Sequence record: NC_001954.1 | Reading direction: 5' to 3' (one strand) | DNA from: Escherichia phage If1 | Length of the DNA: 8,454 nt | In this document: one piece after another, positions 1 to 8,454 of the stretch | How positions within the stretch are numbered: the stretch's first letter is position 1 | How the letters are laid out: every line of letters starts with the position of its first letter | Translations under genes and position numbers: made by a program | The notes under the pieces: generated by a model | Database searches by the model: none | What the model saw: the letters and a program-made list of their open reading frames with translations, nothing else | Told to the model about the DNA's origin: nothing

Positions 1-291
1 ATGAGTGAGTTAGGAAATCTGGAAACCACTGTTACCGGAAAAATCAAACGATTTAATAACGGCGGCGGCTATTATTACACTACAGTGGTTTCTCCTGCCG
101 CTGACGCATATAGTTTCCCTCCAGTTATACGCATTAAGTCCAAGAAATCACTTGGCCGTGTGGGGGATGAGATAGCAGATATTCACTGCCGAATTACAGG
201 TTATGAACGTAGCTTTCCATATACAGATAAACAAACAGGTGAGCAATCCCGTGGTTTTAACGTAGACATGCTTCTTGAACTTCTGGAATAA
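1..291 (+). CDS. V: Gene V product, ssDNA-binding protein (by position and size; weak sequence resemblance)
   Basis: 96-aa ORF directly upstream of the VII/IX/VIII block. Its stop TAA (289-291) is followed by ACATG of gene VII, matching the Ff TAACATG junction. SD-like AAGGTG (8444-8449) lies at the window 3' end, 4-5 nt before the ATG at 1 when the sequence is circularised. The frame is closed upstream by TGA at 8434-8436. Confidence 0.6.
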   Translation: MSELGNLETTVTGKIKRFNNGGGYYYTTVVSPAADAYSFPPVIRIKSKKSLGRVGDEIADIHCRITGYERSFPYTDKQTGEQSRGFNVDMLLELLE

Positions 292-293
292 AC

Positions 294-392
294 ATGTCTG
301 CAACAGACTTCGATTCTCTGTATCAATTAATATTTAATGCCGGGCTTGTTATTTGTTTTGGCCTTGGCGTTATTAGTGGTGGTCAAAGATGA
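294..392 (+). CDS. VII: Gene VII minor coat protein (virion tip)
   Basis: 32 aa, MSATDFDSLYQLIFNAGLVICFGLGVISGGQR. Close to M13 pVII as I recall it (MEQVADFDTIYQAMIQISVVLCFALGIIAGGQR). Not in the ORF track because it is short. Its stop overlaps the gene IX start (ATGA at 389-392). Confidence 0.85.
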   Translation: MSATDFDSLYQLIFNAGLVICFGLGVISGGQR

Positions 393-487
393 GTGCACTA
401 TCTTACTTCTTTGCTGCTTATTGTATTGGATGGGTTATATCCCATTCTATTCTGGTGTTTAAAAAACTATCTGAGGTTTCAACATGA
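389..487 (+). CDS. IX: Gene IX minor coat protein (virion tip)
   Basis: 32 aa, MSALSYFFAAYCIGWVISHSILVFKKLSEVST. Hydrophobic, same length and position as M13 pIX. ATGA overlap with gene VIII start (484-487). Confidence 0.8.
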   Translation: MSALSYFFAAYCIGWVISHSILVFKKLSEVST

Positions 488-708
488 AAAAATCAGTCGT
501 TGCAAAAATCATTGCTGGCTCAACTCTGGTTATTGGTTCATCTGCCTTTGCAGCAGATGATGCAACCAGTCAGGCTAAAGCTGCTTTTGATTCTTTAACC
601 GCTCAGGCAACCGAAATGTCCGGGTACGCATGGGCGCTTGTTGTTCTTGTTGTTGGTGCTACGGTGGGAATTAAGCTCTTTAAGAAATTTGTAAGCCGCG
701 CATCCTAA
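484..708 (+). CDS. VIII: Gene VIII major coat protein (procoat with signal peptide)
   Basis: 74 aa with signal peptide, acidic N-terminal segment (AADDATSQAKAAFDSL), hydrophobic core (YAWALVVLVVGATVGI) and basic C-terminus (KLFKKFVSRAS). Near-collinear with M13 pVIII as recalled. Confidence 0.95.
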   Translation: MKKSVVAKIIAGSTLVIGSSAFAADDATSQAKAAFDSLTAQATEMSGYAWALVVLVVGATVGIKLFKKFVSRAS

Positions 709-739
709 TTCAACATTATTTCGCTTCAACCATTCATTT

Positions 740-763
740 GGGTGGCGTCTGCCACCCCTTATT
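740..763 (+). terminator. Rho-independent terminator-like hairpin after gene VIII
   Basis: GGGTGGC(740-746)-GTCT-GCCACCC(751-757), a perfect 7-bp GC-rich stem, followed by CTTATT. Same position as the strong terminator after gene VIII in Ff phages. Confidence 0.55.
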
Positions 764-775
764 AAGGTAGCATAA

Positions 776-2158
776 ATGAAGAAAATAATTATTGCTTTAT
801 TTTTTGCTCCTTTCTTTACCCATGCAACTACAGACGCTGAATGTTTAAGTAAACCCGCATTTGATGGCACATTAAGTAATGTCTGGAAAGAAGGAGACTC
901 ACGTTATGCAAATTTTGAAAACTGCATTTACGAACTTTCGGGTATTGGTATCGGTTATGATAATGATACTTCGTGTAATGGGCACTGGACGCCTGTTCGT
1001 GCTGCTGATGGCTCTGGCAATGGTGGTGATGATAATTCATCTGGCGGGGGTAGTAATGGAGACTCAGGAAACAATTCTACGCCAGATACAGTAACACCCG
1101 GGCAGACTGTGAATTTACCGTCTGACTTATCTACTCTGAGCATTCCTGCTAATGTGGTTAAATCTGACTCAATAGGTTCTCAGTTTTCGCTTTATACAAA
1201 TGCCAGTTGCACAATGTGTTCAGGGTATTATCTGTCTAACAATGCTGATTCAATTGCCATTGCTAACATTACGGAAACGGTAAAGGCTGATTATAACCAG
1301 CCTGATATGTGGTTTGAGCAAACCGACAGTGACGGCAATCATGTTAAAATACTACAGAACAGTTATAAGGCTGTTTCTTATAATGTGGAATCAAAACAAT
1401 CTGACGTGAATAACCCGACATACATTAACTATTCTTATTCCGTTAATGTAAAACAAGTTTCCTATGACACATCAAATGTCTGCATAATGAACTGGGAAAC
1501 TTTTCAGAATAAGTGTGATGCCTCACGTGCTGTTTTGATAACTGATACGGTTACGCCATCTTATTCCAGAAATATAACGATACAGTCGAATATTAATTAT
1601 CAGGGTAGCAACGGGTCAGGCGGGTCAGGCGGGTCAGGCGGGTCAGGCAATGATGGTGGCGGAACCGGGAATAATGGCAACGGAACAGGTGATTTTGATT
1701 ACGTCAAAATGGCAAACGCCAATAAAGATGCACTGACTGAATCATTTGACTTGTCAGCTTTGCAGGCCGATACCGGGGCATCTCTTGATGGTTCTGTACA
1801 GGGAACACTGGATTCTTTAAGCGGGTTTTCCGACAGCATAGGTGGACTTGTTGGCAACGGCTCTGCAATTTCTGGTGAGTTTGCAGGTTCATCAGCTGCT
1901 ATGAATGCAATTGGTGAGGGTGACAAATCGCCTCTGCTGGACTCGCTCTCATTTCTGAAAGACGGATTATTTCCTGCCTTACCTGAATTTAAACAATGTA
2001 CACCATTTGTATTTGCTCCCGGCAAAGAGTACGAATTTATTATTGAGTGCAAATACATTGATATGTTTAAAGGGATTTTTGCTTTCATATTATATTTCTG
2101 GACATTCGTTACTGTTTACGATTCTTTTTCTGGAATATTACGTAAGGGAAGGGGATAA
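776..2158 (+). CDS. III: Gene III minor coat / adsorption protein
   Basis: 460 aa with N-terminal signal peptide. N1-like segment (AECLSKP...[16 protein letters not shown]) resembles the M13 g3p N1 domain. Two Gly/Ser-rich linkers. C-terminal domain ([18 protein letters not shown]...[44 protein letters not shown]) is collinear with the M13 g3p C-terminal anchor. Confidence 0.95.
1613..1648 (+). repeat. Perfect 4x tandem 9-bp repeat (GGGTCAGGC) encoding the (GSG)n linker within gene III
   Basis: Units at 1613-1621, 1622-1630, 1631-1639 and 1640-1648, read directly from the sequence. Confidence 0.9.
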
Positions 2159-2160
2159 CC

Positions 2161-2502
2161 ATGCCAGTTTTTCTGGGGCTTCCTGTTCTGGCAAGATTTA
2201 TTGGATGGCTTGCAGGTGCTCTTATTGCATACGTTGCAAAATTTTTCACATTGGGAATCGCCAGAATAGCACTTGCAATTTCGCTATTTCTTGGCCTTAT
2301 TATCGGTCTGAATGGATTGTTAGTTTCTTATCTTTCAGACCTTACTTCTGTATTGCCACCTGAAATTGCCAGCGCAGTCTCTTATGTTGTTCCGGCTAAT
2401 GCTGCGCCGTGTTTGTATGCGATTTTTTCTCTTAAAGCAGCAGTTTTTATTTTTGACGTTAAAGACAGAATTATAGGATATCTTGACTGGAATAAATCAT
2501 AA
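2161..2502 (+). CDS. VI: Gene VI minor coat protein
   Basis: 113 aa hydrophobic protein (MPVFLGLPVLARF...AISLFLGLIIGLN...YLDWNKS), collinear with M13 pVI. Stop TAA (2500-2502) shares one base with the gene I ATG (2502-2504). Confidence 0.9.
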   Translation: MPVFLGLPVLARFIGWLAGALIAYVAKFFTLGIARIALAISLFLGLIIGLNGLLVSYLSDLTSVLPPEIASAVSYVVPANAAPCLYAIFSLKAAVFIFDVKDRIIGYLDWNKS

Positions 2503-3563
2503 TGGCTGTATATGTCGTAACGGGAAAACTTGGTGCAGGTAAAACACTTGTCGCTGTCGGTAAAATCCAGGACAAAATTGTTTCTGGTTGCAGGGTGGCT
2601 ACGAATCTCGATTTGCGCATTCATAAGCTACCGAGAGTGGGTATATTTGCAAAGTCACCGGATGTAATACGGATACCTGATAAACCATCACTGGATGACT
2701 TACTGGCAATCGGGAGAGGCAATAATTCCTATGATGAAAATAAAAATGGATTACTGGTTCTTGATGAATGTGGGACATGGTTTAACTCACGCTCATGGGC
2801 TGATAAAGAAAGACAGTCCGTAATTAACTGGTTTTTACATGCCAGAAAACTGGGCTGGGATATTATTTTTCTTATTCAGGATTTATCCATCATGGATAAG
2901 CAAGCTCGTGTGGCACTGGCAGAGCATGTCGTTTATTGCCGACGCCTCGATAAAATCACAATTCCATTTATTGGCTCAATTTATAGTGTAATAACGGGAT
3001 CAAAACTTCCGCTACCAAAAGTACATGTCGGGATTGTTAAATATGGTGACTCTCCGCAGTCAATGACCGTAGAACGCTGGACTTATACGGGGCGTGACCT
3101 TTATGCCGCTTATGATACCAAACAGGCATTTTCAGATGCTTATGAGCATTCATCATTTTCATACCTGACACCATATCTTTCACATGGCAGGTATGCCGTA
3201 AAGAGGGACGCTACGTTTTATATGAGACTCACCAGAATCTATTTAAAGAAATATTCCAGAGTATTGTGCCTGTTTTGTGGTTTTGTATCAGCATTCACGT
3301 ACCTCAGTCTGTCCAAGCCGGAAGCGACACCTCAGATAAAACCAGTAACGACGCAGATTATCACATCCCGTTATAAACCATCAGAGTTGAGAATAACAAC
3401 ATCATATCGAATGGGAAATGCAGTTGGTTTTGAGTTTATGGATGCGAAGAAGCAAAAAATTGCATCTGACGATCTAATTAAAGACGGTTTTCGCATGGTC
3501 TATATAACACCTTGTTCGGTAGAGCTTATTAAGGATGGGAAACATGAAAAAGTTACTTGCTAG
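2502..3563 (+). CDS. I: Gene I assembly protein (Zot-like NTPase)
   Basis: 353 aa. Walker A GKLGAGKT near the N-terminus. Extensive collinearity with M13 pI (e.g. NGLLVLDECGTWFN, HARKLGWDIIFL, LTPYLSHGRY). Internal transmembrane segment (RVLCLFCGFVSAFTYLSL). Confidence 0.95.
   Translation: MAVYVVTGKLGAGKTLVAVGKIQDKIVSGCRVATNLDLRIHKLPRVGIFAKSPDVIRIPDKPSLDDLLAIGRGNNSYDENKNGLLVLDECGTWFNSRSWADKERQSVINWFLHARKLGWDIIFLIQDLSIMDKQARVALAEHVVYCRRLDKITIPFIGSIYSVITGSKLPLPKVHVGIVKYGDSPQSMTVERWTYTGRDLYAAYDTKQAFSDAYEHSSFSYLTPYLSHGRYAVKRDATFYMRLTRIYLKKYSRVLCLFCGFVSAFTYLSLSKPEATPQIKPVTTQIITSRYKPSELRITTSYRMGNAVGFEFMDAKKQKIASDDLIKDGFRMVYITPCSVELIKDGKHEKVTC
3222..3563 (+). CDS. XI: Gene XI product (in-frame internal start within gene I)
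   Basis: In-frame ATG at 3222 is codon 241 of gene I, the same relative position as the M13 pXI start (M13 ...KMKLTKIYLKK vs here ...YMRLTRIYLKK). Translation start not verifiable from sequence. Confidence 0.45.
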   Translation: MRLTRIYLKKYSRVLCLFCGFVSAFTYLSLSKPEATPQIKPVTTQIITSRYKPSELRITTSYRMGNAVGFEFMDAKKQKIASDDLIKDGFRMVYITPCSVELIKDGKHEKVTC

Positions 3564-4833
3564 TTTGCTTTGTGTATTGTCATTTCAGAGCTTTGCTATC
3601 CCTGTTGAACTGAATAATGCGCCAGTAAGGGAGTTTGTTTCATGGTATTCAAAAACAACCGGAAAGCCTGTGATTATTTCACCAGACGTAAAAGGGGAAA
3701 TTACGGTTTACTCAGCGGATGTCACCAAAGATGAACTGCCTCAGTTTTTTACTTCGGTTCTCCGGGCGAACGGTTTTGACCTCAGTCCGGGTAATCCTGC
3801 TGTGGTTCAAAAATTTAACCGTAATACGTATGAATATTCCGATTCTTTCTCAGAGCCGGTTCCGGCATCTTCTTATGATGGTGATGTTCCTCCTCCAACT
3901 GGAGACTTTTTCACTAAACCTGAGATACGTGCCAATTTGATTACTCAGACGTATCCGGTCAATAACGTCAGAGCAAAGGATCTCGCACCTGTTATTGATA
4001 TATTCCTGAAGGGGGAAAATATTGCTGGTACTAAAGTTTATCCTTTGATGGGGCGAATATTCTTGCTTGTAACGGCATCAGCATCACAACACAAAGAACT
4101 TGCAGCATTTTTTCCTTCTGTTGATGTGCCAAGAACTCAGGTTCTTGTTGAATCAGTCATTTTTGAAACAACGGCTTCCGATGGTTTTGATTTTTCATTT
4201 GCTGCGGGGGATCCTTCCGGCAGTCCGGTTGCGGGAGGGATCAATACTGACCGTCTCACGTCTGTTTTATCCAGCACTGGCGGTTCCTTTGGTATTTTTA
4301 ACGGGAACATTCTGGGGCTTAGCCTGAAAGCGCTTGAAACATCGAGTAAATCAACGCTTTTATCAATGCCACGCATTCTGACGATGTCAGGTCAACCAGG
4401 AACATTTACAGCAGGGCAAAATGTTCCTTTTGTGACGGGGCGGGTTACGGGAGAAGCTGCAAATGTTAACAATCCATTCCAGACGATCGAACGTCATGAT
4501 GTGGGGATCTCACTGAAGGTTGTTCCGGTCGTGACACCCGGAGGATTGTTAATCATGGATGTTTCGACAAATGCGGATAGTATTTCTGATTCGCAAACGG
4601 CTTCTGACATCATCACAAATACACGCTCAATTTCGACAACCGTTCAGCTAAAATCAGGCCAGACAGTTCTGCTTGGCGGGATGGTAGATAACAGGGAAAG
4701 CGACAGTGATTCATCTGTACCGTGGGTATCAAAAATTCCCTTAATTGGTGCGCTTTTCACGTCCAAAAGCTCAAATGCCAACAAGCGCACGCTGTACATT
4801 CTCATTCGCGCCCGCGTCGTTAACCTGCTTTAA
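3544..4833 (+). CDS. IV: Gene IV secretin (virion export channel)
   Basis: 429 aa from ATG 3544 (MKKLLASLLCVLSFQSFA signal peptide), with AAGGA at 3530-3534 upstream. The ORF track opens at 3535 (432 aa). Strong collinearity with M13 pIV, including the secretin C-domain (VPFVTGRVTGEAANVNNPFQTIERHDVGISLKV...SKIPLIGALF). Confidence 0.95.
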   Translation: MKKLLASLLCVLSFQSFAIPVELNNAPVREFVSWYSKTTGKPVIISPDVKGEITVYSADVTKDELPQFFTSVLRANGFDLSPGNPAVVQKFNRNTYEYSDSFSEPVPASSYDGDVPPPTGDFFTKPEIRANLITQTYPVNNVRAKDLAPVIDIFLKGENIAGTKVYPLMGRIFLLVTASASQHKELAAFFPSVDVPRTQVLVESVIFETTASDGFDFSFAAGDPSGSPVAGGINTDRLTSVLSSTGGSFGIFNGNILGLSLKALETSSKSTLLSMPRILTMSGQPGTFTAGQNVPFVTGRVTGEAANVNNPFQTIERHDVGISLKVVPVVTPGGLLIMDVSTNADSISDSQTASDIITNTRSISTTVQLKSGQTVLLGGMVDNRESDSDSSVPWVSKIPLIGALFTSKSSNANKRTLYILIRARVVNLL

Positions 4834-4929
4834 TCCCGTAGCACCGGCGTTCTCCCTGCGCAGCGGGGGGAACGTTGGTGAGAAGGGCGCTCAGACAGGA
4901 AAATCCCTCCCGATTATCAGGTGGAACAA

Positions 4930-4947
4930 ATCCTGTTTTCACAGGAT
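4930..4947 (+). other. Stem-loop in the gene IV-proximal intergenic region (candidate packaging-signal or minus-strand-origin structure)
   Basis: ATCCTGT(4930-4936)-TTTC-ACAGGAT(4941-4947), a perfect 7-bp stem with a tetraloop and no following T-tract. Confidence 0.35.
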
Positions 4948-5060
4948 ATACAGTAAGACTCACATCATCATAAATACAAAGCGAGACGGGTATCGTAAGA
5001 GTTGCCATGTAGCATTTCCTTTGTGCTGTTGAATTTGTGGGTGCATTTGCACGCGAAGCG

Positions 5061-5085
5061 GTTCGGGGTTCTGTGACACCCGAAC
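5061..5085 (+). other. Stem-loop (7-bp stem, 11-nt loop) in the intergenic region
   Basis: GTTCGGG(5061-5067)...CCCGAAC(5079-5085), read directly from the sequence. Confidence 0.35.
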
Positions 5086-5088
5086 TTT

Positions 5089-5112
5089 ACCGTGGTTTCC
5101 CACGGTATTTTT
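5089..5112 (+). terminator. Plus-strand rho-independent terminator candidate
   Basis: ACCGTGG(5089-5095)-TTTC-CCACGGT(5100-5106) followed by A then T5 (5108-5112). On the minus strand the hairpin is not followed by a T-run, so it is directional (+). It lies immediately before the 3' end of the minus-strand ORF at 5119. Confidence 0.55.
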
Positions 5113-5118
5113 CTAATC

Positions 5119-5310
5119 TTACTCGCTGGACTTGGTTGTGTGAATCAGATCCTTTTCTGTATCTTTTGCATAATTATCAATCAGATGATTAACGATATCA
5201 GTCCAAGTGATCGCACGTCCAGCGGTATGACTGGCATCGATCGCCAGCCGTTCGAGTTTTAGCTTTCGTTCAGCCACGATAGCCATAGTTGTTCGTTTTG
5301 GAGTTGCCAT
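5119..5310 (-). CDS. Small ribbon-helix-helix-like DNA-binding protein (putative regulator; function unknown)
   Basis: 63 aa from ATG (reverse complement of 5308-5310): MATPKRTTMAIVAERKLKLERLAIDASHTAGRAITWTDIVNHLIDNYAKDTEKDLIHTTKSSE. Short N-terminal beta-strand-like segment (RTTMAIV) followed by two predicted helices, as in the CopG/Arc/MetJ pattern. GGAAG lies 5 nt upstream of the ATG. The ORF track starts at an upstream TTG (5322). The only clearly antisense gene relative to the phage operons. Confidence 0.45.
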   Translation of the reverse strand: MATPKRTTMAIVAERKLKLERLAIDASHTAGRAITWTDIVNHLIDNYAKDTEKDLIHTTKSSE

Positions 5311-5329
5311 CTTAACTTCCAAAGGGTAC

Positions 5330-5379
5330 TCCCGCCGACATAAGGCGGGAGGGGAATTTGGACGGGCTTGAAAAGCCCG
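5330..5379 (+). repeat. Left-end subterminal hairpins of the IS (candidate TnpA recognition structures)
   Basis: Hairpin 1: TCCCGCC(5330-5336)-GACATAA-GGCGGGA(5344-5350). Hairpin 2: CGGGCTT(5363-5369)-GAA-AAGCCCG(5373-5379). They lie just downstream of the tnpA stop (5388-5390 on the minus strand) and are separated by a G-rich motif GGGAGGGGAA. Confidence 0.5.
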
Positions 5380-5387
5380 AAGGGTGA

Positions 5388-5768
5388 TCAGCCACGCTGA
5401 TGTTGAATGTATTGCCTAACAACTTCCAGCGGCGCACCTCCGCAGGAGCCAGCAAAGTATGACCTAGACCAGAGCACGGCTTTTCCGTATGCCCCCCGCA
5501 AATCAAGAAATTCGTTTCGCAGACGGCGGGATGTCACTGCTTTCAGTGAGTTAACCAGTACCGAAAGCTGCACTGTTGGTGGGTATTCGATCAGCATGTG
5601 GACATCATCGTACGTCTCCGTTACTTTCTTTAAGTTCCTCGCCCCAAAATCACGGCAGCACTTCTGCCTGCATACTGATGAAATGGCTGCACAGTGTAAC
5701 TCTCCCAGTATCTTTCGACGGTATTTTGTTACAAAGACGAAGATGAACATGCAAAAGGAAGGCAGCAT
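5388..5768 (-). CDS. tnpA: IS200/IS605-family Y1 (HuH) transposase TnpA
   Basis: 126 aa from ATG (reverse complement of 5766-5768); the track ORF opens at TTG 5831. Core motifs present: ...FVTKYRRK..., ...DDVHMLIEYPP... (HuH-region) and ...LWSRSYFAGSCGGAPLEVVRQYIQHQ (catalytic Tyr region). The first His of the HuH motif reads as Asp (D-V-H). Confidence 0.85.
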   Translation of the reverse strand: MLPSFCMFIFVFVTKYRRKILGELHCAAISSVCRQKCCRDFGARNLKKVTETYDDVHMLIEYPPTVQLSVLVNSLKAVTSRRLRNEFLDLRGAYGKAVLWSRSYFAGSCGGAPLEVVRQYIQHQRG

Positions 5769-5852
5769 GTCTTGAACGATTGATTTTATATTTTTGCATT
5801 GAGGTTGGCCGTAAAAGCAGTAATATTGCAAGAAAATCTAGCTACACACTGA

Positions 5853-6143
5853 ATGATGATGCTAATCCTGAAAGCCTACAAATTCAGACTGGAACCAACG
5901 CCTGAACAGTCGCAGCGTTTGCGGCAGTTATGCGGTTGCGCCCGTTTTGTCTGGAATTTAGGTCTTGCGGAGACAAAGCGCATACTTGACTCAGGCGAAA
6001 AGTTACCTTCGGCTTTCGAGTTGAACCGGAGTGATTACAGTGTGGAAAAAAATGCCGGAATACATCTTCTTACAGGATGCCTATACCGACAATCTGCAAC
6101 AAAAGCTGAAAGACCTGCATACCGCATGGAAACGTTGTTTTGA
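5853..6143 (+). CDS. tnpB: tnpB N-terminal fragment (frame 0), out of frame with the main tnpB body
   Basis: Starts ATGATGATG. MMMLILKAYKFRLEPTPEQSQRLRQLCGCARFVWNLGLAE matches the canonical TnpB/OrfB N-terminal signature (KAYKFRLxPTxEQ...GCARFVWN). Only about the first 60 aa look genuine; the rest of the frame runs to a stop at 6141-6143. Confidence 0.7.
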   Translation: MMMLILKAYKFRLEPTPEQSQRLRQLCGCARFVWNLGLAETKRILDSGEKLPSAFELNRSDYSVEKNAGIHLLTGCLYRQSATKAERPAYRMETLF

Positions 6144-7086
6144 TAAAAAGCTCGCAGCTAAGGCTCCGGTATGGAAACGAAAAAATGAGGGCAGAGACTC
6201 AATCCGTTTTGTGAACTTTGAGAAATATTGCTGCCTTGAAAATCGCAGAGTGAAGCTACCGTCAGGTCTTGGGTGGGTAAAATTCCGGCAATCTCAACGT
6301 GTGAACGGTAAAATCAAAAATGCGACAATCAGTCAGTTAGCGGGACAGTGGTATATCTCGTTTCAGGTTGAAATTGAAACGGCAGAACCAAATCACACAA
6401 GCACAACGATAGTCGGTCTGGATGCTGGCGTGGCTAAACTCGCCACGCTGTCAGATGGCACAGTCTTTGAACCTGTAAACAGTTTTCAGAAAAACCAGAA
6501 GAAGCTGGCGAGACTTCAGCGACAGTTAAGCCGCAAGGTCAAATTCAGCAACAACTGGCAGAAGCAGAAACGCAAAATACAGTGTCTGCATTCCCGTATC
6601 GCAAATATCCGCAGAGACTACCTTCATAAAGTCACAACGACCGTCAGCAAAAACCACGCAATGATAGTCATTGAGGATTTGAAGGTCAGCAACATGTCAA
6701 AGTCAGCAGCGGGTACGGTCAGCCAGCCGGGGCGCAATGTCCGGGCAAAATCAGGTTTAAACCGTTCGATACTGGATCAGGGCTGGTATGAAATGCGCCG
6801 CCAGCTTGAGTACAAACAGCTCTGGCGTGGAGGTCAGGTGCTTGCTGTTCCGCCAGCGTACACAAGCCAGCGTTGCGCGTGCTGTGGTCATACAGCGAAA
6901 GAAAACCGCCTGTCACAAAGTCAATTCAGATGCCAGGTATGTGGATATACAGCGAACGCCGATGTAAATGGCGCTCGTAACATTTTAGCGGCGGGGCACG
7001 CCGTACTTGCCTGTGGAGGGACGATGCAGTCAGACCGCCCGTTGAAGCAGGAACCAGACGCTGAGCAATCAGCCGTCACCCACTAA
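6031..7086 (+). CDS. tnpB: tnpB main body: RuvC-like, zinc-finger RNA-guided endonuclease (IS605 OrfB / OMEGA TnpB)
   Basis: 351 aa in frame +1 relative to the N-terminal fragment. RuvC-I (IVGLDAGV), RuvC-II (MIVIEDLKV), zinc finger (CACCGH...CQVCGY) and RuvC-III ([10 protein letters not shown]) all present. Frame opens just after TGA at 6022-6024, with first start-like codon GTG at 6031. Combined with the N-terminal fragment the protein would be about 410 aa. Confidence 0.85.
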
Positions 7087-7091
7087 TGGGA

Positions 7092-7132
7092 ATCCCCCTC
7101 CTGAGTCACGAAGTGCGAAGGTGGGGGAGGAT
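7092..7132 (+). repeat. Right-end imperfect palindrome / G-rich motif of the IS (candidate RE structure and omega-RNA scaffold 3' region)
   Basis: ATCCCCCTCC (7092-7101) ... GGTGGGGGAGGAT (7120-7132), 6-13 nt after the tnpB stop. It can form an imperfect stem with bulges. It resembles the left-end motif GGCGGGAGGGGAA at 5344-5356. Confidence 0.4.
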
Positions 7133-7140
7133 GTCAATCC

Positions 7141-7315
7141 ACACCTCAGTAGTTTTCTGCTGGCATAAAGCTAAACACTTATGCTCTCCAGTCGTATTCT
7201 GCCGTCATTATAGTTAAACACTTATGCGCTCATATCATTATGCTTGTATACATGCGTAATGCGTGATAGATTTTTGTCATTTCGTAACTGCATACATGTA
7301 TAGGGTGAGTGTTCA
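7141..7315 (+). promoter_or_regulatory. Gene II-proximal intergenic region: candidate plus-strand origin, gene II promoter and operator
   Basis: AT-rich. 13-bp direct repeat TAAACACTTATGC at 7172-7184 and 7215-7227. Palindromes TGTATACA (7245-7252) and ATACATGTAT (7292-7301). Possible -35 TTGTCA (7274-7279). SD-like GGGTGAG before the ATG at 7316. Same position as the plus-strand origin and gene II promoter in Ff phages. Confidence 0.45.
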
Positions 7316-7537
7316 ATGTTTTTTGACTGGCTGACTATTGAACAGGATTTTGGCTTTCAGCTACCGATTTTGAGTGATGTTGCCTATCAGCGCATCCACC
7401 TCGAAAGCGGGGAAGCGTCAGCTCTGAGTCAGCCAACTTTTCAGCACAAAGGATCTTTTTGTGATGGTTGTTTCGATCTCTATCCGAGGCTCATTGCTGA
7501 AAGTCTCTGGAAATCCTTCCCGGTGGGGGCGTCTTGA
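7316..7537 (+). CDS. II: Gene II replication initiator, N-terminal segment (frame 2), ahead of an apparent frameshift
   Basis: MFFDWLTIEQDFGFQLPILSDVAYQRIHLESGEASALSQPTFQHKGSF... Start and N-terminal pattern resemble M13 pII (MIDMLVLRLPF...). The genuine part probably ends at F48 (7457-7459); the track ORF continues out of frame to 7537. Confidence 0.7.
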   Translation: MFFDWLTIEQDFGFQLPILSDVAYQRIHLESGEASALSQPTFQHKGSFCDGCFDLYPRLIAESLWKSFPVGAS

Positions 7538-8432
7538 TAATTTATTTGGCCTTCCAACTTTGGATTCCTGTGTATCGGTTTTCAATACGATCCTTGCTGA
7601 AATAGGTTTACCTCAGTTTACGAAATGTAAGAGGCTTATGCCCGGCCAGGCAAAAGAGAATGAGAAAGCACCTCTTGTTGCTGACGGTGCAATTATTAAA
7701 GAAGTACATATCACCTCGAACAGGGCGGCAGGTAAGGGGAATGAAGATGACTATATTTCAGGTTTATCTACGCAACCCTACAGGAACAGCGTTCCACGGC
7801 TACACTCCAATGGAAAATCCGTTGACTGGCTGTCTAAAAAAGGCAATGTAAACCTCATATATCCAACGGTTTACAATAAAGCTCATGAAATGGAACTCCA
7901 TTCTTTGACAAAGATAAAGAATCGTTTTTCCGAACAATCTCGGGAATACAATTACCTACTCGATATTATATCTTTCTGCAAAGAGAATGGGGTCGTAAGG
8001 TTTGAGCAAAAGCTGAAATCCAGATTTTTGCAAAAGAATGCGCTCAATTACTGGGGGCTTTCTGATTATTCCATTTTAAATAAGTTACATTCTGATTTTC
8101 TTGAACTTGATAAAAAGTTATCGGTGAATGCTATGGACTTTGAAACTATCAGTGATCATCTTGTAAGTAGTGGGGTTGTTGAAACCACCCGTGCAGCAAA
8201 TACTACCGCAATGTATGCAATACAGTGGTTTCACGGTCATGTATTTGACTTCAACAAAAAACAGGTTCAGACACATCGGGCGCGGTTACGAAAAATTGGT
8301 ATCGACATTGCGCAGAAATGCAATGTTTCTAAATTCTCTCCTGTGATTGTGAAACAAACACGGGAAATTAAGGTGCAGGAGTGCGTTGCACCATCATGGT
8401 ATGTACGTCCGTCACATTTACGCGTTGCATAG
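7461..8432 (+). CDS. II: Gene II replication initiator (rolling-circle nickase), main body (frame 0)
   Basis: 323 aa. SISIRGSLLKVSGNPSRWG aligns with M13 pII CVEIKASPAKVLQGHNVFG, and RFEQKLKSRFLQKNAL with M13 RFEARIKTRYLKSF. Stop TAG at 8430-8432. Frame opens after TGA at 7425-7427. Confidence 0.9.
   Translation: MMVVSISIRGSLLKVSGNPSRWGRLDNLFGLPTLDSCVSVFNTILAEIGLPQFTKCKRLMPGQAKENEKAPLVADGAIIKEVHITSNRAAGKGNEDDYISGLSTQPYRNSVPRLHSNGKSVDWLSKKGNVNLIYPTVYNKAHEMELHSLTKIKNRFSEQSREYNYLLDIISFCKENGVVRFEQKLKSRFLQKNALNYWGLSDYSILNKLHSDFLELDKKLSVNAMDFETISDHLVSSGVVETTRAANTTAMYAIQWFHGHVFDFNKKQVQTHRARLRKIGIDIAQKCNVSKFSPVIVKQTREIKVQECVAPSWYVRPSHLRVA
8133..8432 (+). CDS. X: Gene X product (in-frame internal start within gene II)
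   Basis: In-frame ATG at 8133 (MDFETISDHL...) preceded by GGTGA at 8123-8127. 99 aa. Same relative position and size as M13 pX (111 aa). Confidence 0.5.
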   Translation: MDFETISDHLVSSGVVETTRAANTTAMYAIQWFHGHVFDFNKKQVQTHRARLRKIGIDIAQKCNVSKFSPVIVKQTREIKVQECVAPSWYVRPSHLRVA

Positions 8433-8454
8433 TTGATTAATAAAAGGTGTTTAT

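Follow-up and report, generated by a model that had tools for sequence, protein, structure and literature searches.

Gene III of the filamentous Escherichia phage If1, which codes for the attachment protein g3p, contains a perfect tandem array of a 9-nt unit, and the number of units in this array ranges from 2 to at least 14 among If1 and its relatives. We conclude that the array is, very probably, an in-frame, slippage-driven VNTR in the flexible distal linker of g3p that alters the length of a tether only. The window analyzed here is the whole If1 genome (NC_001954.1, 8454 nt).

Results

The array consists of identical, in-frame units

The raw sequence of gene III was found to hold four GGGTCAGGC units with zero mismatches (Table 1). 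The first base of the array is a first codon position of the g3p ORF, and each unit is read GGG-TCA-GGC (Gly-Ser-Gly). Tandem Repeats Finder reported the array with a period of 9, 4.1 copies, 100% matches and a score of 74, its periodicity reaching one base leftward (1612–1648), and ranked it as the top-scoring tandem repeat of the whole genome. By chance, ~5e-13 perfect 36-nt runs of period 9 are expected in 8454 nt. Based on the genome's own codon usage, the probability that a (GSG)4 peptide would use the same three codons in three more units is only ~3e-6 to 5e-6, so the identity of the units at the nucleotide level is no by-product of the protein sequence. That identity is real and needs an explanation at the level of DNA. 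The codon listing showed mixed Gly and Ser codons elsewhere in both Gly-rich linkers of g3p.

Nothing credible was found on the opposite strand or in the other frames across the array. For a 26-aa ORF on the minus strand (1600–1680) and for the reverse complement, no structure was predicted.

Table 1. Features of the If1 genome considered in this study
Feature	Position	Strand	Basis or remark
g7p	294–392		
Phage_coatGP8, major coat protein	484–708		Pfam
Gene III, attachment protein g3p, 460 aa plus stop	776–2158	+	ORF list; Pfam PF05357; PDB matches; tblastn to Ff gene III
Signal peptide and N1 (TolA-binding) domain, residues 1–76	776–1003	+	Pfam (residues 1–61); residues 17–81 against 2x9a
Proximal (first) Gly-rich linker, residues 77–104	1004–1087	+	Codon listing; pLDDT 21–23
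Distal (second) Gly-rich linker, residues 277–305, GSN-(GSG)4 plus 14 residues	1604–1690	+	Between N2 and C-terminal domain; HMMER against 8b3o
(GGGTCAGGC)x4 array, in frame	1613–1648	+	Codes for (GSG)4, g3p residues 280–291
C-terminal (virion-anchor) domain of g3p, residues 306–460, from DFDY	1691–2155	+	Alignment to fd C domain, 8b3o
DUF5455 at g6 position	2161–2502		Pfam
Zot / g1p	2502–3563		Pfam
Secretin / g4p	3535–4833		Pfam
g2p	7461–8432		Pfam

The array lies in the distal linker of g3p

Several lines of evidence identify the ORF as gene III. The N1 domain was matched by PF05357 (Phage_Coat_A) at residues 1–61 with E=1.2e-31 and 108.6 bits against a cutoff of 20.8, and residues 17–81 are identical at 64 of 65 positions to the g3p chain of PDB entries 2x9a and 2x9b, the former from the fd/IF1 paper of Lorenz et al. 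(2011). The gene order g8-g3-g6-g1-g4 is present. HMMER aligned residues 277–457 to residues 228–403 of fd g3p (8b3o) with a domain E of 1.7e-36; in this alignment the fd GGGSE linker stands opposite the stretch that contains GSN(GSG)4, and a 13-residue stretch stands opposite fd GDFDYEKMANANK.

The domain scheme of the protein is N1-linker-N2-linker-C (PMC10175506, PMC12477597), and in If1 two Gly/Ser/Asn-rich stretches separate three conserved blocks of g3p. In phage f1 the C domain starts at mature residue 257, past the second glycine-rich linker (PMC10175506); in If1 the GDFDY motif that opens this domain lies ~15 residues downstream of the array. An alignment of homologues with 40–98% identity placed conserved blocks on either side of a length-variable Gly/Ser/Asn-rich segment at the array region, the C-terminal domain being conserved throughout. 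The proximal linker has mixed codons, no nucleotide repeat and a constant length among relatives. An AlphaFold model built from a six-sequence alignment, of low overall quality (mean pLDDT 46.5), had beta-rich N1 and N2 domains and no secondary structure at residues 271–308 (pLDDT ~23–35), a result that is consistent with a disordered distal linker and goes no further. An earlier note, made from this DNA without database searches, had described a perfect fourfold 9-bp repeat coding for a GSG linker between domains of the gene III product. The repeat and the gene assignment are both confirmed, and the alignment to fd allows the location to be given more exactly as the distal linker, between N2 and the C-terminal domain.

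Copy number varies widely among relatives of If1

A census of copy number was drawn from isolate genomes and from JGI/ENA metagenomes and IMG/VR, the last two of which were scanned with the left flank of the array or with five units. It comprised 30 full-length copies of gene III, including that of the If1 genome, and two contigs whose ends fall within the array. The full-length copies had n = 2, 3, 4, 5, 6, 7, 8 and 10, and the two truncated arrays had no fewer than 8 and 14 units, respectively (Table 2); these numbers were taken from assemblies, in which arrays longer than the assembler k could be mis-sized. The array was always of the form (GGGTCAGGC)n and was perfect in 29 of the 30 full-length alleles and in both arrays at contig ends, a single GGGTCAGGA unit being the sole variant in the census. 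In all 30 full-length alleles the ORF was intact with a single terminal stop.

Table 2. Number of repeat units (n) in gene III of If1 and its relatives
n	Genomes or contigs	Remark
2	L001–L005	4 samples
3	L006–L015	9 samples
4	If1 genome (NC_001954.1), L044/L045	
5	L036, L043	
6	L046, L038	L038 with one GGGTCAGGA unit
7	L027, L040	
8	L037	
10	L039, L041/L042	
at least 8	L028	Contig end inside array
at least 14	L034	Contig end inside array

The same variation was apparent in protein data. Among protein clusters the closest was P0001, which is 98% identical to If1 g3p and has 95 members from assemblies of Enterobacter, Salmonella, Citrobacter and E. coli. Its full-length members have 452 and 455 residues versus 460 in If1 because they carry (GSG)2 or (GSG)3. 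The exact 460-aa If1 g3p had no entry in the protein collection. An IMG/VR record, UViG_638275991_000001 (8454 nt), matched the If1 genome base for base. Megablast of gene III against collections of phages, plasmids and complete E. coli genomes gave no match, the IF1 record itself being absent from them, nor did species-representative genomes scanned with the left flank and with the array plus right flank. The IF1-like prophage is accessory and is lacking from the representative genomes.

Ten viral contigs had five or more units, and six of these were left out of the census as they belong to unrelated high-GC phages with the 9-mer in non-coding DNA. Those contigs (L029–L033 and L035) have 9–14 perfect tandem copies of GGGTCAGGC (e.g., L030, 4611–4736), which adjoin a second 9-nt array, and no credible ORF was seen in that DNA. 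The match to the If1 unit is probably coincidental.

The array changes faster than the rest of the phage

Comparison of gene III copies with and without the array revealed how its turnover relates to point substitution. Once the array was taken out, 20 copies collapsed into one haplotype, identical over 1341 nt, yet this haplotype occurred with n = 2, 3, 8 and 10. If1 gene III (n = 4) differs from it at two sites, one SNP and a 6-nt indel, and the latter, specific to If1, was the only length change in gene III outside the array when 29 relatives were compared. L036 (n = 5) and L040 (n = 7) had no difference in gene III outside the array.

Longer alignments gave the same result. L003 (n = 2) and L006 (n = 3), which come from different samples, differed over 15,000 nt by 0 mismatches and one 9-nt gap, and L001 and L007 differed over 17.3 kb by 2 mismatches and a 9-nt gap; L014 (n = 3) and L037 (n = 8) had 2 mismatches in an alignment of 9.2 kb. 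At each of two different chromosomal insertion sites, alleles of n = 2 and of n = 3 were present. In lineages that have diverged by 1.6–4.1% from If1 gene III, 450 nt of array contained 1 substitution versus ~14 expected at the rate of the flanks.

These data indicate that the array is the fastest-changing site of the IF1-like phage and is kept homogeneous, as expected under gain and loss of units. The earlier note had suggested that the length of the linker may vary from isolate to isolate, and had considered that an invariant number across isolates would speak against its reading. The number was not invariant, and the same GGGTCAGGC unit was found throughout. Its suggestion of recent expansion also holds, as backbones with 0–2 substitutions in 9–17 kb differ in copy number.

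Assemblies break at the array

Nine of the 15 members listed for cluster P0001 (95 in all) were fragments cut at the array. N-terminal g3p fragments of 275–281 residues end at the array or just inside it, and C-terminal fragments of 166 residues begin directly after it. Samples with contigs broken at the array include GCA_029142585.1, GCA_021067925.1, SRR28856313 and ERR9968930. In the DNA of SKESA-type NCBI assemblies, Logan and MEGAHIT, contigs stop at ...CAGGGTAGCA, ...AGCAA, ...AACGGGTC, ...GGGTCA or ...GGGTCAGG, and others start at ATGATGGTGG, right after the array. At the start of one contig, L025, three clean units are preceded by degenerate sequence that resembles the unit but is out of frame. 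Database entries for “partial” g3p of 275–281 aa or 166 aa (L016–L025, L052–L054) thus represent contigs cut at the repeat and not truncated genes.

In a de Bruijn simulation, the array became a cycle when n was at least 4 at k = 21, at least 5 at k = 31, at least 12 at k = 99 and at least 16 at k = 127. A plain k-mer cycle predicts that k−1 bases of the array are kept, and real contigs keep −2 to +9, so the cycle accounts only partly for the contig ends. From the breaks we infer that the samples concerned carry long or mixed arrays; because contigs break at the array, long alleles will be under-represented among those that could be sized. A coexisting zero-copy deletion allele (AGCAATGATGG, via GCAA microhomology on both sides) was considered as the cause of the breaks and rejected; it was absent from IMG/VR.

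IF1-like prophages and other differences in the If1 genome

During these comparisons we noted that IF1-like phages are present as integrated prophages at no fewer than 4 chromosomal sites in Enterobacter-type genomes (L001–L015, e.g., L002, L003, L008 and L009). Some are head-to-tail tandem dimers, in which the repeat number is equal in both copies. The size of the copy-number range, the wide occurrence of IF1-like prophages and the array as a breakpoint of assemblies were not foreseen in the earlier note.

The If1 genome is 99.2–99.7% identical to a prophage unit of ~9164 nt, minus ~2.5 kb of that unit. The junction in If1 is at ~4930–4932, and the missing segment corresponds to 6298–7527 and 14134 to ~15000 in L001; it contains a HicB-like gene and, on the minus strand, three genes whose products have 159, 122 (weak HTH_23) and 133 aa. 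Conversely, an insertion of ~1.82 kb in If1 (5311–7131) is absent from all prophage relatives. This insertion has a tnpB of the IS200/IS605 family split over two frames, without tnpA: HTH_OrfB_IS605 was matched in the ORF at 5853–6143, and OrfB_IS605 and a Cas12f1-like TNB domain in the ORF at 6031–7086. Other phage records contain insQ/IS605 copies with 91–97% identity to it. Judged by these alignments, laboratory IF1 seems to have been derived from a temperate inovirus by a deletion and an IS insertion.

Smaller features were also observed. An imperfect 43-nt x2 tandem repeat (7147–7231, 81%) adjoins the right end of the IS insertion, upstream of gene II, and may belong to a regulatory or origin region. 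The major coat protein gene has a perfect 2x 9-nt repeat, CTTGTTGTT (637–654), which is probably due to chance or a codon-level effect. At position 976 (g3p residue 67) If1 has TGT (Cys), whereas all 29 relatives and the crystallized N1 (2x9a) have TGG (Trp); Cys67 reflects either a mutation of the strain or a mistake in the old record. The 6-nt insertion TCGCTC at ~1942–1947, found in If1 only (1 of 30 gene III copies), adds Leu-Ser at g3p residues ~389–391, where the relatives have LLDSFLKD.

Discussion

Array turnover and its alternatives

We propose that the nascent and template strands would misalign by whole units at the identical 9-nt repeats, either during rolling-circle replication of the phage or during chromosomal replication of the prophage, and that units would be added or removed as a result. 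Frequent gain and loss would also keep the units identical to one another by concerted evolution. For long arrays, RecA-dependent unequal recombination may also contribute; contraction of the E. coli tolA repeat, reported at 6.9e-5, was shown to depend on RecA (PMC3477136). As a unit is three codons, the reading frame is kept at every change in copy number. The only thing to change would be the length of the Gly/Ser tether that joins the receptor-binding head (N1-N2) to the C domain anchored in the virion. The linker has 3 + 3n + 13 residues, i.e., ~22 residues at n = 2, 28 in If1 and at least 58 at n of at least 14. A disordered linker is likely to tolerate such variation, and an effect on the efficiency of infection, if any, would be quantitative and not on/off. 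Phase variation by a shift of frame or promoter spacing does not describe the array, as no frameshifted allele was seen among the 30 and the frame is never lost.

Could the differences in copy number be errors of assembly or sequencing, the true array being constant? Short-read assembly is error-prone at tandem repeats, and many contigs do break at this one. However, typical reads exceed the 91 nt of an n = 10 allele, and alleles up to this size have unique flanks on both sides. Individual alleles also recur in independent samples (n = 2 in 4 of them, n = 3 in 9) and with different assemblers, and both copies of tandem prophage dimers agree in n. In addition, the Sanger-era If1 sequence has n = 4. 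An artefact of this kind is thus highly improbable, the least likely of the explanations we considered. Nearly as improbable is that the array acts as a G-quadruplex in the packaged plus strand or the mRNA, affecting replication, packaging or translation, with polymerase stalling as the driver of instability. Four or more units do give plus-strand GGG tracts at 6-nt spacing, and the array is the only match in the genome to (G3+N1-7)3G3+, and the pattern was hit at 1603 and 1613, on the plus strand only. ViennaRNA with quadruplex energies put a G4 in the minimum-energy DNA fold at n of at least 4, and the error-like out-of-frame units of L025 are on the side where reads copied from a G-rich template would be expected to have them. 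The fold is predicted to be only marginally stable, however: ViennaRNA gave −2.7 kcal/mol for an isolated four-unit array, whose three loops are of 6 nt each. Alleles with n = 2 or n = 3, which are common, cannot form the motif from their units alone. An unconstrained copy number argues against a required cis element, and slippage at a perfect repeat needs no structure.

The alternative that deserves more weight, unlikely as we consider it, is that the array is a selected contingency locus whose repeat is kept pure since rapid and reversible tuning of the tether is adaptive. Such tuning may set how far N1-N2 can extend from the tip of the virion, first to contact the I-pilus and later to cross the envelope to TolA, and may be of benefit where hosts vary in the geometry of their envelope or the length of TolA. 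The unit is perfectly conserved in three lineages with 2–4% divergence of the flanks, the range of lengths is wide, and near-identical phages are found in hosts as varied as Enterobacter, Salmonella, Citrobacter and E. coli. The coreceptor TolA has an in-frame repeat of its own, with 8–16 units in 234 E. coli isolates, and altering that repeat lowers fd infection (PMC3477136); tolA alleles with 2 to 39 repeats were constructed in that study. Neutral turnover explains the purity equally well, however, and no correlation of n with host or site was seen, n = 2 and n = 3 being found in shared hosts and at one chromosomal site on the same backbone. We regard as slightly more doubtful still the idea that tethers of ~22 to >58 residues ensure that some variants reach a length-variable TolA or work with the I-pilus across enterobacterial hosts. 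If selected tuning were true, it would amount to a repeat-against-repeat arms race between the tether of the phage and the spacer of its coreceptor.

Slippage of an in-frame array that changes only tether length remains our preferred reading, and the array has several practical consequences. It explains the frequent fragmentation of gene III of IF1-like genomes in short-read assemblies, and “partial g3p” entries of ~275–281 or 166 residues should be read as assembly breaks when such genomes are annotated. The 9-nt VNTR is a simple natural typing marker for IF1-like inoviruses, which are widespread as prophages in Enterobacter, Salmonella, Citrobacter and E. coli. Its alleles also form a natural series for the effect of tether length on pilus-dependent infection, for which only engineered Ff mutants were previously available. 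In phage display with IF1 receptor-binding domains, the array is a recombination-prone segment and should be recoded.

Comparison with known systems

No published account of polymorphism in the IF1 linker was found in the literature searched, whose incomplete coverage makes this weak evidence. The closest system is the distal linker of g3p (pIII) in the Ff phages M13, fd and f1, which, like that of IF1, is a Gly/Ser-rich tether between N2 and CT coded by a tandem DNA repeat. The M13 unit is 15 nt (GGGSE), with 4.5 copies that are 90% identical, whereas the IF1 unit is 9 nt (GSG) and 100% identical. Both Ff linkers are nucleotide repeats, and the proximal linker of IF1 is not. Natural Ff phages isolated in recent years also differ in the distal linker, FfLilac having one more GGGSE than M13 and FfLavender differing by one residue, but copy number varied by only +/-1 unit among the Ff records examined, compared with 2 to at least 14 units in IF1-like phages. 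In more remote relatives the distal linker is made of other tandem units, 15 nt x4.6 (94%) in L050 and 45 nt x3 (76%) in L051, a Photorhabdus prophage. Building the distal linker of g3p by tandem duplication is thus a general habit of the family, in which the IF1 lineage is extreme in purity and range.

The repeat in domain II of E. coli tolA (Zhou et al. 2012, PMC3477136) is likewise an in-frame VNTR that changes length only, in an extended spacer of an envelope-spanning protein. It is polymorphic among isolates (8–16 units) and belongs to the same infection pathway, TolA being the coreceptor of g3p N1 (PMC3477136). It differs in being in a host gene, in having imperfect 15/18-nt units and in coding for a Lys/Ala-rich helix, in contrast to the disordered Gly/Ser linker of IF1. 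Simple-sequence contingency loci of bacteria share with the IF1 array a hypermutable repeat in the gene of a surface or receptor-contact protein, and in both, units are gained and lost at a much higher rate than bases are substituted. Those loci switch on and off by frameshift, whereas the IF1 array modulates length only. Overall, the g3p array of IF1 is a VNTR of a familiar kind whose natural alleles span an unusually wide range.

What the first reader, a model, noticed from the sequence alone, without database searches (positions are those of the whole stretch)
4834..5118. Gene IV-proximal half of the split intergenic region with several hairpins and a directional terminator
Stem-loops at 4930-4947 and 5061-5085, and a terminator-like hairpin with T5 at 5089-5112, occupy the position where Ff phages carry the packaging signal and minus-strand origin hairpins. 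The IS and RHH ORF separate this half from the origin half (7141-7315), so packaging signal and minus-strand origin are roughly 2.2 kb from the plus-strand origin, whereas in Ff phages they are contiguous.
Basis: partly seen in the sequence, partly recalled or inferred. Interest (0 to 1): 0.35.

Follow-up and report, generated by a model that had tools for sequence, protein, structure and literature searches.

The report
Unsplit phage origin and packaging hairpin

Summary
The strongest hairpin in the segment (4835-4887, directly after the gene IV stop) was overlooked. It is stable only on the + strand, and in seven gene IV relatives its apex is conserved while its lower stem covaries. That makes it the packaging-signal candidate.

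The pair 5061-5085 and 5088-5107+T5, preceded by a GAA mini-hairpin (5052-5060), looks like a plus-strand origin core of the Ff/IKe type. It has a 7-bp stem and an 11-nt loop, GTTCTGTGACA, against f1 GTTCTTTAATA (8 of 11 identical), followed by a second inverted repeat. The cluster lies 300-900 nt upstream of homologues of this phage's gpII-family Rep in about 70 phage contigs. In IKe the annotated viral-strand origin has the same position relative to a small ribbon-helix-helix (RHH) gene.

A near-identical relative without the insertion sequence places the IS at 5311-7137, between the RHH start codon and its ribosome-binding site. 7138-7315 is a promoter/operator region, not an origin. Hairpin 4930-4947 lies in the remnant of a leftward cargo gene. 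No Ff-like minus-strand origin was found.

This is an ordinary, contiguous intergenic layout that had not been annotated.

The parts
3535..4833 (+). Gene IV (secretin), whose stop codon 4831-4833 marks the start of the intergenic region.
   Evidence: ORF. Pfam Secretin, Secretin_N and GspD N0 domains. About 68% nucleotide identity to IKe and I2-2 gene IV.
4835..4887 (+). It has an 18-bp stem 4842-4859/4863-4880, a GCA loop and 4 further outer pairs, with several G.T wobbles.
   Evidence: The + strand folds at -16.9 kcal/mol (z -3.1) and the - strand at -10.6 (z -0.6). Seven gene IV relatives keep the apex CTC(C/A)CTGC-GCA-GCGGGG while the lower stem covaries: 89% of cells paired against 74% in shuffles, and 12 of 22 pairs changed on both sides. 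Its position and roughly 57-nt size match the annotated IKe and I2-2 morphogenetic signals (preprint 10.1101/2023.12.30.573655).
4888..4929 (.). Spacer belonging to the gene IV/packaging module. It ends in GGTGGAACAAATC, and a module junction lies at 4929/4930.
   Evidence: It is shared with L087 and L088 up to about 4929, and those contigs repeat the motif three times. Homology with the IS-less relative L008 begins at 4930.
4930..5008 (-). The 5' remnant (26 codons, ATG at 5008-5006) of a leftward cargo gene.
   Evidence: L008 has the full 133-aa ORF, with full-length homologues at 68-87% identity in Enterobacter and Pantoea. The hairpin keeps only 5 of 7 pairs in the homologous genes of L130 and L131.
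5052..5060 (+). Mini-hairpin CGC-GAA-GCG. Relatives have CCGC-GAA-GCGG, so the window is one C short.
   Evidence: Fold. Present in 22 of 62 distinct family members. The stem covaries in distant members as CCCC-GGA-GGGG, ACCC-GGA-GGGT and ACCC-GAA-GGGT. GCGNAGC-type mini-hairpins are exceptionally stable and occur at ssDNA priming sites (PMC13037366).
5061..5085 (+). Probable plus-strand origin nick hairpin GTTCGGG-GTTCTGTGACA-CCCGAAC. The predicted nick is GTTCTGT^GACA, between 5074 and 5075.
   Evidence: It has the same 7-bp stem and 11-nt loop as f1 AGTCCAC-GTTCTTTAATA-GTGGACT, with 8 of 11 loop bases identical. The f1 pII cut is TTCTTT^AATA (10.1101/015511). The exact motif is in 79 IMG/VR stretches, mostly 300-900 nt upstream of a Rep homologue. 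The stem covaries and the loop core CTGTNACA is kept in Pseudomonas and bird-cloaca phages, with a weaker stem in a Vibrio phage.
5088..5112 (+). Second inverted repeat TACCGTGG-TTTC-CCACGGTA plus T5. It is an auxiliary origin element in the hairpin E position and a + strand intrinsic terminator.
   Evidence: Across 33 family members 81% of cells pair against 59% in shuffles, and 6 of 7 pairs change on both sides. A T-rich tail follows in 32 of 62 distinct members. It sits 2 nt after hairpin 1, as f1 and IKe hairpin E sits 1 nt after hairpin D.
5119..5310 (-). Small RHH-like regulator gene (63 aa), native to this intergenic layout.
   Evidence: PHROG 2503, E 5e-27, and the unannotated IKe ORF 6601-6798 hits the same family. 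I2-2 has a frameshifted homologue. Homologues lie between the motif and Rep in about half of the loci. There is a weak ParG (RHH) match, E 0.28.
5311..7137 (+). IS200/IS605-family insertion sequence (tnpA 5388-5831 on the minus strand, tnpB 5853-7086 on the plus strand and frameshifted), inserted between the RHH ATG and its ribosome-binding site.
   Evidence: Boundaries come from the IS-less relative L008. Pfam Y1_Tnp, OrfB_IS605 and Cas12f1-like_TNB. IS copies occur in other records.
7138..7315 (.). Divergent promoter/operator region between the RHH gene and gene II.
   Evidence: It is contiguous with the RHH ATG in L008. It contains a 43-bp tandem duplication 7147-7231 and palindromes. There is no excess structure (z +0.16) and no GTTC..GAAC nick-type hairpin.
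7316..8432 (+). Gene II (Rep, gpII family), broken by one extra G at 7466/7467.
   Evidence: Pfam G2P_X_C and Phage_CRI. The 371-aa ORF is intact in L008. PHROG 702 replication protein.

Best explanation
Window 4834-5118 is an ordinary, contiguous filamentous-phage intergenic control region built from two modules joined at 4929/4930.

(1) Immediately after gene IV, the + strand folds into a roughly 22-bp imperfect hairpin (4835-4887). By analogy with the Ff and IKe morphogenetic signal, it would stay free of gene V protein and mark the DNA end where assembly starts. This step is inferred.

(2) 5052-5112 is the plus-strand origin core: a GAA mini-hairpin, a nick hairpin (5061-5085) and a second inverted repeat (5088-5107). 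The phage's gpII-family Rep, encoded at 7316-8432, would cut the + strand of the supercoiled replicative form in the loop. The predicted cut is GTTCTGT^GACA, between 5074 and 5075. The 3'-OH primes rolling-circle synthesis, and Rep cuts and reseals at the regenerated site after one round. This step is inferred from homology of architecture and from gene linkage.

(3) The second inverted repeat plus T5 also stops rightward transcripts before they run antisense into the RHH regulator gene (5119-5310, minus strand).

(4) 4930-5008 is the dead 5' end of a leftward cargo gene, and its small hairpin is probably incidental.

(5) The IS (5311-7137) is inserted between the RHH start codon and its ribosome-binding site. 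It displaces the promoter/operator region and gene II, and does not split the origins.

(6) The minus-strand origin is not identifiable.
For: Packaging hairpin: strand-specific stability. A conserved apex and a covarying stem in 8 genomes. Every gene IV relative, including IKe and I2-2 with their annotated morphogenetic signals, has a + strand-biased long hairpin at the gene IV stop.

Rep family: the Rep belongs to Pfam Phage_CRI + G2P_X_C, the family of IKe and I2-2 gpII.

Origin architecture: f1 has AGTCCAC-GTTCTTTAATA-GTGGACT, then 1 nt, then an 8-bp inverted repeat. The window has GTTCGGG-GTTCTGTGACA-CCCGAAC, then 2 nt, then an 8-bp inverted repeat. The loops share 8 of 11 bases. The pII cut site TTCTTT^AATA is taken from 10.1101/015511.

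Linkage to Rep: the exact motif occurs in 79 IMG/VR stretches. In about 70 of 81 loci a Rep homologue (33-100% identity) lies 300-900 nt downstream on the same strand. Six of six Rep-family phages chosen without reference to the motif carry it or a variant upstream of Rep. In three of them the stem is changed in a compensating way (GTGGGGG/CCCCCAC) and the loop core CTGTNACA is kept.

Hairpin 2 covaries.

Position: IKe's annotated viral-strand origin hairpins (6554-6580, 6582-6599) are followed at once by a minus-strand ORF of the same PHROG as the window's RHH, and then by gene II.

IS boundaries and native arrangement: from L008, which is over 99% identical and lacks the IS.

7138-7315 has repeats and palindromes but no excess structure and no nick-type hairpin.
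Against: Nothing was tested biochemically, so the nick position is an extrapolation from f1.

The invariance of hairpin 1 among the 79 stretches follows partly from the search pattern used to find them.

A few loci carry the motif next to other Rep types (Phage_GPA in L002, RstA/Rep_trans in L037, I2-2-type in L065 and L070) or with no Rep at all (L019, L046, and plasmid copies). I read these as recombinant or orphan copies. They also fit a function that does not depend on Rep.

Reps that are 90-96% identical can have different hairpin-2 stems, so sequence-specific Rep binding to that stem is doubtful.

The packaging hairpin has no sequence similarity to the IKe or I2-2 signals. It also lacks the CGGGT..GGTG motif on the ascending limb that is reported for Ff.

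The A/T-rich enhancer that follows the Ff core origin has no room here, because the RHH ORF ends 7 nt after the T-run.
Confidence: 0.75

Rival explanations
1. The hairpins at 4930-4947, 5061-5085 and 5089-5112 are the packaging signal and minus-strand origin, the plus-strand origin lies in 7141-7315, and the IS plus the RHH ORF have split the intergenic region.
For: The hairpins lie in the gene IV-proximal non-coding DNA. The IS is real. The GAA mini-hairpin is a type known from minus-strand priming sites of G4-like phages (PMC13037366).
Against: Hairpins 5061-5107 are equally stable on both strands (-17.5 kcal/mol each), so they lack the strand bias that a signal read only in the packaged single strand would tend to show (compare the packaging hairpins).

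The loop resembles the Ff nick site.

The motif follows the Rep gene across hosts and across unrelated structural modules. The If1-type packaging hairpin occurs in phages that lack the motif.

7139-7315 has no structure above chance.

An RHH ORF sits between the plus-strand origin and gene II in IKe too.

4930-4947 is inside a gene remnant.
Confidence: 0.05
2. The cluster 5052-5112 consists only of transcription terminators, or RNA-stability hairpins, between the rightward gene IV operon and the leftward RHH/cargo transcription unit, and has no replication role.
For: Hairpin 2 plus T5 is a consensus intrinsic terminator on the + strand. About half of family members have a T-rich tail after hairpin 2. 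In about half of members an A-run precedes hairpin 1, which gives a T-run on the minus strand. The hairpin-2 stem drifts freely among near-identical Reps, as expected for an element that needs only its structure.
Against: Terminators do not keep a 25-nt sequence, loop included, unchanged from Vibrio and Alteromonas phages to enterobacterial and oral-metagenome ones. Nor do they keep a loop core (CTGTNACA) while the stem covaries. Many members have no T-run. The similarity to the f1 nick hairpin is unexplained by this model.
Confidence: 0.08
3. A compact bifunctional origin. The same roughly 60-nt cluster carries both the Rep nick site and the minus-strand priming signal, with the SSB-resistant GNA mini-hairpin (5052-5060) recruiting primase or RNA polymerase on the packaged strand.
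For: No Ff-like minus origin exists elsewhere in the intergenic region. The GNA-triloop mini-hairpin is kept, with a covarying stem, directly 5' of the nick hairpin in distant members. Only the + strand carries the GAA/GGA triloop that PMC13037366 describes as exceptionally stable, because the minus strand reads TTC/TCC there (read from the sequences). PMC13037366 also reports such mini-hairpins at primase sites of G4, St-1 and alpha3 and in RSF1010 ssiA.
Against: About half of family members replace the mini-hairpin with an A-run. There is no direct evidence for priming. The window itself has a weakened 3-bp version.
Confidence: 0.12

Closest known systems
Ff (f1/M13/fd) and IKe plus-strand origin core (hairpins D and E, cut by gpII)
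   Same: The Rep belongs to the same Pfam families. The nick hairpin has a 7-bp stem and an 11-nt loop, and 8 of 11 loop bases match f1. A second inverted repeat follows 1-2 nt downstream. The core lies between the packaging signal and gene II. In IKe it is likewise followed by a minus-strand RHH-family ORF.
   Different: The stem sequence is unrelated, and the loop reads GTTCTGTGACA. A GNA mini-hairpin precedes it. There is no room for the A/T-rich enhancer (domain B/region II). The Rep N-terminal domain matches Phage_CRI only weakly (23.5 bits against a 21.7 cut-off). No nucleotide similarity to the IKe or I2-2 intergenic regions is detectable.
Ff/IKe/I2-2 packaging (morphogenetic) signal
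   Same: A long imperfect hairpin at or just after the gene IV stop, about 55 nt and about 22 bp, more stable on the + strand, and conserved by covariation among relatives.
   Different: It has a different apex class, CTC(C/A)CTGC-GCA-GCGGGG, against GGGTAGGTGCG..AGCCCTGCCC in the IKe class. It lacks the CGGGT..GGTG motif on the ascending limb. It starts 2 nt after the stop codon instead of overlapping the gene end.
CTXphi ig-1 ori(+) (RstA nick in a hairpin loop next to the 3' end of rstR)
   Same: The general layout is the same: a plus-strand origin hairpin cluster abutting the 3' end of a leftward repressor gene that is divergent from the Rep gene, with the nick in a hairpin loop (PMC4439123, PMC8265649).
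   Different: It is not homologous. The CTXphi ig-1 examined (L122, a record whose rstR is annotated as the environmental type) lacks the GTTCGGG hairpin, and the El Tor records matched only the sequences flanking it. RstA is Pfam Rep_trans and shows no similarity to this Rep. The Vibrio copy first taken for ig-1 (L002) belongs to a neighbouring element.
Primase-dependent minus-strand origins of G4, St-1 and alpha3, and RSF1010 ssiA
   Same: A GCGNAGC/GNA-type mini-hairpin within a cluster of hairpins on the packaged strand (PMC13037366).
   Different: There is no sequence homology, no evidence of priming, and the mini-hairpin is missing in half of the family.

Membership tests
Ff-type plus-strand origin (gpII/Phage_CRI rolling-circle origin) | A Rep of the gpII family is encoded by the same genome. 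| tested here: met
   G2P_X_C 88 bits. Phage_CRI 23.2-23.5 bits against a cut-off of 21.7. PHROG 702 replication protein.
Ff-type plus-strand origin (gpII/Phage_CRI rolling-circle origin) | A hairpin carrying the nick sequence in its loop (f1 G-TTCTTT^AATA). | tested here: inconclusive
   The stem and loop sizes are the same and 8 of 11 loop bases are identical. The loop core is conserved and the stem covaries in the family. The cut itself was not observed.
Ff-type plus-strand origin (gpII/Phage_CRI rolling-circle origin) | A second inverted repeat directly 3' of the nick hairpin (hairpin E, the gpII binding region). | tested here: met
   5088-5107 lies 2 nt after hairpin 1 and covaries. Rep binding was not tested, and the stem sequence is not coupled to Rep identity.
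Ff-type plus-strand origin (gpII/Phage_CRI rolling-circle origin) | An A/T-rich enhancer (region II/domain B) 3' of the core. | tested here: not met
   The RHH ORF stop codon (5119-5121) lies 7 nt after the T-run. IKe has the same arrangement.
Ff-type plus-strand origin (gpII/Phage_CRI rolling-circle origin) | Rep-dependent nicking, and initiation and termination of + strand synthesis. | not testable with these tools
   This needs nick mapping or a two-origin plasmid assay.
Filamentous-phage packaging (morphogenetic) signal | A long imperfect hairpin at the end of gene IV on the packaged strand. | tested here: met
   4835-4887, -16.9 kcal/mol, z -3.1. It has the same position and size as the annotated IKe and I2-2 signals.
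Filamentous-phage packaging (morphogenetic) signal | Strand (orientation) specificity. | tested here: met
   + strand -16.9 against - strand -10.6 kcal/mol. The G.T wobbles are invariant. All relatives show the same bias. Functional orientation dependence was not tested.
Filamentous-phage packaging (morphogenetic) signal | Conservation of the structure among relatives. | tested here: met
   12 of 22 pairs have double changes, and 89% of cells pair against 74% in shuffles and 44-68% with slid partners.
Filamentous-phage packaging (morphogenetic) signal | [quoted passage not shown] | tested here: not met
   The ascending limb is CACCGGCGTTCTCCCTGC. GGTG occurs only on the descending limb.
Filamentous-phage packaging (morphogenetic) signal | It confers encapsidation on ssDNA in cis. 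| not testable with these tools
   This needs a transducing-particle assay.
Ff/IKe minus-strand origin (hairpins B and C, RNA polymerase primed) | Two adjacent long hairpins between the packaging signal and the plus-strand origin. | tested here: not met
   4905-5050 folds no better than shuffles (z +0.17 on the + strand). Only the 7-bp hairpin 4930-4947 is found there.
Ff/IKe minus-strand origin (hairpins B and C, RNA polymerase primed) | Sequence similarity to the block conserved between IKe and I2-2, and also present in f1. | tested here: not met
   Word-7 blastn of 4800-5330 against the IKe and I2-2 intergenic regions gave only chance 9-13-mers. f1 was not included in that comparison.
CTXphi ig-1 ori(+) | Homology to ig-1, and an RstA (Rep_trans) initiator. 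| tested here: not met
   The CTXphi ig-1 examined (L122) lacks the hairpin. RstA against this Rep gives E = 1.5. The Pfam families differ.
IS200/IS605 insertion sequence (context element 5311-7137) | A Y1 transposase plus TnpB, subterminal hairpins, no target duplication, and insertion 3' of a short target. | tested here: met
   Pfam Y1_Tnp, OrfB_IS605 and TNB. Hairpins at 5318-5362 and 5363-5379. The junction with L008 is clean, with no duplication.

The most novel reading that the evidence does not exclude
The 60-nt cluster of three hairpins (GNA mini-hairpin, nick hairpin, second inverted repeat) may be a self-contained, bifunctional origin cassette. It would be nicked by Rep on the duplex form. 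On the packaged strand it would be primed for minus-strand synthesis through the SSB-resistant mini-hairpin. The cassette reassorts between phage modules exactly at the motif. It also persists as orphan copies in hundreds of conjugative plasmids and in E. coli chromosomes, where a superinfecting phage's Rep could still act on it.
Probability: 0.12. Interest if true: 0.6.

Novelty: new member of a known kind. Interest (0 to 1): 0.3.

Why it matters
The work corrects the functional map of this phage. From memory of its 8454-nt size, and from its IMG/VR number sitting between those of I2-2 and IKe, I believe the phage is If1. Its cis signals are contiguous, as in Ff and IKe, so the IS insertion is a regulatory lesion: the RHH gene is cut off from its ribosome-binding site and promoter, and gene II is displaced. 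It is not an origin-splitting event.

The work also defines two reusable annotations.

- A second apex class of gene IV-linked packaging hairpin.
- A short, highly conserved origin motif, GTTCGGG-N3-5-CTGTNACA-CCCGAAC plus a covarying hairpin. It marks the replication module of a widespread group of gpII-family inoviruses and prophages, found in enteric bacteria, Vibrio and Alteromonas and in oral and gut metagenomes, with stem variants in Pseudomonas phages. It also flags orphan remnants in plasmids.

None of this overturns current understanding.

Tried and rejected
(1) CTXphi homology. I first read the Vibrio match (L002) as CTXphi ig-1 and mapped the published RstA nick onto this loop. The CTXphi ig-1 I examined (L122) lacks the hairpin, the El Tor records matched only its flanks, RstA is an unrelated Rep_trans protein, and L002 carries a Phage_GPA Rep. 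I withdrew the claim and keep CTXphi only as an analogy.

No similarity was found. Only position and structure can be compared.

(3) Rfam and tRNA scans of the window. Nothing was found in the segment, and the only hit was a weak RAGATH-18 match inside the IS.

(4) Search for a minus-strand origin. There are no Ff-like hairpins, the middle stretch has z near 0, and the one promoter-like match on the minus strand (4942-4913) is within chance expectation.

(5) Hairpin 4930-4947 as an origin element. It lies in a gene remnant and is not maintained in the homologous genes.

(6) Hairpin 2 as a sequence-specific Rep operator. Reps that are 90-96% identical carry different stems. G.T and A.C counts show no strand bias (22 against 18).

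(7) A dif or XerCD site in the segment. None was seen, although the relative L090 carries an exact E. coli dif elsewhere.

(8) A literature search for the motif sequence found nothing relevant, and no paper on the If1 intergenic region turned up.
Full report
**What the window is**

The ORFs give the standard filamentous-phage gene order: V, VII, IX, VIII, III, VI, I and IV (1-4833). A non-coding stretch follows. After it come a small minus-strand ORF, an IS200/IS605 element, a second non-coding stretch and a replication gene (7316-8432).

Genes I and IV are about 68% identical in nucleotide sequence to those of IKe and I2-2. The window is the whole of IMG/VR contig 638275991_000001. The contigs numbered one lower and one higher are the I2-2-sized (6744) and IKe-sized (6883) genomes. 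From memory of its 8454-nt length I take the window to be phage If1. That identification is my inference, not a tool result.

**Checking the observation**

Hairpin 5088-5107 followed by T5 is the only terminator-like site in 4600-5500, and it is on the + strand only. As single-stranded DNA the segment folds better than shuffles (z = -3.2).

It spans 4835-4887 and has an unbroken 18-bp stem.

**The hairpin after gene IV**

On the + strand it folds at -16.9 kcal/mol (z -3.1). On the complementary strand it folds at only -10.6 (z -0.6), because several pairs are G.T wobbles.

I fetched relatives of gene IV and read the DNA after their stop codons. Seven relatives, with 64-97% protein identity, have a hairpin in the same place. 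They share the apex CTC(C/A)CTGC-GCA-GCGGGG, and their lower stems differ but stay complementary. Examples are GGATAGCTGCCATC/GATGGCAGCTATCC in L092 and GCTTAACGCTTT/AAAGCGTTAAGC in L093.

On an ungapped alignment, 89% of cells pair, against 74% in shuffles and 44-68% when partners are slid. Twelve of 22 pairs change on both sides.

More distant gene IV relatives include IKe and I2-2, whose records annotate a 'morphogenetic signal' at this spot. All of them also have a long hairpin at the gene IV stop that is 3-10 kcal/mol more stable on the + strand. Their apex belongs to a different class.

So the segment does contain a conserved long hairpin equivalent in position, size and strand bias to the packaging signal. 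It shows no sequence similarity to the IKe or I2-2 signal. It also lacks the CGGGT..GGTG motif on the ascending limb that is reported for Ff (10.1101/2023.12.30.573655).

**The hairpin pair at 5061-5112**

A search of phage records found the 50 nt 5061-5110 at 96% identity in Alteromonas phage phiAFP1. Hairpin 1 also turned up in a Vibrio record and in a lemur-saliva inovirus. In each case it lies just 3' of a small minus-strand regulator gene. In two of the three that gene is divergent from a replication gene of the window's type. The Vibrio record carries a different Rep type, described below.

The pattern GTTCGGG-N3-5-CTGTNACACCCGAAC occurs in 79 IMG/VR stretches. In all of them a second hairpin follows after 3 nt. 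Its stem covaries: 81% of cells pair against 59% in shuffles, and 6 of 7 pairs have double changes.

In about 70 of 81 loci a homologue of the window's Rep (33-100% identity) starts 300-900 nt downstream on the same strand. An RHH homologue often lies between them on the opposite strand. The window is the outlier at 2232 nt.

As a reverse test I took six Rep-family phages that had been found by protein similarity alone. All six carry the motif or a variant upstream of Rep.

- In two Pseudomonas phages and a bird-cloaca phage the stem becomes GTGGGGG/CCCCCAC and the loop core CTGT(T/A)ACA is kept.
- A Vibrio cyclitrophicus phage keeps the loop, but its stem pairs less well.
- One saliva inovirus has a near-variant (CTATTACA), and another has the exact motif.
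- Directly 5' of the hairpin, a GNA-triloop mini-hairpin covaries: CCCC-GGA-GGGG, ACCC-GGA-GGGT and ACCC-GAA-GGGT, against CCGC-GAA-GCGG in the enteric group.

**Why I read this cluster as the plus-strand origin**

- The Rep belongs to the same Pfam families (Phage_CRI, G2P_X_C) as gpII of IKe and I2-2.
- The f1 origin reads AGTCCAC-GTTCTTTAATA-GTGGACT, then 1 nt, then an 8-bp inverted repeat.
- The window reads GTTCGGG-GTTCTGTGACA-CCCGAAC, then 2 nt, then an 8-bp inverted repeat.
- Stem and loop lengths are the same, and 8 of 11 loop bases are identical.
- pII cuts f1 at TTCTTT^AATA (10.1101/015511). That predicts GTTCTGT^GACA, between 5074 and 5075.
- In the IKe record the annotated viral-strand origin hairpins (6554-6580, 6582-6599) are followed at once by an unannotated minus-strand ORF (6601-6798). 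That ORF belongs to the same PHROG (2503) as the window's RHH protein. Gene II comes next. I2-2 has a frameshifted copy of the ORF.

The order origin, RHH gene, promoter region, gene II is therefore native to this phage group.

**A correction made on the way**

I first took the Vibrio match for CTXphi ig-1, where the RstA nick has been mapped to a hairpin loop (PMC4439123, PMC8265649). The CTXphi ig-1 I then read (L122, a record whose rstR is annotated as the environmental type) lacks this hairpin, and the El Tor records matched only its flanks. RstA is a Rep_trans protein unrelated to this Rep. The Vibrio locus carries a Phage_GPA Rep. CTXphi is therefore only an analogy.

That locus is one of a few exceptions to the linkage with Rep. 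The others are L037 with RstA, L065 and L070 with an I2-2-type Rep, and L019 and L046 with no Rep at all. I read them as recombinant or orphan copies.

**The IS and the 'origin half'**

Contig L008 is over 99% identical to window 4930-5310 and 7132-8454 and has no IS. This fixes the IS at 5311-7137. It is inserted between the RHH ATG (5310) and its ribosome-binding site, and there is no target duplication.

In L008 the stretch corresponding to 7138-7315 directly abuts the RHH start codon. That stretch contains a 43-bp tandem duplication and palindromes. It has no excess structure (z +0.16) and no nick-type hairpin. It is a divergent promoter/operator region. The claim that the IS separates the packaging signal and minus origin from the plus origin is therefore not supported.

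**The middle of the segment**

Homology with the gene IV-module relatives L087 and L088 ends at about 4929, and homology with L008 begins at 4930. The intergenic region is thus a junction of two modules.

In L008 a minus-strand gene of 133 aa starts at the position equivalent to 5008. It has full-length homologues at 68-87% identity in Enterobacter and Pantoea. The window keeps only its first 26 codons (4930-5008).

It keeps only 5 of 7 pairs in the homologous genes. The stretch 4905-5050 folds no better than shuffles. No Ff- or IKe-like minus-strand origin is present, either by sequence (compared with IKe and I2-2) or by structure, so its location remains open.

**Open points**

Hairpin 2 is a good + strand terminator in the window, and half of the family has a T-rich tail after it. 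Reps that are 90-96% identical can carry different hairpin-2 stems, so only its apex (GG-TTTC-CC in the enteric group) could be read specifically.

The GAA mini-hairpin is of the type reported at primase sites of G4-like phages and in RSF1010 ssiA (PMC13037366). That allows the more novel reading that this cluster also primes the minus strand.

**Verdict**

The hairpins are real. The segment is a normal, contiguous packaging-plus-origin region of the Ff/IKe kind, with a new apex class and a new origin sequence. The 'split intergenic region' interpretation fails.

Noticed in passing
window 5311-7137: The IS200/IS605 element is inserted exactly between the RHH start codon (5310) and its ribosome-binding site, as shown by the IS-less relative L008. 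The tnpB-sense strand of the IS coincides with the packaged + strand. From memory, that is this family's transposition ('top') strand, which would fit its ssDNA-dependent transposition. tnpB is split into two ORFs (5853-6143 and 6031-7086). A weak RAGATH-18 match lies at 7010-7053.
   Followed up: partly
window 7466-7467 and 5050-5052: Compared with L008 and all other relatives, the window has one extra G in gene II, which breaks the 371-aa Rep into two ORFs. It also has one C fewer in the mini-hairpin (CACGCGAAGCG against CACCGCGAAGCG). Either could be a sequencing error or a real lesion.
   Followed up: partly
L083 (IKe) 6601-6798 minus strand; L084 (I2-2) 2720-2918 minus strand: IKe has an unannotated 65-aa minus-strand ORF between its viral-strand origin and gene II. 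It belongs to the same PHROG (2503) as the window's RHH protein. I2-2 has a homologous ORF interrupted by a frameshift.
   Followed up: partly
window 5045-5112; L118, L119, L120, L121: A query spanning the segment (4700-5320) matched 678 of 5426 complete E. coli genomes, and every listed hit fell on the roughly 60-nt origin core. The core alone matched 439 plasmid records, mostly conjugative. One chromosomal copy examined (L119, next to hipBA) lies in a filamentous prophage that has a Rep. Three plasmid copies examined are decayed orphans without a Rep, and two of them are truncated inside hairpin 2 at the same junction. In L121 that junction is next to an ISNCY transposase.
   Followed up: partly
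left of the origin motif in L131, L121, L120 and L008: The slot immediately left of the origin holds diverse leftward 'cargo' genes. Some are annotated as defence-related: AbiJ-like in L131 and a Shedu nuclease in L121. L120 has an STM4504/CBY_0614-family protein there. The window keeps only a 26-codon stump of one such gene.
   Followed up: no
window 7147-7231: A 43-bp tandem duplication (two copies, 80-87% alike) and the palindromes TGTATACATG/CATGTATA lie in the RHH-gene II intergenic region. They are probably operator and promoter elements.
   Followed up: no
window 4916-4929; L087 and L088 downstream of gene IV: The motif GGNGGAACAAATC(G/A)CCG is repeated three times after the packaging hairpin in L087 and L088. 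The window has a single copy that ends exactly at the 4929/4930 module junction.
   Followed up: no
L089-L093, 100-350 nt after gene IV: Relatives with the If1-type packaging hairpin share conserved hairpins with a GTCA tetraloop (ATGCC-GTCA-GGCAT in all five, TATGGC-GTCA-GCCATA in three). Three of them also have a second GCGAAGC. L090 contains an exact E. coli dif site. These blocks are absent from the window and could be the minus origin or attachment region of those phages.
   Followed up: no
window 4849-4873 and 5061-5085: The packaging hairpin contains a 25-mer GTTC...GAAC with the same length and the same four terminal bases at each end as the nick hairpin. There are 2 matches in the window against 0.13 expected. 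This is probably coincidence.
   Followed up: no

What the first reader, a model, noticed from the sequence alone, without database searches (positions are those of the whole stretch)
5119..5322. Orphan minus-strand RHH-like ORF between gene IV and the IS, antisense to all phage operons
Ff phages encode nothing in this intergenic region and nothing on the minus strand. This 63-aa ORF has the beta-strand plus two-helix pattern of CopG/Arc/MetJ-type repressors and antitoxins, a GGAAG ribosome-binding site, and sits immediately beside the IS left-end hairpins, so its promoter must lie within or at the IS end. A plus-strand terminator (5089-5112) abuts its 3' end and would shield it from read-through from gene IV. 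It could be a phage or IS regulator, a lone antitoxin-like gene, or cargo delivered with the IS. No partner toxin ORF is adjacent.
Basis: partly seen in the sequence, partly recalled or inferred. Interest (0 to 1): 0.55.

Follow-up and report, generated by a model that had tools for sequence, protein, structure and literature searches.

The report
Phage repressor gene unplugged by IS
The small antisense ORF is a genuine, conserved gene of this filamentous phage. [quoted passage not shown] In this genome a transposable element has inserted exactly at its start codon and cut it off from its own control region.

Summary

It is not orphan, not IS cargo and not an antitoxin. Two IS-free relatives (95-99% identical) carry it intact. 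In 21 of 21 other viral contigs the homologue sits 145-390 bp upstream of the gII/RstA replication gene, on the opposite strand. That is the rstR-rstA layout of CTXphi, and some CTXphi "RstR" alleles are homologues.

The IS200/IS605 element (5311-7137) inserted directly against the ATG. It pushed the native Shine-Dalgarno, a TATAAT box and a family-conserved palindrome (now 7138-7315) 1.8 kb away.

Best explanation (about 0.65): an RHH-type, RstR-like repressor of the replication promoter, here disconnected from its control region. DNA binding and expression are untested. The family (phrog_2503) is uncharacterised.

The parts
5119..5310 (-). Native RHH gene (63 aa plus stop): MATPKRTTMAIVAERKLKLERLAIDASHTAGRAITWTDIVNHLIDNYAKDTEKDLIHTTKSSE
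5311..5322 (-). Not part of the native gene.
   Evidence: Empty-site sequence ...GTTGCCAT|TCCACACC... in L004 and L006. Identity to E. coli IS copies.
5303..5310 (+). IS target motif (GTTGCCAT; only ...CCAT is shared by three independent insertions). It contains the ORF's ATG as CAT on the + strand.
   Evidence: Alignment of the window IS with two E. coli copies in other contexts. BLAST matches start at 5303-5306.
5311..7137 (+). IS200/IS605-family element of the InsQ/TnpB type. Left-end hairpins at 5329-5351 and 5363-5379, tnpA 5388-5831 (-), tnpB 5853-7086 (+, split in this record).
   Evidence: Pfam Y1_Tnp, OrfB_IS605 and Cas12f1-like_TNB. 99.5% identity to E. coli copies. Absent from L004 and L006. 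Hairpins folded.
7138..7315 (.). Displaced native intergenic control region between the RHH gene and gII
   Evidence: Contiguous with the ORF's ATG in L004 and L006. Nearly invariant in the three If1-like genomes. Footprint across 8 lineages.
7142..7147 (-). Native Shine-Dalgarno GAGGTG of the RHH gene (5 nt from the ATG in the IS-free arrangement)
   Evidence: Reconstruction and empty sites.
7147..7231 (.). Tandem 42/43-bp duplication, each copy with TAAACACTTATGC. GCATAA/TTATGC boxes at 7163, 7179, 7222 and 7238.
   Evidence: the repeat finder. Four boxes against 0.17 expected, and 52 of 2000 shuffles reach that count for any hexamer. The duplication is specific to the If1-like lineage.
7207..7212 (-). 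Perfect TATAAT oriented toward the RHH gene, candidate -10 of its native promoter
   Evidence: Read from the sequence. A -10-like hexamer is conserved at this position in 8 lineages. The consensus scan found no full -35/-10 promoter.
7236..7261 (.). Palindrome (family-conserved core TATGCTTGTATA at 7239-7250), candidate operator
   Evidence: the repeat finder I1. TAYGC-AA-GCRTA conserved in 8 lineages, with symmetric changes on both arms in L014 and perfect 6-7-bp arms in Klebsiella and L024.
7274..7279 (+). TTGTCA, candidate -35 of the gII promoter
   Evidence: Read from the sequence. Inference only.
7316..8432 (+). Replication gene gII. This record has a +1 frameshift (extra G at 7466/7467); the gene is intact in relatives.
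   Evidence: Pfam G2P_X_C and Phage_CRI. Comparison with L004 and L006.
5053..5112 (+). Ultra-conserved double hairpin directly 3' of the RHH gene.

Best explanation
[quoted passage not shown] It is the functional counterpart of RstR of CTXphi and FpsR of SW1.

In the ancestral, IS-free arrangement it is transcribed divergently from the replication gene gII across a 178-bp control region. As a dimer, or a dimer of dimers, it most likely binds the conserved palindrome and the GCATAA boxes between the two promoters. That would repress gII transcription and probably its own, throttling replication and virion output or silencing an integrated prophage, and giving superinfection immunity.

In this genome an IS200/IS605 element inserted into the ...CCAT target formed by the gene's own start codon. 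The coding sequence is intact, but the promoter, Shine-Dalgarno and operators lie 1.8 kb away. The gene can now be expressed only through the IS, for example by read-through from the co-directional tnpA, using the IS-borne GGAAG as its ribosome site, and outside its normal feedback loop.

Shown: gene reality, the fold, the synteny rule, the exact insertion point, and the conserved palindrome. Inferred: DNA binding, repression of gII, and the effect of the IS on expression.
For: Real gene:
- Intact in IS-free relatives, with 4 synonymous and 0 non-synonymous differences.
- dN/dS 0.036 against Dickeya.
- 97 family clusters at 50% identity.

RHH fold:
- AF2 pLDDT 87.6, with an extended N-terminus and two helices.
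- Profile hits to TTHA0139 over the full length (E=0.0023) and to ParG. hhalign to ParG gives 83.6% probability.
- Six members carry two tandem domains.

Slot:
- The homologue is divergent from gII/RstA in 21 of 21 other IMG/VR loci.
- The same holds in Salmonella, saliva, Vibrio, Dickeya, Klebsiella, Yersinia and pre-CTX elements.

Homology to proteins annotated as RstR in CTXphi variants: tblastn 1e-5 and Foldseek TM 0.79.

The slot's function is established experimentally for HTH repressors: RstR alleles repress their own ig-2 promoters (PMC11509585), and FpsR binds the fpsA promoter (PMC4762005).

Operator-like DNA: a conserved palindrome with symmetric arm changes and a -10 box, and box enrichment.

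Close homologues (86-90% identical) lie in integrated prophages.

IS boundaries.
Against: - No experiment on any member of this RHH family was found. PHROGs lists it as unknown function, and I could not link the homologous CTXphi allele to one of the tested, named alleles.
- Pfam, NCBIfam and Foldseek against the PDB gave no significant hit for the protein itself.
- The RHH beta-ribbon cannot be seen in a monomer model.
- The consensus scan found no canonical promoter in 7050-7400.
- The palindrome could instead be a replication-origin element.
- The phage is viable with the gene unplugged. That fits a negative regulator but does not prove it.
Confidence: 0.65

Rival explanations
1. A replication accessory factor rather than a repressor. 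Like TraY/TraM at oriT, or other RHH partners of HUH nucleases, it would bind next to the phage origin and help gII nick or load.
Against: The phage propagates with the gene cut off from its promoter and SD, so native expression is not essential. No Ff-type origin core was found in the window. The same slot holds proven repressors in CTXphi and SW1.
Confidence: 0.12
2. An RHH antitoxin or regulator of the variable cargo gene downstream (for example Fic/Doc), left without its partner in this genome.
Against: Downstream genes differ in every lineage: an HTH protein, unknowns, or nothing. The Fic gene is 110-150 bp away, behind a terminator-like hairpin and with its own start region. There are no PADLOC hits. 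The constant partner is gII, not a toxin. The window has no toxin gene.
Confidence: 0.06
3. A ParG-like centromere-binding protein that segregates the episomal replicative form by binding the repeated boxes.
For: ParG is a recurring sequence hit. The control region holds arrays of short repeated boxes.
Against: No ParF/ParA-type ATPase gene is present in the window or in any relative examined. The similarity is weak. Homologues also occur in integrated prophages, which need no partition.
Confidence: 0.05
4. IS-associated: cargo brought in by the IS, or a regulator of the IS.
For: It abuts the IS left end and is co-directional with tnpA.
Against: The gene lies outside the IS boundaries. It is present in IS-free relatives. 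It is absent beside the same IS in E. coli plasmid and chromosome copies.
Confidence: 0.01

Closest known systems
RstR of CTXphi (classical, El Tor and Calcutta alleles) and FpsR of Shewanella phage SW1
   Same: A small gene transcribed divergently from the replication initiator across a short control region with repeated operators. In those phages the protein represses the replication promoter and sets immunity (PMC11509585, PMC4762005). The layout is identical in IS-free relatives of this phage.
   Different: Those proteins are helix-turn-helix (Cro/cI-type). This one is ribbon-helix-helix and unrelated in sequence. Repression is untested here. In this genome the layout is broken by the IS.
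'Environmental' RstR / RstR-like proteins of some CTXphi and pre-CTX prophages (GQ466611, KR063268, GU942563) and the RstR-like gene of Vibrio phages VAI1/VAI2
   Same: True homologues: 44-46% identity by tblastn (E about 1e-5) and Foldseek TM 0.79. They occupy the same slot next to rstA.
   Different: Different hosts and operator sequences (TTGCATGC boxes rather than GCATAA or TAYGC-AA-GCRTA). They are named RstR by position; I could not confirm that this allele type has been tested.
CopG of plasmid pMV158 and omega of pSM19035 (from general knowledge)
   Same: Small RHH repressors that control the promoter of a rolling-circle or plasmid replication gene, and so copy number, by binding palindromic or repeated short boxes.
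   Different: No detectable sequence relationship beyond the fold. copG is co-transcribed with repB rather than divergent from it.
ParG of plasmid TP228 (PDB 1p94)
   Same: The best recurring sequence match, covering the RHH domain.
   Different: No ParF partner. The helix 1-helix 2 loop is about 6 residues longer. The similarity is weak (E 0.005-0.03).

Membership tests
Ribbon-helix-helix (MetJ/Arc/CopG) superfamily | Strand-helix-helix topology of about 45 residues | tested here: met
Ribbon-helix-helix (MetJ/Arc/CopG) superfamily | Obligate dimer whose two N-terminal strands form the DNA-reading antiparallel ribbon | not testable with these tools
   Only a monomer could be modelled. Indirect support: six family members carry two tandem copies of the domain, and the candidate operator is a palindrome.
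Ribbon-helix-helix (MetJ/Arc/CopG) superfamily | Sequence-specific DNA binding | not testable with these tools
   Needs EMSA or footprinting on 7138-7315.
phrog_2503 (PHROGs, unknown function) | Significant match to the family HMM | tested here: met
   E=5.4e-27 over residues 3-62. All 21 aligned homologues match.
Canonical CTXphi RstR | Helix-turn-helix (Xre/Cro-type) DNA-binding domain | tested here: not met
   The fold is RHH and there are no HTH Pfam hits. It works in the same slot but is not a member of that protein family.
Canonical CTXphi RstR | Encoded divergently from the replication initiator across a short operator-bearing region | tested here: met
   Met in IS-free relatives and in 21 of 21 other loci. 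Broken in the window by the IS.
Canonical CTXphi RstR | Represses the replication-gene promoter and confers allele-specific immunity | not testable with these tools
   Requires reporter and superinfection assays.
Type II antitoxin (RHH class) | Cognate toxin gene adjacent in one operon | tested here: not met
   No toxin gene in the window. Downstream genes vary. Fic is a separate unit in 2 lineages. No PADLOC hits.
ParG centromere-binding protein | Partner ParF/ParA ATPase gene and a partition site | tested here: not met
   No such gene in the window or in relatives.
IS200/IS605 passenger gene | Lies between the IS left and right ends and travels with the IS | tested here: not met
   The gene ends at 5310 and the IS starts at 5311. 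It is present without the IS, and the IS occurs elsewhere without it.

The most novel reading that the evidence does not exclude
The deposited genome is a regulatory mutant of a normally self-limiting, possibly temperate, inovirus. A TnpB-bearing IS has cleanly unplugged the phage's RHH repressor, giving constitutive replication and high virion output. The sequence 3' of the IS right end (7138 onward), together with the ...CCAT motif, matches the uninterrupted site in IS-free sibling phages. The IS-encoded RNA-guided nuclease could therefore cut those siblings at the repressor's start, acting as a gene drive or a weapon between competing phages.
Probability: 0.2. Interest if true: 0.7.

Novelty: new member of a known kind. 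Interest (0 to 1): 0.45.

Why it matters
Ff-like phages are taught as repressor-less, with all genes on one strand. This work shows that the phage and a wide clade of Enterobacterales inoviruses, including integrated prophages of Dickeya, Yersinia and Klebsiella, carry a conserved antisense RHH gene in the slot where CTXphi keeps its repressor. That gives a testable candidate for how these phages limit replication, maintain lysogeny and set immunity groups. It also assigns a likely role to an uncharacterised phage protein family (phrog_2503).

The reference genome is probably atypical as well. It carries an IS insertion at the regulator and likely sequencing errors. This matters to anyone using it as a type sequence.

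Tried and rejected
- Pfam, NCBIfam and PADLOC scans of the protein and its family gave no significant family. The only signals were weak ParG, RHH_9 and RHH_3 hits.
- Rfam found no RNA family in the region, only a sub-threshold RAGATH-18 hit inside the tnpB 3' end.
- I first thought the ATG was donated by the IS, because BLAST identity to other IS copies starts at 5303-5306. The empty sites overturned this: the shared bases are the target motif.
- A search for an Ff-type (+) origin core and for an E. coli dif-like site found none. At most 3 mismatches were allowed, so this is not conclusive.
- I tried to identify which named rstR allele (232, 4**, 5, 6, ZJ, ZHJ) the homologous CTXphi protein is, and whether it was among those tested.
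- A genome-contig scan with the ORF's 5' 31-mer gave 0 hits.
- A plasmid search for a close IS-free replicative form found none.
- Promoter scans gave no consensus promoter facing the ORF in the IS left end or in 7050-7400.

Full report
**What the window is.** The 8454-base window is a complete filamentous-phage genome. It is identical to IMG/VR contig UViG_638275991_000001. It carries genes V, VII, IX, VIII, III, VI, I, IV and II on the + strand, plus an inserted element encoding a Y1 transposase (tnpA) and a TnpB nuclease. From my own knowledge, the major-coat sequence and the genome length match phage If1. No tool confirmed that name.

**Checking the observation.** The ORF exists at 5119-5322 on the minus strand, 67 aa from a TTG or 63 aa from the ATG at 5310. 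Length alone means little, because the window has 83 ORFs of at least 30 aa. Conservation shows it is a gene:
- Two independent IMG/VR contigs, L004 (99% identical) and L006 (95-99%), carry it intact. The differences between them are 4 synonymous and 0 non-synonymous.
- Against a 90%-identical Dickeya homologue there are 27 synonymous and 6 non-synonymous differences, giving dN/dS 0.036.
- A word-indexed search found 36 homologues across Enterobacterales.
- An exhaustive profile search found 97 clusters at 50% identity. Nearly all are 50-100 aa, and six have two tandem copies of the domain.

**The insertion point.** Both relatives lack the transposable element. Their sequence reads ...GGAGTTGCCAT|TCCACACCTCAG..., while the window reads ...GGAGTTGCCAT|CTTAACTTCC...(IS)...GATGTCAA|TCCACACC....

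The IS is therefore 5311-7137. It is 99.5% identical to IS200/IS605 (InsQ/TnpB-type) copies in E. coli. Three independent insertion contexts share only ...CCAT immediately 5' of the left end.

That CAT is the ORF's start codon on the other strand, so the IS sits flush against the ATG. The coding sequence is untouched. The native GAGGTG Shine-Dalgarno lies at 7142-7147.

I first read this the other way, with the ATG donated by the IS, because BLAST identity to other IS copies begins at 5303-5306. The empty sites corrected that.

**Fold.** Pfam, NCBIfam and PADLOC give nothing significant for the protein. PHROGs places it and all 21 aligned homologues in phrog_2503, function unknown.

An AlphaFold model built on 32 sequences is confident (pLDDT 87.6). 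It has an extended N-terminal segment and two helices, 13-30 and 36-62. Foldseek against the PDB found nothing.

Profile searches against PDB sequences hit ParG (E=0.0045). With the deeper profile they hit TTHA0139 over the full length (E=0.0023) and ParG over the whole RHH domain.

In the viral structure library the best matches are a CTXphi 'RstR' (TM 0.79) and the 'putative regulator' of Alteromonas phage phiAFP1 (TM 0.77/0.85). The RHH assignment is well supported. The dimeric ribbon itself could not be modelled.

**Genomic slot.** In every relative examined, the homologue lies just upstream of the replication initiator (gII/RstA, Pfam G2P_X_C) and is transcribed divergently from it. The relatives examined were:
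- a 7.9-kb Salmonella circular element;
- a saliva inovirus;
- Vibrio phage VAI2, where it is annotated 'RstR-like';
- pre-CTX and CTX prophages, where it is annotated RstR;
- tandem integrated prophages of Dickeya and Klebsiella;
- metagenomic contigs;
- an integrated Yersinia prophage.

A systematic scan of IMG/VR returned 22 loci. In 21 of 21 other loci the replication gene starts 145-390 bp upstream on the opposite strand. The window is the sole exception, at 2.1 kb, because of the IS.

This is the rstR-ig2-rstA layout of CTXphi. There RstR alleles repress their own ig-2 promoters allele-specifically (PMC11509585). It is also the layout of fpsR-fpsA in SW1, where FpsR binds the fpsA promoter (PMC4762005). 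Both characterised repressors are helix-turn-helix proteins. The RHH type in the same slot appears uncharacterised. I could not establish whether the homologous CTXphi allele is one of those tested.

**The displaced control region (7138-7315).** It holds:
- a 42/43-bp tandem duplication, 7147-7188 and 7189-7231;
- four GCATAA/TTATGC boxes, against 0.17 expected from the rest of the phage (52 of 2000 shuffles reach that count for any hexamer);
- a perfect TATAAT facing the ORF (7212-7207);
- a 26-bp palindrome (7236-7261);
- a TTGTCA facing gII (7274-7279).

An alignment of this region from eight lineages shows a palindrome at the same position, TAYGC-AA-GCRTA. Its arms are perfect in seven of eight lineages. 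Three different arm sequences occur, and they change symmetrically: TATGC/GCATA, CATGC/GCATG and TACGC/GCGTA. A -10-like hexamer facing the ORF lies about 30 bp beyond it.

More distant lineages with different beta-strand residues have different repeated boxes: GAGTTCA in the Salmonella type and TTGCATGC in the Vibrio type.

This is what operators of a dimeric, specificity-diverging repressor should look like, but it is inference. The simple consensus scan found no full promoter here, and origin functions are not excluded.

**Most likely mechanism.** I put about 0.65 on the following. The protein is an RHH-type, RstR-like repressor that binds between the divergent promoters and limits gII transcription, and probably its own. 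In episomal phages this would throttle replication and virion output. In integrated relatives it would silence the prophage and confer immunity.

In this genome the IS has separated the gene from that circuit. It could still be transcribed by read-through from tnpA, which is co-directional, or from the displaced promoter through the whole IS. The intervening left-end RNA forms two stable hairpins without a good T-run. No convincing outward promoter was found. Expression is therefore undetermined.

The phage is evidently viable in this state, which fits a negative regulator better than an essential replication factor.

**Rival explanations.**
- A TraY/TraM-like accessory factor for the HUH initiator (about 0.12).
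- An antitoxin or regulator of downstream cargo such as Fic/Doc (about 0.06). The constant partner is gII, the cargo varies, and Fic is a separate unit.
- A ParG-like partition protein (about 0.05). There is no ATPase partner.
- IS cargo (about 0.01). The empty sites refute it.

**Data-quality caveat.** The record has a +1 frameshift in the essential gII gene, which is intact in both relatives. It also has nine extra single bases in the IS compared with two E. coli copies, and these split tnpA and tnpB. These look like errors of an old sequence.

The window's two unique adjacent amino-acid changes in the RHH protein are A51T and A52E, and A51 is at least 90% conserved in the family. They could be errors of the same kind, or relaxed selection after the insertion.

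The exact window protein is absent from a 15-billion-protein collection, so it has never been annotated. The A51/A52 form occurs on 379 contigs, always named 'hypothetical protein'.

**Side finding.**
- Its first 36 nt are 100% identical directly 3' of the RHH gene in the Klebsiella lineage and several metagenomic lineages.
- The match extends to 54 nt in Dickeya (100%) and Yersinia (98%).
- It is 98% identical in Alteromonas phage phiAFP1, whose regulator is only about 30% identical.
- It also occurs in about 440 mostly conjugative plasmids, in unannotated DNA.

Synonymous sites in the adjacent gene are saturated, so this module is under much stronger constraint than the coding sequence. My best guess is a host-recognised single-strand signal on the packaged strand, that is, a complementary-strand origin or priming site. 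This is untested.

**Verdict.** The RHH call is right. The 'orphan', 'IS cargo' and 'antitoxin' readings are wrong. It is a new, uncharacterised member of a known kind: a phage replication-gene repressor, here with an RHH fold, caught in a genome where an IS has unplugged it.

Noticed in passing
window 5053-5112 (also L009 6215-6268, L043 9216-9269, L011 6327-6362, L008 15-60, L020 3009-3056): A double hairpin directly 3' of the RHH gene. It is 100% identical over 36-54 nt in lineages whose RHH genes have saturated synonymous sites, 98% identical in an Alteromonas inovirus, and present in about 440 mostly conjugative plasmids in unannotated DNA. Possibly a complementary-strand origin or single-strand priming signal.
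   Followed up: partly
window 7466-7467: An extra G puts gII, an essential gene, out of frame (ORFs 7316-7537 and 7461-8432). Both IS-free relatives have an intact gII, so this is probably a sequencing error in the record.
   Followed up: yes
window 5606-6031: Nine extra single bases (5611, 5638, 5639, 5659, 5667, 5685, 5739, 5841, 6031) relative to two independent E. coli copies of the IS. They scramble the tnpA N-terminus and split tnpB into 5853-6143 and 6031-7086. These are either record errors or a decayed IS.
   Followed up: partly
window 5303-5310 plus 7138-7157: The ...CCAT target 5' of the left end, joined to the sequence just 3' of the right end (TCCACACCTCAGTAGTTTTC), recreates the uninterrupted site of IS-free sibling phages. 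From known TnpB biology, the IS's guide RNA would be expected to target those siblings at the RHH gene's start.
   Followed up: no
window 5158-5163 (codons 51-52 of the ORF): A51T and A52E are unique to this genome. All relatives have AA, and A51 is at least 90% conserved. Both are C-to-T changes on the packaged + strand.
   Followed up: partly
window 4920-4932; L006 168-180 and 385-397: Similarity to both IS-free relatives breaks at about 4930-4932, right after GGTGGAACAAATC. This motif occurs twice exactly in L006, plus one variant. Beyond it the relatives carry different cargo: three minus-strand ORFs in L004 including an HTH protein, and a small ORF in L006. The window keeps only a 26-codon remnant (MATLTIPVSLCIYDDVSLTVYPVKTG, from 5008). 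This looks like a recombination hotspot or cargo slot.
   Followed up: partly
window 4841-4881: A long, near-perfect 18-bp hairpin immediately after gene IV on the + strand. It is in the position of the Ff packaging signal.
   Followed up: no
L001 5067-5801; L043 9314-10048: A 244-aa Fic/Doc-family gene follows the RHH gene in a Salmonella circular inovirus and an integrated Yersinia prophage. It has its own start region behind a terminator-like hairpin, so it is accessory cargo.
   Followed up: partly
proteins P0087, P0113, P0114, P0119, P0129, P0140: Six family members of about 130-147 aa contain two tandem copies of the domain, which could form single-chain RHH pseudo-dimers.
   Followed up: no
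window 7010-7053: A sub-threshold Rfam hit to RAGATH-18 (28.1 bits against a gathering score of 44.9) at the 3' end of tnpB, where the TnpB guide RNA scaffold would be expected.
   Followed up: no

Follow-up and report, generated by a model that had tools for sequence, protein, structure and literature searches.

In the IS200/IS605 family of insertion sequences (IS), the transposase TnpA works solely on the top strand, in single-stranded DNA (ssDNA) (PMC3201880). The ends of IS608 from Helicobacter pylori carry subterminal hairpins, with a left spacer of 18–19 nt and a right cut 10 nt past the hairpin; its left guide AAAG is complementary to the target TTAC, GAAT serves as right guide for the right cleavage site TCAA, and the element inserts without target duplication (PMC3201880, PMC5934647). 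In ISDra2 of Deinococcus radiodurans, the accompanying protein TnpB (8h1j, 8exa) is an RNA-guided nuclease with a D/E/D triad and a zinc finger, and its RNA derives from the 3′ end of tnpB together with the right end (RE) of the element. The guide is drawn from the flank of the RE, and the TAM is the same as the target of TnpA (Karvelis 2021, PMC8612924). Escherichia coli K-12 contains a further family member, IS609 (insQ/yncK, NC_000913 1503161–1504908), and the label IS609/InsQ has also been given in papers on IncI1 plasmids to the element considered here (PMC8004404). IncI plasmids are themselves defined by pili that are sensitive to the filamentous phage If1 (PMC8004404), and a host-acquired OrfB_IS605 protein in If1 was published in 2015 (PMC4632390). 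That passing mention is the only one found, and a literature search yielded no dedicated study of If1 with IS609, TnpB or a transposase. A parallel in function only is provided by the homing endonuclease genes of T-even phages, intron-borne or free-standing, in which a selfish nuclease cuts the co-infecting allele that lacks it.

The window analysed is the whole 8,454-nt stretch of Escherichia phage If1 DNA (NC_001954.1), and it contains a complete IS200/IS605 element at 5311–7137, between gene IV (end 4833) and gene II (start 7316), with its top strand being the + strand of the window. The element measures 1827 nt as recorded and 1818 nt in plasmid copies. Its ends were set by alignment to the plasmid copies L001 and L002 and by three empty sites (F traC, an IncI spacer, and IS-free phage), and the span of 5325–7140 given in the original prediction, although correct as to the element, is corrected to 5311 and 7137. 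As that prediction proposed, the element carries a divergent gene pair, tnpA on the − strand and tnpB on the + strand, with profile matches to Y1_Tnp (E = 1.2e-27) and OrfB_IS605 (E = 4.8e-33), and it is an insertion and not ancestral phage DNA. It is absent from four relatives (L005, L127, L128, and L129), in which the site is exactly vacant; alignment to such IS-free relatives, which are 99.2–99.9% identical, gave the exact ends and the target motif CCAT. The insertion lies 3′ of CCAT in three occupied/empty pairs, and a target duplication is absent. The composition marks the segment as foreign, GC being 0.46–0.54 with a positive AT skew inside the element and 0.36–0.43 in the phage genes, where the strand is T-rich. 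A megablast search of the whole window against the "phages" collection returned matches to the IS and one 50-nt match, and nothing else. The element is an autonomous member of the family, of the IS605/IS608 type. As it is a textbook IS200/IS605 element, and as its presence in If1 is already known from the literature and the public record, that presence is not in itself a discovery.

IncI1 plasmids carry the closest copies, which are 99.3–99.5% identical and lie between excA/hha and trbA. The copy at this position in p51008369SK1_B (NZ_CP029975) is identical to the window IS at 1817 of 1818 alignable positions, and the two have in common their ends, a 134-aa TnpA, a 408-aa TnpB, and the target CCAT. 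The frames of the IncI1 plasmid copies are intact, whereas the window copy has nine extra bases and sits in an ssDNA phage. IS609 of K-12 belongs to the same family, with 647 nt of tnpB 96.3% identical and the RE tail AGGATGTCAA common to both, but it has another left end, another RE hairpin, and a tnpA pseudogene. Because the two are not one and the same element along their whole length, the name "IS609" fits the window's IS only approximately.

Judged by its sequence, the element has all the parts for peel-and-paste transposition: both hairpins, the guides GGTA and GAAT, and the cleavage sites CCAT and TCAA. The termini are not inverted repeats of one another, and they carry subterminal imperfect hairpins instead. 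The target and left cleavage tetranucleotide CCAT (5307–5310, +) is phage DNA outside the IS; all three empty sites end in CCAT at the junction, and the same tetranucleotide stands directly 5′ of the left end (LE) in 8/8 independent copies. The left guide GGTA (5325–5328, +) complements CCAT position by position, in the register of the IS608 pairing (PMC3201880, PMC5934647), and is followed by the left hairpin CTCCCGCC-GACATAA-GGCGGGAG (5329–5351, +; DNA fold z = -4.2), the foot of which is 18 nt from the left cut (19 by the IS608 count). The RE (7090–7137, +), delimited by folding and by comparison of 40 elements, begins with the right guide GAAT (7090–7093, +), the same as in IS608, and continues with an imperfect hairpin, CCCCCTCC...GGTGGGGG, that contains a T.T mismatch (7094–7127, +; from the fold) and with the 10-nt tail AGGATGTCAA (+), which closes with the right cleavage site TCAA (7134–7137). 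Under the IS608 rules, GGTA (GL) is predicted to pair with CCAT (CL), and GAAT (GR) with TCAA (CR). Among the 40 elements, GGAAT, most of the 5′ arm of the hairpin, and the terminal 18-mer, which was itself the search pattern, are near-invariant or invariant. The exact 41-nt LE pattern gave zero matches in a one-genome-per-species collection. The element differs from IS608 in its target and guide (CCAT and GGTA, against TTAC and AAAG) and in its gene arrangement, tnpA and tnpB being co-directional in IS608 and divergent here, which is the IS605/IS606 layout.

The tnpB-sense (top) strand is the coding strand of the phage, as had been claimed. In Ff-type virions, the packaged strand is the mRNA-sense one. 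The active top strand is the coding strand and the packaged strand of the phage, and If1 with its IS constitutes a natural system in which an ssDNA-transposing element lies in active orientation inside a genome that largely lives as ssDNA. A prior of 50% for such an agreement counts against the argument from orientation.

The Y1 HUH transposase gene tnpA (5388–5799, −) was delimited with Pfam Y1_Tnp, whose match extends over 5388–5831 (−), and with tblastn, and the intact 134-aa plasmid product matches NCBIfam transpos_IS200 at 1.3e-40. The recorded tnpA has seven one-base insertions, at 5611, 5637, 5640, 5659, 5667, 5685, and 5739, visible as tblastn frame changes, and the HUH motif reads DVH as recorded, the first His having become Asp at 5606. 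For tnpB (5859–7086, +; 408 aa when intact), delimited with Pfam, NCBIfam, and structure alignment, the further Pfam matches are HTH_OrfB_IS605 (1.9e-18) and Cas12f1-like_TNB (2e-24), and the product matches NCBIfam guided_TnpB at 2.2e-108. The homology to ISDra2 TnpB extends over the full length (E about 1e-43), and in this alignment the RuvC triad D188 (6421–6423), E272 (6673–6675), and D368 (6961–6963) is kept, together with the zinc-finger cysteines C339/C342 and C358/C361, so that the RuvC-I/II/III and CxxC...CxxC motifs described earlier are borne out and the catalytic core (RuvC and zinc finger) is intact. An uninterrupted tnpB frame is absent from the recorded sequence, where an extra G (+1) at 6031 places residues 1–57 and 58–408 in different frames and splits the gene into ORFs at 5853–6143 and 6031–7086. 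Both genes of the predicted pair are present, and the frameshifts in each of them as recorded went unnoticed in the original prediction.

The 3′ end of tnpB and the RE appear to encode a structured guide-RNA scaffold, a candidate that draws support from covariation. The predicted omega/reRNA (6988–7137, +, with an uncertain 5′ limit) consists of a hairpin at 6988–7004, a RAGATH-18-like pairing of CCUGU (7010–7014) with GCAGG (7047–7051) and an inner helix, and the RE hairpin. The Rfam match to RAGATH-18 is weak (28.1 bits, where the gathering score is 44.9). RNAalifold alone found two helices only, and the RAGATH-18-like pairing was entered by hand and then tested. In 40 elements with the same RE, pairing is found in 87.4% of cells, compared with 54–63% in slid controls, and the covariation score is 0.29, compared with 0.08–0.16, with 12 pairs showing compensatory changes. 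The RE 18-mer occurs at more than 120 loci, and several chance in-gene matches were filtered out ahead of the RNA alignment.

Under the rule established for ISDra2 (PMC8612924), the phage flank TCCACACCTCAGTAGT... (7138–7157, +) is predicted to be the guide, of 16–20 nt. The TAM of ISDra2 TnpB is TTGAT, whereas that of the window TnpB, a predicted nuclease, is presumed to be CCAT. The guide 16-mer (7138–7153) occurs once in the window, and CCAT and the guide sequence are contiguous in L005, L127, L128, and L129. Since CCAT and the predicted guide exactly match the vacant site of these relatives, which are naturally free of the IS, a role of TnpB in retention or homing is plausible, and such a role, or one as a weapon, would fit the anatomy of the element. 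Unlike the phage homing endonucleases, the window TnpB would recognise its target through an RNA guide and would be tied to a transposase. As the predicted target exists in natural IS-free relatives, both the retention/homing model and the spread of a phage-borne IS are directly testable.

The pili of IncI1 plasmids are the receptor of If1, and near-identical copies of the IS are carried by IncI1 plasmids, which ties the element to the plasmids that supply the phage with its receptor. The IS most likely came from another replicon resident in the same IncI1-carrying host, or the transfer may have run the other way, from phage to plasmid. The element is not carried by R64, a classical IncI1 plasmid (PMC8004404), and no copy was found in the 45–93 kb portion of ColIb-P9 that was searched. 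The insertion is an ordinary and recent one, by an element that is common on plasmids on which the phage depends. On the explanation that we regard as probable, the phage gained, by the action of TnpA, a single complete copy of the IS605/IS608 type, and the breaks in the record are sequencing errors. A circular single-stranded top-strand intermediate would have been integrated by TnpA into the phage + strand, 3′ of CCAT at 5307–5310. If the genes are intact, TnpA would excise the IS from progeny + strands, and excision would restore ...GCCAT|TCCACACC... in the phage genome. TnpB, together with an RNA that carries the 3′ guide TCCACACCTCAGTAGT, would then cut the vacant site in double-stranded RF DNA beside CCAT, and the cut would favour IS-bearing genomes, either through retention or homing by recombination with IS+ RF copies, or through the destruction of IS-free genomes.

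An extension of this explanation, which we consider unlikely, is that an intact and active IS and the phage together constitute an RNA-guided gene drive among filamentous phages. If this were true, every cell with IncI1 pili would receive from the virion a top strand competent for transposition, and TnpA would keep peeling the IS from progeny ssDNA. TnpB, directed by TCCACACCTCAGTAGT beside CCAT, would cut the vacant site, which occurs both in the products of excision and in the If1-like prophages and phages that are naturally IS-free and dif-integrated. In this way the IS would be retained, would home into or destroy competitors, and would be shuttled by the phage between IncI1 plasmids.

Phage and plasmid stocks commonly receive IS hops. 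The IS may accordingly be foreign to natural If1, a laboratory accident without biological meaning that happened while the phage was propagated or while RF fragments were cloned for sequencing, which we consider possible but somewhat doubtful. Every natural relative found (L005, L127, and L128/L129) is IS-free, and the junction of an IS-bearing If1 was not found in IMG/VR or the JGI metagenomes, so that the insertion may exist only in the sequenced stock; the scanned public databases are, however, sparse for If1. The K-12 chromosome, or a standard K-12 cloning host, was rejected as the source, because its IS609 shares only 647 nt (96%) with the element, which K-12 otherwise lacks. Moreover, an insertion that occurred during growth on an IncI1+ host would still be a genuine transposition into phage ssDNA, with a canonical CCAT and precise ends.

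It is quite improbable that the phage copy is instead a truly decayed, immobile pseudo-IS, in which the nine insertions are real, no TnpA or TnpB is made, and the element is inert cargo. As recorded, tnpB is interrupted at 6031, tnpA is spread over several frames, and HUH has become DVH; if these changes were real, the copy would be dead. Inactivation of tnpA might even be what stabilises an element that transposes as ssDNA in a genome that is itself ssDNA, since a functional TnpA should readily cut it out. One inactivating change would suffice for this, yet the window differs from the plasmid copy L001 by one substitution and nine one-base insertions, all of them in 5606–6031, that is, within 425 nt, while the remaining 1,400 nt are identical to the plasmid copies. 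Natural copies differ by substitutions alone: two of them, when compared, were separated by 35 substitutions and no indel (Fisher p = 1e-8 for the contrast with the window), and none of the nine insertions occurs in the closest copies from the listed E. coli genome records, where the best identity is 99.5%. Essential phage genes in the same record have comparable discrepancies. Gene II as recorded is interrupted by an additional G at 7466, relative to L005, L127, and L129, and it is an intact 371-aa ORF in L005 and L127. Gene IV as recorded has a compensating −1/+1 pair relative to L127, L128 has two indels over the same stretch, and Secretin_N fits the gene IV of the relatives better (37.5 vs. 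33.5 bits). Because genes II and IV of the same record show these frameshift-type discrepancies, the interruptions of tnpA and tnpB are probably sequencing errors, as the preferred explanation holds. In practical terms, the reference record should be used with care, since genes II and IV and the IS all seem to contain indel errors there.

The phage backbone is otherwise of the Ff type. The predicted presence and collinearity of the canonical genes was confirmed, the set being complete on the + strand in the order V-VII-IX-VIII-III-VI-I-IV-IG-II, with family matches for eight genes, namely gV (PHROG ssDNA-binding protein), gVII (Inovirus_G7P_2), gVIII (Phage_coatGP8), gIII (Phage_Coat_A), gVI, gI (Zot), gIV (Secretin), and gII (G2P), and with gIX placed by position only. 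Gene II, the replication initiator (7316–8432, +; Pfam G2P_X_C and Phage_CRI), starts 178 nt downstream of the IS. The insertion site had been likened to the region in which M13 vectors carry inserts, and the likeness holds for position but not otherwise; an Ff-type gpII nick site, looked for across the window, was not found. Nor does the If1-type intergenic region hold only the packaging signal and origins, as had been assumed, since it also contains a conserved minus-strand RHH-like regulator gene of 63 aa (5119–5310, −; phrog_2503, E = 5.4e-27), of which enterobacterial genomes and small contigs contain 36 homologues. The protein is 35% identical to the "putative regulator" of the Alteromonas inovirus phiAFP1, with which the gene layout is shared; sequence searches of Pfam, NCBIfam, and the PDB gave no confident family, only a faint resemblance to RHH proteins such as ParG (E 0.28).

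The IS lies exactly at the start codon of this gene, whose ATG is the minus-strand complement of CAT at 5308–5310, and the displaced Shine-Dalgarno sequence GAGGTG is the reverse complement of 7142–7147, beyond the IS. The insertion severs the regulator ATG from its RBS and promoter region, and for the phage the IS would be a tolerated passenger that displaces these signals of a small minus-strand gene. In nature, the relatives occur as tandem prophages associated with dif, and they carry an additional 2.6-kb module that is missing from If1. That the IS is adaptive, altering replication control by uncoupling the regulator or by read-out into gene II, and even contributing to the passage from a temperate inovirus that integrates at dif to If1, which replicates freely, would suit its position between ATG and GAGGTG, the prophage state of the relatives, and the orientation of tnpB and the omega RNA toward gene II, but it is very doubtful, as the regulator carries the PHROG label "unknown function", its ORF is intact and could be transcribed by tnpA read-through, and the difference in lifestyle is explicable by loss of the 2.6-kb module alone.

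The IS is probably also the reason why "If1" is reported by prophage finders on IncI1 plasmids (PMC13063685).

The long phage-type ORFs of the window all lie on the plus strand in Ff order, as shown by ORF and profile searches: gV (1–291; PHROG ssDNA-binding protein), gVII (Inovirus_G7P_2), gIX (by position), gVIII (Phage_coatGP8), gIII (Phage_Coat_A), gVI, gI (Zot), gIV (to 4833; Secretin), and, past a long non-coding stretch, gII (from 7316; G2P domains). Between gIV and gII, a minus-strand ORF matches Y1_Tnp (E = 1.2e-27), and plus-strand ORFs match HTH_OrfB_IS605, OrfB_IS605, and Cas12f1-like_TNB, which bears out the tnpA/tnpB pair named in the original prediction. Full-length copies of this IS200/IS605 element occur on plasmids in complete E. 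coli genomes (megablast; 99.3–99.5% identity), and two were aligned to the window, one from an IncI1 plasmid and the other from within traC of an F-like plasmid; similarity runs from ...CCATCTTAACT to ...GGATGTCAA. Both plasmid sites were also retrieved in uninterrupted form, and comparison of the occupied and empty sites reveals that no target bases are duplicated or lost, and that the element begins with CTTAAC, abutting CCAT, and ends with TCAA; these ends place the element at 5311–7137. The vacant phage site, rebuilt by joining GGAGTTGCCAT directly to TCCACACCTCAG, was used as an exact search pattern and was found in an IMG/VR contig (L005) and three metagenome loci (L127, L128, and L129, the latter two from one 454-kb contig). 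All four match the window at 99.2–99.9% on either side of the element, which is precisely absent, so that the segment is an insertion and not ancestral phage DNA, as had been predicted.

The ends of the element closely resemble those of IS608, in which TnpA binds imperfect subterminal hairpins and cleaves the top strand on either side of the element: on the left, the cut falls 3′ of TTAC at a distance of 19 nt upstream of the hairpin, and on the right it follows TCAA, 10 nt past the hairpin. IS608 TnpA recognizes these sites through guide tetranucleotides located just 5′ of each hairpin (AAAG on the left and GAAT on the right) and integrates into ssDNA without duplication (PMC3201880, PMC5934647). 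The left end of the If1 element consists of CCAT, 18 nt from the cut to the hairpin foot, GGTA, and the hairpin CTCCCGCC-GACATAA-GGCGGGAG; the right end consists of GAAT, the hairpin CCCCCTCC...GGTGGGGG with a T·T mismatch, and AGGATG-TCAA. The right guide, right cleavage site, and 10-nt right distance are identical to those of IS608, and the left guide GGTA complements CCAT position by position, in the same register as AAAG and TTAC. Each of the eight independent copies examined has CCAT 5′ of its left end (the phage, two E. coli plasmids, Klebsiella, Photorhabdus, and three Aeromonas). The divergent gene order is that of IS605 and IS606. The IncI1-borne copy has been labelled IS609/InsQ (PMC8004404), a name that is only approximate, because the annotated IS609 of E. 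coli K-12 shares just 647 nt of tnpB (96.3%) with the element and has different ends. The plus strand of the IS-free backbone contains 20 CCAT sites, three of them intergenic (5005, 5283, and 5307). The intergenic region contains two copies of a 10-mer ending in the target, GAGTTGCCAT (4999–5008 and 5301–5310). On the minus strand, both read ATGGCAACTC and share one start-codon context; the element occupies only the second.

In Ff-type phages, the packaged strand made by rolling-circle replication has mRNA sense. The top strand of the element (CCAT, left end to right end, TCAA) is the plus strand of the window, shared with tnpB and all phage genes, and the active strand of the element therefore exists as ssDNA, in agreement with the original prediction. 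The orientation fits integration into phage ssDNA, which, with two orientations possible, is weak evidence.

In its unbroken plasmid form, TnpB (408 aa) matches NCBIfam guided_TnpB (2.2e-108) and can be aligned end to end with the solved ISDra2 TnpB (E about 1e-43). It retains Asp188 (GLDAG), Glu272 (VIEDL), and Asp368 (NADVNG), as well as two CxxC pairs, so that the RuvC and zinc-finger motifs proposed from the sequence are in place, and window positions 6031–7086 encode residues 58–408 unchanged.

The RNA guiding TnpB has been described as about 150 nt from the tnpB 3′ end and right end, in which the final ~16 nt, copied from the flank, serve as the guide, and the TnpB target-adjacent motif (TAM) is the TnpA target (PMC8612924). 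The terminal 18 nt of the element (GGTGGGGGAGGATGTCAA) were found by exact search at more than 120 loci spread over many phyla, from which 40 sequences of the last 200 nt were filtered, de-replicated, and aligned. The alignment has in common a hairpin at 6988–7004, the CCUGUGGAG...GAAGCAGGAAC motif at 7010–7054, and the right-end hairpin; the motif is what Rfam RAGATH-18 detects, although weakly (28.1 bits, under the gathering score of 44.9). In the named structure, 87.4% of cells are paired (54–63% in controls with slid 3′ partners), the covariation score is 0.29 (0.08–0.16 in slid controls), and 12 pairs show compensatory changes; in none of 500 shuffles was the observed value reached for covariation or for pairing. 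The evidence for structure comes from the three upstream helices, because the invariant right-end 18-mer was the selection pattern and its helix is uninformative. The predicted scaffold fits the described TnpB RNA in position and kind. The 18-mer and a GGAAT-CCCC(T/C)TCC arm are identical across IS200/IS605 elements of very distant bacteria (L006–L125), including Methylococcaceae, Bacillus, Pseudomonas, Actinomycetes, and cyanobacteria, with the hairpin loop between the two varying from a few to tens of nucleotides and holding nested hairpins in some.

The element is complete and canonically placed, and it combines TnpA cis sites with the catalytic core of TnpB and an RNA scaffold that is conserved. 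As recorded, tnpA undergoes repeated frame changes and its HUH motif reads DVH, and tnpB is split past residue 57. Relative to the plasmid copy, the window carries one substitution (5606) and nine single-base insertions (5611, 5637, 5640, 5659, 5667, 5685, 5739, 5841, and 6031), all within 425 nt, the other ~1,400 nt being identical. It is improbable that these breaks are real; we think that they are reading errors in an old sequence, because substitutions and indels number 35:0 between two natural copies, as against 1:9 in the window (Fisher p = 1e-8), none of the nine insertions is present in the copies most similar to it among the E. coli genomes (99.5% identity), and phage genes show discrepancies of the same type. 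Compared with L005, L127, and L129, the record has an additional G at 7466 that breaks up the essential gene II, whereas in the relatives this gene is one intact 371-aa ORF; a −1/+1 pair at 4044/4067 relative to L127 garbles seven residues of pIV, for which Secretin_N fits the relatives' reading better (37.5 versus 33.5 bits), and L128 has two indels there; and one base is missing at intergenic 5052 compared with near-identical relatives. Judged by these comparisons, the three phage discrepancies are probably errors in the deposited sequence.

In its nearest copies, the element is flanked by excA/hha and trbA on IncI1 plasmids, a site that holds it in 51 plasmid records. As a copy spanning 80% or more of the megablast query is present in only 94 of 5,426 E. 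coli genomes, near-identity to the IncI1 copies is meaningful. IncI plasmids are defined by If1-sensitive pili, and R64 is without the insert (PMC8004404); ColIb-P9 has no copy in the 45–93 kb searched. Phage and IncI1 plasmid necessarily share cells, and transfer could have occurred either way. In the IncI-gamma/K1 plasmid NZ_CP029837 (19412–22306), the hha–dqlB site is vacant yet the whole element is matched nearby in three pieces, so the same element occupies a different site close by, which points to recent mobility on such plasmids. On Salmonella plasmids, a prophage finder has reported an intact prophage under the name "PHAGE_Entero_If1 NC_001954" (PMC13063685); this call is most likely false, the element genes of the If1 reference matching the same element on IncI1 plasmids.

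In natural IS-free relatives, the predicted TAM runs directly into the predicted guide, whereas the element separates the two in the IS-bearing genome; the 16-mer guide is unique in the window. Extrapolating from ISDra2 and Geobacillus work (PMC8612924; 10.1101/2023.03.14.532601; PMC10690162), excision of the element from plus strands by TnpA would restore the vacant site, which TnpB would then cleave in RF DNA, tilting inheritance toward IS-bearing genomes, and in mixed infections IS-free competitors would be cut by TnpB; this scheme depends on intact tnpA and tnpB. If1 has been named the sole ssDNA phage with an OrfB_IS605 protein, and Caprari et al. (2015) described this domain as 99% identical to an E. 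coli transposase and host-derived (PMC4632390). Both this kind of element and its mechanism are well documented, and the finding is to that extent already known; our literature search found no publication analyzing the ends, strand, RNA, or IncI1-plasmid relation of the element, which in If1 offers a convenient test system of moderate interest.

The intergenic region had been expected to hold only the packaging signal and origins, but it also contains a 63-aa minus-strand ORF (5119–5310; phrog_2503, E = 5.4e-27) directly left of the element. Its 36 homologues include those in Dickeya, Yersinia, Xenorhabdus, Klebsiella, Providencia, and inovirus-sized contigs, and they lie in enterobacterial prophages and small contigs. 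The ORF also gives weak RHH (ParG/TraY-like) hints; its probable function is to regulate replication or lysogeny in this inovirus lineage. In IS-free relatives, GAGGTG-TGGA precedes its ATG; in the window, the element lies exactly between the ATG (reverse complement of 5308–5310) and the Shine–Dalgarno sequence (reverse complement of 7142–7147), and the promoter/operator region of the ORF, which includes two 23-nt direct repeats (7166–7188 and 7209–7231), is now 1.8 kb away. These repeats, which are spaced 43 nt apart upstream of gene II and share 87% identity, are candidate operator or iteron sites of a divergent control region, as is an overlapping palindrome (7236–7261). The Alteromonas inovirus phiAFP1 has the same layout of two-hairpin element, minus-strand regulator, Rep, and ssDNA-binding gene (Rep 53% and regulator 35% identical). 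The 46-nt two-hairpin element (5061–5106; GTTCGGG...CCCGAAC and ACCGTGG-TTTC-CCACGGT followed by a T-run) shares 96% identity with that of this marine phage, as against only 35–53% protein identity for the flanking genes; it probably acts in cis, as origin and/or terminator, under strong constraint.

The IS-free relatives carry an extra ~2.6-kb module with a junction at window 4930/4932 (L127, 1–1436 and 8097–9360; L005, 1–1325; L128, 984–3543), containing minus-strand ORFs, one encoding an HTH protein (phrog_15357) and one with a weak HicB-like match. If1 is apparently a non-integrating derivative, since the window (8,454 nt) lacks a dif-like site. L127 has a perfect E. coli dif site at its end (9331–9358) and a hybrid dif-like site at its start (111–138), and L128 and L129 are in tandem within their contig; the relatives look like XerCD/dif-integrated prophages. 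Two in-frame differences from the relatives lie in gene III, a 36-nt run of GGGTCAGGC-type repeats missing from the Gly/Ser linker at 1612 and a 6-nt indel at 1942–1947, and these length differences are repeat-number variation in the pIII linker.

What the first reader, a model, noticed from the sequence alone, without database searches (positions are those of the whole stretch)
5330..5379. Matching G-rich motifs and hairpins at both IS ends
The left-end region has GGCGGGAGGGGAA (5344-5356) flanked by two GC-rich hairpins. The right-end region has ATCCCCCTCC ... GGTGGGGGAGGAT (7092-7132) just after the tnpB stop. IS200/IS605 ends are defined by subterminal imperfect hairpins recognised by TnpA rather than by inverted repeats, so these are the candidate recognition structures. 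A related C-rich motif AAATCCCTCC at 4901-4910 in the phage intergenic region could be a remnant or target-like site.
Basis: seen in the sequence. Interest (0 to 1): 0.45.

Follow-up and report, generated by a model that had tools for sequence, protein, structure and literature searches.

The report
Insertion-sequence end hairpins in a filamentous phage
The two G-rich hairpin regions are the ordinary left-end and right-end recognition structures of an IS200/IS605-family insertion sequence that has jumped into a filamentous phage genome; this is textbook transposon anatomy, not a new kind of element.

Summary
The motifs are real and sit where reported. IS-free relatives of the phage give an exact empty site (GCCAT|TCCACACC), so the IS is window 5311-7137, with no target duplication. 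The left hairpin (CTCCCGCC 5329-5336 / GGCGGGAG 5344-5351) starts 18 nt inside the left end. The right hairpin (main stem 7094-7102 / 7119-7127) ends 10 nt before the right end. IS608 has 19 and 10 nt.

The four bases 5' of the left hairpin foot (GGTA) are Watson-Crick partners of the flanking target CCAT, which is found at 19 of 21 copies. The four bases 5' of the right hairpin foot (GAAT) and the terminal TCAA are identical to the IS608 right guide and cleavage site. Relatives about 80% identical keep both hairpins, with some compensatory changes.

Three details need correction. GGCGGGAG is itself the 3' arm of the first hairpin, not a motif between two hairpins. The second left hairpin (5363-5379) is the accessory hairpin already known from IS608, ISDra2 and IS605. 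AAATCCCTCC at 4901 is a chance match in phage backbone.

The right hairpin also lies in a ~135-nt block with suppressed synonymous change, probably the TnpB guide-RNA scaffold (inferred). Known biology; low interest.

The parts
5307..5310 (+). Target / left cleavage site (TAM) CCAT. Phage sequence immediately 5' of the IS, not part of it. On the minus strand it contains the ATG of a 63-aa phage ORF.
   Evidence: Empty sites in L002 and L003 read GCCAT|TCCACACC. CCAT flanks 19 of 21 copies; the exceptions are CTAT and TCAT.
5311..7137 (+). IS200/IS605-family insertion sequence. It is 1827 bp here and 1818 bp in intact E. coli plasmid copies. There are no terminal inverted repeats and no target duplication.
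   Evidence: Empty-site comparison. blastn to relatives stops exactly at IS positions 1 and 1827. Plasmid copies are 99.4% identical.
5325..5328 (+). Left DNA guide (GL) GGTA, the 4 nt 5' of the left hairpin foot. Position by position it is the Watson-Crick partner of CCAT.
   Evidence: Sequence. The position rule comes from IS608. Pair counts: C:G 14 of 15 and 13 of 15, A:T 15 of 15, T:A 15 of 15; the two target variants are C->T, which is G.T-compatible.
5329..5351 (+). Left subterminal hairpin (IPL): CTCCCGCC / 7-nt loop GACATAA / GGCGGGAG.
   Evidence: DNA fold gives -10.2 kcal/mol, z -4.6. 98.3% of cells are paired across 15 relatives, with one compensatory G-C to A-T change and 10 G.T against 2 A.C on the top strand.
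5352..5356 (+). G-rich 3' flank of IPL (GGGAA). Its G residues are candidate third-strand partners of the guide:target pairs, by analogy with IS608 bases A+42 and T+43.
   Evidence: All five positions are invariant in 15 relatives. The IS608 base triplets are described in PMC5934647. The role here is inferred only.
5363..5379 (+). Second, accessory left-end hairpin: CGGGCTT / GAA / AAGCCCG. It lies 9 nt beyond the tnpA stop codon on the other strand.
   Evidence: Fold gives -7.9 kcal/mol, z -4.0. 98.1% paired, with 2 pairs changed on both sides. A second LE hairpin 3' of IPL is reported for IS608, ISDra2 and IS605. There is no T tail.
5388..5799 (-). tnpA (Y1 HUH transposase). In the window it is broken by seven single-base insertions relative to the plasmid copies.
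   Evidence: Alignment to L001. The intact protein matches Pfam Y1_Tnp at E 9e-38.
5859..7086 (+). tnpB (RNA-guided nuclease family). In the window it is split by one extra G at 6031.
   Evidence: The intact protein matches Pfam OrfB_IS605, Cas12f1-like_TNB and HTH_OrfB_IS605.
7002..7137 (+). Block of elevated conservation covering the last ~28 tnpB codons and the right end. Probably the scaffold of the TnpB guide RNA (omega RNA).
   Evidence: Third-codon-position identity is 0.90-0.93 here against 0.42-0.72 over the rest of tnpB; the post-stop region is 0.94. There is a conserved stem with a sub-threshold RAGATH-18 match at 7010-7053. No transcript evidence.
7090..7093 (+). Right DNA guide (GR) GAAT, the 4 nt 5' of the right hairpin foot. 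Identical to IS608 GR.
   Evidence: IS608 GR is GAAT. Variants GGAT and GGAG occur in relatives.
7094..7127 (+). Right subterminal imperfect hairpin (IPR): CCCCC-T-CCT / 16 nt (7103-7118) / AGG-T-GGGGG, with a T.T mismatch at 7099/7122.
   Evidence: DNA fold. Pair 7101/7120 changes C-G to T-A in 4 of 10 relatives. IS609 in phage RCS47 has a different 8-bp stem (CCACGCCC/GGGCGTGG) between the same GAAT and AGGATG.
7128..7137 (+). 10-nt tail: linker AGGATG plus right cleavage site (TEM) TCAA, which is the last 4 nt of the IS.
   Evidence: Invariant in 18 of 18 copies. IS608 CR is TCAA, 10 nt 3' of the IPR foot.
7138..7157 (+). Phage sequence 3' of the right end. If an omega RNA is made, this would be its guide; together with CCAT it matches the IS-free phage site.
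   Evidence: Inferred from the published TnpB/omega-RNA model and the empty-site sequence.
4901..4910 (+). AAATCCCTCC. Phage intergenic sequence unrelated to the IS.

Best explanation
The window is a circular Ff-like filamentous phage genome carrying one IS200/IS605-family insertion sequence of the IS605 type, with divergent tnpA and tnpB, at 5311-7137. The flagged G-rich hairpin regions are its cis-acting ends.

By analogy with IS608, the Y1 transposase TnpA binds the folded top (+) strand at two hairpins: the left one (5329-5351) and the right imperfect one (7094-7127). It does not read the cleavage sites directly. The 4 nt just 5' of each hairpin foot act as DNA guides. GGTA (5325-5328) pairs with the flanking target CCAT (5307-5310), so the left cut falls between 5310 and 5311. 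GAAT (7090-7093) positions TCAA (7134-7137), so the right cut falls after 7137.

This is expected if one TnpA dimer binds both ends. The small second left hairpin (5363-5379) is the accessory LE hairpin known from IS608, ISDra2 and IS605.

The right hairpin very probably has a second role as the 3' part of the TnpB guide-RNA scaffold, with the phage flank from 7138 onward as guide and CCAT as the TAM.

Shown here: boundaries, target, absence of a duplication, hairpins, spacing, guide/target complementarity, conservation.
Inferred: TnpA binding and cleavage, top-strand specificity, base triplets, the omega RNA.
For: Boundaries: two IS-free phage contigs read ...GGAGTTGCCAT|TCCACACCTCAG.... Only removal of 5311-7137 reproduces this.

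Independent copies: 4 E. coli plasmid sites and 16 loci from Photorhabdus, Xenorhabdus and Providencia begin and end at the same bases. One splits traC.

Target: CCAT at 19 of 21 copies and TCAA at 18 of 18.

Spacing: 18 nt and 10 nt here; 19 nt and 10 nt in IS608. Guides lie 4 nt 5' of the foot. GR GAAT and CR TCAA are identical to IS608.

Guide pairing: GGTA is fully complementary to CCAT, and both natural target variants are C->T (G.T-compatible).

Folding: z-scores -5.0 (LE) and -3.25 (RE).

Pairing across relatives: 98.2% (LE) and 94.6% (RE) of cells paired, against 38-67% when the partners are slid. Compensatory changes occur at 3 LE pairs and 1 RE pair.

Sister element: IS609 has a completely different 8-bp stem in the same slot between GAAT and AGGATG.

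Proteins: Y1_Tnp and OrfB_IS605/TNB/HTH domains.

Second LE hairpin: reported in the literature for IS608, ISDra2 and IS605.

Omega RNA: synonymous-site identity rises to 0.90-0.93 in the last ~85 nt of tnpB. The TAM/guide model is published.
Against: There is no biochemical or transcript evidence for this element.

Covariation is thin. The relatives are only about 20% diverged and their ends are 90-92% identical, so most pairs never vary. The shuffle controls are only moderately exceeded (15 of 500 and 23-36 of 500 shuffles reach the observed values).

The excess of G.T over A.C on the top strand (10 vs 2 in IPL) is not phylogenetically independent and could reflect C->T mutation bias.

L009 has guide GATA with target CCAT, an unpaired C.A.

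The RE inner stem (CAC/GTG) is broken in 2 of 10 relatives at each of two pairs.

GR varies (GGAT, GGAG) without any change in TCAA.

Rfam support for an omega RNA is below threshold (28.1 bits against a 44.9 gathering score) and was not recovered in a larger search.

In the window copy both tnpA and tnpB are frameshifted, so this copy may be inactive if those indels are real.
Confidence: 0.88

Rival explanations
1. The hairpins are mainly transcriptional elements. The left-end hairpins would terminate or stabilise the tnpA mRNA (minus strand, stop at 5388), and the right-end hairpin would terminate tnpB (stop at 7086). On this view they are not transposase recognition sites.
For: Both lie just downstream of a stop codon: the second LE hairpin is 9 nt after the tnpA stop and the RE hairpin begins 7 nt after the tnpB stop. 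From memory, IS200 is known to carry a terminator-like hairpin near one end.
Against: The terminator scan reports no site at either place, because no T tail follows the stems. Single-sided changes in the LE hairpins are mostly G.T on the + strand, which would be C.A mismatches in a minus-strand tnpA transcript. The spacing to the ends and the guide/target complementarity are unexplained by this view. The internally deleted derivative L018 keeps only the last 54 nt of the right end, with no tnpB to terminate.
Confidence: 0.08
2. The right-end hairpin is conserved only as part of the TnpB omega-RNA scaffold, and TnpA recognises some other structure at the right end.
For: The hairpin sits inside a ~135-nt block of suppressed synonymous change that extends well beyond what TnpA needs. 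RNA consensus folding keeps it as the last stem before the boundary.
Against: GAAT, an 8-9-bp stem, a 10-nt tail and TCAA reproduce the experimentally defined IS608 RE layout exactly. IS609 keeps the same layout with a different stem. L018 retains just this 54-nt module without the rest of the scaffold. The two roles are not mutually exclusive, and the main explanation assumes both.
Confidence: 0.05
3. The similar G-rich motifs at the two ends work by pairing with each other (5348-5358 with 7091-7101, 11 nt, 91% complementary). They would bring the ends together as a disguised terminal inverted repeat.
For: the repeat finder lists this LE/RE pair (I6).
Against: Equally good 11-nt, 91% pairs occur between unrelated parts of the IS (I7, I8). 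Flanking positions vary in relatives without compensation (LE TTT to TTG or TGT, RE GAAT to GGAT). The complementarity follows automatically from two hairpins with similar stems.
Confidence: 0.03
4. The motifs are phage structures (origin, packaging signal or terminators) or a chance G-rich resemblance, and are unrelated to the IS.
For: Filamentous phage intergenic regions are rich in hairpins, for example 4840-4880 and 5060-5107 in this window.
Against: Both regions are absent from the IS-free phage contigs. They travel with the IS in plasmids and in Photorhabdus chromosomes.
Confidence: 0.01

Closest known systems
IS608 (Helicobacter pylori), the structural and biochemical model of the IS200/IS605 family
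   Same: Subterminal hairpins at both ends. Guide tetranucleotides lie immediately 5' of each hairpin foot. The left cleavage site lies outside the element and doubles as the target. There is no duplication. RE is identical in GR (GAAT), CR (TCAA) and the 10-nt distance; the LE distance is 18 vs 19 nt. A second small hairpin lies 3' of IPL.
   Different: The target is CCAT with guide GGTA, instead of TTAC with AAAG. tnpA is divergent from tnpB, whereas from memory the two are co-directional and overlapping in IS608. The RE hairpin has a long 16-nt conserved interior. The LE hairpin is perfect rather than imperfect.
IS609 (E. coli; K-12 insQ, copies in P1-like phage-plasmids)
   Same: The tnpB 3' part is about 96% identical over window 6409-7055. 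The RE layout is the same: GAAT, 8-bp stem, AGGATG, TCA. The right cleavage site is reported as TCAA.
   Different: IS609 is reported as 1340 bp with left cleavage site TTAT. The copy read in RCS47 carries tnpB only. Its RE stem sequence is CCACGCCC/GGGCGTGG with a 4-nt loop, and its left end is unrelated. The present element is 1818 bp, has tnpA, and targets CCAT.
ISDra2 and ISGst TnpB/omega-RNA systems (and the IS607 TnpB reRNA containing RAGATH-18)
   Same: tnpB has its 3' end and the RE under extra nucleotide constraint. The transposon boundary would set the scaffold/guide junction, and the target of TnpA would serve as the TAM.
   Different: No RNA or cleavage data exist here. The TAM would be CCAT rather than a T-rich motif (TTGAT from memory; TTTAT and TTCAT). 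The RAGATH-18 resemblance is sub-threshold.
PATE-like non-autonomous derivatives of IS200/IS605 elements
   Same: L022 (~480 bp) and L018 (~540 bp) keep the LE and RE modules with most coding sequence deleted. PATEs are described.
   Different: Only single examples were seen. Mobilisation after the deletion is not shown.

Membership tests
IS200/IS605 family insertion sequence (IS605-type organisation) | Encodes a Y1 HUH transposase (TnpA) | tested here: met
   The intact plasmid copy matches Pfam Y1_Tnp at E 9.3e-38 and has HVH and a C-terminal Y. In the window copy the reading frame is broken by 7 single-base insertions.
IS200/IS605 family insertion sequence (IS605-type organisation) | Accessory tnpB (OrfB_IS605 / RuvC-like with zinc ribbon) | tested here: met
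   Matches OrfB_IS605 at 6e-33, Cas12f1-like_TNB at 3e-24 and HTH_OrfB_IS605 at 3e-17.
IS200/IS605 family insertion sequence (IS605-type organisation) | No terminal inverted repeats; subterminal hairpins at both ends | tested here: met
   Hairpins at 5329-5351 and 7094-7127. The only LE/RE complementarity is an 11-nt chance-level match.
IS200/IS605 family insertion sequence (IS605-type organisation) | Insertion 3' of a specific tetra- or pentanucleotide, without target-site duplication | tested here: met
   Empty site is GCCAT|TCCACACC. CCAT flanks 19 of 21 copies.
IS200/IS605 family insertion sequence (IS605-type organisation) | Guide tetranucleotide 5' of each hairpin foot that matches the cleavage site; IS608-like spacing | tested here: met
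   GGTA is complementary to CCAT. GAAT and TCAA are identical to IS608. Spacing is 18 and 10 nt against 19 and 10 nt.
IS200/IS605 family insertion sequence (IS605-type organisation) | Strand-specific (top-strand) ssDNA binding, cleavage and circle formation by TnpA | not testable with these tools
   Only indirect hints are available: the G.T over A.C excess on the + strand, and the IS top strand being the strand that carries the phage genes.
TnpB omega-RNA (right-end-derived guide RNA) | Conserved structured RNA overlapping the tnpB 3' end and RE, ending at the transposon boundary | tested here: inconclusive
   Synonymous-site identity is 0.90-0.93 in the last ~85 nt of tnpB, and a consensus fold exists. 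Rfam hits are below threshold and there are no expression data.
IS609 (as described for pJIE250-3) | About 1.34 kb with left cleavage site TTAT and right cleavage site TCAA | tested here: not met
   The element is 1818 bp, carries tnpA, and has left site CCAT. Only the RE layout and the tnpB 3' part are shared.
Intrinsic (rho-independent) terminator | G+C-rich stem followed by a T run | tested here: not met
   No terminator-like site is reported at 5329-5379 or 7093-7128 on either strand.
IS remnant or target site at 4901-4910 | Similarity to IS ends beyond chance, or presence of the target CCAT plus the RE-flank sequence | tested here: not met
   46 matches at 3 or fewer mismatches against 39.9 expected. 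A homologous but diverged sequence is present in the IS-free phage L003.

The most novel reading that the evidence does not exclude
The IS sits with its active (top) strand in the strand that a filamentous phage packages and displaces as single-stranded DNA. Its end hairpins would therefore be permanently exposed. The phage could act as a natural ssDNA shuttle that picked the element up from the IncI1-type plasmids where 99.4%-identical copies reside. In addition, the element's TnpB guide RNA (guide = 7138 onward, TAM = CCAT) would match exactly the empty site of IS-free sibling phages. An intact copy could then cut competitors that lack the insertion, or force its own retention, with an unusual non-T-rich TAM.
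Probability: 0.12. Interest if true: 0.5.

Novelty: already known. Interest (0 to 1): 0.15.

Why it matters
It mostly does not. The finding recovers the standard end architecture of an IS200/IS605 element.

Practical value:
- It fixes the exact IS boundaries (5311-7137) in this phage record.
- It shows that about 1.8 kb of the 8454-nt genome is a passenger element absent from close relatives.
- It gives the element's predicted target/TAM (CCAT) and left guide (GGTA). This could be useful to anyone wanting a TnpB with a non-T-rich TAM, or a re-targetable TnpA, but only after experimental confirmation.

Tried and rejected
- Looked for an IS-free phage in 5,426 E. coli genomes with a joined-flank query. 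No phage was found, only a ~60-nt element.
- The annotated phage collection holds no close backbone relative, only Ff phages at about 69%.
- Tried to obtain the IS608 end oligonucleotide sequences for a base-by-base comparison. The supplement is not held, a sequence-string search was unspecific, and Guynet 2009 is not held. I therefore relied only on the published numbers and tetranucleotides.
- Searched for a published TnpB TAM of CCAT: none found.
- Considered the outer LE helix TCCAAA/TTTGGA (5318-5323 with 5357-5362) from the MFE fold. Rejected because the relatives' TTGGGA and TGTGGA variants break it without compensation.
- Considered AAAG (5321-5324) as the guide because it equals the IS608 GL. 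Rejected because it is not adjacent to the hairpin foot and has no complementarity to CCAT.
Rejected on the MFE fold and the IS609 comparison.
- Rfam gave only sub-threshold hints: RAGATH-18 in the window, and HgcC and sot0042 in IS609.

Full report
**Context.** The window is an Ff-like filamentous phage. Genes VI, I and IV match f1, fd and M13 at about 69% nucleotide identity on the + strand. It is identical to the 8454-nt IMG/VR record IMGVR_UViG_638275991_000001. Contig L002 runs across the window's end-to-start junction, so the genome is circular. From memory, 8454 nt is the size of phage If1; I could not verify the name.

Between 5311 and 7137 lies an element with a divergent gene pair. 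tnpA is on the minus strand (5388-5799) and tnpB on the plus strand (5859-7086). In intact copies the two proteins match Pfam Y1_Tnp, and OrfB_IS605, Cas12f1-like_TNB and HTH_OrfB_IS605.

**Observation.** Folded as single-stranded DNA, the left-end region 5305-5400 reaches -24.5 kcal/mol against -12.7 +/- 2.3 for shuffles (z -5.0). The right-end region 7060-7145 reaches -18.5 against -10.9 +/- 2.3 (z -3.25).

The anatomy differs slightly from the description. GGCGGGAG (5344-5351) is the 3' arm of a perfect 8-bp hairpin whose 5' arm is CTCCCGCC (5329-5336). A second hairpin is CGGGCTT/AAGCCCG (5363-5379). At the right end the favoured register pairs 7094-7102 with 7119-7127 around a T.T mismatch, leaving AGGATGTCAA as a 10-nt tail.

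**Boundaries.** A gapped pattern built from the two flanks found two IS-free phage contigs in IMG/VR. Both read ...GTTCGTTTTGGAGTTGCCAT|TCCACACCTCAGTAG.... L002 is 99.7-99.9% identical to the window backbone. Only deletion of 5311-7137 turns the window into that sequence, so the boundaries are exact and nothing is duplicated.

Independent copies agree. Ninety-eight E. coli records hold a place covering at least 80% of the 2,201-bp query (window 5100-7300), which contains the IS. Four plasmid copies in different contexts, one splitting traC, are 1818 bp, start CTTAAC... after CCAT and end ...GGATGTCAA. Sixteen loci from Photorhabdus, Xenorhabdus and Providencia, 76-80% identical overall, align to the window IS up to exactly positions 1 and 1827.

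Across 21 copies the left flank is CCAT in 19; the others are CTAT and TCAT. All 18 right ends read finish in TCAA.

**Comparison with the defined mechanism.** For IS608, the left cleavage site TTAC lies 19 nt 5' of the foot of the left hairpin. [quoted passage not shown] Each is recognised by base interactions with four guide bases immediately 5' of the hairpin foot: GL is AAAG and GR is GAAT. The left cleavage site is also the insertion target.

Here the distances are 18 and 10 nt. The four bases before the right hairpin are GAAT and the element ends in TCAA, both identical to IS608. The four bases before the left hairpin are GGTA, which are Watson-Crick partners of CCAT position by position. 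Because the first two positions are G,G opposite C,C, this holds under either the simple or the crystal-derived mapping (A+16:T-3, A+17:T-4).

The two natural target variants are C->T changes that keep a G.T pair. One relative (L009) has guide GATA with CCAT, an unpaired C.A.

The G run 3' of the left hairpin (5352-5354, invariant) occupies the place of the IS608 bases that form base triplets with the guide:target pairs. A G.G-C triplet role is a plausible inference only.

**Conservation and covariation.** The first 80 nt of the IS are 90% identical across relatives and the last 50 nt are 94%. This compares with 82% for tnpA and 75% for the tnpA-tnpB intergenic region.

For the two left hairpins plus the guide:target pairs, 98.2% of 284 cells are standard pairs, against 38-54% when partners are slid. 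Three pairs change on both sides: G-C to A-T in the first hairpin, and C-G to T-A and G-C to A-T in the second.

At the right hairpin, 94.6% of 129 cells pair, against 48-67% when slid. Pair 7101/7120 switches C-G to T-A in four relatives. The innermost CAC/GTG stem is not maintained.

IS609 in phage RCS47 offers a stronger contrast. Between the same GAAT and the same AGGATGTCA it has a different 8-bp stem, CCACGCCC-TTCG-GGGCGTGG. This fixes the stem register and shows replacement of the whole stem.

Single-sided changes in the left hairpin are mostly G.T on the + strand (10 against 2 A.C). This suits a top-strand structure but is weak evidence, because the sequences are related and C->T changes are common.

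**The second left hairpin.** A small hairpin 3' of the main left palindrome has been described for IS608 (+46 to +60), ISDra2 and IS605, with a minor or regulatory role. The hairpin at 5363-5379 (+53 to +69) fits that description. It has no T tail, and neither do the other two hairpins, so none meets the terminator pattern.

**The right end as RNA.** Third-codon-position identity among eight copies is 0.42-0.72 along tnpB. It rises to 0.90-0.93 in the last ~85 nt (window ~7002-7086) and stays at 0.94 to the boundary. This block is larger than TnpA should need.

The block contains a conserved stem, CCUGUGGAG...CGUUGAAGCAGG, with a sub-threshold RAGATH-18 match (28.1 bits against a 44.9 gathering score). 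RAGATH-18 is part of the guide RNA of IS607 TnpBs. The IS609 copy gives weak hits to HgcC and sot0042.

Together with the published model, in which TnpB uses an RNA ending at the right boundary and the same motif that TnpA targets, I infer that the right hairpin doubles as the last stem of an omega-RNA scaffold. On that reading CCAT is the TAM and 7138 onward is the guide. This is not shown.

**The 4901 motif.** AAATCCCTCC differs from ATCCCCCTCC at three positions. The window has 46 such matches against 39.9 expected, and better ones lie elsewhere. The region does not fold. It lies in phage backbone, and the IS-free phage L003 has a diverged homologue, GGAAAGT-CCTCTCG. It is neither an IS remnant nor a target-like site.

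**Verdict.** The details of the left-end anatomy and the right-end register need correcting, and the 4901 suggestion should be dropped. The feature is a standard IS200/IS605 end pair. The element is not IS609 as described (TTAT, 1340 bp) but a tnpA-bearing relative that targets CCAT. I could not check ISfinder for its name.

Noticed in passing
window 5606-6031 and 7466: Relative to 99.4%-identical plasmid copies, the window IS differs almost only by nine single-base insertions (5611, 5638-5639, 5659, 5667, 5685, 5739, 5841, 6031). These frameshift both tnpA and tnpB. The phage backbone also has an extra G at 7466 relative to L002, which splits the probable gene II (ORFs 7316-7537 and 7461-8432). 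A frameshift in an essential gene suggests sequencing errors in the record rather than real decay.
   Followed up: partly
window 5119-5310 (minus strand) and 7138-7150: The IS landed exactly between the start codon of a 63-aa minus-strand phage ORF (ATG = complement of 5308-5310; no Pfam match) and its Shine-Dalgarno-like GAGGTG, which is now 1.8 kb away at 7142-7147. The ORF is now downstream of tnpA and the left-end hairpins.
   Followed up: partly
window ~5046-5110: A ~60-nt double-hairpin element (GGTTCGGGGT...ACCCGAAC, then TACCGTGG-TTT-CCCACGGTA followed by TTTTT) matches 748 places in 678 E. coli genomes at 92-97%, 424 of them on plasmids. It also matches Alteromonas phage phiAFP1 at 96%. 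In one plasmid it lies beside an ISNCY-family transposase pseudogene. Its nature is unknown.
   Followed up: partly
L022 2411-2893 and L018 2465-3001: These are internally deleted derivatives of the same IS in Photorhabdus. L022 keeps IS positions 1-203 plus 1565-1827. L018 keeps 1-167, 264-573 and only the last 54 nt. Both are still flanked by CCAT and end in TCAA. They are possible PATE-like non-autonomous elements.
   Followed up: no
window 5311-7137 vs L001 (IncI1-type plasmid, between hha and dqlB): The closest copies of the IS are on E. coli plasmids that encode ExcA, the IncI1-type surface exclusion protein. If the phage is the I-pilus-specific If1 (from memory), it probably acquired the IS from the plasmid of its propagation host. 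The only IS-bearing instance found in IMG/VR is the window record itself. The IS top strand is on the strand that carries the phage genes, i.e. the packaged strand.
   Followed up: partly
window 4932-5119 vs L003: The IS-free relative L003 (95-98% identical elsewhere) has a different sequence in place of this part of the intergenic region, so the region is modular or variable between close phages. The first 1325 nt of L002 also do not match the window.
   Followed up: no
L023 1985-2020 (IS609 in phage RCS47): This IS609 copy reads ...GGAGGATGTCAC at its right end where TCAA is expected from the pJIE250-3 description. Either the last base differs or the boundary is one base earlier. Its left end (TTAT|CCAATGTGCCGCCCCCTAC...) is unrelated to the left end studied here.
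   Followed up: no

Follow-up and report, generated by a model that had tools for sequence, protein, structure and literature searches.

The D-V-H sequence found at the metal-binding HuH motif of the TnpA transposase in the genome record of the filamentous phage If1 is most probably not a real feature of the enzyme. With good confidence, it can be attributed to a base-calling artefact in the record, which is its most likely origin. The native TnpA is an ordinary 134-aa Y1 HUH transposase with His63-Val-His65, Tyr128 and Gln132, and D-V-H would represent one miscalled base among nine spurious insertions within a low-quality stretch of 426 nt, which cause seven frameshifts in tnpA and one in tnpB. 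The differences from natural copies of the element, their clustering and other errors in the same record were observed directly, and the ten differences most likely arose in sequencing and not in the phage.

The window analyzed here is the whole 8,454-nt stretch of DNA. Outside the insertion element, it encodes a filamentous-phage gene set (no Pfam family is assigned to the ORF at 1-291), and an 8454-nt isolate entry in IMG/VR has the same sequence. The two published g3p primers for If1 (NC_001954) have perfect matches in the window (811-837 and 1529-1555), which identifies it as the reference genome of If1, an I-pilus-specific filamentous phage (Inoviridae), NC_001954. The record is presumably an early-1990s GenBank deposit.

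The insertion element and its ends

The features of the element are as follows.

5311-7137, plus strand: IS200/IS605-family insertion element, 1827 nt as written and 1818 nt in its natural form, delimited by the empty site and by alignment to an IncI1 plasmid
5306-5310, plus strand: target site GCCAT (conserved core CCAT), phage-derived and directly 5' of the left end of the element
5329-5351, plus strand: left-end subterminal hairpin (CTCCCGCC / GGCGGGAG), DNA fold z = -5.2, 18 nt inside the left cleavage site
7093-7128, plus strand: right-end imperfect palindrome (DNA fold), with the element end ...GGATGTCAA 9 nt further on
5388-5799, minus strand: tnpA as written, with start ATG at 5799-5797 and stop TGA at 5390-5388, its frame broken by seven extra bases
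5853-7086, plus strand: tnpB (RNA-guided endonuclease family), which as written falls into two ORFs, 5853-6143 and 6031-7086

Regarding the borders, the empty site in a relative of If1 (locus L005) reads GGAGTTGCCAT and TCCACACC on the two sides of the insertion point, which fixes the element at 5311-7137 and indicates that no target duplication occurred on insertion. In each of four insertion contexts, the left end directly follows CCAT, and all right ends read ...GTCAA (three contexts). The element has neither terminal inverted repeats nor a target duplication, carries hairpins at both ends, the left one being identical in natural copies, and is inserted 3' of CCAT. These end features are those of the “peel and paste” single-strand transposition of the IS200/IS605 family. 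By homology to the TnpA of IS608, native TnpA would excise and insert the element as ssDNA 3' of CCAT. In this analogy, a TnpA dimer would cut the phage plus strand, the top strand of the element, directly behind CCAT at the left end and GTCAA at the right, and the cleavage chemistry would be carried out by Tyr128 together with a metal held by His63, His65 and Gln132.

The subterminal hairpins, whose distance from the cleavage site is approximately 18 nt on the left and 9 nt on the right, are a further likeness to IS608, the right end of which terminates in TCAA, as in the window element. The target of IS608 is TTAC, in contrast to CCAT here, and tnpA and tnpB, which run leftward and rightward, respectively, are divergent as in IS605, whereas those of IS608 are co-directional. 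The TnpA proteins named ISEc41 and ISSen6 by NCBI (P0048 and P0043) belong to the same TnpA subgroup, with approximately 75% identity and the canonical sequence D-H-V/I-H-M-L; they are from different elements, and the window element carries no ISfinder-style name in the annotations found.

The product of tnpB is recognized by Pfam in the ORFs as written through HTH_OrfB_IS605, OrfB_IS605 (RuvC-like) and Cas12f1-like_TNB (zinc finger). The native 408-aa TnpB (WP_024186316.1) scores 363 bits against the NCBIfam model guided_TnpB NF040570 (cutoff 100). In the window, no intact tnpB ORF is present, and the frameshift recorded in the earlier note was traced to a single extra base at 6031, which splits the ORF. 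An Rfam scan of the whole window gave no family reaching its gathering score, a result that is not counted against a guide RNA at the right end.

The element lies precisely between a Shine-Dalgarno-like GAGGTG and the ATG of a small phage ORF on the minus strand (window 5119-5322, junction 5310/5311), and the target site GCCAT holds this minus-strand ATG (MATPKRTTMAIVAERKLKLERL..., 63 aa, 5122-5310). Therefore, the insertion probably uncouples the small ORF from its own translation and transcription signals. A role of this ORF as a ribbon-helix-helix regulator is unsupported, as it belongs to no Pfam family.

Natural copies of the element and the ten differences

A megablast search with the tnpA region matched 121 E. 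coli records, 100 of which cover at least 80% of the query. The natural copies lie mostly on plasmids, mainly IncI1, and tnpA is annotated as intact in approximately 100 E. coli replicons. The best match is the IncI1 plasmid p51008369SK1_B (NZ_CP029975.1), in which the element is located between trbA and excA and its 405-nt tnpA encodes a continuous 134-aa protein, MQKYKINRSRHAAFLLHVHLVFVTKYRRKILGELHCAAFHQYAAEVCRDFGAELKESNGDVDHVHMLIEYPP...RQYIQHQRG (WP_001175009.1). This native TnpA scores 138.6 bits against NCBIfam NF033573 (cutoff 55). The IncI1 copy encodes ...NGDVDHVHMLIEYPP..., its TnpA reads D-H-V-H-M-L-I-E-Y-P-P at the motif, and CAT at codon 63 is also found in a chromosomal copy (dadA) and in a copy on a different plasmid. 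Removing nine extra bases and reverting one substitution makes the window element identical to the plasmid element over 1818/1818 nt. Ends, hairpins, CCAT target and divergent tnpA/tnpB are common to both; the window copy differs in its nine extra bases, in GAT instead of CAT at codon 63 and in its phage location instead of the trbA-excA interval.

Full-length alignment accordingly gives nine single extra bases and one substitution, and everything else is identical. The extra bases, relative to the natural copies, are listed below.

5739, 5686, 5668, 5659, 5640, 5638 and 5611, minus strand: seven single extra bases in tnpA
5841, minus strand: extra C between tnpA and tnpB
6031, plus strand: extra base (G on the plus strand, C as read on the minus strand) causing the tnpB frameshift

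The substitution, at 5606, is a C to G change on the minus strand and lies 5 nt from an extra base. All ten changes fall inside 426 nt (5606-6031), with none in the other ~1,400 nt of the element, and the chance of such clustering is approximately 4e-6 to 6e-5, depending on how events are counted. The indels are without exception insertions (8/8 events, P = 0.004, or 9/9 when a double site is split), and six of the nine inserted bases have no identical neighbor, that is, they are of the non-slippage type. None of the ten changes occurs in any of 100 full-length E. coli copies, the best identity among them being 96.5% over 5596-5850. In natural mutation spectra, substitutions dominate and indels arise mostly by slippage; the non-natural type of the changes here, nine insertions and one substitution with no deletion, points to errors.

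The reading frames of tnpA

Although the 147-aa ORF at 5831-5388 scores 96.9 bits against the Pfam family Y1_Tnp PF01797 (cutoff 23), the window has no uninterrupted frame of ~134 aa, since the seven extra bases between 5611 and 5739 intervene. In the window tnpA, one frame holds the N-terminal 20 aa and another the C-terminal 73 aa. The true N-terminus, MQKYKINRSRHAAFLLHVHL, begins at the ATG at 5799-5797 in another minus-strand frame and joins VFVTKYRRK only if the extra C at 5739 is removed. The only parts of the 147-aa ORF in the true frame are VFVTKYRRKILGELHCAA, CRDFGA and the segment from D-(H/D)-V-H to the end. Read in this way, the ORF combines three reading frames in a mosaic made by the seven extra bases in tnpA, and tnpA as written could not make an active TnpA. 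The N-terminus FCMFIFVFVTKYRR, which had been called atypical, is indeed odd as read; it is an out-of-frame reading that follows from the mosaic, and the real N-terminus is the one given above. Likewise, the Shine-Dalgarno sequence before tnpA is weak, as had been remarked, but it is equally weak in the intact natural copies and is therefore not a sign of decay.

The HuH motif and the catalytic residues

The minus-strand codons at the motif are GAT (5609-5607), GAT (5606-5604), GTC (5603-5601), CAC (5600-5598) and ATG (5597-5595), followed by L-I-E-Y-P-P. The reported reading of D-D-V-H with a downstream MLIEYPP is therefore correct at the codon level. The residues of interest are as follows.

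5604-5606, minus strand: GAT (Asp) in place of CAT (His63, equivalent to IS608 H64), owing to the G at 5606 (minus strand), the one base substituted in the element
5598-5600, minus strand: CAC, second HuH histidine (His65, equivalent to IS608 H66), unchanged
5409-5411, minus strand: TAC, catalytic Tyr128 (equivalent to IS608 Y127), from the IS608 alignment and homologues
5399-5397, minus strand: CAG, Gln132 (equivalent to IS608 Q131) of the Y---Q signature, from the IS608 alignment and homologues

A phmmer search against solved structures aligned native TnpA with the TnpA of IS608 (ISHp608) from Helicobacter pylori (2a6m, E = 3e-18; also 2vju). The two proteins are of the same Y1 HUH fold family and their active-site residues align, although the alignment is local and the sequences are clearly diverged. 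Native D-H-V-H falls on D63-H64-I65-H66 of IS608, so the second Asp of the window occupies the position of the first HuH histidine, and, counted along the printed alignment, H63, H65, Y128 and Q132 of the native protein fall on H64, H66, Y127 and Q131. Mutation of H64, H66 or Y127 inactivates the IS608 enzyme (PMC3597680), Q131 completes its metal site, and the Y---Q signature with V or I at the variable position of the HuH motif marks subclass 1.1 (PMC6006769). The earlier note was thus right that Asp takes the place of the first metal-ligand His and that its codon is one nucleotide away from CAT, the codon present in all natural copies examined. The window as written lacks the canonical HuH motif (D-V-H) and retains the Y---Q signature, with the catalytic Tyr and a Gln four residues on, whereas the native element has the canonical motif (H-V-H). 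What does not stand is D-V-H as a biological property of TnpA, since the ORF is a frame mosaic and the natural copies carry canonical H-V-H. The deviation from HuH is confined to this record and is probably an artefact.

The homologue alignment proposed in the earlier note points in the same direction. Among 6,382 homologues found, residues were counted in the 120 closest clusters (65-99% identity). The first HuH position is His in 118/120, Tyr in 2/120 and Asp in 0/120 of them, and the second is His in 119/120; the catalytic Tyr is present in 116/120 and the Gln in 115/120. D-x-H is not a variant of this subgroup, and the His pair does not lie elsewhere.

Probable single-base errors elsewhere in the If1 record

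7466-7467, plus strand: extra G in a GG pair of the replication-initiator gene (7316-8432), which splits the gene into ORFs at 7316-7537 (73 aa) and 7461-8432 (323 aa); taken here as a gauge of the quality of the record

Metagenomic sequences were scanned with a pattern allowing one or two Gs at the break in Rep, and three loci from two samples were recovered, all with one G fewer than the window. Rep proteins of distant inoviruses are also continuous across the break (HKGSYCDEVSI...). As If1 is viable, the Rep frameshift cannot be real, and the extra G at 7466-7467 is very probably an error in the reference record. The metagenomic relatives are >99% identical to the If1 backbone and lack the IS. 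Two independent metagenome assemblies, each from a separate sample, share one reading that departs from the window at four places: besides having the extra G at 7466/7, the window lacks one T and has a surplus T 22 nt away in the secretin gene (g4p-like, 4043-4068), and it lacks a C at 5051/2. Only four substitutions separate it from these relatives. A difference between near-identical genomes that consists of about as many single-base indels as substitutions is the signature of base-calling error. The compensating pair (-1/+1) in the secretin gene would garble approximately seven residues, as is typical of a misread stretch.

Base-calling error or decay in the phage

The clustering of the changes, their insertion type, their uniqueness and the other errors of the record together favor base-calling error rather than immobilization of the element by mutation. 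Several points weigh against the artefact. No second, independently sequenced If1 with the IS was found in the viral contigs, E. coli genomes or PLSDB plasmids searched: in viral contigs, exact-pattern searches for the GAT variant and the junction of phage and IS retrieved the window alone, a junction-spanning megablast against complete E. coli genomes and PLSDB plasmids matched the IS part alone, and a search of a phage collection with the whole window found no If1 backbone. In addition, the error density in 5606-6031, approximately one per 43 nt, greatly exceeds the backbone value of approximately one single-base indel per 1.3 kb and has to be accounted for in some special way, for example by a single poor read. 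Laboratory stocks of filamentous phage can gather real mutations in non-essential DNA, and a biological rationale exists for a phage keeping an inactivated ssDNA transposase.

The latter points lead to the principal alternative, in which the lesions are real and If1 carries a decayed, immobilized IS with seven frameshifting insertions plus H63D in tnpA and one frameshift in tnpB; such a copy may be kept because the element would be excised again and again from the ssDNA genome if TnpA were active. The window sequence indeed cannot encode an active TnpA or TnpB, mutation of the equivalent residue H64 inactivates the IS608 enzyme (PMC3597680), the IS is dispensable and free to decay, as wild relatives lack it, and no independent sequence in the E. 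coli genomes and PLSDB searched contradicts the lesions. Nevertheless, one lesion would suffice for inactivation, and ten changes in 426 nt with none in ~1,400 nt do not resemble neutral decay. The ratio of insertions to substitutions (9:1), the lack of deletions and the mostly non-slippage type are unlike natural spectra as generally understood, and the same record contains a frameshift in the essential Rep that is impossible in a viable phage. Real decay is therefore considered unlikely. The suggestion that the element may be immobilized is correct insofar as the sequence as written yields no active TnpA, but the evidence favors base-calling errors over mutation as the cause.

IncI1 is the plasmid type that makes the I pilus, the receptor of If1, and its copy of the IS is 100% identical outside the error-dense stretch; both the transposition strand of the IS and its CCAT target are on the phage plus strand. 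This near-identity, together with the strand and the target, suggests that the IS was recently captured from a plasmid of the host into single-stranded phage DNA. An extension of this idea, in which laboratory If1 took the ssDNA-transposing IS from an IncI1 plasmid encoding its receptor pilus, received it 3' of CCAT in the viral strand and then fixed a copy with dead tnpA (including H63D) and tnpB, is doubtful as a whole. If true, it would provide a natural example in which an IS200/IS605 element became trapped in an ssDNA virus because an active transposase would go on excising it.

The remaining alternatives concern the motif itself. A location of the catalytic His pair elsewhere, for example at the N-terminal H17-V-H19, so that the D-V-H position would not be catalytic, is very improbable. 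The native protein does have this second, nearly invariant H-V-H at 17-19, but the IS608 alignment puts residues 63-65 on H64-I-H66, with Y128 and Q132 on their IS608 counterparts, and it places 17-19 on the first beta-strand (KYHIVW) and not on the metal site (roles from PMC3597680 and PMC6006769); H17-V-H19 was rejected as the metal site on this basis. A natural, catalytically competent D-V-H variant with Asp as metal ligand is effectively excluded: Asp can coordinate divalent metals and the second His, Tyr and Gln are intact in the window, yet Asp is absent from the 120 closest homologue clusters (65-99% identity), all natural copies of the element examined have His, the seven frameshifts upstream leave the motif segment unjoined to a proper N-terminal half, and the eight solved family members retrieved are all of the canonical family, with DHIH in the two different proteins for which an alignment is available.

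Relation to earlier reports and significance

If1 has been described as the only ssDNA phage with an OrfB_IS605 domain, in a protein 99% identical to an E. coli one and probably acquired from the host (PMC4632390). As the sections of that report consulted here show, a host-derived IS605-type gene in If1 is already known; element boundaries, tnpA, frameshifts and record errors are not defined in those sections. A literature search found no paper on errors in the If1 record.

A HUH metal site of the D-x-H type would be of interest to enzymologists, and its disappearance on comparison with natural copies avoids a false lead. Under the base-calling explanation, the If1 reference appears to hold single-base errors in tnpA, tnpB, the replication gene and the secretin gene, and the broken ORFs of the record will spread into protein databases. 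PHAGE_Entero_If1 (NC_001954) was listed as an intact prophage on Salmonella plasmids in a 2026 paper (PMC13063685); the plasmid-derived IS in the If1 record, which forms part of phage reference sets, is a plausible cause of plasmids being called “If1 prophage”.

Other observations on the phage backbone

Both wild relatives of If1 contain approximately 2.6 kb after the secretin gene that is absent in If1 (L006 985-3542; L005 1-1436 plus 8097-9360; corresponding to window ~4931), with ORFs of 122, 159 and 128 aa. A gII pattern occurs twice, approximately 9.2 kb apart (L006 and L007), at ~150-162 kb of the 454-kb contig Ga0209935_1000071, which suggests that these are tandem, possibly integrated, copies of an If1-like phage. 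In the glycine-rich linker of the g3p-like gene (window 1611-1648 and 1947-1952), the window has 36 or 54 nt fewer of GGGTCAGGC-type repeats than the relatives and a 6-nt in-frame extra segment nearby; these differences are probably genuine variation in repeat number. Finally, 50 nt of the window (5061-5110) are 96% identical to a “putative regulator” region of the Alteromonas phage phiAFP1, a nucleotide match that is unexpectedly close across distant hosts; the Rep of phiAFP1 is also approximately 52% identical to that of the window.

Follow-up and report, generated by a model that had tools for sequence, protein, structure and literature searches.

IS605/IS606 and IS608 of Helicobacter pylori are the type elements for single-strand 'peel and paste' transposition. 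They possess a Y1 HUH transposase, TnpA, and subterminal hairpins, and are devoid of inverted repeats and target duplication. IS608 uses TTAC as its target and has TCAA at its right end, while the two genes of IS605 are divergent. TnpB proteins are described as a single polypeptide of ~400 aa in which an N-terminal HTH/WED-REC part is combined with a RuvC domain and a zinc-finger TNB domain (NCBIfam NF040570), and the structures of one of them, the RNA-guided DNA endonuclease ISDra2 TnpB of Deinococcus radiodurans, are available (PDB 8H1J, 8EXA, 8BF8). Filamentous Ff phages (M13/f1/fd) have the gene order V, VII, IX, VIII, III, VI, I, IV, intergenic region, II, and Ff cloning vectors tolerate inserts roughly in the region between gIV and gII.

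We analysed the 8,454 nucleotides of Escherichia phage If1 in record NC_001954.1 (hereafter, the window), where an IS200/IS605-family element lies between gIV and gII and its tnpB is distributed over two reading frames. The initial annotation had ascribed this split to a single-nucleotide indel, and had left it open whether the indel reflects IS decay or domestication, a sequencing error or low-level ribosomal frameshifting. From the comparisons described below, we infer, rather than see directly, that the frameshift is most probably a sequencing artefact. Of the options entertained initially, sequencing error is thus the one favoured by the evidence. Coordinates of the relevant features are listed in Table 1.

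Table 1. Features of the window that bear on the split of tnpB
Feature	Coordinates	Strand	Evidence or remark
gIV (secretin), compensating pair: 1-nt deletion at ~4043 and 1-nt insertion at 4067	4043..4067	+	Relatives L005-L009
CCAT, conserved left-flank target	5307..5310	+	Three independent sites: gCCAT, gCCAT, tCCAT
IS200/IS605-family element in the phage intergenic region, with divergent tnpA and tnpB	5311..7137	+	1,827 nt; intact copies 1,818 nt
Left-end subterminal imperfect hairpin	5318..5362	+	19-nt arms, 74% complementary
tnpA (Y1/HUH transposase), broken by seven insertions and two substitutions	5388..5799	-	Alignment with L001; Pfam
Stretch to which the 11 differences from L001 are confined (9 insertions, 2 substitutions, 0 deletions)	5606..6031		426 nt
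Extra G in the tnpA-tnpB intergenic spacer	5841..5841	+	Alignment with L001
tnpB codons 1-59 (HTH / N-terminal WED-REC part), frame 0	5853..6030	+	Pfam HTH_OrfB_IS605; NCBIfam guided_TnpB
Extra G, cause of the frameshift	6031..6031	+	Intact copies AACCGGATGATT, window AACCGGAGTGATT
Remaining tnpB (RuvC and zinc-finger TNB domains), frame +1	6032..7086	+	OrfB_IS605, Cas12f1-like_TNB
A7 run, proposed slippage site, not the lesion	6046..6052	+	Same A7, in frame, in intact L001
Right-end subterminal hairpin	7093..7128	+	10-nt arms, 90% complementary
Extra G splitting the essential replication gene gII	7466..7466	+	Comparison with L007

The insertion sequence, its target and its plausible source

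The backbone of the window has the Ff gene order, which is also shared by the If1-like IMG/VR contigs L005-L007. By Pfam, g3p was assigned to Phage_Coat_A, g1p to Zot, g4p to the secretins and g2p to G2P_X_C and Phage_CRI; g6p matches DUF5455 and was named from its place after gIII. Ff g3p is ~42% identical to that of the window; the gIV proteins of the contigs have 97% (L005 and L006) and 95% (L007) identity to the gIV protein of the window. Unlike the window, these contigs have no IS, an uninterrupted gII and a conserved gIV segment. An exact protein look-up of g3p and g4p gave no match, and neither did a tblastn search of M13 gII against the gII region of the window.

The IS-free contig L007 provides the empty site. 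It reads GGAGTTGCCAT joined directly to TTCACACCTCAG (L007 187-192), as against GGAGTTGCCAT, the IS and then TCCACACCTCAG in the window; equivalently, GCCAT is followed by TTCACACC in L007, and by the IS and then TCCACACC in the window. Because of this empty site, the IS proper could be delimited to 5311-7137. The insertion is directly 3' of CCAT and has not duplicated its target, and the right end finishes with GATGTCAA at 7137, as it does in all the copies. The element therefore combines subterminal hairpins, a fixed target motif and the absence of both terminal inverted repeats and target duplication, as in the IS200/IS605 family. We consider the CCAT-targeted insertion and the end hairpins to be hallmarks of 'peel and paste' elements. 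It resembles IS608 in its insertion 3' of a fixed tetranucleotide and in its TCAA right end, and IS605 in its divergent genes; it differs from IS608 in its target, CCAT rather than TTAC, and its transposition is a prediction from these features.

In a megablast search of complete E. coli genomes, 5306-7137 was found to be ~99.5% identical to sequences on many conjugative plasmids, whose copies are annotated with both genes intact, tnpA encoding 134 aa and the 'RNA-guided endonuclease InsQ/TnpB' gene 408 aa. We used the copy on NZ_CP029975.1 (22,799-24,616; TnpA WP_001175009.1, TnpB WP_024186316.1) as the reference, L001; this plasmid was typed as IncI-gamma/K1, MPF_I. The IS of IncI-complex plasmids from E. 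coli, Salmonella and E. fergusonii is identical in DNA to that of the window at 1,821 of the 1,823 alignable positions. The two also agree in their ends, with CCAT on the left flank and GTCAA at the right end, in their hairpins and in the divergent arrangement of tnpA and tnpB. The differences are that the L001-type copies reside in plasmids, whereas the window copy is in a filamentous phage genome and has nine extra bases and two substitutions in 5606-6031, with both genes broken. On many IncI-complex conjugative plasmids, the IS occupies a conserved site near excA/hha. IncI-type plasmids make the pilus that I-specific phages need, and an IncI-complex plasmid was plausibly the donor of the phage IS. 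When the whole window was compared by megablast with the phage and plasmid collections, only the IS was matched.

The strand that reads CCAT, left end and right end in this order is the + strand of the window, which bears all the phage genes; by analogy with the Ff phages, the top strand of the IS would be the strand that is made and packaged as ssDNA. Location of the IS top strand on the phage coding strand fits the ssDNA targeting of IS200/IS605 elements, and we found no paper mentioning the insertion. The IS lies 178 nt upstream of gII (start 7316), and this insert-tolerant location may explain how the phage survives with a 1.8-kb insertion. In the same intergenic region, ~60 nt at 5052-5114 recur with 92-98% identity at sites without annotation on many plasmids of Klebsiella, Pantoea and E. 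coli, in the inovirus contigs L006, L008 and L009, and in the Alteromonas phage phiAFP1. This segment is possibly conserved as an origin or as an element resembling a packaging signal.

A single extra G splits tnpB in this record

As written, the window encodes TnpB as 96 aa and 351 aa in two frames rather than as one polypeptide. The first ORF (5853-6143) starts with MMMLILKAYKFRLEPTPEQ, continues to GCARFVWN and matches Pfam HTH_OrfB_IS605 (E 1.9e-18); the second (6031-7086) matches OrfB_IS605 (E 4.8e-33) and Cas12f1-like_TNB (E 2e-24). The two pieces cover positions 1-44 and 55-388, respectively, of the NCBIfam guided_TnpB profile. With (6031-5853) mod 3 being 1, the frame of the second ORF is shifted by +1 from that of the first. 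This +1 frame is shut by the TGA at 6022-6024, and frame 0 runs out of register past 6030 until it is stopped by the TGA at 6141-6143. The split near codon 60, with its ORFs, frames and stops, was hence exactly as the initial annotation had placed it.

Alignment with intact homologues, L001 in particular, pinned the indel, which had been expected between 6025 and 6060. It is a one-base insertion of G at 6031, in codon 60, that converts GGATGA into GGAGTGA; L001 reads AACCGGATGATTACAG around this position and the window AACCGGAGTGATTACAG. The extra base separates A6030 from T6032, where the sequence is not repetitive, and changes an in-frame Met codon, ATG, into A-GTG. Downstream of it, the DNA of tnpB is 100% identical to that of L001. 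Upon deletion of G6031 in silico, a continuous ORF of 410 aa is obtained, which equals MM plus the 408-aa TnpB of IncI plasmids, WP_024186316.1. Thus, the anticipated correction to an uninterrupted ORF of ~410 aa takes the removal of one base, and the corrected gene encodes the single polypeptide of the family; WP_024186316.1 itself reaches 363 bits, the cut-off being 100.

The corrected protein has homology with ISDra2 TnpB over its full length (E ~1e-42; chain residues 4-377 with residues 4-384 here). The domain order is shared, including the N-terminal segment that is cut off here by the frameshift. The RuvC D-E-D residues, in GLDAGV, IVIEDL and NADVNGARN, align with the motifs of a solved TnpB-type nuclease, and the CxxC...CxxC zinc finger is present as CACCGH...CQVCGY. 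The corrected protein and ISDra2 TnpB are distant in sequence, and the motif flanking the target is CCAT here; the nuclease function of the phage protein is a prediction. Since residue 3-7 of the 408-aa protein is where the alignment with both the structures and the family profile begins, the N-terminal 57-59 residues are part of TnpB. An Rfam scan gave one match, to RAGATH-18 at 7010-7053, which is below threshold (28.1 bits; gathering score, 44.9; E 0.053); it lies inside the 3' end of tnpB, where the omega/right-end RNA scaffold is expected.

The extra G is unique to this record. With a 71-nt query centred on 6031, the best identity was 98.6% (one gap) in 49 of 49 E. coli records and in 81 of 81 PLSDB plasmids that have the region, and none of either set has the extra base. 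We observed no exact match of 25-28-mers having the extra G in genome contigs (100,044 species) or in metagenome contigs. The sole match among the IMG/VR viral contigs was UViG_638275991, which is identical to the window. The left junction between phage and IS also had no independent copy in viral, metagenome or genome contigs. A literature search on If1 with IS605, transposase or TnpB yielded no paper describing the IS or the errors of the record.

Probable errors of the same kind in the element and in the phage genes

Relative to L001, the nine single-base insertions are at 5611, 5638, 5639, 5659, 5667, 5685 and 5739 in tnpA, at 5841 in the spacer and at 6031 in tnpB. The two substitutions, at 5606 and 5640, adjoin insertions and are also in tnpA, that at 5606 changing the first His of the HUH motif into Asp (DHVHML to DDVHML). 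All 11 differences lie in the 426 nt of 5606-6031; on either side of this stretch, 5306-5605 and 6032-7137 are identical to L001, an exact match over the remaining 1,406 nt. If differences were placed uniformly, 11 of them would fall within such a span with P ~4e-6. The spectrum is abnormal as well. L001 differs from a second natural copy, L002, by 36 substitutions spread over the element and from a third, L037, by 2, with no indel in either comparison; the ratio of substitutions to indels is 2:9 in the window against 38:0 among natural copies (Fisher exact, p = 2.7e-8). Hence, neither the natural spectrum nor the repetition of the lesion in an independent sequence, as would mark a genuine pseudogene, was found.

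Inserted bases are C or T in 5611-5667 and G in 5685-6031 as well as at 7466 in gII, a pattern that would fit a single base being called spuriously in reads that came from opposite strands. They are mostly outside homopolymers; such insertions are not the commonest modern sequencing error, but they fit manual or early automated gel reading. The intact tnpA encodes 134 aa (WP_001175009.1; NCBIfam transpos_IS200, E 1.2e-40) with the motif DHVHML. Despite the seven insertions, tnpA of the window still matches Pfam Y1_Tnp (E 1.2e-27), and an ORF of 147 aa at 5388-5831 remains open, because the insertions return the frame to register in three segments.

Defects of the same type were observed in the phage backbone. 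The gene gII, which is indispensable for filamentous phages, is split into 7316-7537 and 7461-8432; L007 reads GTGATGTTG where the window has GTGATGGTTG. Without G7466, there is an ORF of 371 aa, which departs from the uninterrupted gII of L007 at 3 amino acids. In gIV, compared with L005, L006 and L007, a T is absent at ~4043 and an extra T is present at 4067, 24 nt apart. This pair garbles eight conserved residues, PLMGRIFLL replacing PFDGANILA. The latter persists also in relatives with no more than 80% identity in the gIV protein, and L005-L009 all agree against the window. One further extra base specific to the window is at 4905 in the intergenic region. No window-specific single-base indel was seen in 1-4000, and the indel trouble is confined to roughly 4043-7466. 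In g3p, codon 67 (974-976) is TGT (Cys) in the window. L006 and L007 have TGG (Trp) here, and Trp is likewise the residue in PDB 2x9a, which we take to be the N1 domain of the phage IF1 g3p. Residues 17-81 are identical to 2x9a at 64 of 65 positions, and the TGT codon is probably another base-call error.

Real decay of the element in the phage stock would imply that G6031 leaves a 96-aa HTH fragment and, at best, an inactive product of 351 aa lacking part of WED/REC. The IS is dispensable cargo, and tnpA and tnpB are not needed by the phage; therefore, there is no selection for their intactness, and the passenger IS of a laboratory stock might in principle be damaged. That tnpA is broken too is what one expects of a dead element, and a natural inactive copy does exist, namely L037 (NZ_CP126616.1, locus 1358-2590), where the PGAP annotation has tnpB in two pieces, an HTH protein and a partial TnpB. 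L037, however, differs from L001 by its two substitutions only, and its inactivation is probably due to a nonsense substitution and not to an indel. Decay would also have to produce nine insertions, two substitutions and no deletion in 426 nt while leaving the other 1,406 nt untouched, although natural divergence of the element proceeded by 38 substitutions without indels, and the lesion is unique to the window record. Moreover, frame errors are present in the essential gII and gIV of the same record, and a viable phage cannot carry them. Therefore, genuine decay or domestication, the first of the options raised initially, appears unlikely; the mutation spectrum is wrong for it and essential phage genes have like lesions.

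Two other readings take the two-frame arrangement at face value, and we consider either of them very improbable. The TnpB frames could be joined by programmed recoding in the 6025-6140 overlap, either by +1 ribosomal frameshifting or by transcriptional slippage on the A7 run. This run does lie inside the overlap, and the loss of one A from the mRNA would restore the downstream frame. Yet the intact copies that we inspected, L001 and L002, have one continuous frame with the same, unchanged A7 in it, which disposes of the run as the slippage site. A-rich heptamers promote -1 slippage, but the shift needed is +1 (or -2) and not -1, and the rescued product would hold RSDYSVE in place of the conserved RMITVW. 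Nor is a two-frame arrangement conserved, since it is found in none of the ~130 other copies, and low-level ribosomal frameshifting loses its ground with it. Alternatively, TnpB could truly start at 6031 as a short form of 351 aa, the upstream HTH ORF being a separate gene. Some records of E. fergusonii and E. coli do annotate a 351-aa protein beginning with MITVWKK (for example, BEB09203.1, P0001). These annotations, however, start at an internal ATG that is in frame with the upstream 57 codons of an uninterrupted gene. The alignment of the guided_TnpB profile and of the ISDra2 TnpB structures from residue 3-7 of the 408 aa also speaks against a start at 6031, as does the fact that the pieces in the window cover two parts of one family model. 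From an exact protein look-up, the 351-aa annotation is a start-site miscall that by chance equals the second ORF of the window. On the basis of the intact copies, the structures, the profile and the frame arithmetic, -1 frameshifting, A7 slippage and a genuine start at 6031 were all rejected.

The artefact reading is preferred because a viable phage cannot have a frameshifted gII, and because nine independent insertions in 426 nt are implausible without substitutions elsewhere in the copy. According to it, a spurious G at 6031 in an old genome record would have split tnpB, as one of nine spurious insertions in 5606-6031, in addition to at least four single-base indels elsewhere in the record. 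They would be base-calling errors that arose in an old sequencing project, from a poorly covered, probably single-read, low-quality stretch. The tnpB of the real phage would most probably be an uninterrupted gene for an RNA-guided nuclease of 408-410 aa, identical to that of the IncI plasmid, and tnpA an intact gene for a Y1 transposase of 134 aa.

Consequences for the record and for the phage

The tnpB frameshift is not to be taken as a case of IS domestication, decay or recoding. This old filamentous-phage record contains at least a dozen single-base errors, including those in the essential gII and gIV and also in g3p. Annotation, phage display design and TnpB surveys that use the record would inherit broken genes.

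If the real phage has an intact and active IS, acquired from an IncI plasmid and inserted 3' of CCAT on the packaged ssDNA strand, TnpB might cut replicative forms that are revertant or IS-free and so enforce retention of the IS. We put this forward as a tentative and rather doubtful proposal. The guide of TnpB would then be the sequence to the right of the IS (7138 onward), matching the IS-free phage genome beside CCAT. The candidate guide, for an intact TnpB, is 7138-7153, TCCACACCTCAGTAGT; the second position is different in L007 (TTCACACC...). In this way, TnpB might selfishly maintain the IS in the phage. The useful biology is rather the location of a TnpA/TnpB element, the same as in IncI plasmids, on the strand that is packaged by an ssDNA phage specific for I pili; this would illustrate, in a natural setting, how the transposon family targets single strands.

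What the first reader, a model, noticed from the sequence alone, without database searches (positions are those of the whole stretch)
7428..7537. Apparent +1 frameshift in the essential replication gene II at a T5 run
The gene II N-terminus (7316 onward) is in frame 2 and the conserved body is in frame 0 (open from 7428). The sequence GGA TCT TTT T GTG ATG GTT around 7451-7469 contains a T5 run at 7456-7460. Removing one T gives a continuous ORF (...QHKGSFVMVVSISIRGSLLKVSG...) of about 371 aa that aligns with M13 pII. Gene II is required for rolling-circle replication, so a true frameshift would imply a defective genome, a programmed +1 frameshift, or that the gene X-sized C-terminal product alone is made. 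A homopolymer sequencing error is the simplest explanation.
Basis: seen in the sequence. Interest (0 to 1): 0.6.

Follow-up and report, generated by a model that had tools for sequence, protein, structure and literature searches.

The report
One spurious G splits If1 replication gene
The apparent frameshift in the replication gene of filamentous phage If1 is almost certainly a one-base error in the old deposited sequence (a G written twice at 7466/7467, not an extra T in the T5 run), so it is a database correction and not new biology.

Summary
The window is the deposited 8454-nt genome of Escherichia phage If1. The two-frame layout is real in this sequence. The replication gene starts at 7316 in one frame, that frame stops at 7537, and the conserved body runs to 8432 in the next frame, open from 7428.

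The lesion is not at the T5 run. Ten modern chromosomal copies, one viral contig and three metagenome places carry the same gene. They differ from the window by 0 substitutions and a single base over 1116 nt: GATGTTG in place of GATGGTTG. All of them keep T5.

Deleting G7466 gives a 371-aa protein (…GSFCDVVSISIRG…) that exists exactly on 135 public contigs. Only the If1 record has the GG form.

The record carries other single-base errors of the same kind:
- 9 extra bases in its IS200/IS605 element.
- A −T/+T pair that scrambles a conserved pIV motif.
- A missing C at 5053.

The modern copies show no single-base indels among themselves.

Verdict: a record artefact, either a sequencing or a cloning error. 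The deposited ORF320 (Swiss-Prot O80302) lacks 49 conserved N-terminal residues. Programmed frameshifting is not supported. Interest is low.

The parts
7316..8432 (+). Replication initiator gene (gene II/X family) of phage If1. It is 1117 nt as deposited and 1116 nt (371 codons plus stop) once one G is removed.
   Evidence: Window minus G7466 is identical over 1116/1116 nt to the gene in L005-L014. The exact 371-aa protein P0001 is on 135 contigs. Pfam G2P_X_C scores 2.7e-25 and Phage_CRI 4.1e-5. TIGR01629 scores 29.2 bits. phrog_702 scores 6e-107.
7466..7467 (+). GG doublet, of which one G is spurious. This is the true site of the frame change.
   Evidence: This is the only gap in alignments with 10 modern loci, with a UViG and with 3 metagenome places, all of which have the single-G form. 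More distant relatives L002-L004 place the gap at the same spot.
7456..7460 (+). T5 run. It is in frame (TCT TTT TGT = S F C), is a genuine part of the gene, and is not the lesion.
   Evidence: T5 is present unchanged in all modern copies. Relatives have TCTTTCTGT coding the same S F C.
7316..7537 (+). 73-aa ORF as deposited. Codons 1-50 are the true N-terminus of the replication protein. Codons 51-73 (GCFDLYPRLIAESLWKSFPVGAS) are out-of-frame read-through created by the extra G.
   Evidence: Residues 1-50 are conserved in relatives down to 42% identity, with invariant D4, L6, Q10, P17, D21, E33 and S47. Residues after 50 in this frame match nothing.
7464..8432 (+). Deposited 'ORF320' / If1p10 / Swiss-Prot O80302 (322 aa, ATG 7464; an alternative GTG lies at 7461). 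It is an N-terminally truncated annotation. Its start codon is in frame with the body only because of the extra G.
   Evidence: An exact look-up names the 322-aa sequence as ORF320 of Escherichia phage If1, on a contig of 8454 nt. In the corrected gene, GTG and ATG are out of frame.
8133..8432 (+). Candidate gene X-like internal in-frame ORF (99 aa, ATG preceded by GGTGA) covering the G2P_X_C domain.
   Evidence: Sequence context is. The identical 99-aa protein P0008 was called in an E. coli record. The Pfam G2P_X_C domain covers residues 282-366. Expression was not tested.

Best explanation
The frameshift is an error in the deposited If1 sequence, not a property of the phage. One G at 7466/7467 was entered twice, either through a gel or base-calling misread or through a mutation in the clone that was sequenced. 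The real gene is one uninterrupted 371-codon frame. It encodes a rolling-circle replication initiator of the filamentous-phage gene II/X family. In analogy with Ff pII, this protein is expected to nick the plus-strand origin to start replication. The annotators could not see the N-terminus in frame, so they called the longest downstream ORF from ATG 7464 ('ORF320'). That truncated protein entered RefSeq and Swiss-Prot.

Shown: the position and identity of the extra base, its uniqueness to this one record, and the presence of other single-base errors in the same record. Inferred: that the base is absent from the physical phage DNA.
For: (1) Window 7316-8432 compared with ten modern prophage copies from seven assemblies shows 0 substitutions and 1 gap, the G. 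Window minus G7466 equals the modern gene exactly.
(2) The corrected protein is found letter for letter on 135 contigs.
(3) A pattern that accepts either form found the GG form only in the If1 record itself (L016 is identical to the window). The single-G form was found in a UViG and in 3 metagenome places.
(4) More distant relatives at 42-83% protein identity all encode the N-terminus and the body in one frame, and the 49 N-terminal residues are conserved.
(5) The record is demonstrably error-prone in this way. Its IS200/IS605 copy has 2 substitutions but 9 extra bases against a plasmid copy, which splits tnpB and alters tnpA. Gene IV has a -T (4044) / +T (4067) pair that turns the conserved FDGANILAV (M13: IDGSNLLVV) into LMGRIFLLV. 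A C is missing at 5053.
(6) Baseline: modern copies differ from each other by 0 substitutions and 0 single-base indels over about 6.8 kb. The window has 4 private substitutions and 4 private single-base indels on the same backbone.
(7) The AlphaFold model puts residues 2-11 in a confident beta-strand (pLDDT 86), which a product starting at residue 50 would lack.
(8) Established knowledge: If1 is a plaque-forming phage, and gene II function is essential for filamentous-phage replication.
Against: No independent sequence of the If1 isolate itself was available; the phage collection holds no near-identical record. The absence of the G from physical If1 DNA is therefore inferred from near-identical prophages and from the record's error pattern, not observed. 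Most IS errors cluster at 5606-5841, so the error rate is uneven, and a single error at 7466 is not predicted by a uniform rate. A decent Shine-Dalgarno-like AAGGA (7449-7453) precedes GTG 7461 and ATG 7464, so a truncated product could in principle be made if the G were real.
Confidence: 0.9

Rival explanations
1. The extra G is a genuine, very recent mutation in the If1 stock or in the cloned replicative form that was sequenced. The phage would then either be defective, or survive on an N-terminally truncated initiator made by initiation at GTG 7461 or ATG 7464.
For: AAGGA at 7449-7453 lies 7 nt before GTG 7461 and 10 nt before ATG 7464. The 322-323-aa ORF retains both Pfam domains. Zero substitutions in the gene fit a very recent event as well as they fit an error.
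Against: The missing 49 residues are conserved to 42% identity and include seven invariant positions. They also contain a confidently predicted beta-strand. No other sequence anywhere has the GG form. The same record has at least 12 other private single-base indels, including one pair that scrambles a conserved pIV motif. A real-mutation reading would need all of these to be real in a viable phage.
Confidence: 0.06
2. Programmed +1 ribosomal frameshifting: ribosomes slip on UUU-U within the T5 run to join the two frames, giving ...GSFVMVV....
For: tRNA-Phe on UUU (7457-7459) could re-pair with UUU at 7458-7460. By chance the layout AGGA-UCU-UUU-U resembles the prfB site (Shine-Dalgarno-like element, 3-nt spacer, slippery codon), seen in the sequence; the prfB comparison rests on established knowledge.
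Against: The two-frame structure is not conserved in any relative. The same AGGATCTTTTTGT sequence occurs in all single-frame modern copies, where a +1 slip would be harmful. The next 0-frame codon is a sense codon (UGU), not a stop. There is no downstream RNA structure (z = +0.66) and no Rfam match. The predicted VM-containing protein is absent from 15 billion sequences.
Confidence: 0.02
3. One reading: a homopolymer miscount, with T5 deposited where the truth is T4.
For: Deleting one T also restores a 371-codon frame, and homopolymers are common sites of error.
Against: All modern copies identical to If1 have T5 and lack the G. Relatives code S F C D at this spot. The T-deleted protein is not in the collection, whereas the G-deleted one is, on 135 contigs.
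Confidence: 0.01

Closest known systems
Replication protein of If1-like dif-integrated prophages of Enterobacteriaceae (P0001; e.g. BBW46034.1, 'phage/plasmid replication domain-containing protein')
   Same: Identical in all 371 residues and all 1116 nucleotides once G7466 is removed. The gene order is the same: rep, then the gene V-like, VII, VIII, III, VI, I and IV genes.
   Different: The deposited If1 record has one extra G. If1 also lacks a 2559-nt regulatory/attP block and carries an IS.
Ff (M13/fd/f1) gene II protein pII and gene X protein
   Same: Same Pfam families (Phage_CRI N-terminal domain, G2P_X_C C-terminal domain) and the TIGR01629 II/X family. Same position just upstream of the ssDNA-binding protein gene. 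A possible in-frame internal X-like start.
   Different: Homology is very remote: 23% identity over 272 profile columns, hhalign probability 63%, and a BLASTP match of only 28 residues. The first ~60 residues cannot be aligned. tblastn at E <= 1e-5 finds no Ff, IKe or I2-2 record.
prfB (RF2) type programmed +1 frameshift
   Same: A superficial layout of Shine-Dalgarno-like AGGA, a 3-nt spacer and a U-rich slippery codon at 7450-7460.
   Different: There is no in-frame stop or hungry codon, no conservation of a two-frame gene, and the same motif sits in intact single-frame genes.

Membership tests
Filamentous-phage replication initiator, gene II/X family (Pfam PF05144 + PF05155; TIGR01629) | C-terminal G2P_X_C domain above Pfam gathering score | tested here: met
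   89.2 bits against a cut-off of 25, residues 282-366.
Filamentous-phage replication initiator, gene II/X family (Pfam PF05144 + PF05155; TIGR01629) | N-terminal Phage_CRI (G2P N-terminal) domain above gathering score | tested here: met
   23.8 bits against a cut-off of 21.7, which is marginal; residues 57-245. TIGR01629 scores 29.2 against 29. hhalign to M13 pII gives E = 6.8e-5 and probability 63%.
Filamentous-phage replication initiator, gene II/X family (Pfam PF05144 + PF05155; TIGR01629) | Gene lies immediately upstream of the ssDNA-binding protein gene in an inovirus genome | tested here: met
   rep ends at 8432. The 96-aa gene V-like ORF starts at window 1, on what is a circular genome, and sits 22 nt after rep in the prophages.
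Filamentous-phage replication initiator, gene II/X family (Pfam PF05144 + PF05155; TIGR01629) | In-frame internal start giving a gene X protein | tested here: inconclusive
   ATG 8133 is preceded by GGTGA and would give 99 aa covering G2P_X_C. The same 99-aa ORF was called once in a public record. There are no expression data.
Filamentous-phage replication initiator, gene II/X family (Pfam PF05144 + PF05155; TIGR01629) | Site-specific nicking of the plus-strand origin | not testable with these tools
   This needs biochemistry. There is no solved relative by sequence and no significant fold match.
Programmed +1 ribosomal frameshift site | Two-frame gene structure conserved in relatives | tested here: not met
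   All relatives from 42% to 100% identity have a single frame. The GG form was found only in the If1 record.
Programmed +1 ribosomal frameshift site | Slippery codon followed by a stop or rare codon in the 0 frame | tested here: not met
   At the true lesion the sequence is GAU GGU, which is not slippery. At T5 the codons are UUU UGU, where the following codon is a sense codon.
Programmed +1 ribosomal frameshift site | Stimulatory element (upstream Shine-Dalgarno-like sequence or downstream structure) | tested here: inconclusive
   AAGGA lies 3 nt upstream of UUU, but it is equally present in intact genes. The downstream 100 nt fold no better than shuffled sequence, z = +0.66. There is no Rfam hit.
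Sequence-record artefact (base-call or cloning error) | Difference is private to one record among otherwise identical independent sequences | tested here: met
   1 gap and 0 substitutions against 10 loci. The single-G form is also found in 4 further independent contig places.
Sequence-record artefact (base-call or cloning error) | The same record shows other implausible single-base indels | tested here: met
   9 extra bases in the IS. A -T/+T pair in gene IV breaks a motif conserved with M13 pIV. A C is missing at 5053. Modern copies show 0 single-base indels among themselves.
Sequence-record artefact (base-call or cloning error) | Re-sequencing of the same isolate lacks the base | not testable with these tools
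   No second If1 sequence exists in the collections searched.

The most novel reading that the evidence does not exclude
The sequenced If1 lineage really carries the extra G and still replicates. It would do so either through low-level +1 slippage at the prfB-like AGGA-N3-UUU-U motif (7450-7460), giving a full-length initiator with VM in place of CD, or through initiation at GTG 7461 / ATG 7464, giving an initiator that works without its conserved 49-residue N-terminus.
Probability: 0.03. Interest if true: 0.5.

Novelty: not a real feature. Interest (0 to 1): 0.1.

Why it matters
As biology it does not matter, because the replication gene of If1 is an ordinary intact gene. As curation it has some value. 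The reference If1 genome carries a one-base error that truncates its replication protein by 49 conserved residues in RefSeq (If1p10) and Swiss-Prot (O80302). That truncated entry is used as the reference homologue in the literature, for example for Alteromonas phage phiAFP1 (PMC9769780). The same comparison flags about a dozen more single-base errors in the record, in gene IV, tnpA, tnpB and an intergenic site. It also supplies the corrected sequence directly from modern assemblies.

Tried and rejected
- DNA search of the rep region against the phage collection found no near-identical phage record. It gave only a 62-nt match at 85.5% identity, so no independent If1 sequence was available.
- E. 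coli complete genomes hold only 75-77% identical relatives of the gene. These were useful for placing the gap but are not identical copies.
- The scan of genome contigs, which holds one genome per species, found no exact match to the junction pattern. The viral and metagenome scans did.
- RNA folding of 7440-7540 showed no unusual structure. The Rfam scan of the whole window gave no hits. The promoter and terminator scan of 7100-7600 gave nothing relevant to the junction.
- The PDB sequence search gave no hits. Foldseek against the PDB gave nothing at E <= 0.001, only weak TBP-like matches, so the fold class of the initiator was not settled.
The alignment was shallow at 8 sequences, so the model is only moderately confident (mean pLDDT 74). 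I did not inspect which strands the N-terminal strand pairs with.
- Literature searches found no paper discussing the If1 gene II frameshift or If1's relation to dif-integrated prophages. The library does not cover subscription journals.
- A dN/dS test on the N-terminal segment was considered and dropped, because there are zero substitutions against the modern copies.

Full report
**What the window is.** The ORF list shows a complete filamentous-phage gene set: a gene V-like ORF at 1-291, the major coat gene at 484-708, gene III at 776-2158, gene VI at 2161-2502, gene I at 2502-3563 and gene IV at 3535-4833. An IS200/IS605 element and a replication gene at 7316-8432 complete it. An exact-sequence look-up identifies the 322-aa ORF starting at ATG 7464 as 'ORF320 / If1p10 / O80302, Replication-associated protein G2P' of Escherichia phage If1, on a contig of 8454 nt. 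The IMG/VR contig L016 is identical to the window.

**Checking the observation.** The ATG ORF at 7316 runs in one frame to a stop at 7535-7537 (73 aa). The next frame is open from 7428 and continues to 8432. A T5 run lies at 7456-7460. The described layout is therefore real. It is not a chance pattern, because the joined protein matches relatives over 99-100% of its length in single tblastn pieces and covers the whole PHROG 702 profile at E = 6e-107.

**Where the frame actually changes.** I aligned the window with E. coli prophage relatives at 75-77% nucleotide identity (L002-L004). The relatives read GGC TCT TTC TGT GAT GTT GTC TCG, which is G S F C D V V S. The window reads GGA TCT TTT TGT GAT GGT TGT. 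The T5 run is in frame and codes S F C. The single alignment gap falls in the GG at 7466/7467.

The exact look-up then showed that the G-deleted protein (…QHKGSFCDVVSISIRG…, 371 aa) exists letter for letter in public data on 135 contigs, named as a multispecies Enterobacteriaceae replication protein.

I fetched ten places that encode this protein, from seven assemblies. Over the whole gene the window differs from each by 0 substitutions and exactly one gap. Window minus G7466 equals the modern gene at 1116 of 1116 positions.

**Is the two-frame form shared by anything?** I scanned the viral, metagenome and species-representative genome collections with a pattern that accepts either GATGTTG or GATGNTTG. 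The results were:
- One independent viral contig with the single-G form.
- Three metagenome places with the single-G form.
- Nothing in the representative genomes.
- One 42-nt match, the GG form, which is the If1 record itself.

Distant relatives (Alteromonas phiAFP1, Dulem virus 55, Pseudomonas WX_Y and 36-2, phage silverpheasant213; 42-53% identity) all encode the N-terminus and the body in one frame. The 49 residues upstream of the junction are conserved, with invariant D4, L6, Q10, P17, D21, E33 and S47.

**Is the record error-prone?** There are three internal controls.
- *The IS element.* The IS200/IS605 element (5311-7137) differs from a copy on an IncI-type plasmid by 2 substitutions and 9 extra bases. 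All nine are on the window side. They split tnpB at 6031 and distort tnpA.
- *Gene IV.* The window lacks a T at 4044 and has an extra T at 4067. The 8 residues in between read LMGRIFLL. The modern sequence reads FDGANILA, which matches the M13 pIV motif IDGSNLLV.
- *The baseline.* Modern copies from different assemblies and metagenomes differ from each other by 0 substitutions and 0 single-base indels over about 6.8 kb; only the copy number of the gene III glycine-rich repeat varies. The window has 4 private substitutions and 4 private single-base indels on the same backbone.

A ratio of single-base indels to substitutions of 1:1 on the backbone, and about 4:1 in the IS, is what manual sequence reading produces and is not what evolution produces. 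Four of the eleven extra bases, including G7466, duplicate a neighbouring base.

**Rivals.**
- *A genuine recent mutation* cannot be formally excluded without re-sequencing If1. It would require a viable phage to tolerate loss of a conserved N-terminal segment that the AlphaFold model places in a confident beta-strand (residues 2-11, pLDDT 86). It would also require the dozen other private indels to be real.
- *Programmed +1 frameshifting* has one point in its favour. The layout AGGA-UCU-UUU-U superficially resembles the prfB site. However, the same motif sits in every intact single-frame copy, the following codon is a sense codon, there is no downstream structure and no Rfam match, and no relative has two frames.
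- *The T5-miscount version* is refuted by the modern copies, which keep T5.

**What the gene is.** The corrected protein passes the Pfam gathering scores for G2P_X_C (89 bits) and, marginally, for Phage_CRI (23.8 against 21.7). It also passes TIGR01629 rep_II_X (29.2 against 29). Against M13 pII itself, BLASTP finds only a 28-residue match around GxVRFExxxKxRxL. A profile comparison aligns residues 61-365 to pII 89-405 at 23% identity and 63% probability. It is therefore a remote member of the gene II/X family, not a close homologue of Ff, IKe or I2-2 pII. None of those appear in the tblastn search at E <= 1e-5. No solved structure is related by sequence or significantly by fold. An X-like in-frame start at 8133 (99 aa) is plausible but untested.

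**Verdict.** The feature is an artefact of the deposited record and is of low scientific interest. It has practical value as a correction to the reference genome and to the Swiss-Prot entry, which the literature uses as the reference homologue.

**Side observations.** If1 is essentially identical to prophages integrated at the chromosomal dif site of Enterobacteriaceae, often as tandem copies. Relative to them, If1 lacks a 2559-nt block that holds the dif-like attP and several regulator-like genes. If1 also carries the IS inserted exactly at the start codon of a 63-aa divergent ORF. The closest copy of the IS lies on an IncI-type conjugative plasmid, the plasmid class whose pili If1 uses. These points were not part of the finding and were only partly followed up.

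Noticed in passing
window 5311-7137: An IS200/IS605-family element (tnpA on the minus strand, tnpB on the plus strand) is inserted between the phage's intergenic region and the rep promoter region. As deposited it has 9 extra bases (5611, 5639-5640, 5659, 5668, 5686, 5739, 5841, 6031) and 2 substitutions against a modern copy, which splits tnpB into 96-aa and 351-aa ORFs. The closest copy (L001/L026) is on an IncI-gamma/K1, MPF_I conjugative plasmid, the plasmid class whose pili If1 uses. This suggests the IS hopped from the host's plasmid into the phage.
   Followed up: partly
window 4930-4932 junction; L005 16092-18650: If1 is near-identical to prophages found as single or tandem (2-3 copy) insertions at chromosomal dif in Enterobacteriaceae. 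attR is a perfect 28/28 E. coli dif site, and attP is GGTGCGCATAATGTTCCACACGTTATGTTGAAA. If1 lacks a 2559-nt block containing this attP, a HicB-like gene, an HTH gene and three unknown genes. If1 therefore looks like a non-integrating deletion derivative of a XerCD/dif-integrating phage. No paper stating this was found.
   Followed up: partly
window 4044 and 4067 (gene IV): A compensating missing T and extra T, 23 nt apart, make the deposited pIV read VYPLMGRIFLLVT. Modern copies read VYPFDGANILAVT and M13 pIV reads VLSIDGSNLLVVS. This is a second probable read error in an essential gene.
   Followed up: yes
window 5119-5310 (minus strand): A 63-aa ORF (MATPKRTTMAIV...), divergent from rep, is conserved in the prophages. 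In If1 the IS sits immediately upstream of its ATG (plus-strand CAT at 5308-5310), separating it from its upstream region. It has no Pfam match.
   Followed up: partly
window 5053; 976, 5156, 5160, 7282: One missing C (5053) and four substitutions are private to the deposited record relative to all modern copies. Whether they are errors or true differences is not resolved.
   Followed up: no
window ~1649 and 1945-1950 (gene III): The copy number of a 9-nt glycine-rich repeat (GGGTCAGGC) differs by 27-36 nt between If1 and the prophages, and also among the prophages (gene III products of 467-485 aa). There is also an in-frame 6-nt indel. This looks like genuine length variation in the pIII linker.
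   Followed up: no
L002 1512-2626 (E. coli UTME-13 chromosome): A modern E. coli prophage relative (77% identity) has its own replication gene annotated as two CDSs (762 and 360 nt) that overlap at a different position. This is either a real pseudogene or an assembly error, and it is unrelated to the If1 site.
   Followed up: no
window 8133-8432: A possible gene X equivalent: an in-frame ATG preceded by GGTGA, giving a 99-aa product that covers the G2P_X_C domain. The same 99-aa ORF was called in one public E. coli record.
   Followed up: partly
L005-L014, L015, L017-L019: The prophage backbone (~6.8 kb) is 100% identical across assemblies attributed to several genera (the source names list Salmonella, Citrobacter, Enterobacter and E. 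coli) and across metagenomes. This implies very recent horizontal spread of this inovirus.
   Followed up: no

Follow-up and report, generated by a model that had tools for sequence, protein, structure and literature searches.

Among the described systems close to the phage considered here are the Ff inoviruses (M13, fd and f1), in which pII nicks inside the loop of the origin hairpin. Ff phages are not known to integrate into a chromosome. Integration at dif by way of XerCD is a property of inoviruses of the CTXphi, VGJphi and YpfPhi/CUS-1 type. For phage If1, the source of the pili that are used is the IncI plasmid group, and primers were designed by Lin et al. on the If1 sequence NC_001954 (PMC3102678).

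Identity and gene content of the window

The DNA analysed here (the window, i.e., the whole stretch of 8,454 nt) was byte-identical to a stand-alone IMG/VR record of the same length (IMGVR_UViG_638275991_000001). The RefSeq record of If1 is presumably also 8,454 nt long and circular. Two 27-nt If1 g3p primers matched the window with 0 mismatches at 811-837 and 1529-1555, and the window Rep was 52.4% identical to that of phage phiAFP1, which is the value published by the authors of phiAFP1 for their Rep against If1p10. Judged by these identities, the window can be taken as the complete genome of the known phage If1 (genus Infulavirus, Inoviridae), which is specific for I pili, and no difference between the window and If1 was detectable. 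Since the complete circular genome of this phage was known before and is present in public databases, the finding is in itself ordinary. Searches by megablast and blastn of an annotated phage collection that lacked the If1 record, performed with the window and with its joined ends, returned only an insertion sequence (IS) and a 62-nt patch, while megablast against 5,426 complete E. coli genomes returned the IS only and no integrated backbone.

The core inovirus genes were all present in one copy each, as indicated by the ORF map, Pfam and PHROGs. Genes V, VII, IX, VIII, III, VI, I and IV occupied positions 1-4833 and II(X) occupied 7316-8432, all on the + strand. The features of the window are as follows.

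1-291, + strand: gene V, ssDNA-binding protein of 96 aa (phrog_8473, 'single strand DNA binding protein', E 3.6e-41), located after Rep in all relatives
294-392, + strand: gene VII, minor coat protein of 32 aa (phrog_7781, E 2.8e-16; 54% identical to M13 pVII)
389-487, + strand: gene IX, minor coat protein of 32 aa (phrog_10143, E 6e-4; 41% identical to M13 pIX)
484-708, + strand: gene VIII, major coat protein of 74 aa (Pfam Phage_coatGP8, E 3.9e-28; 57% identical to M13)
776-2158, + strand: gene III, adsorption protein of 460 aa with a (GGS)n linker (Pfam Phage_Coat_A, E 1.2e-31; matched by the If1 primers)
2161-2502, + strand: gene VI, minor coat protein of 113 aa (Pfam DUF5455, E 3.8e-21; 54% identical to M13 pVI)
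2502-3563, + strand: gene I, Zot-type assembly ATPase of 353 aa (Pfam Zot, E 1.9e-44; 65% identical to M13 pI)
3544-4833, + strand: gene IV, secretin of 429 aa from ATG 3544 (Pfam Secretin, GspD N0 and Secretin_N)
4842-4880, + strand: 18-bp hairpin directly 3' of gene IV (DNA fold of 4834-5118, z-score -3.2)
4930-4932: deletion junction with ATC microhomology, where the window lacks 2,558 nt of the prophage unit
5061-5106, + strand: two-hairpin element (hairpin 1, 5061-5085; hairpin 2, 5089-5106)
5119-5310, - strand: 63-aa ORF, a candidate small regulator divergent from gene II, with its ATG (5310-5308) abutting the IS end
5311-7137, + strand: IS200/IS605-family IS of 1,827 nt (tnpA 5388-5831, - strand; tnpB 5853-7086, + strand, split in the record)
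7138-7315: non-coding stretch that precedes gene II; its prophage counterpart separates rep from the 63-aa ORF divergent to it
7316-8432, + strand: gene II, rolling-circle initiator of the G2P family (Pfam G2P_X_C, E 4.9e-25; Phage_CRI, E 6.4e-5)
8133-8432, + strand: candidate gene X, 99 aa, from an in-frame internal start of gene II preceded by GGTGA, in a position analogous to that of M13 gene X
8433-8454, + strand: spacer of 22 nt between gene II and gene V, which holds TGA 8434-8436 and the Shine-Dalgarno (SD)-like AAGGTG 8444-8449

The start of gene IV was 3535 in the ORF list, but the SD duplex was stronger for 3544 (-8.8 kcal/mol) and the corresponding prophage gene was called as 429 aa. 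Expression of gene X would be compatible with the SD-like duplex of -6.0 kcal/mol that precedes it and with the match of G2P_X_C to residues 10-94 (E 4.6e-26). Gene V gave no match in Pfam, and the PDB matches of pV to artificial alphaRep repeat proteins that appeared in a sequence search were disregarded as spurious.

Within gene III, the copy number of the (GGS)n linker (window 1600-1680) differed between If1 and the related prophages described below, for which pIII ranged from 452 to 485 aa. The receptor-binding part of pIII was the same in If1 and the prophages except for residue 67, which is C in the window and W in the prophages (T976G). Swapping of receptor-binding domains, considered as a reason for the lack of a stored Pfam match to prophage pIII, was rejected because the proteins differed only in (GGS)n copy number and this one residue.

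The joint between the record ends and the candidate origin

The earlier note had described the window as a circular genome opened at the start of gene V, with the end of gene II at 8432, a TGA at 8434-8436 and AAGGTG at 8444-8449, and all three landmarks were present at these positions. Gene II terminated in TAG (8430-8432), which closes the reading frame 7461-8432, and TGA 8434-8436 was in frame with the ATG at position 1 and 21 nt upstream of it. None of the codons between the two (TTA, ATA, AAA, GGT, GTT and TAT) is a start codon, which fixes the beginning of gene V at position 1. Although the TGA closes the frame, its presence alone is statistically unremarkable. The GGTG of AAGGTG 8444-8449 ended 5 nt 5' of ATG 1, and the site was predicted to pair with the 3' end of 16S rRNA at -6.4 kcal/mol, a value in the range found for other genes of the window, i.e., gVIII (-6.8), gIX (-6.1) and gII (-7.5 kcal/mol). 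On the + strand, AAGGTG occurred 3 times and GGTG 34 times, and the chance of GGTG falling in the correct slot of 6-8 nt was approximately 2-3%. These features point to AAGGTG 8444-8449 as an SD-like site at which translation of gene V would be initiated.

The window ends in the 25 bases TAGTTGATTAATAAAAGGTGTTTAT and begins with ATGAGTGAG, so that the joint reads TTGATTAATAAAAGGTGTTTAT|ATGAGTGAG. No ORF of at least 20 aa was found to span the joined ends on either strand, and no terminal redundancy or terminal repeat was found at the window ends. The contiguity of position 8454 with position 1 was evident from near-identical copies. Thus, in five Enterobacter loci of 99.2-100% identity, the equivalent of window 7132-8454 ran without a gap into that of window 1-4932; in L007, for example, these stretches correspond to 8679-10000 and 10001-14908. 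Loci L004 and L008 were 100% identical to the window from 7666 and 7718, respectively, to 8454 and continued gap-free into window position 1. The 22-nt spacer, together with both flanks, was identical, internal and contiguous in L004, L007, L008, L020 and L021, and the spacer was also identical in two further viral contigs. A 36-mer that spans 8454|1 was matched exactly in three other viral contigs. In all nine of the relatives examined, which ranged in Rep identity from 99% down to 45%, the rep stop was followed by an ORF of 93-112 aa, the gap being 8-22 nt in seven cases and approximately 180 nt in the other two. This contiguity, the 36-mer matches and the layout in relatives indicate that the joint is real and exact and that the junction of window end and start is a database convention, the circle having been written out from the first base of gene V. 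The claim of a circular genome opened at this base is borne out by the same copies and by the identical stand-alone record; circularity of this molecule is what its relatives and its identity with If1 would predict.

Two structures were noted between gene IV and the 63-aa ORF. The 18-bp hairpin at 4842-4880 is, from its correspondence in position to Ff hairpin A, a candidate terminator or packaging signal. In the two-hairpin element at 5061-5106, hairpin 1 consisted of a 7-bp stem and a nearly invariant 11-nt loop (GTTCTGTGACA), while in hairpin 2 six of seven pairs were changed on both sides with pairing kept, i.e., in a compensatory manner. This element was 94-97% conserved in relatives with rep DNA that was just 70-83% identical, and its conservation extended to Alteromonas phage phiAFP1 and to relatives in Pectobacterium and Kluyvera. 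By analogy and by conservation it may represent the plus-strand origin, with a putative nick site in the loop of hairpin 1 (predicted as GTTCTGT|GACA). Such a candidate origin would support the view, argued also in the earlier note, that the window is a complete replicon and not a chromosomal fragment, a view with which the single set of core inovirus genes and the lack of any detected host flank or other chromosomal sequence in the window agree.

Loss of the attP module and insertion of an IS element

The exact 96-aa product of gene V was encoded in many bacterial chromosomes. In loci L004-L013 (Enterobacter), prophages approximately 99.5% identical to If1 were located at the chromosomal dif (e.g., L007 6975-16170), often as head-to-tail arrays of at least two units, with a unit length of 9,263 nt. 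A perfect dif (GGTGCGCATAATGTATATTATGTTAAAT) was present at the right end of the prophage in L004 and L007-L010, and GGTGCGCATAATGT|TCCACACGTTATGTTGAAA formed the left and inter-unit junctions, i.e., attP. Distant relatives in Pectobacterium, in Kluyvera and in one viral contig also ended in arms that resemble GGTGCGCATAATGT. One prophage host was E. asburiae AP024281, and two other loci had flanks that were 100% identical. Host identity rests on AP024281 and these flanks, since a scan of species-representative genomes with Rep returned 4 loci and 0 of the 99% relatives. In L005, L006 and L013, there were units with additional IS insertions or with split genes.

Compared with the prophage unit, the window lacked 2,558 nt at the ATC microhomology of 4930-4932. 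The missing stretch, which corresponds in L007 to 14909-16156 and 6975-8302, contains a HicB-like gene, a 51-aa gene, the dif-like attP, genes of 159 and 122 aa (the latter HTH) and most of a 133-aa gene. The opposite interpretation, an insertion of 2.56 kb in the prophages, was rejected, since the breakpoint truncates the 133-aa gene in the window and the distant relatives have dif-like ends; the difference is thus a deletion in If1. A 30-mer across the deletion junction was found in IMG/VR solely in the window's own record. No dif-like site was found in the window at up to 8 mismatches to the 28-bp dif, and the only ORFs above 180 aa were gIII, gI, gIV, tnpB and gII, which leaves no room for an integrase. 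The earlier statement that neither integrase nor attachment site is needed was therefore correct in that both are absent, but it holds only because attP was lost with the 2,558 nt deleted at 4930-4932, the closest relatives being dif-integrated prophages. On this comparison, the If1 lineage is integrative and the absence of an attachment site in the window is a derived state.

The second structural difference from the prophages was the element at 5311-7137. Its tnpA product matched Pfam Y1_Tnp (E 1.2e-27), and the intact TnpB of a plasmid copy 99.5% identical to the element was matched by OrfB_IS605, Cas12f1-like_TNB and HTH_OrfB_IS605. The IS was inserted 3' of GCCAT without target duplication (GCCAT|IS|TCCAC), the empty site in prophages being GGAGTTGCCAT|TCCACACC (GCCAT|TCCAC), and the same GCCAT was present to the left of the plasmid copy. 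With a Y1 (HUH) TnpA, a TnpB/OrfB and insertion 3' of its target without duplication, the element is by these features a member of the IS200/IS605 family. Since this family transposes via ssDNA, a ssDNA phage genome is a plausible target for it. The nearest copies (99.5%) were on IncI-type conjugative plasmids (MPF_I), adjoining excA.

The point of insertion was the base adjoining the ATG of the 63-aa minus-strand ORF, which in prophages is divergent from rep. This ORF matched phrog_2503 (E 5.4e-27), a 63-aa gene was called at the same place in all prophages, and the gene in the same position in phiAFP1 is annotated as 'putative regulator', from which a regulatory role for the product may be supposed. 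With the IS present, the ORF (minus strand, 5119-5322) gains an upstream in-frame TTG in the IS end (MEVK-MATPK...).

The window contained single-base indels relative to its otherwise near-identical copies. Compared with the plasmid copy, the IS contained 1 substitution and 9 single-base insertions (5611-6031), all of them extra bases in the window, and from such a ratio base-calling errors in an old record are more likely than divergence. Compared with prophage copies, gene IV contained a compensating -1/+1 pair at 4044/4067. Gene II in the record was in two frames, 7316 to approximately 7465 and then 7461-8432, separated by an extra G at 7466. Alignments of the Rep proteins of relatives switched from frame 7316-7462 to frame 7470-8423, and the prophage copy of gene II was an intact ORF of 371 aa without G at 7466. 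In view of the indel pattern elsewhere in the same record, the gene II frameshift is probably a sequencing error; if it were real, the genome would be incapable of replicating by itself. A further single-base indel relative to near-identical copies was noted at window 5052. In all, about a dozen single-base errors seem to be present in the If1 reference. As a result, gene II, tnpA and tnpB are broken and gene IV is shifted locally, with effects on annotation and phylogeny built on this reference.

Three other explanations of the window were weighed against these results. That it represents one unit cut from a chromosomal tandem prophage array, and not a free replicon, is suggested by the occurrence of the exact pV protein and of a backbone at least 99% identical in Enterobacter chromosomes, and by the frequency of head-to-tail arrays at dif, from which a single unit would likewise seem to circularise. 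Every such unit, however, was approximately 9.26 kb long and carried the 2,558-nt attP module that the window lacks, and none had an IS at the site occupied in the window. The restriction of the deletion-junction 30-mer in IMG/VR to the window's own stand-alone record, the start of the window exactly on an ATG with no host flank, and the match to the If1 primers are also contrary to this origin, which was already disfavoured and which we consider extremely unlikely. A few bases missing from or duplicated at 8454|1 through assembly of the record might be expected from the occurrence of other single-base errors, but the gap-free continuation of the 100% identical L004 and L008 into window position 1, the exact 36-mer matches over the joint in three other viral contigs and the absence of a terminal repeat reduce the probability of an inexact joint to almost nothing.

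A real circle could also be that of a defective variant, dependent on a helper or on the laboratory and not an autonomous complete replicon, with a genuine frameshift in gene II, a regulator severed from its promoter and a deleted lysogeny module. The splitting of rep by the extra G at 7466, the position of the IS against the start codon of the 63-aa ORF and the 2.56-kb deletion are all in keeping with such a variant. On the other hand, If1 has been propagated as a viable phage. The excess of extra bases over substitutions in the IS (9 to 1) is that of base-calling error, and alongside the self-compensating -1/+1 pair in gene IV the single G in rep is most simply another error of this type. 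If1 DNA has, moreover, served as a template for PCR (PMC3102678). A defective genome was accordingly judged to be very improbable, if somewhat less so than the previous two explanations.

The interpretation that is very probably correct is that If1 is a covalently closed circular ssDNA replicon, with a record linearised at gene V and position 8454 joined to position 1. The circle would comprise V-VII-IX-VIII-III-VI-I-IV, an intergenic region and II(X), in one copy each, the intergenic region consisting of the hairpin that follows gene IV, the two-hairpin candidate origin, the small divergent ORF and the IS200/IS605 element. The 22 nt between gene II and gene V would supply the ribosome-binding site of gene V, as at the II-V junction of Ff. 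Replication would be of the rolling-circle type, with pII nicking the loop of the origin hairpin, pV would sequester ssDNA, and pI and pIV would extrude the virion. Chromosomal integration would not occur, since the dif-like attP of the relatives has been deleted.

A tentative account of how this state arose is that If1 was not always an episomal Ff-like phage but arose very recently as an escape form of a temperate, dif-integrating prophage of the E. asburiae type (approximately 99.5% DNA identity), and became obligately episomal through the deletion and the IS. A microhomology-mediated deletion of 2,558 nt would have eliminated attP together with four to five genes for lysogeny or accessory functions, and insertion of the IS at the start codon of the small rep-divergent ORF would have severed this ORF from its promoter. 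The source of the IS may have been an IncI plasmid of the propagation host, by ssDNA transposition into the phage genome. Both structural events, the deletion and the IS insertion, are established by comparison with the prophages; that they caused the non-integrating, productive lifestyle is a proposal, possible but open to considerable doubt. A search of the literature library used here found no report of deletion of the attP module or of IS insertion in If1, nor any description of the record errors or of the candidate origin.

The IS also has consequences for the use of If1 as a reference. Metagenomic surveys (e.g., PMC11406975) have reported a high abundance of 'Escherichia virus If1' and its correlation with E. 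coli. The IS makes up 22% of the If1 reference and was matched in 5,026 of 5,426 complete E. coli genomes, and because of this, gut metagenome reads that map to "If1" may count E. coli copies of the IS, or Enterobacter prophages, and not the phage.

Comparison with known inoviruses

The window shares with Ff (M13, fd and f1) the gene order II(X)-V-VII-IX-VIII-III-VI-I-IV-IG, which, with all genes on one strand, matches annotated M13 and is the organisation of Ff-type Inoviridae. The adjacency of rep and the ssDNA-binding gene across the record ends, noted in near-identical copies and in the nine relatives, is as expected of a circular genome of this organisation. Recovery of the Ff order on joining of the ends, as claimed in the earlier note, was correct, but genes II and V are not Ff-like in sequence. 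The proteins pVII, pIX, pVIII, pVI, pI and pIV and the C-terminal part of pIII were 41-65% identical to those of M13, whereas pII was only 24% identical to M13 pII over 178 aa (E 0.001, NC_003287 translation) and a comparison of pV with M13 pV gave no HSP, i.e., no detectable similarity. Going by pII and pV homology, the window falls outside the Ff species group, though it would be Ff-like in its working. With morphogenesis genes at 41-65% to M13, a barely alignable pII and an unalignable pV, the If1 genome is, in terms of sequence affinity, a mosaic of an Ff-like morphogenesis module and a replication module of different affinity.

A short spacer between genes II and V is common to both, being 11 nt in M13 and 22 nt in the window. 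In the M13 origin, hairpin D (GAGTCCAC-GTTCTTTAATA-GTGGACTC) directly precedes a second hairpin; its stem is as long as that of hairpin 1 of the window and, as there, its loop is an 11-nt GTTCT... sequence. Unlike Ff, the window genome bears an IS. The earlier suggestion of a comparison with the length of Ff-like genomes was fruitful to the extent that the genome without the IS (6,627 nt) is near the 6,407 nt of M13; the excess is the IS and not phage DNA.

The nearest annotated relatives of the replication module were phiAFP1, the Dulem viruses and oral inovirus contigs ('Inovirus D_HF'). Their Rep proteins were 51-53% identical to that of the window, and they have in common with it the order origin-like element, small minus-strand gene, rep and ssDNA-binding gene, while their ssDNA-binding and structural genes differ from those of the window. 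The module also groups with Pseudomonas inoviruses annotated RstA1.

With the dif/XerCD inoviruses, the Enterobacter relatives of If1 share the location at dif, a perfect dif on the right side, tandem arrays and the lack of a phage integrase, and by this likeness they may well use XerCD. The window itself differs from these phages in that it has no dif-like attP and is not beside a chromosomal dif. In its descent from dif-integrating prophages, If1 is unlike Ff, and this lineage changes the view of a classical "non-temperate" model inovirus.
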